This document shows positions 1-41,918 of a stretch of DNA of 41,918 nt, one piece after another. Location of the stretch: positions 1-41,918 of the forward strand of contig JAOUEU010000002.1 of assembly GCA_029858555.1 (NCBI GenBank), given 5' to 3'. Position 1 is the first letter of the stretch, and each line of letters opens with the position of its first letter. The notes under the pieces were generated by a model. The model searched no databases. It saw only the letters and a list, made by a program, of their open reading frames with translations, and was not told the DNA's origin. This stretch comes from Candidatus Zixiibacteriota bacterium. Its GTDB lineage: Bacteria; Zixibacteria; MSB-5A5; GN15; FEB-12. A program made the translations under genes and the position numbers.

Positions 1-498
1 TAGAGAATCCTCGCTGACCAGTGAAATAAGAGAATCCAGATCGAGCGTGTACGGCGAAGGAGGGACAAAAGCTGCGGCCGGCTCTCGATAAGTGATTCTG
101 GTCCGAACTACGTCAACAGGGATTAGTCCCGGCTGGCCGGGCATGGCCGAGAGCACTTCCCGGTCGACACGGTAAATCCTCAAGTTGTCCTCTTCGAATA
201 ACAAAGGATAAAGGCCGACATTCTGCCGGTCGAGACGGAGATCGAAAGCCATCTGGTCTTTCTCCACACCGGTTGCCACAACAGTATATGCCAGACCGCT
301 TTCGGCCAGTCGCCGGGCTGCCTCGGCATCGGCCAGGACCAGGTAACCGTTCTGTACCGACGTCACAGGATCCGCGCCGGTAGCCTGTAGTCTGGCGGCC
401 TCGTCGGCACTACCGACCTCGACGCGGTACAGGTCACCGGCGAGCGCTGCAAATGGAAATGTCATGATTAACGTCATCAGAACTAATAGCTTTTTCAC
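1..498 (-). CDS. Exported protein of unknown function, N-terminal part only (gene runs off the left edge of the window)
   Basis: Absent from the ORF track because no stop lies in the window. My minus-strand translation is open for all 166 codons from GTG at 498-496 to base 1. GGAGG lies at 511-507, 8 nt upstream. The product starts VKKLLVLMTLIMTFPFAALAGDLYRVEVGS, a classical signal peptide. Confidence 0.6.
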   Translation of the reverse strand, partial: MKKLLVLMTLIMTFPFAALAGDLYRVEVGSADEAARLQATGADPVTSVQNGYLVLADAEAARRLAESGLAYTVVATGVEKDQMAFDLRLDRQNVGLYPLLFEEDNLRIYRVDREVLSAMPGQPGLIPVDVVRTRITYREPAAAFVPPSPYTLDLDSLISLVSEDSL

Positions 499-730
499 CG
501 AACAGACCTCCTATCGACCTCAACACCTCTCCTGTGAGATTGATGTACACTCCGGCGTCTAGCCGGACCTGGCTGGTAAACGGATGCAGGGGTCGTCCCG
601 GTGCAAATAAGGGTCAAGGATGTCTAATACGGCGATACGACCCGTCAACTAATCATTAATATAACGCTTTTGTGATAATGGTCAAGGCGTATTGGCGACC
701 GTTGATATGGCCTCGTATCGCGAGCGCCGC

Positions 731-1903
731 TTATTCCCGCTCGAGCTTGTCCTGCAAACGCGACAATTCTCTGACGTAATAGCGGTTTTCCGGACTCTCC
801 TCCCGGGCCATCGTGACCAGCCGGATAGCTTCTTCGATGAAGCCCCGATTTTCACGTAGTTCAGCCAGGGTATGCAGAGCCATCGCCTTGAATCTTCCCG
901 GCGAGGCCGACCCTATGGCCGCTCGAAGGTAATGCTCGCTCTGTTCCAGGTTGACCCGTCTCTGGAAACACCAGCGCCCCACGACGAAGAGTTTCTTGGG
1001 ATCACTCTCCCATGCCGGCCCCTGGCTCTCTTTGACCTGCCGCAGCGCCTCGGCCGTGTCACCGCTGACATAGAGCGTCAGGTCGGCGGTGAAAATATCG
1101 CGCGCCTGTCGATTTTGCTCGTTTTGGCTGGAAACGGTGGCATCGAGGCCGGCTTTCAGGTATCGGGGCAACTCTTCGAGGCGGTTTTTCTTCCTGGCGA
1201 GCGAGCCGAACATCTGTACGGCTTTCACGATATTGTCTTTGTTGCGTCCCGAAAGCACCCTCTCCGCCGCCGGATGAATCTTTTGGAACGGAAGCAGATC
1301 GTCCCAGACGGCGCTGGCGGTGTTGGTGAATATCTGGTAGGCGTAATCCAGCTTGCCGCCCCGGGCGAGATCCTCCGCTTGCCGGTAATACTCGATGGCC
1401 GCAAGGTAATCGTTGATGTCGGCATGGTACTTGGCCAGAACGAGAACATCTCGCAAGACCGGCCTCGCCCGGCAACGCGCGACCCTCTCCTCAATTGTTG
1501 TCAAATCGCGCAGCGCGCCATTCAGGGCGGCGATAAAGCGCTTCGACCCGGTGTAGCCCGTCCACTGGGTAATGACACTGCCGGTGCTGTCGGTCAATAC
1601 GTAAACGGGGAAGGTGTTGCCGATGTGGTAATGCTCCGACAACGCCACACCCTCGCCGTCCGCAATGTTCAGCGGCAGATGCACCACGGCCTGTAGGGCG
1701 CCGATGATGTCATCTTCCGTGGCCGCTTCCCGAGCGGCCTGCTGGCAATACTGTCAGTCGCTGACCACGAACTCCAGCAGAATGGGCTTGCCACGCGTGG
1801 CCGACAGCCCTTTGGCCTCCTCCAGCGTCTCGACGTCCTGCCCCAAAGCCGCACCGGCGACCAGGGTGACAAGAAAGAACAATATCCTCCGGATTGGCTT
1901 CAT
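731..1903 (-). CDS. Exported thioredoxin-fold (Thioredoxin_7-like) protein with TPR-like helical C-terminus; predicted selenoprotein with in-frame UGA (1756-1754) as the first residue of a U-Q-Y-C redox motif
   Basis: Track ORFs 1754..1939 and 731..1687 share a frame (1939-1687 = 252 nt) and are joined by 22 open codons after a single TGA. Joined product: MKPIRRILFFLVTLVAGAALGQD (signal peptide) ...GKPILLEFVVSD-U-QYCQQAAREA...IGNTFPVYVLTD (cis-Pro region), then helical repeats. Start chosen at ATG 1903, which gives the signal peptide; ATG 1939 is also possible. Confidence 0.7.
1721..1739 (-). promoter_or_regulatory. Candidate bacterial SECIS hairpin (GGCCGC-UCGGGAA-GCGGCC) 14 nt 3' of the in-frame UGA
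   Basis: Perfect 6-bp GC stem read directly from the sequence (plus strand ggccgc ttcccga gcggcc). The 7-nt loop contains GGG, placing the loop G residues about 23-25 nt after the UGA. The UGA is followed by C. Confidence 0.5.
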
Positions 1904-2034
1904 CGTGTGTCCGGCTCTTTCGGTTTCTGAGATGCTCATGATATCATATGGTACGGAAATTTGCGGTATGCGTAAAGTTTGAAAACACCTTACCCGGGCG
2001 GTGAATCGCGCGGCGAAGCCGGATATGCCGCCGA

Positions 2035-2754
2035 CTACTGCAGATATTCCAGCGTGATTTTGCCTTCGCTCATTCGGGCATAGCTGAAGTGGTTGATGAA
2101 ATCGCCGGTGTTGATATAGACGCCATCCTCATGCTCGGTATAAACGGGTATGTGCAGATGCCCGATGGCTACGACGTCGTAACCTTCTTTGAGCTTTCGC
2201 CGGGCATATCTGGTGTAGTCCTCCGCGAACCTTCGGTCGCGCCGGGAGGTGTAATTGCGCGATGACCCCGAAACATATTTAGCCAGAGGCATCGCCCAAT
2301 CCGGGGTCAGCTTGCGGTAAAGCCAGATATTGAGCGGGCTGCGAAGGATTCTTTTCAGAAGGCGGTAGCCCCGGTCGGCCCGGGCCAGCCCGTCGCCGTG
2401 GATCAGGTGAAGTCGCCGGCCGTCGTAGTCGAGGTCCAGAAAATCGCGGTGCAGCGATATCTGCATCTGCGTGGAGAAAAAATCCCCCAGCCAGAAATCG
2501 TGGTTACCGCTGACATAATCTATTTTTATGCCGCGCCCGATAAGTTCGGTCATCATGAATAAGACACGGTGGTGCTCTTTGGGGATGGCGTGCCTGTACT
2601 CGAACCAGAAGTCGAACAGATCGCCCAGGACGATCAGGCGGTCGCCGTCGGCTTTCACACGCTCGAAAAGCAAGCCGATTTTGGCAAGCTTGGCCGCCTC
2701 CGCGTCGTCGTTATCTGCGCCGAGATGAGCGTCGGAAAAAATGTACAGGGCCAT
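2035..2754 (-). CDS. lpxH: UDP-2,3-diacylglucosamine diphosphatase (LpxH-type metallophosphoesterase)
   Basis: MALYIFSDAHLG...LIVLGDLFDFWFEY...VSGNHDFWLGDFF...IGHLH are metallophosphoesterase/LpxH motifs. Start moved to ATG 2754 (AAGGGAG upstream, 13 nt after the purL stop); the 36-codon track extension is Pro/Ser-rich read-through. Confidence 0.7.
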   Translation of the reverse strand: MALYIFSDAHLGADNDDAEAAKLAKIGLLFERVKADGDRLIVLGDLFDFWFEYRHAIPKEHHRVLFMMTELIGRGIKIDYVSGNHDFWLGDFFSTQMQISLHRDFLDLDYDGRRLHLIHGDGLARADRGYRLLKRILRSPLNIWLYRKLTPDWAMPLAKYVSGSSRNYTSRRDRRFAEDYTRYARRKLKEGYDVVAIGHLHIPVYTEHEDGVYINTGDFINHFSYARMSEGKITLEYLQ

Positions 2755-2767
2755 CGTCGGAACTCCC

Positions 2768-5026
2768 TTACTGGATGGCGGTGGCGACGGTGCCGGATTC
2801 CATGAAATGATGCATGGAATCGAAGTAAGCGGACCGCAGTCTGTCGAGAGGAGCGTCCACAAGGCCGTTAATGTGCAATCGCCCGCCGCCGACCAGGCCG
2901 ATCTGCGCGCATGGTACGCCTCTGCTGTCGAGATAATCCAGGACCTCCCGGGCCTTGTCCGCTGCGCAACTGATTATCACCCGCGACTGTGTCTCCCCGA
3001 AAAGCAGGCAGTCGGGACGGATATCATCGGACAGACTGATATCTGCGCCCAGCATCGACTCCGGGTTGGAGATGCAGCATTCCGCCAGCGCCACCGCCAG
3101 ACCGCCTTCGGAGCAATCGTGAGCCGAACTGACCAGCCCGGAGCGTATGAGATGCCACAGGCTTGACTGCAGTTCCTTCTCGAACTCGAGATCAAGGACC
3201 GGCACGGGTCCCTTGGTCTGCTTATAGACCGTGTGAAGGTATTCCGATGCACCCAGTTCTTCCGTGTTCCGGCCGATAAGCACGACGGCGTCACGTTCTT
3301 GTTTGAACCACTGGCAGGTAATGTGGTCGATATCGTCAATCAGTCCGAGCATGCCGATTACCGGTGACGGAAAGACGGCCCGTTCGGGGTCTTCGTTATA
3401 GAACGAGACATTGCCGCCCGTGACCGGGGTCTCGAAGACCCGGCAGGCCTCGCCCATACCGGCGACGGCTTCCGCAAAGCCGTAATATATCTCCGGCTTA
3501 TAGGGGTTGCCGAAATTGAGGCAATTGGTAACGGCCAGGGGTTTGCCGCCCGAACAGACGATATTACGGGCCGCTTCGGCCACGGCGCTTCTTGCTCCCT
3601 GTCGCGGGTCGGTATAGCAGTAGCGCCCGTTGCAGTCAGTAGTGAGGGCCAGCGCCTTGCGGGACTTGCGCACCCGGAGTACCGCGGCATCGGAACCCGG
3701 ACCGACGGCGGTATTCGTGCGCACCATCGAGTCGTACTGGTCGAACACCCATCCCTTGTGGCAGATGTTAGGCGCCGCCAGCATCGTCACGAGCACATCG
3801 TTCCAGTTTTTATCAAGAGAGTAATTATCGACGTTGATTTTCTGCAGCTCATCCATGTAGGCCGGGCGCCGCGTCTCGCGACGGTATACCGGAGCGCCGC
3901 CGCCCAGAACCAGCACGTCTGAGGGAATCTGTGAAACCACCTGGCCATTGAGCCTGGCCGTCATCAAACCATCGTCGGTAACCTCGCCGATAATAGTCGA
4001 GTCCAGACCCCACTTGTCAAAAATCTCCGTCACCCGCGCTTCGTTGCCTTTCCTGACACATACCAGCATGCGTTCCTGGGATTCCGAAAGAAGAATCTCG
4101 TAAGGAATCATGCCGGTCTCGCGAACGGGCACTTTCTCGATGTCCAGAAGCACTCCCGACTTCCCCTTGGCCGACATCTCCGAGGACGAACACGTTAACC
4201 CGGCGGCGCCCATATCCTGGATGCCCACTATCAAATCCTCTTTGATGATCTCCAGCGTCGCCTCCAGCAGCAGTTTCTCCGTGAAGGGATCGCCTATCTG
4301 GACCGACGGGCGTCTTTCCTCGGAGGCCTCGCTGAGCTCCTCGGAGGCAAAGGTGGCCCCGTGAATGCCGTCGCGGCCGGTCTTGGAGCCGACCATCATT
4401 ATCGGGTTGCCCTTGCCTTTGGCCACCGCCGAGGCCATCTCACCGGCCTTGACGATTCCCACCGCCATGGCGTTGATCAACGGGTTGCCGGTATAGGCTT
4501 CGTCGAAATAGACTTCCCCGGCGACCGTAGGCACGCCGAACGAATTGCCGTAATCACCGATACCGCGCACCACACCGTCGACGAGATACCGCACACGGGG
4601 ATTCTCCGGCGAGCCGAAACGCAACGAATTAAGCGAGGCAATGGGCCGCGCCCCCATGGTGAAAATATCGCGAAGGATACCGCCCACACCGGTGGCTGCC
4701 CCCTGGTATGGCTCCACCGCCGAAGGGTGATTGTGCGACTCGATCTTGAACACCACCGCCAGGCCGTCACCGATATCCACGGCGCCGGCGTTCTCTTCGC
4801 CGGCTTTGGCCAGAAGGTTCTCGCCCTCGCGCGGCAGGGTCTTGAGCAGGGCTATCGAGTTCTTGTAAGAGCAGTGCTCCGACCACATTACCGAGAAGAC
4901 ACCCAGCTCGGTGTAGGTCGGCTCGCGCCCCAGGATTTGCCTGATTCGGGCGTATTCCTCGTCGTTTAGACCGTGGCTTTTGACCATCTCCGGCGTGACT
5001 TCCGGCTGCTTGTAGGTATTGCTCAT
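2768..5026 (-). CDS. purL: Phosphoribosylformylglycinamidine synthase subunit PurL (FGAM synthase II)
   Basis: 752 aa. N-terminus [26 protein letters not shown] and the duplicated AIR-synthase-like domains are typical of small PurL. AAGGAG lies 5 nt upstream of ATG 5026. Confidence 0.93.
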
Positions 5027-5163
5027 TGATACTCCTTCGCATCAAAACGAGAATATAGGCCCCCATCGGGCGGCGGTCAAATGATATGTCAGCGAAAATA
5101 CTGCGGCGGGTCTTCCACGCCGGCGGCGCCCCTGATGCCGGCCGCCACAGGTCATAAACCGGC

Positions 5164-6363
5164 TTAAAAGGACAGACTCATCTTGCCGTATTCGGTGTTG
5201 TCGACAGCGCTGCCGTCCTTGTCCCATTTGGCGTAGTCGTATGAAAAGTCAAGGTGATCCAACACATATGCCACGATCGGATTGGGTGTCTCGATCTGGT
5301 TCAGCGCTCTCAACAGGCCTAATATACCTCTCAGCCGGAACCCGTAGCCGGAGGTGCTGACTGTCTCGTCGTCGAAAGCTCGCTCGTAATCCCCGCTGCG
5401 ATAATAGAAGAAACCGAAAAGGCCCAACTCGATGCCCTTGCTTTTCGTCTTATAGGAACGCCTGACCAGGTCTCGTTCCGTTTCCTCGGAATACCTGATA
5501 GAAACCAGGGAAGCTTCCACCAGATCCAATCCGAAGTACAAAGATGGTCCGTTGCGGCTGATCTTCGGCAGGGCGTCGGTCTGGGCGGCGTCGATATAGG
5601 CGAGATCGTCGCCGGCGTTGGCCCTGACGTGTGCAAAAGAAGGTGTCAGCTCGTACTGCAAATAACGGTCAGTGGAATTATTGAGATAAATTTTATATGG
5701 CAGCAGGTCGCGGATGGGTAACCGGACAACAAATCCCATATCGCGTGCTTTGCCCTCGGCTTCCGCCAGTCCGACTTCGGCGCCGGCCCCGGGGATCAAT
5801 AGTCGGCTTTTGATTTTCTTGTGCGTGTAACCCAGCCCCACCTTGACGTAATATTCAAACCCGATGGCGATTGAGTAGGCTTTGAAGTCGTCGTACGGAT
5901 TCACCGTTCCAATAACCTCCGGTCCAGCCGGTTCGGTAATATTGATCGTGCCCAGGTCAAACTTGGCGTAGGAGTAAGCTGCGCTCAGGGCGGCGTTGAA
6001 GCGGCTGTTCGGCCTGTTGAAAAGAAGGCGATACGATACCCCGGCGCTTATCGCCCAGGTTTTGAAGCGGACGTCGTCCACAAGCTCCGGCAGCCAACGC
6101 GTTTTGTTAGGCAGCGACAGCGCAAAGACCCTGTCGAGGTGGAAAAGGCCCAATCCGGCCGGATTGTACAGAACCGACTGCTCGTCGGCAAGATTAGCTA
6201 CACATCCTCCCATACCGTTAGCCCGTGGCGAGTTGATCGCGGTTAGAAACAGCACGGCGGTGGGCATGATATCCCCCTCTCGCGGTTGTGCCGTTCCTGC
6301 GAACAGGGCTATGCCTGCAATGGCAACGCCCGGCCATATACGAAACTTCGAGACAAGGCGCAT
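5164..6363 (-). CDS. PorV/PorQ-family-like outer-membrane beta-barrel protein
   Basis: Signal peptide, then FLTAINSPRANGMGGCVANLADEQSVLYNPAGLG, which resembles the conserved N-terminal motif of PorV/PorQ-type barrels. Alternating beta-strand pattern and C-terminal aromatic residue (..MSLSF). AGGAGG lies 7 nt upstream of the ATG. Confidence 0.5.
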   Translation of the reverse strand: MRLVSKFRIWPGVAIAGIALFAGTAQPREGDIMPTAVLFLTAINSPRANGMGGCVANLADEQSVLYNPAGLGLFHLDRVFALSLPNKTRWLPELVDDVRFKTWAISAGVSYRLLFNRPNSRFNAALSAAYSYAKFDLGTINITEPAGPEVIGTVNPYDDFKAYSIAIGFEYYVKVGLGYTHKKIKSRLLIPGAGAEVGLAEAEGKARDMGFVVRLPIRDLLPYKIYLNNSTDRYLQYELTPSFAHVRANAGDDLAYIDAAQTDALPKISRNGPSLYFGLDLVEASLVSIRYSEETERDLVRRSYKTKSKGIELGLFGFFYYRSGDYERAFDDETVSTSGYGFRLRGILGLLRALNQIETPNPIVAYVLDHLDFSYDYAKWDKDGSAVDNTEYGKMSLSF

Positions 6364-6458
6364 GTCTGACCCTCCTGAAAGTCAAGGCTGTTCGATGTTG
6401 ACCCTGCTTCGGCAGAGGCCCGATAATGGATAATGTCTGCCCTTATATTCTCGGTCGC

Positions 6459-6487
6459 ATTATATGTGCGCAGACAGCGTACGTCAA
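6459..6487 (-). promoter_or_regulatory. Sigma70-like promoter for the outer-membrane protein gene (TTGACG-17 nt-TATAAT)
   Basis: On the minus strand, TTGACG (6487-6482), an exact 17-nt spacer and consensus TATAAT (6464-6459), about 95 nt upstream of ATG 6363. Confidence 0.5.
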
Positions 6488-6518
6488 CCGTTTTACCGAA
6501 GGTCCCGGCTTTACAGTG

Positions 6519-7172
6519 TCACTTGACCGGCGCCGAAGGGCATAACTTGTTGAGGAAACAGGAGCCGCAGTCGGGCCTGCGGGCTTTGCAGAGAGTGCGG
6601 CCGTGCTCAATCAAAAGATGCGAATAAGCAATCCAATCCTTTTTGGGAATAATTGCCATCAGGTCTTTTTCGACTCTTACGGCGTCTTTGTGCCCGGTAA
6701 AACCCAGTAGTCGGCTGATGCGCGCGACGTGCGTGTCGACCACAATGCCCTCGGCTAGGCCGAACCCCGCGCCCAGAATGACCGAACCGGTCTTTCGGCC
6801 CACACCGTTCAGTTCGACGAGTTCGTCAAGCGTCGCGGGCATCGCGCCGCCGTGCCGCTCGAGCAGTTGCTGCGCAGATGTTTTTATTGCCCTTGCCTTG
6901 GCGTTGTGAAAACCGGTGGAGTAGATGTCCCGGCCGAGTTCCTCGACGTGAGCCTCCGCAAAATCCTTGACCGATTTGTACTTTTTGAAAAGCCCCGGTG
7001 TCACCTTATTGACTCTTTCATCGGTGCACTGGGCCGACAGGATGGTGGCCACCATCAACTGGTGTATCGATTTAAAGTCAAGGGTGCACCCGGCCTGCGG
7101 ATAGTTTTCTTTCAACAGACTGACCGTCTTCCGGGCGCGTGCTTTGATGTTGTCGCTTTTCGGTATTGCCAT
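6519..7172 (-). CDS. nth: Endonuclease III (DNA glycosylase/AP lyase)
   Basis: HhH-GPD core (LVELNGVGRKTGSVIL, VDTHV) and C-terminal 4Fe-4S cluster CKARRPDCGSCFLNKLC. ATG 7172 lies 6 nt after the prmC stop; the track start 7181 is a TTG. Confidence 0.9.
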   Translation of the reverse strand: MAIPKSDNIKARARKTVSLLKENYPQAGCTLDFKSIHQLMVATILSAQCTDERVNKVTPGLFKKYKSVKDFAEAHVEELGRDIYSTGFHNAKARAIKTSAQQLLERHGGAMPATLDELVELNGVGRKTGSVILGAGFGLAEGIVVDTHVARISRLLGFTGHKDAVRVEKDLMAIIPKKDWIAYSHLLIEHGRTLCKARRPDCGSCFLNKLCPSAPVK

Positions 7173-7177
7173 GGCCG

Positions 7178-8092
7178 TCAATCACAGGACAGAATCACTA
7201 CCCGCCCGATGTCGTTGAAGTCCTTGACAATGACTATCGACTGGTAGCGATCATTTTTTTCAGTCAAAGCTGTGACCTCGGCGGCCTGGCCGAGGCCAAC
7301 CTCAAACATTATCCGTCCGCCCCCGGCCAAATGCGGAGGCGCCTTTTCCAGTATGACCCTGATGGCATCCAGCCCGTCCGGTCCGGCTACCATGGCCACT
7401 TTCGGGTCGGCCTTGACCTCCGGCGGCAAGTGATCATACTCGCCGTCGCGGATGTAGGGAGGGTTGGACAGAATGAGGTCGAACTTTTCGTTTTCACCCA
7501 CGGCCGAGAAGAAATCCGAGCGGCGGAACTCGACACGGTCACTGACACCCAGGTCTGTAGCGTTCTTACGGGCTACCTCGATAGCGTCCAGCGAGATGTC
7601 GAGCGCCACAATGCGGCAGTCCTTGAGCTCCTTCGCCATCGTGAGGGCAATCACACCCGAACCCACGCCGACATCCAAAATCCGCGGGCACGTATTGCCC
7701 GCTTGCCGGGCGAAGTTGATCGCTGCTTCACACAGGCGTTCGGTCTCCGGGGTGGGCGCCATCGCGGCGGGGGAGACGTAAAACTTCCGCCCGTAGAACC
7801 AGGCTTCACCAAGGATAAACTGAAGGGGGTGGCGGGTCAGCCGCTGTTTCATTATGGCATCGAACCTGTTCAGCACCGTCCCGTCGAGCCGTTTAGAACC
7901 CTCTAAGTACAGGTTCAGGCGGTCAACGTCGAGCAGGTGGCAGAGGATCATCTCCACTTCGACCCGTCCCTGGTCGATGCCGGCTCTTTCGAGGATCGCG
8001 GCCTGGCGGCTGATGAATTGCTGGAGTTTTTCAGTCACTTGTGCCAACTGGCCCGGTTGGCCTGAAGGGTCTTCTTTGCGGCCCGATGACAT
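7178..8092 (-). CDS. prmC: Release-factor glutamine N5-methyltransferase PrmC/HemK
   Basis: SAM-binding motif ILDVGVGSGVIAL and catalytic NPPY (ILSNPPYI). Sits immediately downstream of prfA. Confidence 0.9.
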   Translation of the reverse strand: MSSGRKEDPSGQPGQLAQVTEKLQQFISRQAAILERAGIDQGRVEVEMILCHLLDVDRLNLYLEGSKRLDGTVLNRFDAIMKQRLTRHPLQFILGEAWFYGRKFYVSPAAMAPTPETERLCEAAINFARQAGNTCPRILDVGVGSGVIALTMAKELKDCRIVALDISLDAIEVARKNATDLGVSDRVEFRRSDFFSAVGENEKFDLILSNPPYIRDGEYDHLPPEVKADPKVAMVAGPDGLDAIRVILEKAPPHLAGGGRIMFEVGLGQAAEVTALTEKNDRYQSIVIVKDFNDIGRVVILSCD

Positions 8093-8114
8093 GGCGGTCC
8101 GGCTTCATAGACCA

Positions 8115-9200
8115 TCACCCGGCGGTCGACTCCTTCGCCTGAAATCTCAACCGGGATTCCTGGTCGTGCCGCTGCAGGGCATCCACCAATTCGTCAATGT
8201 GGCCCTCCAGGATGGCATCCAGCTTGTAAAGGGTCAAACCGATTCGATGGTCGGTGACACGCGACTGGGGGAAATTGTAGGTGCGGATTTTGGCCGACCG
8301 GTCGCCGGTGGACACCATGGAGCGCCGCTCGGCGGATATCTTGGCCTGCTGTGCGGCCATTTCCTTGTCGTAGAGCCGGGCCCGGAGCACCTTCATGGCC
8401 TTGTTGCGGTTTTTAATCTGGGATTTTTCGTCCTGGCAGGTCACCACCAATCCCGTCGGCAGATGCGTGATGCGCACCGCCGAGTCGGTGGTATTGACCG
8501 ACTGACCGCCCGGTCCCGAGGAACGGTACACATCAATCTTCAAATCGCTTTCCTTGATGTCGATGTCAATCTCTTCGGCTTCGGGCAGAACAGCGACGGT
8601 GACGGCGGAGGTATGGATGCGGCCCTGGGTCTCTGTCTCCGGCACCCTCTGCACCCGGTGTACCCCGGATTCAAACTTCATGGCGCCGTAGGCACCCTCG
8701 CCGGTTACCGCGAAAATGATTTCCTTGAAGCCGCCGGCCTCCGAGGGGTTTGACGAGAGGATTTCCAGCTTCCATGCCCTGGCGTCAGCCGCGCGGCTGT
8801 ACATGCGGTACAGGTCGCCGACAAACAGCCCGGCCTCGTCACCTCCGGTGCCGGCGCGTATCTCGACCACGGCCGCTTTGTCGTCATTGGGATCGTGCGG
8901 CAACAGCCTGAGCTTGAATTGTCTTTCCAGATCGTCGATTTCCGACTCGTATCGGGCCAGTTCCTCGCGGGCCATTGCAGCCAGCTCCGGATCGTCGTCG
9001 CTTTTCACGATTTCCCTGGCTTCGTCTATACCCAGTCGAGCTTCCCGGTATCTGCGACCGGCTTCGAGCATATCCAAAACCCGGCGCCGCTCCCGGTTGA
9101 GTTCGATCATCCTCTTTTGATTCGACAGGACCGCCGGATCGATCATCCGCTCCTCGATCAAACGTAACTTGTCTTCCAGTTTTGCTACTAAATCCAACAT
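8115..9200 (-). CDS. prfA: Peptide chain release factor 1
   Basis: GGQ motif ([22 protein letters not shown]) and RF1-type PxT tripeptide region [17 protein letters not shown]. 361 aa. Confidence 0.93.
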
Positions 9201-9275
9201 TCTTTTACCTGCGCTCAGAGATTAATTGTAAATGATACCGCCTGAACAGGCAAGCAAATATGCAGGCGGCTCCGG

Positions 9276-10244
9276 CTACGAGAGGGCGGTCCGTTTGGCC
9301 GGGATCTTTGATTCGGTGATGCCCAGGGAAGCTTCAAGGGCTACGATGGCGACCTCCAGCTGGTCCATGGAAGGTTCCTTGGTGGTGATCCTTTGCAACC
9401 ATAGTCCCGGCGCGATCACTATCTGGGTTAACTTGTTGTGGCGCGTCTTCCCCGACAATTTCAGAAGTTCGTACGACGTGCCGGCCACCAGTGGCAGCAG
9501 GGTGAAGTGCATCGCAAACCGCGTCAGCAGTTGTGGGGGATGCCCGGTATGAATGGCGTAAATCGAATCGGAGACGGCGTACAGGATGATGGCAAAGAAC
9601 GCGACAATGAAGATGAAAGAGGTCCCGCACCGAGGGTGGAAGCGCGGATGGCAGGCAGCCCGCTCGGGGATAAGTTCATCGCCCATCTCGTAGGTGTAAA
9701 TCGATTTATGTTCGGCGCCATGGAACTGGAATATCCGCTTAAACTCGCCGAAAAGCGATATGCCCCAAACATACAGAACGAACATCGTCAGCCTGATACC
9801 GCCCGCCGCGAGGTTGAACCAGACGGCGTTCCTGTCGACCTTGAACAAAGTGGCGATGGCCAGGGGGAGAAAGAAAAAGATGAAGATACCCAGTGCCATG
9901 GCAAACAGCACCGTCAGGCCCAGCCACAACGCGTTTGTCTTGCGGGGCTTATGATCAGCCGCTTCGCCCTTCTTCGCGGCCTCCTCTTTTTCGGCTTCCT
10001 TCATGGCGATATCCGCCGAGAAGTTGAGTGTCCGGATTCCAATCACAAGCATCTCCACGAAAACCACCGCCCCGCGGACGATCGGGACATTCAGTAATTT
10101 GTAGCGCGAGGACAGCGAACGGTAATCCTCGGTCTTGACCATAATCTGGCCATCCGGGACGCGTACTGCCGTGGCGATCTTGTCCTTCGAGCGCATCATG
10201 ACACCTTCGATAACAGCCTGTCCGCCAACGTTCATATCCGGCAT
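9276..10244 (-). CDS. DUF1385 (YqhQ-like) membrane protein
   Basis: N-terminus GGQAVIEGVMMRS and ...FHGAEHK... with several TM helices are typical of DUF1385. This is its usual position between rpmE and prfA. Confidence 0.75.
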   Translation of the reverse strand: MPDMNVGGQAVIEGVMMRSKDKIATAVRVPDGQIMVKTEDYRSLSSRYKLLNVPIVRGAVVFVEMLVIGIRTLNFSADIAMKEAEKEEAAKKGEAADHKPRKTNALWLGLTVLFAMALGIFIFFFLPLAIATLFKVDRNAVWFNLAAGGIRLTMFVLYVWGISLFGEFKRIFQFHGAEHKSIYTYEMGDELIPERAACHPRFHPRCGTSFIFIVAFFAIILYAVSDSIYAIHTGHPPQLLTRFAMHFTLLPLVAGTSYELLKLSGKTRHNKLTQIVIAPGLWLQRITTKEPSMDQLEVAIVALEASLGITESKIPAKRTALS

Positions 10245-10309
10245 TACGAGTGTTCTCCTGCGCCTGAAGGGGTTGTGGTCCGGTACTCCAAATCCTGCCT
10301 TTTAACACA

Positions 10310-10340
10310 GACGGTGCTCATGTATAAAATACGCACCGTC
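10310..10340 (-). terminator. Hairpin after rpmE (8-bp stem GACGGUGC/GCACCGUC, 15-nt loop); possible terminator or attenuator
   Basis: Perfect 8-bp inverted repeat read from the sequence, 28 nt after the rpmE stop. It is followed only by a weak U-rich stretch (UGUGUUAAAA), so function is uncertain. Confidence 0.35.
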
Positions 10341-10367
10341 CGGCAATACCTGTGTGATTTACGTGAT

Positions 10368-10580
10368 TTATTTCTTCTCGTCCGCCAGCTTGTATTTGCG
10401 GCGGAAACGCTCCACGCGACCGGCCGTGTCTATCAGCTTCTGCTTGCCCGTGAAAAACGGATGGCAGTTGGAACAGATTTCAACGCTGATGTTGTCTCGA
10501 GTCGAGCGGGTCGGGTATTTAGCCCCGCAGGCACAGGTAATCACGGTCTCGTGGTAGTCGGGATGGATTTTCGGCTTCAA
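10368..10580 (-). CDS. rpmE: 50S ribosomal protein L31
   Basis: [22 protein letters not shown]...[23 protein letters not shown] is unmistakably L31. TTG start with GAGGTGA 5 nt upstream. Confidence 0.93.
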
Positions 10581-10646
10581 TTATGTCACCTCTGTAAATC
10601 GTTCATTTTCTATAACAAATACGGGTTCCCCGTAAATATCGGAGAC

Positions 10647-10674
10647 CCAGCCCACCAATATACTGATTTTTCTC
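10647..10674 (-). promoter_or_regulatory. Candidate sigma70-like promoter for rpmE (TTGTCA-16 nt-TATATT)
   Basis: On the minus strand, TTGTCA (10674-10669), a 16-nt spacer and TATATT (10652-10647), about 65 nt upstream of the rpmE start. Confidence 0.35.
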
Positions 10675-10808
10675 GGTTTGACAAGGGCCATCTTGAAGAC
10701 CTTTATTAATGCCCGACAAGCTCTTACTTAACAGCCACTTATAAGAATCGCGTCAACCGCCGGGATGGCCCGTCGAACGCCTGGAACGGACATTCGCCAG
10801 GCCCGGAT

Positions 10809-11465
10809 TCACTTTCTGCCCATGACCGCCGACCAATAGTACTTCTTGTAAACCAGGCTCTTTACTGCGAATTCCGCTGACAGTATCTGCTCGAGTTCTT
10901 CCCTTTGGAAATAATTCTTGATAATGATGTATTCCTCCCCGCTGTTCAGGTATCGCCTTTTGTAGTTGTTGCCGTGCTCGTCGACCCGCTCCGAATCAAC
11001 GGTCGGACCTTCCGCCGGAGGGTTGTTGTCGATCATCCAGACAACCCCGCCGTCCTTCAATGGGAATCTTACCAATTCGGACAGGCCGCCGAAATCCTGG
11101 CGGGGGTGATGGGAAAACCAGAATCCCAGCACGACGCAGTCAAAGGAATTCTCCCTGAAGCAATGATCGAGCAGATCGGCGCACACGAAATGCGGCGGGG
11201 TGATGTATTCTTTTTTGGCGGCTTCGGCGATCATTTCTCTGGAAATGTCGGAAGCGACGACCATCCGGGCGCTGGCGGACATGACCTTTGTCCAGTAGCC
11301 GGTGCCGCAGGCCAGTTCCAGTACGGTTTTCCCGTCGGTCAGGTGCCGCAGGCGGTCGGCTTCGTCGTCGATCTCCCGCCGACGCTCCGGCACATCGCGA
11401 TAGTAAATCTGCTCGTATTCGGGCGCCCGCGCCCGGTAGTACCTGGACAGCTCCCAGTCAACCAT
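10809..11465 (-). CDS. Class I SAM-dependent methyltransferase
   Basis: Motif I VLELACGTGYWT followed by VVASDIS. Start moved to ATG 11465 (MVDWELSRYY), which overlaps the upstream stop as ATGGTTGA. Confidence 0.75.
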   Translation of the reverse strand: MVDWELSRYYRARAPEYEQIYYRDVPERRREIDDEADRLRHLTDGKTVLELACGTGYWTKVMSASARMVVASDISREMIAEAAKKEYITPPHFVCADLLDHCFRENSFDCVVLGFWFSHHPRQDFGGLSELVRFPLKDGGVVWMIDNNPPAEGPTVDSERVDEHGNNYKRRYLNSGEEYIIIKNYFQREELEQILSAEFAVKSLVYKKYYWSAVMGRK

Positions 11466-12087
11466 GTTGCTCCCGGAGGATGTCGGCCAGCTTGCGGCCC
11501 AGGGCAGCGGCTTCGGCCAGCGCGGCGGCGTTCTCTCGGACTCCGCCTTTGACTTTATAGTCATCAGAGTGGAAGATGAAGGTGCCTTCGTTGCTCACCT
11601 CGATCCACTTGAAGAACCCGGCCACCACTCGGCGCGCCCCCTCAAACCAGCCCTTTTCGCCGCCCACCAGCACCATTGCCCCCGGCCGCCTCTTTTTGAT
11701 GAGCCTGATAAAACTGTGCCTGGCGCTGTTGCCCGAAAAGTCGGCCGGGCGGAGGCAGTTGCAGCGGTCGATGAAAGCCTTGGCCTGTGAAGAGACCGTG
11801 TCAAAGTACAGCGGTGTGCCGAAAAGCAGGCAGTCGCAATCGGCCACTGTGTCATAGAGTCCGGTCAGGTCATCTTCGTAGAAGCAGAATTCGGGCGTGG
11901 GGGCTTTGCCGCACGACTGGCAGGGGACAAACTTCAATTCGTTCAGGCGCACGAAGGTGCCGTCGACCTGCCAGTCGCGGGGCAGATGGCCGGTAATGGC
12001 GTCCTTGATGTGCGCCAGCAGGAGGTCGGTCGACGACTCTTTCACCGGCGAGCCGGAAACTGCCAGGAGCTTAATCGAAGTCGGCAT
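11458..12087 (-). CDS. Flavodoxin-fold / NADPH-dependent FMN reductase-like flavoprotein
   Basis: IKLLAVSGSPVKESSTDLL...CDCLLFGTPLYFDTVSSQAKAFIDR matches the FMN-reductase/iron-sulfur-flavoprotein family pattern. ATG 12087 overlaps the ABC-F stop by 17 nt. Confidence 0.6.
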   Translation of the reverse strand: MPTSIKLLAVSGSPVKESSTDLLLAHIKDAITGHLPRDWQVDGTFVRLNELKFVPCQSCGKAPTPEFCFYEDDLTGLYDTVADCDCLLFGTPLYFDTVSSQAKAFIDRCNCLRPADFSGNSARHSFIRLIKKRRPGAMVLVGGEKGWFEGARRVVAGFFKWIEVSNEGTFIFHSDDYKVKGGVRENAAALAEAAALGRKLADILREQHG

Positions 12088-13953
12088 CCTCAAGCTCCTC
12101 CAGCCGGGCATAGAGTTCCAGCAGGGTTTCTTCGACCTGTTTTTTCCTTTCCGAAGCGTCGTGCAGCATTTCCCAGTCACTTCTGGGAATACCCTGGTTT
12201 ATTTCCCTTTCGAGACGGGCTGCCTCTCGCTCCTGGTTGACTATCCTGGCTTTGAGCGACTGCAGTTCCTTCTTGTAGCGACTGCGGCGCCGGGACTCCT
12301 CTTTGAACGCGCGATAGGTGTCTTTGGACTTGCTCTCCTTTGGTTTCGCGGTATCGACTGTTTCGGTTGTCTGCTCCCTGAACTCAGCGTAGTTGCCGTC
12401 GTACACCTTGATATGCCCGTCCGCGATGTGTGCGATCTTGTTGACGACCCGATCGAGAAAATAACGGTCGTGACTGACAACCAGGCAGCTTCCGTCATAA
12501 TCATTGAGCGCTTGTTCCAGAGCTTCACGAGAGTCGATGTCAAGATGATTGGTAGGCTCGTCGAAGATGATGAAATTGGCCGGATGGTAAAGAAGACGCG
12601 CCAGCGATAGTTTGGTCTTTTCTCCGCCCGAAAGCGAGCGCACGACTTTGAATCCGTCATCTCCGGTGAATCCGAAACGTCCCAGAAACGAGCGAATCCT
12701 GCCGATTTCAGCGCCCGGGTCCAATTCCCAGAGATTGTCAATGACGGTCAGGTCCGGTTTCAGGTCCGAAAGCTCCTGGTCGAAATACGCCACCTCGACG
12801 TTGTTGCCCAGCTTAATGTCACCCTCGATTGGCGCCAGCTCGCCGATGAGCGAACGCAATAAGGTGGTTTTGCCCGATCCATTGCGCCCGATGATGCCGA
12901 TCTTGTCGCCGCGGTAGAGGTCCAGGCCGATCCCGGCGACCACGGTCGTCGGGCCGTAGCCGACCGAAACGTTTTCCAGGGCCATGACGTGGGCATAGGA
13001 ACGGCCCGATGTATTCACGCGGATACTCGGACCCCTTCCATCCGTCTGCGGCGGCGGCAGGCGTTTGATGCGGCCCAGGTATTTCAGCTTGGACTGAGCC
13101 TGCTTGGTCTTCTGACCGGCCATATGACGCCGCACGAATTCCTCGAGACGTTTGATTTCCTCCTGCTGGTGCTTATATCGATGGGCATGCAGACGTCGCC
13201 GTTCCGCTCGTTCCCTGAGATACCCGTCAAAGCCGCAGGCATACTGGTCGAGCCGGCCCAGGTTTATCTCCCAAACTTTGGAAGTGACCGCGGTCAGGAA
13301 GGCCCTGTCGTGGGATACGGCAATATAGCTCTTGGCGGTGTTGTGCAGGTACTCCTCCAACCAGGTGGTGGATTCGATGTCGAGATTGTTGGTAGGCTCT
13401 CCAGCAACAGCAGGTTGCCTTTGCCCGCCAGGGCCCGGGCCAGAGCGGCCCGATTTTTCTCGCCGCCGGAGAAGTTCCTTACCAGGTCCCCGCGGCGTTC
13501 TTTCTCGAAACCGAGCCCGTCCAGGATCGCCGCAACTTCGTTCTCAAAGCTGAACCCGCCTTCGATTTCAAACTGGTTTTGAAGTTCCCCCAGCCGCTCG
13601 ACCCGTCGGTCGTCCCTGGGGTTTTCGGCCAGTTCGCTTTCCAGCCGGGCAATCTCGCGACGCATCCTCAGAAGGTCTTCGCGAGCCGAGGCCACGAATT
13701 CGAAGAGCGTCAGGTGGAGATACTCTTCTTTTTCCTGCTCGACATAGTCGATAGTGCAGGTTTTTGAGGCGGTGACCACGCCGCTGTCGGTCTCCATGCG
13801 ACCGGCCATGATTTCAAAAAGGGTGGTCTTGCCGCTGCCGTTTTTGCCCACCAGGCCTATTTGCTCGCCGCCCTGCAGAGTGAACGACACGTTGTCGAAG
13901 ATGACCTGGTCATCGAATTTCTTGCAGATGCGTTCTGCCGAAAGCAGGGTCAC
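12071..13953 (-). pseudogene. ABC-F family ATPase (two ABC domains plus C-terminal coiled coil) interrupted by a 1-nt frameshift in the first Walker B motif. This is either a real pseudogene or an assembly error.
   Basis: Track ORFs 13294..14037 and 12071..13360 overlap in different frames. Together they give Walker A GKNGSGKT, signature FSGGEKNR, a broken Walker B (LLLLE/SLPTIS versus expected LLLLDEPTNNLDIESTTWLEEY), then a second set GRNGSGKT / LSGGEKTK / IIFDEPTNHLD. Start is GTG 13953 with GGAGGA 6 nt upstream. Confidence 0.8.
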
Positions 13954-13955
13954 CT

Positions 13956-16025
13956 CTAATCCTCCGATACGACGCCGCGTGAAAGAAGAATCTCTATGAT
14001 GATAAAAACAGCCGCCAGCCACAAGAACAGCTGCCACAGTTCCTTGCCGAAACGCAGCTCCGCGACGGCCGCCGCCAGCTCCCGGTCGGTTTCCAGCAAC
14101 CGGTAGTCGTCGACTCCGATGGCCCGGGCAAATTCATCGGTGTCGGTTTCATCAAGATCGCACTCTTCGGGGTTGATGTTCACAGCGAAGCGGTCAATCT
14201 CGCGACCGAGGTAACTGACGCGGTAAAGACCCGCCTGGCCGGTCGGCCTGGCACGCAATACCAGCGCATTTTCTTCTTCTTCGGGCAGCAGGGAGTACAC
14301 GCTGCTGTCGGGGGCTGTCATCTCGAGCGATGTTTCCACGGCTCCCCTGATGGATAGGCTCCGCGTGATGTTGTCACCCACGAACAGGTGCAGGTCGTAA
14401 CTTGACAAATCGGCCGCCAGGTACTCGGCCACGCGAGAGATAAAGGGAACGAAAAAGGCATGGCCGGTCAGGTCGGAATATTGAGGCGATATCGGGCCGC
14501 TGAAAGTGAGCACCCGGCCGCCCAGGTAACTTGATTCGATCAGCGCCGGTCGATCGCCGGAAAAAAGAAGCAGGGTGCGGGCATTGTCCTCAAGATGCAA
14601 ACGGGGCAGAGTATAAAATTTGATTTCGGGTGGTTGGTTGCGTTCAAAACCGAACACCGAAAAGATGGGGTGGTCGACATCGACCGATTTAAAAGTGTAA
14701 TAACCGGCCCGTGAAAAATCCTTCCTGGCCGGCTCGTCGAAGACGACTCCGGCCAGCGACGACCAGGTGGTGTTGAAGTATTCGATATCCGTCTGACCGT
14801 CATATGTCAGAAACAGCGCCTTGCCCATGCCTGCGAAGGACTTCAGGCGCTTCACATAGCTGTCCGCCAGGACCGGCACGCCATCCAGTATCACGGCATC
14901 GTAATCGAAGAAATTGACTCCGGGCAGATCCTCCGGAGTGGTCTGTTTGACCGACCAGTACTGGTTGCTGGAGGTCGCCGGCACCAGCGCCAGGGAGATA
15001 AAGCGACCGGCCTCGGAGCCGCTTACGATCAGGATATTGAATCTCTCGGGGATCCTGAAGCTGAAGTAGTAGCGGTTGTCGGCCATGAACTTGTCATCGG
15101 AGATTTCGACGTATCCTGAGTGAAAGCCCGTACGCGACACGGCCCGCTTGAAGCGCACGACGGTCTCGCTCGTGGCGCCGACGGCAAAGTCGGTCTGGGC
15201 AATGCGGTTATCGTTCAGAAACAACGAAGCGATGACGTTGCTGTGTTCTTCGTTGGCGTAGTTTTTGACGATGGCGGCCACCTCGAAATCATGTCCGGGA
15301 GTGAGGAGCTGGCCGCCGAAATCAACCGCCGTGATGCCGAGATTGCCATGGGCCTCGAGCGGCAGATCCACCAGATAGATGCGGGCATCGCCGTCTGCCA
15401 GGACCGGCCGGTTGGGCAGGGAATGGCGTTGCCGGTCGGTGATGATGTATATTTCCTTGTTCAGACTGGCGGCCTCGGCCAGCAGGTTTTTTGCGTTGTC
15501 CAGGGCTCCCTGAAGGTCGGCCTCGCCGGATCCGGCCTGCAGACGCTTGAGTTTCTCGACCGCTCTGGCCGGAGATCCAAAAGAAGGCTGCTCGCTGTCC
15601 TCCTGCGTCCGGTCAAGCGCTACCAGGCACACATCGTCCGCTTCGCCGAAAGTTTCCAGAAGCTGCTCCGTCCGTTGCCGCGCCAGCTCTATCAGCTTGC
15701 CGTCCGTGACATAGCGGCTCATCGATGCCGAGTTGTCAAAGAGAACCACCGCCGCCACGGATGCGTGTGAACCGACTCGGCCGCTCTCGGTGGTGGGTCT
15801 GGCAAAGGCCAGCACCACCGTGAAAATGATGAGCATGCGTAAAAGCAGCAGCAGCAGCTGGCGAATCTTCAGCCGCCGCACCTGACGACGCTGCATCGCC
15901 TTGAGGTGCCGCAACGACGAGAACTCGATAACCTTGACACGCCGTCTGAAAAAGAGATGAATCACCAGCGGTATCAGAGCTGCAACAGCTGCAATAAGAA
16001 CGGTGGCGTTGAGAAAACCAAACAT
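13956..16025 (-). CDS. BatA-type N-terminal double-TM domain / von Willebrand factor A domain membrane protein
   Basis: N-terminus MFGFLNATVLIAAVAALIPLVIHLFFRRR is the conserved BatA-like N-terminal domain. MIDAS motif VVLFDNSASMS, C-terminal TM helix, 689 aa. Confidence 0.7.
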   Translation of the reverse strand: MFGFLNATVLIAAVAALIPLVIHLFFRRRVKVIEFSSLRHLKAMQRRQVRRLKIRQLLLLLLRMLIIFTVVLAFARPTTESGRVGSHASVAAVVLFDNSASMSRYVTDGKLIELARQRTEQLLETFGEADDVCLVALDRTQEDSEQPSFGSPARAVEKLKRLQAGSGEADLQGALDNAKNLLAEAASLNKEIYIITDRQRHSLPNRPVLADGDARIYLVDLPLEAHGNLGITAVDFGGQLLTPGHDFEVAAIVKNYANEEHSNVIASLFLNDNRIAQTDFAVGATSETVVRFKRAVSRTGFHSGYVEISDDKFMADNRYYFSFRIPERFNILIVSGSEAGRFISLALVPATSSNQYWSVKQTTPEDLPGVNFFDYDAVILDGVPVLADSYVKRLKSFAGMGKALFLTYDGQTDIEYFNTTWSSLAGVVFDEPARKDFSRAGYYTFKSVDVDHPIFSVFGFERNQPPEIKFYTLPRLHLEDNARTLLLFSGDRPALIESSYLGGRVLTFSGPISPQYSDLTGHAFFVPFISRVAEYLAADLSSYDLHLFVGDNITRSLSIRGAVETSLEMTAPDSSVYSLLPEEEENALVLRARPTGQAGLYRVSYLGREIDRFAVNINPEECDLDETDTDEFARAIGVDDYRLLETDRELAAAVAELRFGKELWQLFLWLAAVFIIIEILLSRGVVSED

Positions 16026-16027
16026 GA

Positions 16028-17929
16028 TCAGTTGCTGTAAGCCTCGTCGAGATACTTATGGGCTTCTTTTTGGTGGTAATCGGCGGATGGAAGGGCCAGC
16101 ACCTGGCCGTAGTGCGCACGGGCGTTCTGACGGTCACCCGTCAGGTCATACACCTTGCCCAACCACAGATTAATCATGCCCAGATAAAAAGGGCGGGATT
16201 CGAGGAAAAGGGCTGCCTGTAGGTAGTTAAGGGCATCATCGTATTCTGCCAGCCCCGCGCTGGCGATACCCGCCCACATCTGCGATGACGGCGAAGCATT
16301 GTCAACCGCCAGAACCTGCTCGAATACCTGCCTGGCCTGGTTCAGGTAGGTCGTGGCGCGAAGCCGATCCGCCTCCTCCGGCGACCTTTTGAGTATGTGA
16401 CCCAGCAGTACGCGGCTTTCACCCTCGGCCGATTTGTTGTCGCTCGCCTCCACGATTTCCGTCAAGTACTGCGCGGCCGTCTTGTCGTCGTTCTGATAGA
16501 AATAATAACTGGCCAGGTTGAACTTGACCATCGGGTTCTCCGGATCCATCTCCAGAGCTTTGGTATAATCGGCCAGCGCCTCCCGGTAATAGCCGTTCAT
16601 CATGCGATAACTGCCCTGGGCCATCCATTCGGACGCCGAAGTATCCATCAGGGCTGTGAGCGCCAGCTGAACCGATGTGGCGGCGTAGTAGTCTCCGTTG
16701 AAAAAGTAGGCTCGTTTCAAGGCCGACAGCGTCCTGAGCGAATCCGCCGTGTTGACGGCGTACTCCGCAGCCGCGCGGCAGTATTTCAGCATGGCCCGGT
16801 AATTGAACATCATCTCGGACAAATACGCCTGATAAGCAAGATCGCGGTAATTAATCGTGGCTGTGTCCACATAATGTCTCCATTCGGCCTCGAGCTCTTC
16901 GAGGCTCTTGCCGTAGACTTCCTCGAGCTTGGTGGACAGGTTCAGATCATCGGCCTCCTGGTACAGCTTCGAGAACTCTTCGAGATTATACGTGTCGATC
17001 AGGAATCTGACGAAAGAGGCCGACGTCCGATCGGCGATGTACGGATCCGTGTGGAAATACTGATAAGTGTTCAGCAAACCCGACAACGACAGATCCGGCG
17101 ATTGACGGAAAATCCCCTTGGTGTCAAAAACTGCCACCGAGAGGTAGTTGGCCAGACCTTCCGATAGGAATGGAGGCGCGTAACCCCAGTTACGCATGAC
17201 GGCGGTAAGTATCACCAGGAAAGGGTCCGCCGAATTCATGAGATTGTTATAAATAGCGTAACCGACATTGCGCGTGGGATCCGAGGCCATACCGAAGCGC
17301 TTGTCCCAGATTACCGATTTGAGAGGGCACGGGCAGAGGAAGATCGAATACTTGCCGGGCAGATTGAAATTGAACATGGCCTGGAAGTTGCGGTATTGCG
17401 TCTCCATGAGTTCCTTGACCGACTCCCAGTAAAAATCACCCAGGGACTTGGGCACAAAATAAATGTCCGTGTTGGCCGTCGGCAGAAAGTCAAAAGTGCC
17501 CTTCATGTGGCGGTCAAAGGAACATTCCGTAAGATCGATCGCAGCTTCTCGCACTGGTGTCACGATCAAAGAGTAAAGGACTTCGTTCTTGCCCCTGATG
17601 CCGTCCAGCCTGGCAGGGAGTCCGTATTCCGCGGTGAATGAGCGCGCGTATGTGTTGGCCGATGCCCCCAGAGTGACGATATGCACGTCAAACGACGTCC
17701 GGGCGCTGTCCAGATCCTTTATCTCGATGTCGATCGAAAAGGAGGTTAAAAAGCCGGTGGTCAAAACGCCCTTCAGCAACTCGACGGTGTCGGCCATGAG
17801 CAGGACGTCATCGTTGCGGCTCGTATCAAACTGGTATACCGCCAATTCGCATTCCACACCCGGCTCGGCCTTTGCCCCCCATGCGGCCAGAAGAAAGGCG
17901 GCCAGCAATATTGTGATGTTTTTTTTCAT
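16028..17929 (-). CDS. Exported protein with unknown N-terminal domain and C-terminal TPR repeats
   Basis: Signal peptide MKKNITILLAAFLLAAWGAKA. The C-terminal half has repeated A..Y..AL...P TPR-like units. No HExxH motif found. The stop lies 2 nt before the BatA-like start. Confidence 0.6.
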   Translation of the reverse strand: MKKNITILLAAFLLAAWGAKAEPGVECELAVYQFDTSRNDDVLLMADTVELLKGVLTTGFLTSFSIDIEIKDLDSARTSFDVHIVTLGASANTYARSFTAEYGLPARLDGIRGKNEVLYSLIVTPVREAAIDLTECSFDRHMKGTFDFLPTANTDIYFVPKSLGDFYWESVKELMETQYRNFQAMFNFNLPGKYSIFLCPCPLKSVIWDKRFGMASDPTRNVGYAIYNNLMNSADPFLVILTAVMRNWGYAPPFLSEGLANYLSVAVFDTKGIFRQSPDLSLSGLLNTYQYFHTDPYIADRTSASFVRFLIDTYNLEEFSKLYQEADDLNLSTKLEEVYGKSLEELEAEWRHYVDTATINYRDLAYQAYLSEMMFNYRAMLKYCRAAAEYAVNTADSLRTLSALKRAYFFNGDYYAATSVQLALTALMDTSASEWMAQGSYRMMNGYYREALADYTKALEMDPENPMVKFNLASYYFYQNDDKTAAQYLTEIVEASDNKSAEGESRVLLGHILKRSPEEADRLRATTYLNQARQVFEQVLAVDNASPSSQMWAGIASAGLAEYDDALNYLQAALFLESRPFYLGMINLWLGKVYDLTGDRQNARAHYGQVLALPSADYHQKEAHKYLDEAYSN

Positions 17930-17981
17930 TTCTCCTTATACAGTCCGGACGGAAAAAGTGTCTTGACGACCCCGGCGGCGG

Positions 17982-18710
17982 TCACTCTGATTCCTTGACC
18001 AGACGGCCGTCCCGCAGGACGGGCAGAACCGGCATTGAATCCACGTTGGCGGCAATCTCGACATCGCCGGCAAAACCGATGGACGCCAGGTAGCGACCGT
18101 GCTCGCCCTGTTCGATGGTCCTCTTTACGGCTGATTTATTGCTCCGGTACAGCAGCAAGGCCAGCGAGGCGGCATCGTTGAGGTCCAGCTTCCGGTCGTA
18201 ACGAGTCGCCAGGGTGTGGATAAGCATGCCGCCGCAGACGGTATCTTCGATGGAAAAACTGCCCTCGTTGCCCGTGCAGGCGATGGCAACGTCGTCAACG
18301 TCTCGGCTCAGACGCTCCGCGGTTTTTGAGATGTTGACCAGCCCTCCGCATATCACAGGTGAGGCATTGCGCGTCCTGATGTAGACGGCGGTGCCGTTGG
18401 TGGTGGTCATCACGACGAACTTGCCCCCGACCGCCTGGCGCGTAAATTCCGCCGGCGAATTGCCCAACTGGAAGTTATCTATTTTGACGCCATGCCGCTC
18501 ACCGGCCAGTATGGCCATGTCACCGCCCAACTTAGCCCACATTTCGCCGGCCTCACCGGGACCGTCGGTCGGTATCACGCCCCTGGCGCCGGCCCAGAGG
18601 GCGGCGCACACCGAGGTCGAACTGCGAAGAACATCTATGACGACTACGGCCTTGTTGTTGAGGTCCGCCTTGAGCAGCGGCACCGGTGTCAGATACAACT
18701 CGATCTTCAT
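17982..18710 (-). CDS. comB: 2-phosphosulfolactate phosphatase family protein (ComB-like)
   Basis: VVVIDVLRSSTSVCAALWAGA...GERHG.KIDNFQLGNSP is the ComB family signature region. 242 aa. Confidence 0.7.
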   Translation of the reverse strand: MKIELYLTPVPLLKADLNNKAVVVIDVLRSSTSVCAALWAGARGVIPTDGPGEAGEMWAKLGGDMAILAGERHGVKIDNFQLGNSPAEFTRQAVGGKFVVMTTTNGTAVYIRTRNASPVICGGLVNISKTAERLSRDVDDVAIACTGNEGSFSIEDTVCGGMLIHTLATRYDRKLDLNDAASLALLLYRSNKSAVKRTIEQGEHGRYLASIGFAGDVEIAANVDSMPVLPVLRDGRLVKESE

Positions 18711-18717
18711 GTCCCGC

Positions 18718-19824
18718 CTATCGATGCGATGCCTCTTTATAGAAAGGTGGTTTAACGACCGTCGCCTTGAACCGCTTGTCTCGTACGGCTATTTCCAGTT
18801 GCGACCCGGATTTCGCTCTCAGGAGGGGGACGTAACCCAGCGCGATCGGCTTTTGCAGCGACGGCGAAAAAGTTCCGGATGTGACTTTTCCCACCACCTC
18901 GTCACCGTCATATATGTCGTATCCGTGACGCGGGAAAGCCCGTCCTTCCATCTCCAGGCATACCAGCCGCCGCTTCGGCTTCTCCGCTTTTTCCCTGGCA
19001 ATGACATCTTTGCCGATGAAATCCTTGTCAAGGTACACAATCCAACTCAGGCCGGCCTCGATCGGGTTGGTGGTCTCATCAATGTCGTTGCCGTATAAAG
19101 CCATCTTCATCTCCAATCGCAGGCTGTCCCGGGCCCCCAGCCCGATCAACTGCATATCATGCTTCTGACCGGCCGAGGTAACGGCCCTCCAAAGGGTGTC
19201 AGCGTGCTCCGGCGGAATGTACAACTCAAAACCGTCCTCCCCTGTGTACCCGGTCCGGGAAAAAACGATCTCGACTCCGGCTACTGGAGCCTTCAGCCAT
19301 GTGTAGTAGGGCATGCTCTCGAGGTCGGCATCCGTCACCTCCGAAAACAGGCTCTGCGCCTTGGGGCCCTGGATAGCCAGCAAAGAGGTCTCGGCGGATC
19401 TGTCCACGACCGTGGCGTCGCCGAACAGGTGGGATTTCAGCCAGTCAAGGTCCTTTTTGATGTTGGCGGCGTTGACAACCAGCATGTAGCGATCCGGCAG
19501 ACGGTATATGAGAAGATCATCCACTATGCCGCCGTGCGGCATCGGCAGGCACGTGTACTGGATCTGTCCGATCTCGAGGGCGCCAACGTGGTTAGTAGTG
19601 GTTTTCTCCAGAAAGGCCAGGGCGTCTCTGCCCGAGACTTCAAATTCTCCCATATGGGAGAGATCGAAAAGGCCGACGTTCTTGCGGACAGCCAGGTGTT
19701 CGGCGGTGATGCTGGTATATTGTATCGGCATATAAAAACCGGCAAAAGCGACCATCTTTGCGCCCGCGGCTATATGGTAATCGCAATAAGGGGTTCTCAC
19801 CGGCTCAGGGGTTGCATTAGACAT
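18718..19824 (-). CDS. gcvT: Glycine cleavage system aminomethyltransferase (T protein)
   Basis: RTPYCDYHIAAGAKMVAFAGFYMPIQY...VGLFDLSHMGEFEVSG and ...SRTGYTGEDGFELY are diagnostic GcvT motifs. Confidence 0.92.
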   Translation of the reverse strand: MSNATPEPVRTPYCDYHIAAGAKMVAFAGFYMPIQYTSITAEHLAVRKNVGLFDLSHMGEFEVSGRDALAFLEKTTTNHVGALEIGQIQYTCLPMPHGGIVDDLLIYRLPDRYMLVVNAANIKKDLDWLKSHLFGDATVVDRSAETSLLAIQGPKAQSLFSEVTDADLESMPYYTWLKAPVAGVEIVFSRTGYTGEDGFELYIPPEHADTLWRAVTSAGQKHDMQLIGLGARDSLRLEMKMALYGNDIDETTNPIEAGLSWIVYLDKDFIGKDVIAREKAEKPKRRLVCLEMEGRAFPRHGYDIYDGDEVVGKVTSGTFSPSLQKPIALGYVPLLRAKSGSQLEIAVRDKRFKATVVKPPFYKEASHR

Positions 19825-19860
19825 GACGTTGTTCCTTACTATCGCTGCTACTGTTTCACG

Positions 19861-19889
19861 TAATTAAGAGCGCCGAAGACAAAAGTCAA
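19861..19889 (-). promoter_or_regulatory. Candidate sigma70-like promoter upstream of gcvT (TTGACT-17 nt-TAATTA)
   Basis: On the minus strand, TTGACT (19889-19884), a 17-nt spacer and TAATTA (19866-19861), about 35 nt upstream of ATG 19824. AAGGAA lies upstream of the start. Confidence 0.3.
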
Positions 19890-20039
19890 TACCTATGTCG
19901 GACTCTGCCTGCTGCGATTCGCCCGGGTAACGTCGGCAGCAGGAGGTGTGAACGACATCCAGGTTGCACCTGATAACGACCGGATCGTGTTTGCGCCCAT
20001 AAAGGGTGGTCAACCGCCCGTGAGCCGGTGCGCCATCCG

Positions 20040-20870
20040 TTACTTCTCGGAATCAGGTATAACTCGCTCACCGTTGCGGTATTCGTCTTTGAGCATCGGG
20101 TAACCGTTCTCGTCATAAACCTCATAAAGGCCGTGTCGCTTGCCGTCTTTGTACTCGCTTTTCGCTTTGAGTACCCCCGTATCGTAGTATTTCAGCCAGA
20201 GACCGTCCATTTTGTCATCCCGGTACTGACCTTTGTACTCGACCGATCCGTTGGGGTGCCAGGCCGTGTAGGAGCCTTCGAGTTTGTCGTTGACGTTGTA
20301 GCCTTCCTTCTGGAGCTTTCCGTCCTCGGTGAAATGCCGGAAGCGACCATTCTTCATCCCGTCGGCGTATACGATTTCCTGGCTGAGAGCGCCGTCCGCA
20401 TAGTACCAGCGGGCCGTGTCAACCAACTGGCCGTCCCGGTAATAAATCTCGAACTCCTTTATCCCGCTCAAAAACCATTGGGTTACCTTGCCATGCTTCC
20501 GGTGGTTGACATACTCTTCTTCTTTCTGCTTCTGCCCGTCCTCGTACCAGTACATCACCCTGATGTGCCTGTCCGCACGGTCACCGACAACGACCGCCTG
20601 CATCTTCAACTGGCCGTCGGGCCAGCGCTGCTCCCTCAGGACGCTATCCGCGCCTTCCGGTACGTCGGCAAACTCCAGTACCGGCTCGCCCAGAAGTCTC
20701 GGTGGTCTCTGCGGGATAGCCGAATCGCTGACGATCTCCTGACTCGTGATCTCGGTCGTCGAGTCGCTCTCGGTGTCAGGCGCGCGTTCGGCTTTCTCAC
20801 CGCCGCCACACCCGCACAGAATGCCGGCCGCAGCCATTATCAATATTGCATAGACTGTCTTTTGTGCCAT
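20040..20870 (-). CDS. MORN-repeat-variant (YwqK-family) lipoprotein
   Basis: Start moved to ATG 20870: MAQKTVYAILIMAAAGILCGCGG (lipobox L-C-G-C). The C-terminal two thirds consist of repeated G..G.....Y..NG... units (YYRDGQL, YYADGAL, FTEDGKLQKEGYN, YKDGKRHGLYEVY). Confidence 0.7.
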   Translation of the reverse strand: MAQKTVYAILIMAAAGILCGCGGGEKAERAPDTESDSTTEITSQEIVSDSAIPQRPPRLLGEPVLEFADVPEGADSVLREQRWPDGQLKMQAVVVGDRADRHIRVMYWYEDGQKQKEEEYVNHRKHGKVTQWFLSGIKEFEIYYRDGQLVDTARWYYADGALSQEIVYADGMKNGRFRHFTEDGKLQKEGYNVNDKLEGSYTAWHPNGSVEYKGQYRDDKMDGLWLKYYDTGVLKAKSEYKDGKRHGLYEVYDENGYPMLKDEYRNGERVIPDSEK

Positions 20871-20955
20871 TTGAAATCTTTTCTTCTTGTGTTTGCGGTG
20901 CGCTGTTTTCCTGCCTGTATGGCCAGACCGGGTTCGCGCCTGCGGCCTCCGTTTT

Positions 20956-23634
20956 CTACGATTTCCTGAGCATCTGTCTGAGCACCATATGCAGGATGCC
21001 GCCGTTGCGGTAATAGTCGACTTCAATCGGCGTGTCCAGGCACACCGTCACGTAAAATTTCCTTTCGCCTTTTTTCGACAGGGCTTTGACCGACACTGAC
21101 TGGCGCGGCTTCAGGTCGTTGGAGAGACCCTCGATTGTGAACAGCTCGTGTCCCGTCAGGCCGTGTGACTCCCTCGATTCGCCTTCGGCAAACTGCAGGG
21201 GCAGCACACCCATGCCGACCAGATTGGAGCGGTGAATGCGCTCGAAACTTTCGGCCAGAACGGCCTTGACGCCCAGCAGGGCCGTCCCCTTGGCCGCCCA
21301 GTCTCGCGAGGAGCCCATCCCGTAGTCCTTACCGGCCAGGACCAGCAGCGGTATCTCCTCTTCTTTGTATTTCATGGCGGCATCGTATATCGACATCTGG
21401 TCGCCGCTTGGCAGGTGGACGGTGACACCGCCCTCGGTGCCCGGAGCGAGAAGGTTGCGCAGGCGAATGTTGCCGAAGGTGCCTCGGGTCATAACCTGGT
21501 CGTTGCCCCGCCGTGATCCGAAGCTGTTGAAGTCGGCAAACTGCACGCCGCGGGAAAGAAGGTACTGGCCGGCCGGGGAGTCGGCCTTGATCGCTCCTGC
21601 CGGGGAAATATGATCGGTGGTGATAGAGTCGGCCAGGACCGCCAGCACCCGTGCGTCACGGATTGGTTCGATATCGGCCGGCTCCTTGGGTAAATCGATA
21701 AAGAACGGCGGCTGCTGAATATAGGTCGACTTCTCATCCCACTCATAAAGGTCACCCTCAGGACTCCGGATCTCGTTCCACTTCGGGTTGCCGTCAAAAA
21801 CGGCGCCATACTGCTCGCGAAACATCTCCGGCGTAATAGCCTTCTCAATCGTTTCCACGACTTCCTTCTCGGTCGGCCAGACATCCTTCAGGTAGACCTC
21901 CCGGCCGTTCTGGTCGCGGCCAAGCGGTTCACTCGTCAGATCGATATTGGCGGTGCCGGCGATGGCAAAGGCCACCACCAGCGGGGGAGAAGCCAGGTAG
22001 TTGGCCTTGGTGTAAGGATTGACGCGTCCCTCGAAATTGCGATTGCCGGAGAGAACGGCCGATACCACGAGATTGCCCTCGTTTATGGCCTCGACAACGG
22101 GCTCGGGAAGCGGGCCGGAATTCCCGATGCAGGTGGTACAGCCGAACCCGACATTATGAAAACCGAGCGCCTCCAGAGGAGCCACAAGCCCGGCACGCTC
22201 AAGATACTCCATCACTACCCGGGAACCGGGGGCGAAAGAAGTCTTTACATACGGTTGCGAGCGAAGGCCCTTGGCCACGGCTTTCTTGGCCAGCAGTCCC
22301 GCGGCCGTCAGCACGAACGGATCCGAGGTATTGGTGCACGATGTGACAGCGGCGATGACCACGGCGCCGTGACCAATCTGGCTGCCTCTGCTGCCGCGAA
22401 CCGGCACCTTGCGCTCCCGCTCGGACGCGGGTAGCTCAAAGCCCCGTTCCTTGACGGGCTTGGCCAGAGCGCGGCGGAATTCGTCGCCCATCTGACTCAG
22501 GACTATTCGGTCCTGCGGGCGCTTGGGACCGGCCAGGGAGGGTTCCACCGTCGAAATATCCAGCTCCAGGGTATCGGTGAACCTGGGGGCCGCCGACCCT
22601 TTCTCCCGGAAAAGCATCTGCTCCTTGGCATAACGTTCCACCAGGTCTACCTGCTCGTCGGTTCGTCCCGTCATACGGAGATATCCCAGCGTCGTCTGGT
22701 CGAAGGGAAAGTAGCCCATAGTGGCGCCATACTCCGGAGCCATATTGGCGACCATGGCCTTGACCGGCAAGGTCAACTCATCCAGGGCAGGGCCGAAGTA
22801 CTCCACGAACTTGCCCACCACGCCCTTTTTCCGCAACATCTGGGTCACTGTCAGCACAAGGTCGGTACCGGTGACTCCCTCGGCCAGCCGGCCGGTCAGT
22901 TTGAAACCGATGACCTCGGGCGTAAGCATGTAGATTGGCTGCCCCAGCATGACGGCCTCGGCCTCGATACCGCCGACTCCCCAGCCAACCACCCCCAGGC
23001 CATTGATCATCACCGTGTGGCTGTCCGTCCCGACCAGTGTATCCGGCATGGCCACGCCGTCTTTTACAAGCACGCATTTGGCCAGACATTCCAGGTTTAC
23101 CTGGTGGCAGATGCCGGTCGCCGGAGGTACGACGCGGAAATTCTGGAACACCTTCTGCCCCCAGTGGAGGAACTCGTAGCGTTCCCGGTTGCGCTTGAAC
23201 TCGCGCTCCATGTTTGCGGTCAGGGCATTGGCGTTGCCGAAGCTGTCCACCTGCACCGAGTGATCGATAACGAGGTCGACGGGAACCATCGGGTTGATCT
23301 TCCCGGGGTCGCCACCCATCCGGTCCATGGCGGACCGCAGAGCCGCCAGGTCGACTACCGCCGGGACGCCGGTGAAATCCTGAAGCAGCACGCGCGCCGG
23401 CTTGAACGGAAGTTCCACCTGACCGACATTGGCCGCGTCATACCCGGCCAGGCGCGTGACATCCTCCTCCCTTACAATTCGATTATCACAGTTTCTCAGA
23501 ACGGTTTCCAGCAACACCCGGATGGAATAAGGCAGACTTCCCAGATTTCCATAGGACGACAGTTTATCGAGGCGAAAAATCGTATACTCAGCATTCGCGG
23601 TTTTCAGCGTACCCTGCGCTCCCAAGGGATTCAT
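20956..23634 (-). CDS. acnA: Aconitate hydratase A
   Basis: 892 aa. [36 protein letters not shown] and CTTCIGNSG cluster-ligand motifs, plus the C-terminal swivel domain. GGAGG lies 6 nt upstream of the ATG. Confidence 0.93.
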
Positions 23635-23677
23635 CGACGACCTCCTTTAAATCTCCTGCTATCAGATAGTTGCCCCA

Positions 23678-23706
23678 TATATACACAATAAACCGACATA
23701 TTTCAA
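23678..23706 (-). promoter_or_regulatory. Candidate sigma70-like promoter for acnA (TTGAAA-17 nt-TATATA)
   Basis: On the minus strand, TTGAAA (23706-23701), a 17-nt spacer and TATATA (23683-23678), about 45 nt upstream of ATG 23634. Confidence 0.4.
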
Positions 23707-23838
23707 GAGTGTTGGAGCATTGTGCGGCGGAATCTGAACACTTTCTTTTGACCGGCGAAACAAGTATCTTGAAAAATCAGTATCACCCGGCCGCGAACCG
23801 ACCGGATACAAAACCTACAGAAGGAGATTTCGGCGCAG

Positions 23839-24735
23839 GTGTTTCTTAAGAGAGTAAGCGAAAGCGACCTCGTCATAGGTGCTCCGGCAAAGGTCAACCT
23901 CTATCTCGAAGTCCTCGGAAAGCGCCCTGACGGTTTTCACGATATAAACTCGTTATTCCAGGCCGTTTCCCTGTTCGATCGCCTGCGATTCAAGCTGACC
24001 CGGACACCGCATATTGACATTAAGCTGAAGAATAATAATGACATACCGACCGGACCGGATAACCTCGTGGCCCGCGCTTTCCGCCTGCTCCAGAACGAGT
24101 TCGCACTCAAACGGGGTCTGGATGTTGCACTGGAGAAGAACATACCGGTCGCGGCCGGACTGGGAGGCGGTTCGGCTGATGCTGCCGCTACGATAATCGC
24201 CTGCAATGAGCTGTTTCATCTCGGTCTCGCACGTCGGGACATGGCTGATATCGGCCTGCAGTTGGGCTCTGATATCCCCTTTTTCTTCGGGACCGGTCAG
24301 GCCGTGGTCACCGGCCGGGGTGAGAATGTAGAAGACCGTCAATTGCCAACCGACTATTGGCTGGTACTGGTTAACCCGGCGGTCGCGGTGTCTACCCGGG
24401 CCAGTTACCGGGCGCTTAAAATGGACTTGACAAAGCCAAGAAAAGCCTTTAGTTTACCTAATTGCAGGACAGTTAACAACTTTGTAAGTCACCTGAGATT
24501 GTCCGGCAACGACTTCGAAATGTTCCATCTTGAGTCCTATCCGGGGCATGAGAAGATCAAAGATGGGCTGGAGAAGCAGGGAGCATCGCTTGTACGAATG
24601 AGTGGCACTGGCCCTACGTATTTTGGCTTGTTTGTCAATTATCCGGAGGTGCGGCCAGAGGAGTTATTTAACGGGGGAGATTGGCATGCGTTCACGGTTA
24701 GGCCAATTACCCTGCCCTTGCAGGAGAGAAGCTAA
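23839..24735 (+). CDS. ispE: 4-diphosphocytidyl-2-C-methyl-D-erythritol kinase
   Basis: APAKVNLYLEVLGKRPDGFHDINSLFQ and GHMP-kinase motif PVAAGLGGGSADAAA. GTG start with AAGGAGA upstream. Confidence 0.9.
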   Translation: MFLKRVSESDLVIGAPAKVNLYLEVLGKRPDGFHDINSLFQAVSLFDRLRFKLTRTPHIDIKLKNNNDIPTGPDNLVARAFRLLQNEFALKRGLDVALEKNIPVAAGLGGGSADAAATIIACNELFHLGLARRDMADIGLQLGSDIPFFFGTGQAVVTGRGENVEDRQLPTDYWLVLVNPAVAVSTRASYRALKMDLTKPRKAFSLPNCRTVNNFVSHLRLSGNDFEMFHLESYPGHEKIKDGLEKQGASLVRMSGTGPTYFGLFVNYPEVRPEELFNGGDWHAFTVRPITLPLQERS

Positions 24736-24747
24736 GCGGAGGAGACC

Positions 24748-25011
24748 GTGGAGATTACAGAGATTCGGGTGACGTTGCGGGACGAAGAGCGACTGAAGGG
24801 ATTCGCCAATGTAACCTTTGACGATGCTTTTGTCGTCCGCGGAATGAAGATTATTCAGGGTAATACAGGCTACTTCGTCGCCATGCCAAGTAGGAAGCGC
24901 CCTGACGGGTCTCACCAGGATATTGCTCATCCGGTCAATGGTGAGATGAGGAAACTGATTGAAGAAAGGGTACTTGCGGCTTACGAAGCGGAGTTGAAGA
25001 GTACCAAGTAG
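24748..25011 (+). CDS. spoVG: SpoVG family DNA/RNA-binding protein
   Basis: MEITEIRVTLRDEERLKGFANVTFDDAFVVRGMKIIQGNTGYFVAMPSRK is nearly the SpoVG consensus. Confidence 0.9.
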   Translation: MEITEIRVTLRDEERLKGFANVTFDDAFVVRGMKIIQGNTGYFVAMPSRKRPDGSHQDIAHPVNGEMRKLIEERVLAAYEAELKSTK

Positions 25012-25037
25012 GCGACGGTGATTCGGAAAATAATGCT

Positions 25038-25108
25038 TGGGGCGTCGTCAAGCGGCAAGACACCAGCCTTTGGAGCTGGCATCCCAGGTTCGAATCCTGG
25101 CGCCCCAG
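25038..25108 (+). tRNA. tRNA-Gln (anticodon UUG)
   Basis: Cloverleaf read by hand. Acceptor TGGGGCG/CGCCCCA plus discriminator G. Anticodon stem CCAGC/GCTGG with loop CTTTGGA (UUG). T arm CCAGG-TTCGAAT-CCTGG. Overall very similar to E. coli tRNA-Gln. No encoded CCA. Confidence 0.9.
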
Positions 25109-25125
25109 ATATGAAATTCGGCGAA

Positions 25126-25164
25126 AAACCTGTTTGAGACAGTGCCAGTCCGTCAAACAGGTTT
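25126..25164 (+). terminator. Strong hairpin after tRNA-Gln (12-bp perfect stem AAACCTGTTTGA/TCAAACAGGTTT); terminator or processing/attenuator element upstream of prs
   Basis: Perfect 12-bp inverted repeat with a 15-nt loop that can add a GAC/GTC extension. Only a short U-run (UUU AAC UUU) follows. Confidence 0.45.
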
Positions 25165-25190
25165 AACTTTGGTAGGGAAAGAGTCGGCCA

Positions 25191-26153
25191 ATGATTATTC
25201 GCGAGGAGATCAAGCTGGTCACCGGAACCTCCAACCGGGGGCTCGCAGAAAAAGTTGCGGCCTACGTGGGAGTGGATCTGACCGACTGTAGTGTCACCAG
25301 GTTTTCCGATGGTGAAGTGTTTGTCCAGATAAACGAGAACATCCGTGGCGCCGATCTGTTTATTATTCAACCCACTAACGCCCCGGCGGACAACCTCATG
25401 GAGCTGCTCATGTTGATTGAGGCATCACGACGGGCCTCGGCCATGCGTATCACGGCCGTGGTGCCCTATTATGGCTATGCCCGCCAGGACCGCAAGGACA
25501 AGCCCCGGGTGGCCATCACCGCCAAGCTGGTGGCCAATCTCATTACGACGGCCGGAGCCGACCGGATTATTACGATGGATTTGCACGCCAGCCAGATACA
25601 GGGCTTTTTTGATTTGCCGCACGATCACCTTTACTCCTCGGTCACGTTCAACAACCACTTCCGCGAGATGAATCTCGACCACCTCACGGTGGTATCGCCC
25701 GACGTCGGCTCTATCAAGCTAGCCCGGGCCACCGCCAATGCTCTTGATGCCGAACTGGCCATTGTCGACAAACGGCGCCCACAGGCCAATAAGTCCCAGG
25801 TGATGAACCTCATCGGCGACGTGCGCGGCAGAAACGTACTCATCCGGGATGACATGGTCGATACCGGCGGTTCCATCTGCCAGGCCGCCGAACATCTCAA
25901 AGAGCGCGGCGCCAAGGAGATTTATGCCGCCTGTACGCACGGGGTGCTTTCAGGTCAGGCTGTCGACAGGATCAACGCTTCCCCCATAAAAAAGATGATT
26001 ATCTCCGATTCCATTGACCAGAGCAGCCGCCGGCTGTCTGACAAATTCGAGATTCTGACCTGCTCAGGGCTGATCGGAGAAGCGATAAGGAGAATTTTTG
26101 ACGAGCAGTCGGTTACTTCGTTGTTTGATGAACCACTGTCTCAGATGGACTGA
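25191..26153 (+). CDS. prs: Ribose-phosphate pyrophosphokinase
   Basis: FSDGEVFVQINENIRGADLFIIQ, YYGYARQDRK and the PRPP-binding loop DDMVDTGGS. Confidence 0.93.
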   Translation: MIIREEIKLVTGTSNRGLAEKVAAYVGVDLTDCSVTRFSDGEVFVQINENIRGADLFIIQPTNAPADNLMELLMLIEASRRASAMRITAVVPYYGYARQDRKDKPRVAITAKLVANLITTAGADRIITMDLHASQIQGFFDLPHDHLYSSVTFNNHFREMNLDHLTVVSPDVGSIKLARATANALDAELAIVDKRRPQANKSQVMNLIGDVRGRNVLIRDDMVDTGGSICQAAEHLKERGAKEIYAACTHGVLSGQAVDRINASPIKKMIISDSIDQSSRRLSDKFEILTCSGLIGEAIRRIFDEQSVTSLFDEPLSQMD

Positions 26154-26195
26154 TAATTTAGTCGAGAACAACATACTGGAGGAATAAACAGAGCG

Positions 26196-26906
26196 ATGAA
26201 AGAAGTTTCGATTGTAGCCAATCCCCGCTCCAAAGTGGGTAAGGGTTCCGCCCGTCAGACTCGTATGGCCGGCTATATACCGGCGGTCGTTTACGGACCG
26301 GAAATCGATCCGGTGCCGATCTCGATAGAAGCCAAGGCCTTCCGGGCCGCCGTCAAAGGCTCCACCGGTGCCGGCACAATTTTTGACCTGGCCGTGGAAG
26401 GCAAAAAAAACAAGGTCGTGATCAGGGACATCCAGCGGGATCCCATTACGAGTAATGTGACTCATATCGATTTCCACGCTATTGCCATGAATAAGCCCAT
26501 TCACCTTTCGATTCCGATAAGGTTGGTTGGTGTCTCCGAAGGCGTCAAAAACCAGGGGGGCATCATGCAGACGACCATGCGCGAACTGGAAATCTCATGT
26601 CTTCCGGCCGATATCCCCGAAAAAGTCGAAATAGATGTCACCGGGTTGAACATCGGTGATTCGGTTCACGTCAAGGATCTGTCGATTCCCAACGTCAACA
26701 TCCTTTCCGATGTGCATAGCACGGTAGTGGTGATCTCAGCGCCGACAGTCCTGAAGTCTACCGCCGAAGAAGCCGCCGAGGCCGAGGCTGCTGCCGAGGC
26801 TGCTGAAGGTGAGGCCCTCGCCGAAGCTGCCGCGGGCGAAGAGAAAAAAGAAGAGGCCGGCGAGAAAAAGGAAGGCGAAAAGAAAAAGGAGGGCGAAAAG
26901 AAATAG
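26196..26906 (+). CDS. rplY: 50S ribosomal protein L25 / general stress protein Ctc, with an Ala/Glu/Lys-rich C-terminal tail
   Basis: ARQTRMAGYIPAVVYG....IQRDPITSNVTHIDFH is the L25/Ctc pattern. The tail is AEEAAEAEAAAEAAEGE...EKKEGEKKKEGEKK. Confidence 0.88.
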   Translation: MKEVSIVANPRSKVGKGSARQTRMAGYIPAVVYGPEIDPVPISIEAKAFRAAVKGSTGAGTIFDLAVEGKKNKVVIRDIQRDPITSNVTHIDFHAIAMNKPIHLSIPIRLVGVSEGVKNQGGIMQTTMRELEISCLPADIPEKVEIDVTGLNIGDSVHVKDLSIPNVNILSDVHSTVVVISAPTVLKSTAEEAAEAEAAAEAAEGEALAEAAAGEEKKEEAGEKKEGEKKKEGEKK

Positions 26907-26935
26907 AGCCCCCGTTTTCTCTGAATCTGAGCTTG

Positions 26936-26966
26936 AAAAACCGCCGGAACATCGGCGGTTTTTTTG
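26936..26966. terminator. Bidirectional rho-independent terminator between convergent rplY and the GIDE-like gene
   Basis: GAAAAA-CCGCCG-GAACAT-CGGCGG-TTTTTTT. The stem is flanked by an A-run and a T-run, so it reads as a terminator on both strands. Confidence 0.8.
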
Positions 26967-27022
26967 TTATCGACAGCCCTGGCGTACCGGCTGGTTTTCG
27001 CCTTGTGGCTCACGACTCATGG

Positions 27023-27847
27023 TTAAATCACGCCGGCGAAGTGCAGCAGCAGAACTACGCCGACCGTAAAACAAAGCGCCCCGGCCGCGAAACCACCGAC
27101 TGCCCCGCTTTTGAGTCTGTGGACGCATTGCTTTTCGTTGTTATCCGATATCATGAAAACAGGATCGTTCCTGCCCTTCCTGATTACAACATTGTCCGGT
27201 GCGCCCGTACCGCCGGCCGCTGTCCCCATTACGTATAGTTCGTCGCCGGGCAGGATAAGAAACTCGGAGAAGATCCGCCCGCTGTGTGGCAGCGACGCCC
27301 CGGGTTCGACCGGGATCAGGTTACGGGGGATATCGAGCGGGATTCCCGGGTCTTTGAATTTCCCCTGCGACTTTAACTCCTTCAGCTTCGCTATCCGTTC
27401 CGAGAGACTGGCCACGTCGCCCGGCTTCTGATGAAACACCTTCCTGACTCGGGTAATAGCAAACTGAGCCTCGGCCGGGTCAACTTTCACTGCGCCCGTG
27501 TCGTCCTCGAGAAAGAAAGGGATCGCTTTGTCACCCGTGGCCAGCGTTTTCATACCGCCCTTCCTGGAACCTCCCTGGCTACTCTCATATTTCTGAGTCA
27601 CGTACCTGTAATAAACGCAGGCAGTGCCGGAGAAGGGGGCTGTAATGAACCGTTCGGTTGACACTTTACCTTTGATCTCCACCAGCCCCATAGCCAGGGC
27701 ACGAATCCTGGAGGTGGGTATGTCTTTGACCATGCGGTACTTATGCAGGGAGTTAAACCCCAGATACAGCGCGACTGCTCCGGCCAGGGTGAAAACGACG
27801 GCTGCAATATATGCTCCTGGTCCTGCCATGCTCCTCTGTCCGATCAC
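27023..27847 (-). CDS. GIDE-domain-like membrane protein
   Basis: N-terminal TM helix, then YRMVKDIPTSRIRALAMGLVEIKGKV, which matches the conserved start of the GIDE (PF12483-type) domain. C-terminal TM helix. The start codon is uncertain (GTG 27847 or ATG 27829). Confidence 0.5.
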   Translation of the reverse strand: MIGQRSMAGPGAYIAAVVFTLAGAVALYLGFNSLHKYRMVKDIPTSRIRALAMGLVEIKGKVSTERFITAPFSGTACVYYRYVTQKYESSQGGSRKGGMKTLATGDKAIPFFLEDDTGAVKVDPAEAQFAITRVRKVFHQKPGDVASLSERIAKLKELKSQGKFKDPGIPLDIPRNLIPVEPGASLPHSGRIFSEFLILPGDELYVMGTAAGGTGAPDNVVIRKGRNDPVFMISDNNEKQCVHRLKSGAVGGFAAGALCFTVGVVLLLHFAGVI

Positions 27848-27959
27848 GTAACGGGTTCAGTATATTTCAGTCTCCCTAAGATATCCAATATTATCCACCT
27901 TGCCAAGCTGTTTTGGGATCGGGATGACCCTGCAGATGGTGCGGCGGGACGCGGTCTGC

Positions 27960-30341
27960 CTACATCATATCGTCCGGGTCAACGTCGACCGAGATTTTGA
28001 TCCGCGAGGGGATATCGAAGCGGGGCGACCGCTCTTCCCAGGCGGTGAGTGTCTTCACCAATTTGACAATCTGTGTCGTCTTGCACAGCACCTGCCGGCG
28101 GTAGCTGCCGCGCAGGTAATACATCGGACACGGCGCCGGTCCCATGATGCTGCCGGCGACACCCGCCGAATGAACTTGCTGCGAGAGTTTTTCACGGAAA
28201 GACCGGGCCGCCTCTTCAAGTTTTGCCTCGTCGTTTGCGGTAAGGACGATATTCACCAGCCTCGAAAACGGGGGGTAAGAAAGCGCCTGCCGGGAGGTAA
28301 TCTCCCTCTCGTAGAAACCGTGATAATCCTGCCGGGCCGCGTCTCTGATGACCGGGCTGTCCGGGTAATAGGTCTGAATCAGCACTTCCCCGGGCTTGCC
28401 GGCGCGGCCCGAGCGACCGGCCACCTGCAAAAGTTTGGCAAAGGCCTTCTCGGAGGCCCGGAAATCCGGAAGATCCAGGGCGAGATCGGTGGAAAGCACG
28501 CCCACGAGAGTGACACCGGGCAAATCCAGCCCCTTGGTGACCATCTGTGTGCCGAGCAAAAGGTTGCTTTGTTGTCGGGCAAAATCCGACAAAATGATGT
28601 GGGCTTTCCGACGCCCTCCGGCTGAATCCGAATCGAGTCGAACCGCCCGGGCCTTGGCGAAAAGCCGCGGCAAATTCTCTTCGACCTTCTGGGTGCCCAC
28701 GCCCAGGTAGAGAAACTCCCGCCCCCGGCAGTGCTCGCAGGTATCGTAACTGGCCGCAAGGTAACCGCAGTAGTGACATGTCAGTTTGCTGCCGATGCGA
28801 TGGTAGGTCAATTTGACCTGACACCTGGGGCATTTGGGTACGTGACCGCAGTCGGCGCATTTCAGCATCGGCGAGTGGCCGCGCCGGTTGAGATAGAGGA
28901 TGACCTGCTCCCGGTTGTCAAGTCGCCGCTCGACTTCTCTTTTCAGCGGATAGGAAAGGTACTGCAAATCGCCGCGCAACCTTTCGGTGCGCAGATCGAT
29001 GACCCGCACCTCCGGCAGGGTGGCCCCGGCCGGCCGTTGTGTGAGCGTCAACAACCGGTAGCGCCCCGTCCGGGCGTGATGATAGGATTCCATCGACGGC
29101 GAGGCCGACCCCAGCAGCACCGGAATATCGTTTATCTTTGCCCGCATGATGGCCGCATCGCGGCCGTGGAAGCGCGGTGACGGACTCGTCTGCTTGTAGG
29201 AGCTGTCGTGCTCTTCGTCGACGATGATCAACCCCGGCTTGGGCAGTGGCGCAAATAACGCCGAGCGCGGCCCGACTACGATCTTGTACTTTCCCGAGCG
29301 AATACCCCGCCAGCTTTCAAGGCGTTCCCGTTCATTGATGGCCGAGTGGATGACTGTGACTTCGTCCCCAAAAAAACCGCGAAAGTAGGCGAGGGTGGTG
29401 CCGCTCAGGGCAATCTCCGGTGTCAGTACCAGTGCGCTGCGGCCGGTCTTTATCAACTCGCGGCAGACGTGGCAGTAAACAAGCGTTTTCCCCGAGCCCG
29501 TAACGCCGTGCAGAAGGAAGGGCGCGAACCCGCTGTCCAGGCTCGGCAGCAGGTGAGACACCGCTTCGCGCTGCTGCTCGTTCAGTTGCAGGTGGCGGAC
29601 GTCCAGCCTGGGGAGAATAAAGTCAAGGACAGTTTCTTCGGAATATACCGGCGCCAGCAGGGTTTCCCGAACGGCCTTGCGGATCTGATAATCACTCCAG
29701 CCGCCTTCCTTCAGTTCCGCGCGCGCTTTCACTCCATCAAACACTTCCGGATGAAACCGGCTGGACGAATAGTAGTCGCTCCAGCGGCCGGGGTCGGCCA
29801 CTTTGAATCCACTCACACGCTCCCTGCGCTCCGACTGACCGACCGGCCAGTCCTCGGCCAGCCCGCCCTCCTTAACCAGCCGCGCCAGCAGCCCCAGGCT
29901 CTGCAGTTTCTGTATTGTCTTTCGGGACAGCTTTTTGCCGGGTTTGACCAGCTTTGTGAACGACCGGGGCAGATAGGCCGGTGAGGCTGGGCCCCATACC
30001 AGGCCGGCCTTGCGGTGTGTCTTCAGAACGGAGGGCAGCGCGGAAGCAAAACAGTCAGCCGGATTGGCAAAATAATAGTCAGCCATCCAGCGGCAGAACT
30101 CGAACAGCTCGGGCTCGAAGCACGATGCCTCGTCCAGCAGTCTGCTGATATTCTTCACATCAATACCGGCCGGCGGCTCGGCCTGTTCGATAAAAAACCC
30201 GACCTTCTGCGCGCGACCGAACGGCACCAGCACGCGCTGGCCCGGACTAATAGCTCCGATATGATCCGGTATACGGTAAGTGAAACTGCGGCGGAGCGGG
30301 CCGGAAACAGCTATTGTGGCGAATCTTGCCGTCGGAACCAT
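27960..30341 (-). CDS. priA: Primosomal protein N' (replication restart helicase PriA)
   Basis: Walker A HGVTGSGKT, DEEHD box and zinc-binding Cys cluster CADCGHVPKCPRCQVKLTYH...CHYCGY. Start moved to ATG 30341 (MVPTARF); the track start is a TTG inside the upstream terminator tail. Confidence 0.92.
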   Translation of the reverse strand: MVPTARFATIAVSGPLRRSFTYRIPDHIGAISPGQRVLVPFGRAQKVGFFIEQAEPPAGIDVKNISRLLDEASCFEPELFEFCRWMADYYFANPADCFASALPSVLKTHRKAGLVWGPASPAYLPRSFTKLVKPGKKLSRKTIQKLQSLGLLARLVKEGGLAEDWPVGQSERRERVSGFKVADPGRWSDYYSSSRFHPEVFDGVKARAELKEGGWSDYQIRKAVRETLLAPVYSEETVLDFILPRLDVRHLQLNEQQREAVSHLLPSLDSGFAPFLLHGVTGSGKTLVYCHVCRELIKTGRSALVLTPEIALSGTTLAYFRGFFGDEVTVIHSAINERERLESWRGIRSGKYKIVVGPRSALFAPLPKPGLIIVDEEHDSSYKQTSPSPRFHGRDAAIMRAKINDIPVLLGSASPSMESYHHARTGRYRLLTLTQRPAGATLPEVRVIDLRTERLRGDLQYLSYPLKREVERRLDNREQVILYLNRRGHSPMLKCADCGHVPKCPRCQVKLTYHRIGSKLTCHYCGYLAASYDTCEHCRGREFLYLGVGTQKVEENLPRLFAKARAVRLDSDSAGGRRKAHIILSDFARQQSNLLLGTQMVTKGLDLPGVTLVGVLSTDLALDLPDFRASEKAFAKLLQVAGRSGRAGKPGEVLIQTYYPDSPVIRDAARQDYHGFYEREITSRQALSYPPFSRLVNIVLTANDEAKLEEAARSFREKLSQQVHSAGVAGSIMGPAPCPMYYLRGSYRRQVLCKTTQIVKLVKTLTAWEERSPRFDIPSRIKISVDVDPDDMM

Positions 30342-30354
30342 GACCGGAATATAC

Positions 30355-30386
30355 AAAAAAAGAGACGGCAGGTTAAGCCTGCCGTC
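30355..30386 (-). terminator. Rho-independent terminator of the upstream TPR gene
   Basis: On the minus strand, GACGGCAGG-CUUAA-CCUGCCGUC (9-bp perfect stem) followed by UCUUUUUUUG. Confidence 0.8.
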
Positions 30387-30449
30387 ATCATATTTTTCTA
30401 GTGCAACGATACTTGTGCTCGGAGGGTCACTCCGGCCGGCTCGTTCGGT

Positions 30450-31835
30450 CTACTGGCCGGTCAGCTCGCCCAGTTTTTTCTCAGCGGCCTTCTGCTTTTC
30501 CGGCTGCTTGATTTCGCGGTACAAGTCCACCAGGTTCTCCCAGATGGGCACGTTGTCGGGTTCGAGCTTGACCACCTCTTCGTAAGCCTTGGTGGCTTCA
30601 GGGTAATTCTTCAGATACAAATAACAGTCGCCGAGCGAAGTCCAGTGCTCCGACTCGCCGGGCTTTAGCTCTACCAGCTTGCTGAAGGCTTTGGCGGCCG
30701 GCTCATAATTGCCCCTGATAGCATTGACCACCGCTACCTGTTCAACCGCGTCGGGATTATCCGGTTCAACCACCGCGGCCCTCTGAAAGTAGACGAGAGC
30801 CGAATCGAAGGATTCCATTTGCCGCGCTCGCAGTTCTTTCTCCCCGGCTTCATCGCCGGCTTCCCGGGCTTTCGAGGCATCGACGGAGGCGTTACTGGCC
30901 TGCTGGTTGAAGAAAAGTCCCACCGAGATAAGAGCATCCATATTTTCCGGTTCGATAGTGAGGATCTGCTCGTAGATCATCATCGCCGAATCAAGAAAGC
31001 TGCAGTTGTTATAGCACGCCGCCAGGTTGGCCATGTTGGCGATGTCTGTCGGGGTCATTTCAAGATACTGCTTGAAATAGGGAATGGACTGACAGTACTC
31101 CCCCATCTTGATGTAATTATACGCGATTGAAATCACCAGCGTGGCCTTGTCGTCCGTCAACTCCAGGGCCTTGCTCAACCACTCGATGGCTTCCGGATAC
31201 TTCTCCTCCTGTTCATAAACAGTACCCAGCGCGATATAGGTCCGGTGGTCAGCGGGATCCACGGCGATGGCCAGCCGCATATTGATCAGGCAGGAATCGG
31301 TGCTTGCCTCGAGGCTCGCTCTCATGTATGCCAGCGCCGCCGAGTCTGTCTCCGTCTTCAGGTTCCTGGCCGTCTCCTCAATGCGGTTGAGTTGATCAAT
31401 GCCGTCGTTGTAAAACCGTCGCCAGTAGTCGACGTTGGTCGAATCGGCGACTCTCAGGAACTCCTTGCAGTCCTTCTTGTAATTCGATTTTACGTCCTTG
31501 CTTTCACAGCACAGTTTGAGCGAATCGTAGTAAGCCATCATCTTCTCGACATGCGGCATTTTTGCCTCCGGGTTGGAGGCTCTTTCCACATAGTCGACCA
31601 TCACTTTCCTCATCAAGTCCAGTCCCTCGGCATGGGGGCCATAGTGCAGAAACAGCGAGTCGAGCATTGCGATGGCCGTGGGATAACGCCCGAGGTCACC
31701 CGAAACAATCTCGATTTTAGCCGATTTTATGTAGGCGCCGGCCGGCAGCTTGCGAGGCTTTCCAGCATCCGAAGCCGCGCTAAACAAAAACAGTCCCAGC
31801 GCCGCGAAAAGCGCAGATCTTGTAACAAATTTCAC
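30450..31835 (-). CDS. Exported tetratricopeptide-repeat protein
   Basis: GTG 31835 with GGAGG 5 nt upstream gives VKFVTRSALFAALGLFLFSAASDAG (signal peptide). The rest is TPR units (e.g. YPEAIEWLSKALEL, YPEATKAYEEVVKLEPDN). Confidence 0.75.
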   Translation of the reverse strand: MKFVTRSALFAALGLFLFSAASDAGKPRKLPAGAYIKSAKIEIVSGDLGRYPTAIAMLDSLFLHYGPHAEGLDLMRKVMVDYVERASNPEAKMPHVEKMMAYYDSLKLCCESKDVKSNYKKDCKEFLRVADSTNVDYWRRFYNDGIDQLNRIEETARNLKTETDSAALAYMRASLEASTDSCLINMRLAIAVDPADHRTYIALGTVYEQEEKYPEAIEWLSKALELTDDKATLVISIAYNYIKMGEYCQSIPYFKQYLEMTPTDIANMANLAACYNNCSFLDSAMMIYEQILTIEPENMDALISVGLFFNQQASNASVDASKAREAGDEAGEKELRARQMESFDSALVYFQRAAVVEPDNPDAVEQVAVVNAIRGNYEPAAKAFSKLVELKPGESEHWTSLGDCYLYLKNYPEATKAYEEVVKLEPDNVPIWENLVDLYREIKQPEKQKAAEKKLGELTGQ

Positions 31836-31879
31836 ATTTACCTCCAAGAGTAACCGTGAGTCCTATTTCTAAATCATTG

Positions 31880-31908
31880 AATCTAATTGCACTAATGGCC
31901 CTTGTCAA
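31880..31908 (-). promoter_or_regulatory. Candidate sigma70-like promoter for the TPR gene (TTGACA-17 nt-TAGATT)
   Basis: On the minus strand, consensus TTGACA (31908-31903), a 17-nt spacer and TAGATT (31885-31880), about 45 nt upstream of GTG 31835. Confidence 0.45.
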
Positions 31909-31920
31909 CCCTCATTAGGC

Positions 31921-33273
31921 TTACTTGCCGGTAAATCTTACTTTATACTTCATGACGGCCGTCTGTCCGGCGCCGACGTTGACAGAGGCGGCCATGGTGT
32001 ATGCGTCCTTCTTCATGTACTCGAAGTCGGCCTCCAGGATTTCCCAGAACCCGTATAGCCGCTTTTCGACATCCACTGTCACGGCTTCGTCCTTGCGGTT
32101 GCGGAGTTCGATTTCATACAACCTGTCCTCGACCTGTTTGGATACCAGAATCTGGTTGACCAGCTTTTCTTCGGCAACGACATCGAAAGCGGTGCCGACC
32201 GCCAGAGACAGTTCTTCATTTTTGGGGGTGTGCTCAATCTCGTCTTCGCCCAGGAGGATCAGGGAACCGTCTTCATCAGCCTTAAACATGCGCACACGCC
32301 CCGCCGGAAGCGGCATACCCAGACCGGTGGCTGTGCTGTTCTTGAGCTTGATGACTACTTCGACGTCCTTTGAGTCTAAATCAGGCTTGTACAGATATTT
32401 CTTTTCAACCGCCGCCCGAGCGGGATCAAAAAGGGATATCTGCTTGACTTCCTTATCCGCGACTGTCGCTCTGCGCGGAAGGGTGTAAAGGTGGTATTCA
32501 AAAAACGCTTTTTCCTCGAATCCGGCGCCCGCCGCCGATTCCAGCATTACCATATCGGCCGACCGGGGAACCGGCGGGCGTTTTTTAGCCACCCGATGAA
32601 TATCGCCTGCCACGAGTTTCAAAGAAGCGTCCTCGTAGGTTTTGCCGGAAACATTGTTTATGGCCGCCCAGCCGGACAGACTCAACTGGTTTTCGTCCGG
32701 GTTCAGCACTCCCACATACTCGGCGTTCCAGGTCATTCCCGCCGTCTGGTAACTGACCTTGCTCTCCAACTCGCCGGCGAAGTCCGACTGGTACAGCCAG
32801 AAAAGAGTTGGCCGCGTGATCAGCCCGTCGGGCAGCGACGGGAAGTGAACTTCGGTAATATTGTCTGTTAGGACGATTTTGATACCGCCGGCTTTTTCCC
32901 GAAGGATGATTGAGCCGCTGGCCGCGGATAGGAGCGTCCCCGAATACAGTCGGCCTTCCTTGTCGACCATCTCAATCTCCTTGTCAATATAGCGGTCGTA
33001 GACTTTGGCCGGACTGACGAGGTCAAAAGCATAGTTCTGCTCGAGAATAGTGACATTTCTGCCTGAGGCCGCAATATCGAAGCGCACCGAATTGGCGTCG
33101 ATCCGAGAGGGGACGTCCCGAAATGCCAGCCGGTTCACCCCCTTTTTGAATTCAAGTTTTCTGGTTTCGCTGATTACTCCCAGGTCGCTGTTATAGACGG
33201 TTACCGCCATGTCGTCGGCGATAAGGGTCACCGGCAGGATTGCCAGAACCAATAATAGACTGACTTTTCTCAT
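31921..33273 (-). CDS. DUF4140/DUF4139 (MuiA-like) exported protein
   Basis: Start moved to ATG 33273 (MRKVSLLLVLAILPVTLIADD signal peptide, GGAG 7 nt upstream). VTVYNSDLGVISETRKLEFKKGVNRLAFRDVPSRIDANSVRF fits DUF4140. LSLSGWAAINNVSGKTYEDASLKLVAG fits DUF4139. Confidence 0.7.
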   Translation of the reverse strand: MRKVSLLLVLAILPVTLIADDMAVTVYNSDLGVISETRKLEFKKGVNRLAFRDVPSRIDANSVRFDIAASGRNVTILEQNYAFDLVSPAKVYDRYIDKEIEMVDKEGRLYSGTLLSAASGSIILREKAGGIKIVLTDNITEVHFPSLPDGLITRPTLFWLYQSDFAGELESKVSYQTAGMTWNAEYVGVLNPDENQLSLSGWAAINNVSGKTYEDASLKLVAGDIHRVAKKRPPVPRSADMVMLESAAGAGFEEKAFFEYHLYTLPRRATVADKEVKQISLFDPARAAVEKKYLYKPDLDSKDVEVVIKLKNSTATGLGMPLPAGRVRMFKADEDGSLILLGEDEIEHTPKNEELSLAVGTAFDVVAEEKLVNQILVSKQVEDRLYEIELRNRKDEAVTVDVEKRLYGFWEILEADFEYMKKDAYTMAASVNVGAGQTAVMKYKVRFTGK

Positions 33274-33358
33274 CTTAAGACTCCATTTTCTTATACAGCT
33301 CAGCCGGCCCGCCGGGCATAGACTGCTCTGCTTTTCAGTGATTCTATTGTAGACTACC

Positions 33359-33380
33359 AAAAAAAAGGGAAGATTCTTCC
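33359..33380 (-). terminator. Short rho-independent terminator after the squalene/phytoene-synthase-like gene
   Basis: On the minus strand, GGAAG-AAU-CUUCC followed by C and eight U residues. The stem is only 5 bp. Confidence 0.5.
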
Positions 33381-33389
33381 AGAAAAGTT

Positions 33390-34328
33390 TTAATTTTCGC
33401 GCTGGAAGGCCGCAAGCGTCGACTCTATTGTTTGCTGAATCTGAGCCGGAGGCGGGTTCAGCTCTTCTGCGGTAAAAACGCCAGTGTCCGGCTTAACCCT
33501 TTCAAATATTTGAAGATACAGATTATAGATGATCTCCAGACTGAGCCGATACCGTTGCCGGAGAACTGGGGAAATTCCATCAATGGTGCGGCGGGCCTTC
33601 CGTCTGTAAAATTCCGCCAGACCGCGATATGTCCGCATCAAGCGGCGGAATCCCGGACTGATTCCACCCCCGTTGGCTATCACGGCCAACTCGGCCAGGG
33701 TAATCCCGCTGTCCCGTAAGATACCATCTGAAAAATAGTTAAGGTTGTTCTGATGGTCCTTCTGGAAGTCCCGCATTATGTGCACCAGATAAGAGAATAT
33801 GGCCAGGGGGCGCGCCGCTTTGCGAACATCGAACGTCGGTGCGGCATACTTGCCATCGCGAGACTCCACTCCACAAAGATGCATAAAGACTGAAGCGGGC
33901 GCTACCGCCGCCCCTTCGGCATAGCGCAAAAAGGTCGTGAACGAACGATAGCCGCTGTGCGTCAAATCATAAATCATTGCCCTTATCAGTCTCTGCCAGG
34001 GCCAGAGGGGGATATGGAACCTGTCGATGGTCTGAAGCAGCTCTTCCTGAAGGTCGTCACCCGCCTCACGACGCCTGGTACCCTCGAGCCAGCTGGTCAT
34101 CAACTCAGCGTACTTAAGCCTTTCTTCGGGTGTGACAGTCACGCCGCCGGCCTTGCGGTCGTCGACGAGGTCGTCGATAACGCGCATCGAGCGATAGCAG
34201 ATGCGGAACGCCGCATAGCGGTCGCTCTCCCAGAAGCGAGCGGCAATGTCCAGGATGGGATTGGTCAGAATCTCGCGGAAGTCCAGGTCCGGCGCCAGTT
34301 TGAGTTTTATATCTTCGTTTGACTTCAT
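33390..34328 (-). CDS. Squalene/phytoene synthase family protein (head-to-head isoprenoid synthase fold)
   Basis: First Asp-rich motif CYRSMRVIDDLVDD, and a second region IMRDFQKDHQNNLNYF at the expected spacing. 312 aa. Confidence 0.6.
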   Translation of the reverse strand: MKSNEDIKLKLAPDLDFREILTNPILDIAARFWESDRYAAFRICYRSMRVIDDLVDDRKAGGVTVTPEERLKYAELMTSWLEGTRRREAGDDLQEELLQTIDRFHIPLWPWQRLIRAMIYDLTHSGYRSFTTFLRYAEGAAVAPASVFMHLCGVESRDGKYAAPTFDVRKAARPLAIFSYLVHIMRDFQKDHQNNLNYFSDGILRDSGITLAELAVIANGGGISPGFRRLMRTYRGLAEFYRRKARRTIDGISPVLRQRYRLSLEIIYNLYLQIFERVKPDTGVFTAEELNPPPAQIQQTIESTLAAFQREN

Positions 34329-34403
34329 GGCTGCTCAATCGAATATAACAAATCGCGGAGAGGCCATAAATTTATATTTTTCCGCGTGCGGTTTTTTTTT
34401 AAC

Positions 34404-35609
34404 ATGGAAAATATGGAGAACACCATTCGCCTGCTGGTTGTCACCCACAACTACCCTCGTTACCGCGGTGACTTTGCCGGCATTTTTCTTTCGCTTCTGA
34501 ATCGACGCCTCACCGAGCACGGAATCGAACCGGTGGTTCTCGCTCCCCACGATACCGGGGCCGCGCTGTACGAAAAGGTCGAGGGCGTTAAGATATATCG
34601 CTTTCGGTACGCCGCGGACGAGAAGGACCAGCACTTGGCCTACCGGGGAACCATGCACAAGCTGGTGCTTGGCTCAGTCGGCGGGCTCTTCAAATTCAAG
34701 CGCTTCCTTGACTGCAATCGCAAGGCGGCTATGGACATAATCCGTGAGGAAAAGATCCAGGCTGTGGCCGGGCACTGGCTGATTCCGGCCGGGCTGGTCA
34801 TGAAAACGATTGCGCGGAACCATCGTCTGCCAATGGTGCTTTCTTCACACGGAACCGATATTCGCCTGATGACGCGCTACAGGCACGTCACCTACAGCTA
34901 TTTCAAGAAATTCTGCCGAGGCCTTGACGGCTGGACCGTGGTTTCCAGTTTCCTGAGGGATGAAATCATCCGCCTCGACCCCCGGCTGGAGAAGGTGCTC
35001 TCCGTTCTGCCTCTGCCGCATGACGAGGATGTCTTTTACCGCGACGAGACCGTCATCAGAGACGAGAACCTGGTAGCGTCCGTCACGCGTTTTACCGAGC
35101 AAAAGCGCGTGGACTATCTTATCAAGGCGTTTGCCCTGGTGGCCCGAAACAACGAGCGGGCTCGACTGGAAATCTACGGCAGTGGCCCTCGGCGGCCGTA
35201 TATCGAAGAGCTTGTTCGGGAATTCGGCCTGGAGCAGCGAGTGACCATCCACCCGCCGGTCCCGCAGGATAAGCTCCGCGGAGTCTACAACCGCGCCGGC
35301 ATCGTCGTGCTCAATTCCTTCCGGGAAGGCTTCGGTCTGGCACTCTCGGAGGCTATGCTTTGCGGGGCGGCCGTCATCGGTACCCGGTCAGGCGGAATCA
35401 CCGACATCATCGAACACGAGCGGCGGGGACTTCTGGTCCCCCTTGACGACAGCGCCGCCCTGGCCGCTGCCATCGAGCGTCTCCTGCGTGATCAGCCTCT
35501 CCGGCAGCGCCTGGCCGAGGAAGGCAGGCGTTTCGCGCTGGACCACTATGCCTCCGGTCCGCTGGCCGCGAAGTATGCCGCCATCATCCGCGCGGCCGTG
35601 GAGTCCTGA
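34404..35609 (+). CDS. Glycosyltransferase family 4 (GT-B fold)
   Basis: C-terminal EGFGLALSEAMLCGAAVIGTRSGGITDIIEH is the GT4 E-x7-E region. N-terminal LLVVTHNYP. ATG 34404 preferred over the track GTG 34386. Confidence 0.8.
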   Translation: MENMENTIRLLVVTHNYPRYRGDFAGIFLSLLNRRLTEHGIEPVVLAPHDTGAALYEKVEGVKIYRFRYAADEKDQHLAYRGTMHKLVLGSVGGLFKFKRFLDCNRKAAMDIIREEKIQAVAGHWLIPAGLVMKTIARNHRLPMVLSSHGTDIRLMTRYRHVTYSYFKKFCRGLDGWTVVSSFLRDEIIRLDPRLEKVLSVLPLPHDEDVFYRDETVIRDENLVASVTRFTEQKRVDYLIKAFALVARNNERARLEIYGSGPRRPYIEELVREFGLEQRVTIHPPVPQDKLRGVYNRAGIVVLNSFREGFGLALSEAMLCGAAVIGTRSGGITDIIEHERRGLLVPLDDSAALAAAIERLLRDQPLRQRLAEEGRRFALDHYASGPLAAKYAAIIRAAVES

Positions 35610-35707
35610 GCCACCGGCAGCCGTGATGAGGCCGTAACTCCCCGCACCGGCCGGGCCAGTTTTCGGTTGCCAAAAACCAAAACCTGCGCGTATATTTTAT
35701 TGAGGAG

Positions 35708-36427
35708 GTGAACTTGGTACCCTCAATTGATGCCATAATCAATCGCCAGCTTCTCAAGTGGGAACTGGAACGAAAAAAGGCTCAGGAAGAGGACCAACCG
35801 CGTCTCAAACCTCCGCGAATCGTCACCATCAGCCGACAGACCGGGAGTCGCGGTTCCTACTTCGCTTCGCGCCTGGCCCAGAAGATGGATTACGTGCGCC
35901 TGCATCGCGAAGTTATCGATGAAGTATGCAATTCATCCGGTTACCGGAAGCGGATTATAGAGTCACTGGACAACAAGTTTCGCAGCAACCTGGAGTTGAC
36001 GGTGGAATCGGTGCTCACTGGTCAATCCGTGGACCATTCGGACTATATCCGCCACCTGTTCAAAGTGGTGCTGTCGATGTCACGGCTGGGTGGTGTGATA
36101 CTGGTCGGCCGGGGTGGCAATTTCATTCTCGGCCCCACGCGCGGGTTTCACATAAGGTTTATCGCGCCAAAAGAAAAACGTGTCGAAAACCTTATAAAAT
36201 ACGTCAACGCCACGGAAAAAGAAGCCCTCGCCAGCATCGAGAAGTCCGATACTACCCGCCGGCAGTTCATATCCAAGGTCTTTCATGCCAACATCGATGA
36301 TCCCGGTCATTACGACATCGTCATCAACTCGGAATTTATCGACATCGAAGAGTTGGTGGATACGACCGTCCGCGCGATCATGGGAAAGTTCGACAAGCTG
36401 ACTTACCTCGACCACGATCAGCCCTGA
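35708..36427 (+). CDS. Cytidylate kinase-like family protein
   Basis: IVTISRQTGSRGSYFASRLAQKMDY...D matches the cytidylate-kinase-like (PF13189-type) N-terminus. The start may be TTG 35714, since the GGAGG at 35704-35708 overlaps the first base of the track GTG start. Confidence 0.65.
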   Translation: MNLVPSIDAIINRQLLKWELERKKAQEEDQPRLKPPRIVTISRQTGSRGSYFASRLAQKMDYVRLHREVIDEVCNSSGYRKRIIESLDNKFRSNLELTVESVLTGQSVDHSDYIRHLFKVVLSMSRLGGVILVGRGGNFILGPTRGFHIRFIAPKEKRVENLIKYVNATEKEALASIEKSDTTRRQFISKVFHANIDDPGHYDIVINSEFIDIEELVDTTVRAIMGKFDKLTYLDHDQP

Positions 36428-36444
36428 GCGCGCAGGCCCGGCGG

Positions 36445-36825
36445 CTAAAACTGTTCCGTCCGCAGCAGCACCAGCGTGCAGGCCCGAACCACTTCGATGC
36501 CGGCTTTCTCCAGCTTGCCGGCCAGGGCTTCGTTTTCGGAACCGGGATTGAAGATGGCACGCCGCGGGCTCAGCTTCAGGATGTTGTCAAACTCACCGTC
36601 GGAAATCCCGGCGTTGACATAAAGCGTCACGGTATCGATCGGCTCGGCAATGGCGTCGAGTGATTTTACGCCGGCGATGCCGTCGACGGTGTGCCCCGCC
36701 GGATGTACCGGTATCGGCCGGTGCCCGTGCTCTTTTAGCATCCTGACGGCCTGGAACGAGTATCGGTCCTCTTTCGTTGAAGCCCCGAGCACGGCTACTG
36801 CCGAATGGGCGGGAGCTCTTTCCAT
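36445..36825 (-). CDS. CoA-binding domain protein (YccU-like)
   Basis: VAVLGASTKEDRYSFQAVRMLKEHGHRPIPVHP...VDGI..VKSLDAI..PIDTVTLYV is the CoA_binding_2 pattern. Confidence 0.7.
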   Translation of the reverse strand: MERAPAHSAVAVLGASTKEDRYSFQAVRMLKEHGHRPIPVHPAGHTVDGIAGVKSLDAIAEPIDTVTLYVNAGISDGEFDNILKLSPRRAIFNPGSENEALAGKLEKAGIEVVRACTLVLLRTEQF

Positions 36826-36965
36826 AATTGCGGTCCTCTTGTCAGATTCGTTGACTTCCGTTCTTCAAGTAATAATAAGCAACAGGTAGGGGCGTCAAAT
36901 GTTTCCTGCAAAAAGACGGCCCGGTGGTCCAGCGGGTCGCCCGGCTCACTGCAATCACGAGATTC

Positions 36966-37406
36966 TTACTTCGGGGCCTTCTCAGGGTCGATATCCGCGA
37001 CGTTCTGCGCGAACGTCCACTGGTGACCTTCCGGACAGCGCAGGGCACACATACGGTCACCCCAGAACTGATCGCGCGGCTCCATCATGACTTCGGCGCC
37101 GGCGGCTTTGGCCTTCTGAAAAAACTCATCGACATTATCGACATACAAGTAAAACGATACCGGACTGCCCGAGAGAGTGACCGGCGATTTGGTCCCCATC
37201 TCGGCCGATTCCGGACCCATCATGAACGTGCAGTCCTTGTGGGTCATCTCGGCATGCGTCAGATTACCATCTTTATCGGTTAGGGTGGTCTGAGTCTTCA
37301 AGCCAAACGCTTTTTCATAGAACTCCAGTGAACCTTTGACGTCTCTGACGATGAGGTAGGGGCTCAGCCAACTCATGCCTTGCGGCTTGGGGTTTCTTTC
37401 AGCCAT
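36966..37406 (-). CDS. VOC (glyoxalase/bleomycin-resistance fold) family protein
   Basis: PYLIVRDVKGSLEFYEKAFG...THAEM....FWGDRMCALRCPEGHQWTF is the typical VOC/PhnB-like pattern. Confidence 0.7.
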   Translation of the reverse strand: MAERNPKPQGMSWLSPYLIVRDVKGSLEFYEKAFGLKTQTTLTDKDGNLTHAEMTHKDCTFMMGPESAEMGTKSPVTLSGSPVSFYLYVDNVDEFFQKAKAAGAEVMMEPRDQFWGDRMCALRCPEGHQWTFAQNVADIDPEKAPK

Positions 37407-37526
37407 AGCGGCCTCCTGTTAATAACAATTACCTGGTTAGCCCTGCTTTATGCAGTGTCTTAGACAACAATCTAACCCCCCTATCCGCGAGGGACAATCA
37501 CATACTGCGGCGACATGATCGCCGTC

Positions 37527-38279
37527 TCATATGATTGGCAGAATGCCGTTAGGATCAAATTCCGCTTTTATTTTGCGCGAGTAAACGGCGTCGGGCGCGC
37601 TGTTGGCCTCATCGAGTCCGGCCAGGAAGTCTTTCCGGTCGTTGGCTTTCTGCCGCATCGATGCGTACTCCCCGGCGGCGCTGATCGGCATAACCCGGAA
37701 GGTGGCGTTGACGATGAATCCCAGAAGCCCCCATGATCCTGAAAAGATCTTGACGATGTCGTATCCGGATACCGATTTGAAGCACGGCGAGCCGGGTTTT
37801 ATTATCTCACCCTCGGGCGTGACCACCTCGGCTTGGACGAAGTACTTCTTCAACGGAAGATCATGACCGTGAAAATCGGACGACAAACCCGCCGCGACAG
37901 CTCCGCCCACCGAACCGACATACGGCAGCGAGGAGTGCGGCAGCCACAGATTATGCGTGGCCAGGTGCTTGTTTATTTCTCTCAGGGGGTAGCCGGAACC
38001 GACCCGGACGTAGAAGTCGACAGGGGAGACCTGCAGCAACTGGTTGAGCCGGTCATTGCGGATTGAGACCATGTCCACGAAGGGTTCTCCCAGCGGGTCG
38101 ATGTTGTTGCCGAAGCCGGTGATGTAGAGCCTCTGCCGGTGACGGTTGGCCAGTTGGAAAAGCTTGGCTGCCTCTTCGGCTGATTCGGGATGAAAGGTCG
38201 CCACGGATTTCTGGTAAGTAAGCCGATCCTCCGGAAACTCGGCCTTGATGATTTCAATGAACGCCTCGAGTCGATTCAT
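37527..38279 (-). CDS. FAD-binding (FAD_binding_4, GlcE-like) oxidoreductase subunit
   Basis: LYITGFGNNIDP, VRVGSGYPLREINKHL, VGSVGGAVAAGLS, GYDIVKIFSGSWGLLGFIV and the C-terminal FDPNGIL. Confidence 0.6.
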   Translation of the reverse strand: MNRLEAFIEIIKAEFPEDRLTYQKSVATFHPESAEEAAKLFQLANRHRQRLYITGFGNNIDPLGEPFVDMVSIRNDRLNQLLQVSPVDFYVRVGSGYPLREINKHLATHNLWLPHSSLPYVGSVGGAVAAGLSSDFHGHDLPLKKYFVQAEVVTPEGEIIKPGSPCFKSVSGYDIVKIFSGSWGLLGFIVNATFRVMPISAAGEYASMRQKANDRKDFLAGLDEANSAPDAVYSRKIKAEFDPNGILPII

Positions 38280-38375
38280 GAAACAAAAATATCCAAAACA
38301 ACGGCGTTGTCAACTTGTGGAAAAAAAGAATTGATTCAATTGACGACACCCGTCCCCGACGATAGATTGTGACTC

Positions 38376-40385
38376 ATGTCACTCAAACACATGCTCTTGT
38401 CTCTGTCCCTGGGATTCACGCTGATGCTCCTGGGCGTGTTTTCCTTCTATCCCGCCGAAGCCATGTGGGGATTCAACCATTTGCACTTCCTCTCCGGAAC
38501 TGCGGCCGTCTTCTTCGGTCTCGTCGTGCTGCTCTGGGGCTACTTCACAATTGCTCCTCTTCCCGACAAACGGCTCGAAGCCGTCCTGAGTGGCATTGAT
38601 CGCCGCCTCTGGGGCACGGCAGTCTGGCCACGATTGCTGCTGGTTGCGGTCGCTGCAGCATTGTTTTACATATTCCGGGTCAAAGTGCATCTCCTCGGTG
38701 ACAGCTACACCTGCCTGGCCGTCTTCGGGCAGGGTGAAGCCTACATCCATAAATTTGCCGAACCGGGGTCCATCTATCTTGTCCGGCTCATCCAAAGCGC
38801 GCTGGGCGGCTATACCCGCGATACGACGCTCTGGACCTTCCAGATTCTCTCCATCGCCTCCGGTGCGGTGTTTATCTACAATGCCGTCTCAATAATCGGT
38901 CGGCTCTGCCGCACGGCGCCTCTGCGGCTTCTGGGTCTGTTCAGCCTGCTGCTGTCCGGCGCGGTCCTTTTGTTTTTCGGCTATGTCGAATTCTATCCCA
39001 TCGCGTGGGCAGCCTCCGCGGTGTTCATCAATCTGTCACTGGCTTCCGTCCATAAACCTCGCCTGCTGTGGCTGGCTGCGGCGGCCTTTGTTGTCGCGGG
39101 GCTGATGCATCTTCAGACGATCTACTTCCTGCCGGGACTGGCTTACCTGGTTGTTCACAGTGTCAAGTGGCCGTCTGTCAGAAAGGCTGGCTATGCGCTT
39201 TTCGGCCTGGGGGCCGCCGCCGGCATAGCGCTCTTCGTGTGGCTGTACCGGACCAGGGTGGAATTCGAAATTCTCATTCTGCCGCCGCTGTCGGGGCGGC
39301 CGATAGCCCCCGATTATACCGTTTTTAGTGCCCTTCACCTGCTGGACCTGGCCAACATCACCCTGCTGGTTTTACCGGGTGCACTCTTTCTTTTTCTTCT
39401 GTGGATTTTATGTGGCCGGAAAGATTTCCGCGATCCTATCGCTTTGTTATTGCTTTTTCTTTCGCTCGGCTCGCTGGCGTTTTTGTGCCTCTTCGGCGCG
39501 GCCATAACGATGGGCCGCGATTGGGATGTCATGTCGCTGAGTTTCTTCGCGCCGCTGTTGCTGGCCCTCTACCAGGTGGAGCGGCGGGGGAGAAGCCTGC
39601 CCGTGCGCGTTCTTTTTAACTACATCGTAGTCGTTGGCTTTGCCACCCTGTCCTTTCTGGCCGTGGCCACCGGTACCGAGTCCACCGAAAAACGTTACTA
39701 CACTCTCCTCAACGAGCGCAGCCGCAACGGCTGGATTATCTATGCCAACCATTTCCTCTTGAAACGTGATCTTGACCGCTACAAGGAATTGGTGCAGGAA
39801 TCAATGGACCGCTTCCCCGATTACCAGCAACTGCAAAAAGCCTATCAATATCTGGAAAACGGCGAATATGCCCGGGCTATGGAGCTGGCCCGGCCGCTGG
39901 CCGAGAAAGACCCCTACCAGGCCGATTTCCTCTCTCTGGTCGGTAACCTTTACGGCAAGCTCGGTCAGTATGACAAGGCCGAAGAATATTACCTGAGGGC
40001 GCTCAAGTTCCGGCCATACCTTTCTACTCTGATGAATGAACTGGGTCAGTTGTACATGGACGAGGGGAAGCACCACGAGGCTACTCAAATACTGAGGGAA
40101 GCTCATTCGCTGTCACCGGACAAGACCTTCATTACCGAGAGTCTGGCCCTGTCATTCATATACCAACAGCAGTTCGACTCGGCGCTGGCTTACGCCGATA
40201 CGTTGTTCGCCGCCGACCGACATTCACCGGGGGCGCACCTGATAAATGTTACAGTGGCCCTGAATCTGGACGACCGGCAGACGGCCAGGCAACATCTGAA
40301 AGAGTATATGAAATACGGCCGGGACCGCTCCGACTACGAGCGCATCAAAGAATTTTACGGCTACCTGCTGGAAGGTAACGACTAA
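38376..40385 (+). CDS. Polytopic membrane protein (about 10 or more TM helices) with C-terminal TPR domain
   Basis: The first ~430 aa are dominated by hydrophobic helices. The last ~200 aa carry TPR units (YARAMELARPLAEKDP, YDKAEEYYLRALKFRP, HHEATQILREAHSLSP). The architecture recalls PMT/ArnT-like or DUF2723-type glycosyltransferases, but I cannot confirm that assignment. Confidence 0.6.
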   Translation: MSLKHMLLSLSLGFTLMLLGVFSFYPAEAMWGFNHLHFLSGTAAVFFGLVVLLWGYFTIAPLPDKRLEAVLSGIDRRLWGTAVWPRLLLVAVAAALFYIFRVKVHLLGDSYTCLAVFGQGEAYIHKFAEPGSIYLVRLIQSALGGYTRDTTLWTFQILSIASGAVFIYNAVSIIGRLCRTAPLRLLGLFSLLLSGAVLLFFGYVEFYPIAWAASAVFINLSLASVHKPRLLWLAAAAFVVAGLMHLQTIYFLPGLAYLVVHSVKWPSVRKAGYALFGLGAAAGIALFVWLYRTRVEFEILILPPLSGRPIAPDYTVFSALHLLDLANITLLVLPGALFLFLLWILCGRKDFRDPIALLLLFLSLGSLAFLCLFGAAITMGRDWDVMSLSFFAPLLLALYQVERRGRSLPVRVLFNYIVVVGFATLSFLAVATGTESTEKRYYTLLNERSRNGWIIYANHFLLKRDLDRYKELVQESMDRFPDYQQLQKAYQYLENGEYARAMELARPLAEKDPYQADFLSLVGNLYGKLGQYDKAEEYYLRALKFRPYLSTLMNELGQLYMDEGKHHEATQILREAHSLSPDKTFITESLALSFIYQQQFDSALAYADTLFAADRHSPGAHLINVTVALNLDDRQTARQHLKEYMKYGRDRSDYERIKEFYGYLLEGND

Positions 40386-40404
40386 CCGGGACAGGACGTA
40401 TCGC

Positions 40405-41918
40405 CTACGGGCAATCTTGCGGCGGCGGACCCGGAGGTATGCCGAACAGGTAGGCGACCAGGTACGTAATATCGGCGATGTTCGACTTTTCATCCAGATC
40501 GGAGTTGGCGTTTCCCTCGGCCGGACAGCCCGGGGGAGGGCCGGTCGGTATGCCGAATAAATACTTCACGAGATACGTAATGTCTGTAATGTTGCACTTG
40601 TCCTCGAGATCACTGTTGGCGTTGCCCCGTATGCCGGTGCAACAACAGGCATCCCCGATGCCGTCACCGTTGAAGTCCAGCTGTAACGGGTTGTAATCGA
40701 GGGGGCAATTGTCACAAAGGTTCCCTTTACCGTCCAGATCGCTGTCGCTCTGGTCGGGATTTGGCGTCGTCAGGCAGTTGTCCACCATATCCGGCACGCC
40801 GTCGTCATCAAAATCGGGTGGGGCTCCAACGGTAAAGCAATAGGGTCCTTCCCACACGGGGCTGACGGCGCCGGCAGTGTGCGTCATCCATTGCCAGGGC
40901 AAATAAAACTGCTCGGCCTTGTCCAGACAGATGGTCTTGCCGCTCTGCCCGGCATCAAACTGGGTCGTAATAGTATAAACATTCTCTGAGAAACCGGGCT
41001 CGAGTCCATCCTCCTGTTCGCCCAGCAGGGTCGCCACACCGCCGAAATCAATCGTATCGGCCCCGCTGCCGGTAATATGCAAATCATTGGCGAACAGGTT
41101 CGCGTCAAAGTAAGGGTAGACATTCCAGCCGGGGTAATAGACTTCCCAGCTTGATGTTCCCGAGTTATACCAGGGAAGATGCTCCAGTGGCTCCCAGGTG
41201 GCGCCGTCAGGGGAGTGTACACAAAAGGCGTTACGCACTGACCAGATATACCGGTTCTTTGCCGATGGATTGGTGAACTTGAGATAAAAAGTCACAGGCA
41301 CACCCGGCTTCAATTCGTCGGAGGTTCCCTCGACCAGTCCATCCACCGAGTCCAGTGCTATGATGAAATCCAGCGTGTCGGTATTGTCCTCGATGGTGAA
41401 GCAGTGTGGGCCGTCCCAGGTCGGTGTGATCCACTGCTGATCGAAGGTTTCCCACTTCCAGGAGGCATCCGGCGGACACGAGGCAGAGTCCAGGCACAGT
41501 GTTTTCCCGGCCTGGTCGGCATTTACCTGGGTTGAGATAGTATAGACAACGTCGGAGAATCCGGCAGGCAATCCATCGTCGCCTATAAAAACGGCCATGC
41601 ATAAGAACTGGAGAGAATCGGCGCCACTTCCGGTCACGCCGGATTCATCAACAATGATGATGCCAAAATAGTCGCTCCACTCCGAGTGATAGGATATCCA
41701 GTGATTGAGTGAAAGCTCGTACGGCACGTGTGTGAGCGGCTGCCACTGGGCACCGTCCGGGGAGTATACCCTGAAGCCGTTAAGGACGGATCGCAACGAA
41801 TCGCAGGACGGGGCGCAAGGATTCGAGAACTTGATGTAAAACGTGACCGGCGCGTCAATCGCTATCTCGCCCTTCCAGTTCAAACCGGAAACGCTGTCCA
41901 GGGAAACCGCACGGGTCT
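40405..41918 (-). CDS. Secreted or surface protein, C-terminal part only: at least 2 tandem ~165-aa domains of unknown function, thrombospondin type-3 repeats and two dockerin-like repeats
   Basis: The frame stays open upstream of the track TTG start to the window edge (..AVSLDSVSGLNWKGE parallels ..IIALDSVDGLVEGTS before repeat 2). TSP3 region: DDDGVPDMVDNCLTTPNPDQSDSDLDGKGNLCDNCPLDYNPLQLDFNGDGIGDAC. Dockerin-like repeats: GNANSDLEDKCNITDITYLVKYLFGIP and GNANSDLDEKSNIADITYLVAYLFGIP. Confidence 0.7.
   Translation of the reverse strand, partial: TRAVSLDSVSGLNWKGEIAIDAPVTFYIKFSNPCAPSCDSLRSVLNGFRVYSPDGAQWQPLTHVPYELSLNHWISYHSEWSDYFGIIIVDESGVTGSGADSLQFLCMAVFIGDDGLPAGFSDVVYTISTQVNADQAGKTLCLDSASCPPDASWKWETFDQQWITPTWDGPHCFTIEDNTDTLDFIIALDSVDGLVEGTSDELKPGVPVTFYLKFTNPSAKNRYIWSVRNAFCVHSPDGATWEPLEHLPWYNSGTSSWEVYYPGWNVYPYFDANLFANDLHITGSGADTIDFGGVATLLGEQEDGLEPGFSENVYTITTQFDAGQSGKTICLDKAEQFYLPWQWMTHTAGAVSPVWEGPYCFTVGAPPDFDDDGVPDMVDNCLTTPNPDQSDSDLDGKGNLCDNCPLDYNPLQLDFNGDGIGDACCCTGIRGNANSDLEDKCNITDITYLVKYLFGIPTGPPPGCPAEGNANSDLDEKSNIADITYLVAYLFGIPPGPPPQDCP

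Follow-up and report, generated by a model that had tools for sequence, protein, structure and literature searches.

Two open reading frames (ORFs) at positions 1754..1939 and 731..1687 lie on the minus strand of a 41,918-nucleotide stretch of DNA from a Candidatus Zixiibacteriota bacterium (the whole of which is referred to below as the window). They raise the question of whether the TGA codon at 1756-1754 ends a gene or is read as selenocysteine (Sec) inside a single, larger one.

An in-frame TGA splits a thioredoxin-like gene

The original prediction held that both ORFs share one frame and are split by this TGA alone, and this was verified: joined, they form a frame of 1209 nt (403 codons) with the TGA as its one internal stop. 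The ORF finder starts the second ORF from the GTG at 1687; the 22 codons that precede it, counted from the TGA, are stop-free, as had been stated, and reading through gives the peptide already put forward, ...GKPILLEFVVSD-U-QYCQQAAREAAT..., or, in a longer rendering, ...GKPILLEFVVSD-U-QYCQQAAREAATEDD....

The ATG at 1939 was considered as a start codon and set aside; the homologues conserve the ATG at 1903-1901 (MKPIRR...), a start that is kept in a homologue with 85% identity (L001). From this codon, the gene occupies positions 731..1903 of the minus strand, with 390 codons followed by a TAA stop (733-731), and aligns end to end with Cys-containing homologues of ~390 amino acids. As judged from these alignments, the ATG at 1903-1901 is likely to be the start of a 390-residue predicted product with Sec at position 50. 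The candidate Sec codon (codon 50, positions 1754..1756, minus strand) occupies the first position of a U-Q-Y-C redox motif (1756-1745). In the homologue loci, conservation at the protein level was found both upstream and downstream of the in-frame TGA.

The candidate Sec column carries either TGA or Cys

When the part of the protein downstream of the TGA was used as the query, exhaustive searching of 1.84 billion representatives with HMMER gave 359 family members, bearing names such as [quoted passage not shown]. Among matches that carry an organism name, the RF1 encoded in the window shows 70 to 73% identity to RF1 of Candidatus Zixiibacteriota. Every family member of ~390 residues has a signal peptide or a lipobox at its N-terminus. 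All 39 full-length homologues examined have Cys at the TGA column, as the first Cys of a CxxC motif. At the site of U-Q-Y-C, these Cys forms mostly show C-E-Y-C, with W-C-G-P-C in distant members, and C50, C53, and P99 (the cis-Pro) were invariant in an alignment of 40 sequences. A scan of genome contigs yielded one match, a Cys form from a Zixibacteria MAG (L004); only a Cys form was recovered because the patterns used contained Cys.

The family also includes many shorter proteins. Among the best 150 cluster representatives of the 359 members, roughly 60 to 65 (read from the table) start just past the active site, so that much of the family may consist of Sec forms. The DNA upstream of such proteins was obtained for 17 distinct loci, comprising 8 database proteins that were looked up and 9 of the 10 loci of a metagenome scan whose patterns were drawn from the sequence downstream of the active site. 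All 17 loci called from after the active site carried TGA at the exact Sec column, and none carried TAA or TAG. A word-indexed search returned three non-self relatives, all called from past the active site and all with TGA at the column, and TGA was likewise present in the DNA of five further database proteins that appeared N-terminally truncated (P0005, P0008, P0010, P0062, and P0124). The tenth locus of the metagenome scan (L015) is a distant Cys form with WCGPC. The 17 TGA loci, from ENA, JGI, Logan, and NCBI assemblies, show 26 to 85% protein identity to the window, and the two Sec forms at 26 to 28% have the motifs T-U-G-S-C and W-U-S-S-C. Zixibacteria MAGs with a Sec form include GCA_023138975.1 (contig JAGLON010000023.1) and JGI Ga0366840_1000003 and Ga0224509_10000001, and CAWDFP01 is an example of a MAG in which the family is represented by Cys forms only. 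The homologues had been proposed to carry either Cys or an in-frame TGA at the Sec column, and this is what was found (Cys in the 39 full-length homologues and TGA in the 17 loci).

The base following the TGA gave a mixed picture. It is C in the window, as had been noted, but the weak termination context read from it is not a conserved feature of the family, since 12 of the 17 loci have G there and one has A.

A bacterial SECIS-type hairpin follows the TGA

A hairpin had been described 14 nt past the TGA, at 1739-1721, with a 7-nt loop (UCGGGAA). Its position stood, but the loop is really of 5 nt, because one extra U-A pair closes it. The element (1721..1739, minus strand) has the form GGCCGCU-CGGGA-AGCGGCC, with a 7-bp stem (1739-1733 paired with 1727-1721) and the apical loop CGGGA at 1732-1728; its distance from the UGA is 14 nt for the stem and 21 nt for the loop. 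Published criteria for bacterial SECIS (bSECIS) elements comprise a loop of 3 to 9 nt, a stem of 4 to 16 bp, a G in the first two loop positions, a distance of 16 to 37 nt from the UGA, and a minimum free energy (MFE) of -7.5 or lower (PMC13188914, Fig. 2). The window hairpin agrees with all of them (loop of 5, stem of 7 bp, spacing of 21 nt, and MFE of -13.9 kcal/mol when folded alone), and, in accordance with the bSECIS consensus, its loop has G at position 2, followed by G or U. The claim that the spacing suits a bacterial SECIS is therefore borne out, with 21 nt to the loop in an allowed range of 16 to 37. Four homologues fall short of the -7.5 value, namely, L013 (-3.9), L009 (-6.7), and L006 and L019 (both -7.0 kcal/mol).

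Folding of the 76-nt region was unremarkable when compared with shuffled sequences (z = -1.17). The fold energy is thus not significant by itself, and the case rests on comparative evidence; it is conservation in 17 loci that sets the hairpin above chance. An Rfam E-value scan of positions 1600-1850 gave chance matches only and no SECIS family. Bacterial SECIS elements are poorly modelled in Rfam.

In all 17 Sec loci, the 7-bp hairpin was present in a single register, with alignment columns 18-24 pairing with 30-36 and a loop of the form CG[U/G]G[A/C]. Paired cells made up 89.9% of the 17-locus alignment versus 79.5% in column shuffles, and the covariation score was 0.346 versus 0.193 (none of 500 shuffles reached the observed value in either case), while control structures slid by 1 to 3 columns were only 24 to 52% paired. 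Changes on both sides were observed in five of the seven stem pairs, including GC/UA at 19-35, CG/UA at 20-34 and 21-33, and UA/CG at 24-30. Some of these compensatory changes alter the peptide, such as Ala to Ser plus Ala to Glu in L002, and others are synonymous, such as GCC to GCU plus GCG to GCA in L003.

Codon usage over the hairpin was in agreement with this pattern. Among 15 Sec forms, synonymous codon identity was 1.0 at positions +6, +7, and +10 and 0.75 at +8 and +9, with values of 0.15 to 0.65 at most other codons, including those of the invariant G+35 (0.22) and L+38 (0.15). All 17 Sec forms have Ala+7 and Arg+8, whose codons supply the 5' arm at its 3' end and the loop's CG; in the 39 Cys forms, the two residues occur in 41% and 33%, respectively. 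For their part, seven Cys-form sites retained only 2 to 4 of 6 pairs in the hairpin register, and one hairpin-less Cys form encodes the identical peptide LAAREAE with different codons. The downstream hairpin, on whose conservation in TGA-carrying orthologues the original prediction had staked its case, was therefore kept in all TGA homologues, with compensatory changes, and not in the Cys forms. Covariation, the suppression of synonymous change, and the loss of the structure in Cys forms all indicate, at the level of sequence comparison, that the hairpin is under selection as RNA.

Architecture of the predicted protein

The first 21 codons of the gene (1841..1903, minus strand) encode a putative signal peptide, MKPIRRILFFLVTLVAGAALG, recognized by eye from its basic n-region, 14-residue hydrophobic core, and A-L-G, with cleavage approximately before QD. 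An N-terminal hydrophobic segment is present in all homologues, and a lipobox is present in some. By its predicted signal peptide, the 390-residue product would be an exported protein.

Residues ~26 to 127 (1523..1828, minus strand) constitute a thioredoxin-fold domain. With U replaced by C, the joined protein matched Pfam Thioredoxin_7 (PF13899; 1.4e-7, 31.9 bits with a cutoff of 27) and, slightly below the cutoff of 27, Thioredoxin_2 (PF13098; 8e-6, 26.6 bits). In a profile search of the PDB, the nearest structures for this domain were 2kuc (1e-14) and then the C-terminal domain of DsbD (4e-12). The cis-Pro codon of the fold (P99; 1607..1609, minus strand) corresponds to an invariant column in alignments A1 and A6. 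Residues ~135 to 390 (734..1501, minus strand) form an all-helical TPR-like domain, to which Pfam TPR families gave weak matches and for which the PDB profile search matched TPR proteins.

Structure was modelled with AlphaFold2 on a Cys homologue with 43% identity (P0007), and the model reached a pLDDT of 95.1 and a pTM of 0.88. It comprises an N-terminal signal helix, then the thioredoxin fold, and then 13 helices over residues 138 to 390; within the fold, a strand (41 to 46) precedes a helix (51 to 62) with CxxC (50 to 53) at its start. In Foldseek comparisons, the thioredoxin part matched Thermus thioredoxin (TM score of 0.70 on the target), and the helical part matched consensus-TPR and OGT superhelices (E value of 4e-6). 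The thioredoxin layout read from the sequence originally, with CxxC opening helix 1 and a later cis-Pro, was thus corroborated by Pfam, the PDB profile search, and the P0007 model. The product consists of a signal peptide, a domain like DsbD-gamma and Thioredoxin_7 that carries U50-Q-Y-C53, and a TPR-like superhelix. As suggested by homology, the mature protein may act as a reductase, isomerase, or oxidase, and homology is likewise the source of the role proposed for the TPR part. No gene neighbourhood is shared among the window and two of the homologue loci (L019 and L020), and since the neighbourhoods differ, genomic context gives no clue to function.

Alternative readings of the TGA

The TGA might be a nonsense mutation in a pseudogene, or a sequencing or assembly error in which TGC, TGT, or TGG was miscalled. 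One contig taken by itself leaves room for such an error, and an ABC-F gene elsewhere in the window looks frameshifted. However, the identical-column TGA recurs in 17 independent assemblies, with frames intact on both sides and the hairpin conserved along with it, and we regard this explanation as practically negligible. It is also extremely improbable that the locus is really a pair of genes, one a small upstream ORF that stops at the TGA and the other encoding a 318-aa protein from the GTG at 1687. Prodigal-type calls across databases do yield products of only ~305 to 330 aa, in line with such an arrangement, but with two genes the break would fall inside the thioredoxin fold, after strand 1 and before helix 1, the larger product would have neither signal peptide nor strand 1 nor CxxC active site, and the 22 codons from the TGA to the GTG encode a conserved peptide that can be aligned with the Cys forms. 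The short database products are also what the original prediction had foreseen, in that standard annotation would truncate Sec forms; one of them, GenBank MCK5126625.1, is a Sec form annotated as a truncated "hypothetical protein" of 330 aa.

A further possibility is that the UGA is decoded as something other than Sec, by global reassignment to Trp or Gly, by near-cognate read-through that the hairpin promotes, or by insertion of Cys through tRNA(Sec). In its favour, neither selA nor selB nor selD was found within the 41.9-kb window or the fetched loci, and tRNA-Sec was found neither in the window nor in 10 fetched loci; a scan of the whole window at the Rfam gathering thresholds returned tRNA-Gln only. 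Downstream hairpins, moreover, can stimulate read-through in other systems. On the other side, TGA proved to be the true stop of nth, prmC, the FAD protein, the GT4 gene, and the cytidylate-kinase-like gene, as had been claimed, and it ends 10 of the 28 well-supported genes of the window, also including prfA and prs, which excludes a global codon reassignment. With Trp or Gly, the enzyme would be dead, since the column is that of the invariant catalytic Cys. The hairpin spacing and the loop G fit the SelB-type consensus, and this SECIS-type geometry makes non-Sec read-through, or Cys delivered by tRNA(Sec), unlikely. Overall, we consider decoding as anything other than Sec quite improbable. 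It is very probable, in turn, that codon 50 (UGA) truly encodes Sec and is served by a working SECIS element, in one gene for an exported thioredoxin-TPR protein.

The search for other recoded genes gave nothing convincing in the window or in four of the homologue loci (L004, L005, L019, and L020). The TGA of the flavoprotein gene was considered as a candidate and rejected; it is a true stop, and the next ORF is a separate glyoxalase gene.

Comparison with known thioredoxin-fold proteins

Thioredoxin-fold selenoproteins with a UxxC motif are the commonest predicted class, and it includes thioredoxin (PF00085), a "thiol:disulfide interchange protein" (PF13098), and DsbA-like, DsbG-like, and thiol-disulfide isomerase-like proteins (PMC13188914, Table 1). 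The same table confirms the earlier statement that UxxC thioredoxin-like selenoproteins were already known. Like these proteins, the window protein would have Sec in place of the N-terminal Cys of CxxC, a thioredoxin fold, and Cys homologues, and its gene shares with theirs a canonical bSECIS directly 3' of the UGA. Unlike the listed UxxC families, it has Thioredoxin_7 (PF13899) as its best Pfam match, plus a C-terminal TPR-like domain of ~260 residues; the term "TPR" does not occur in Table 1 of PMC13188914. The Trx7/PDZ domain-containing selenoprotein (NF041199; PMC13188914, Table 1) resembles the window protein in combining a Thioredoxin_7-type domain with a protein-binding module and a predicted Sec. 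It differs in its CxxU motif and its PDZ partner, in contrast to UxxC and TPR in the window protein, and the NCBIfam scan gave no match to it.

The closest solved thioredoxin domains, those of DsbD gamma and the Bacteroides "putative disulphide isomerase" 2kuc, are extracytoplasmic and have the CxxC motif. Both use Cys, whereas the window protein has UxxC, and DsbD-gamma is anchored to an electron transporter of the membrane, whereas the domain of the window protein is fused to TPR instead.

CnoX/YbbN (Escherichia coli 3qou and Salmonella 3qdn) shares with the window family the order of a thioredoxin fold followed by TPR. Foldseek aligned both domains of the P0007 model with YbbN (E value of 3e-4), but global superposition was poor (TM score of 0.20 to 0.27 and rmsd of ~20 A with 3qou and 3qdn), and YbbN was not among the best 60 sequence-profile matches in the PDB. 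CnoX is a cytoplasmic protein that is not known to contain Sec. In the window family, by contrast, the N-terminus bears a signal peptide or lipobox, and the TPR array is longer (~13 helices). Given the poor structural match and the cytoplasmic location of CnoX, the likeness is one of analogy and not of membership.

In general, the gene is one more UxxC thioredoxin-fold selenoprotein gene with a textbook bSECIS, and it is distinct in its domain architecture and in the phylum of its host. A scan of the joined protein (U replaced by C) against NCBIfam release 20, which includes curated selenoprotein models, gave 0 families at an E value of 0.001 or lower. Literature searches found nothing relevant on a Sec trait, selenocysteine, or selenoproteins in Zixibacteria and, in full text, nothing relevant on TPR-containing prokaryotic selenoproteins.

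Proposed mechanism and implications

On the model of the established bacterial Sec pathway, UGA codon 50 would be decoded as selenocysteine. The 7-bp hairpin, acting as the SECIS element, would bring SelB-GTP-Sec-tRNA(Sec) to a ribosome stalled at the UGA, in competition with RF2, and the signal peptide would then direct export of the protein to the cell envelope. There, Sec50 may be the nucleophile that attacks substrate disulfides, giving a selenenylsulfide that would be resolved by Cys53, while the TPR superhelix may hold a client or partner protein.

As to the family as a whole, we put at about even the chances that it is one absent from current catalogues, an exported thioredoxin-TPR protein for redox chemistry and client binding in Zixibacteria and relatives, with a SECIS in fixed register and with Sec in a large share of its lineages. 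Sec forms are still present at only 26% protein identity to the window. If this reading is true, selenium would have an old and selectively maintained use in envelope redox chemistry, and a Sec-decoding trait would extend across a candidate phylum in which none has been described.

The finding corrects a systematic annotation error, in which all Sec forms appear in databases as truncated "hypothetical" or "TPR repeat" proteins that have neither signal peptide nor active site. The covarying SECIS, GCCGCU-CGUGA-AGCGGC at 21 nt past the UGA, offers a training example for SECIS models, and its fixed register offers a handle for finding more selenoproteins in Zixibacteria. The understanding of Sec decoding itself is unchanged, and a specialist in selenoproteins would not be surprised by the result. 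What it adds to the bacterial selenoproteome is a family that joins thioredoxin and TPR. Zixibacteria are uncultured bacteria of sediment and groundwater, and the gene implies that they would decode Sec and spend selenium on a thiol-disulfide enzyme of the envelope.

Candidates for a second selenoprotein

Two further genes of the window were considered as possible selenoprotein genes, both on the minus strand. The 250-aa FAD_binding_4 protein (37527..38279) is followed in the same frame by another ORF, the two together spanning positions 36430-38279. The TGA that ends the FAD_binding_4 protein is a genuine stop, and the candidate was rejected, the downstream ORF being a separate glyoxalase/VOC gene. 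For its part, the 492-aa protein encoded at 40405-41883, which carries thrombospondin type 3 repeats, gave a partial match to the NCBIfam model NF045500, "Omp28-related selenoprotein" (E value of 1.2e-11, below the cutoff). The match is confined to model positions 272-310 and covers the thrombospondin type 3 repeats; it probably reflects a repeat that the protein and the model have in common and not a Sec site.

Assembly and origin of the contig

The right-hand end of the window was also found, with its gene order unchanged, in a second public assembly (L023; ENA ERZ27296335 k141_413328), which reaches approximately 1.5 kb past the window end. The 669-aa protein used as the query (38376..40385) is identical in both assemblies. 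The last gene encodes 526 aa in L023, as opposed to the 492 aa given for its ORF in the window.

The ABC-F ATPase gene (12071-14037, minus strand) is split into two ORFs, one encoding the N-terminal ABC domain (13294..14037) and the other the remainder of the protein (12071..13360). They lie in different frames and overlap by 67 nt, and the split looks like a frameshift, either real or resulting from an assembly error. A PorV/PorQ-family outer-membrane protein (5164-6363, minus strand; NCBIfam E value of 4.7e-11, below the cutoff) is in keeping with a contig of FCB-group/Zixibacteria origin.

Duplication and location of the thioredoxin-TPR family

A single metagenomic contig (L016, 1001-3173) carries a tandem pair of Cys-form thioredoxin-TPR paralogues of 390 and 392 aa; thus, the family can be duplicated within one genome. 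In some members, judging from their N-terminal sequences, a lipobox (LLAGC, IMAGCS, or LIAGCA) takes the place of a plain signal peptide, as in locus L021 (approximately 870-990) and in the database proteins P0019 and P0053. These members are probably lipoproteins, and their lipobox supports an envelope location.
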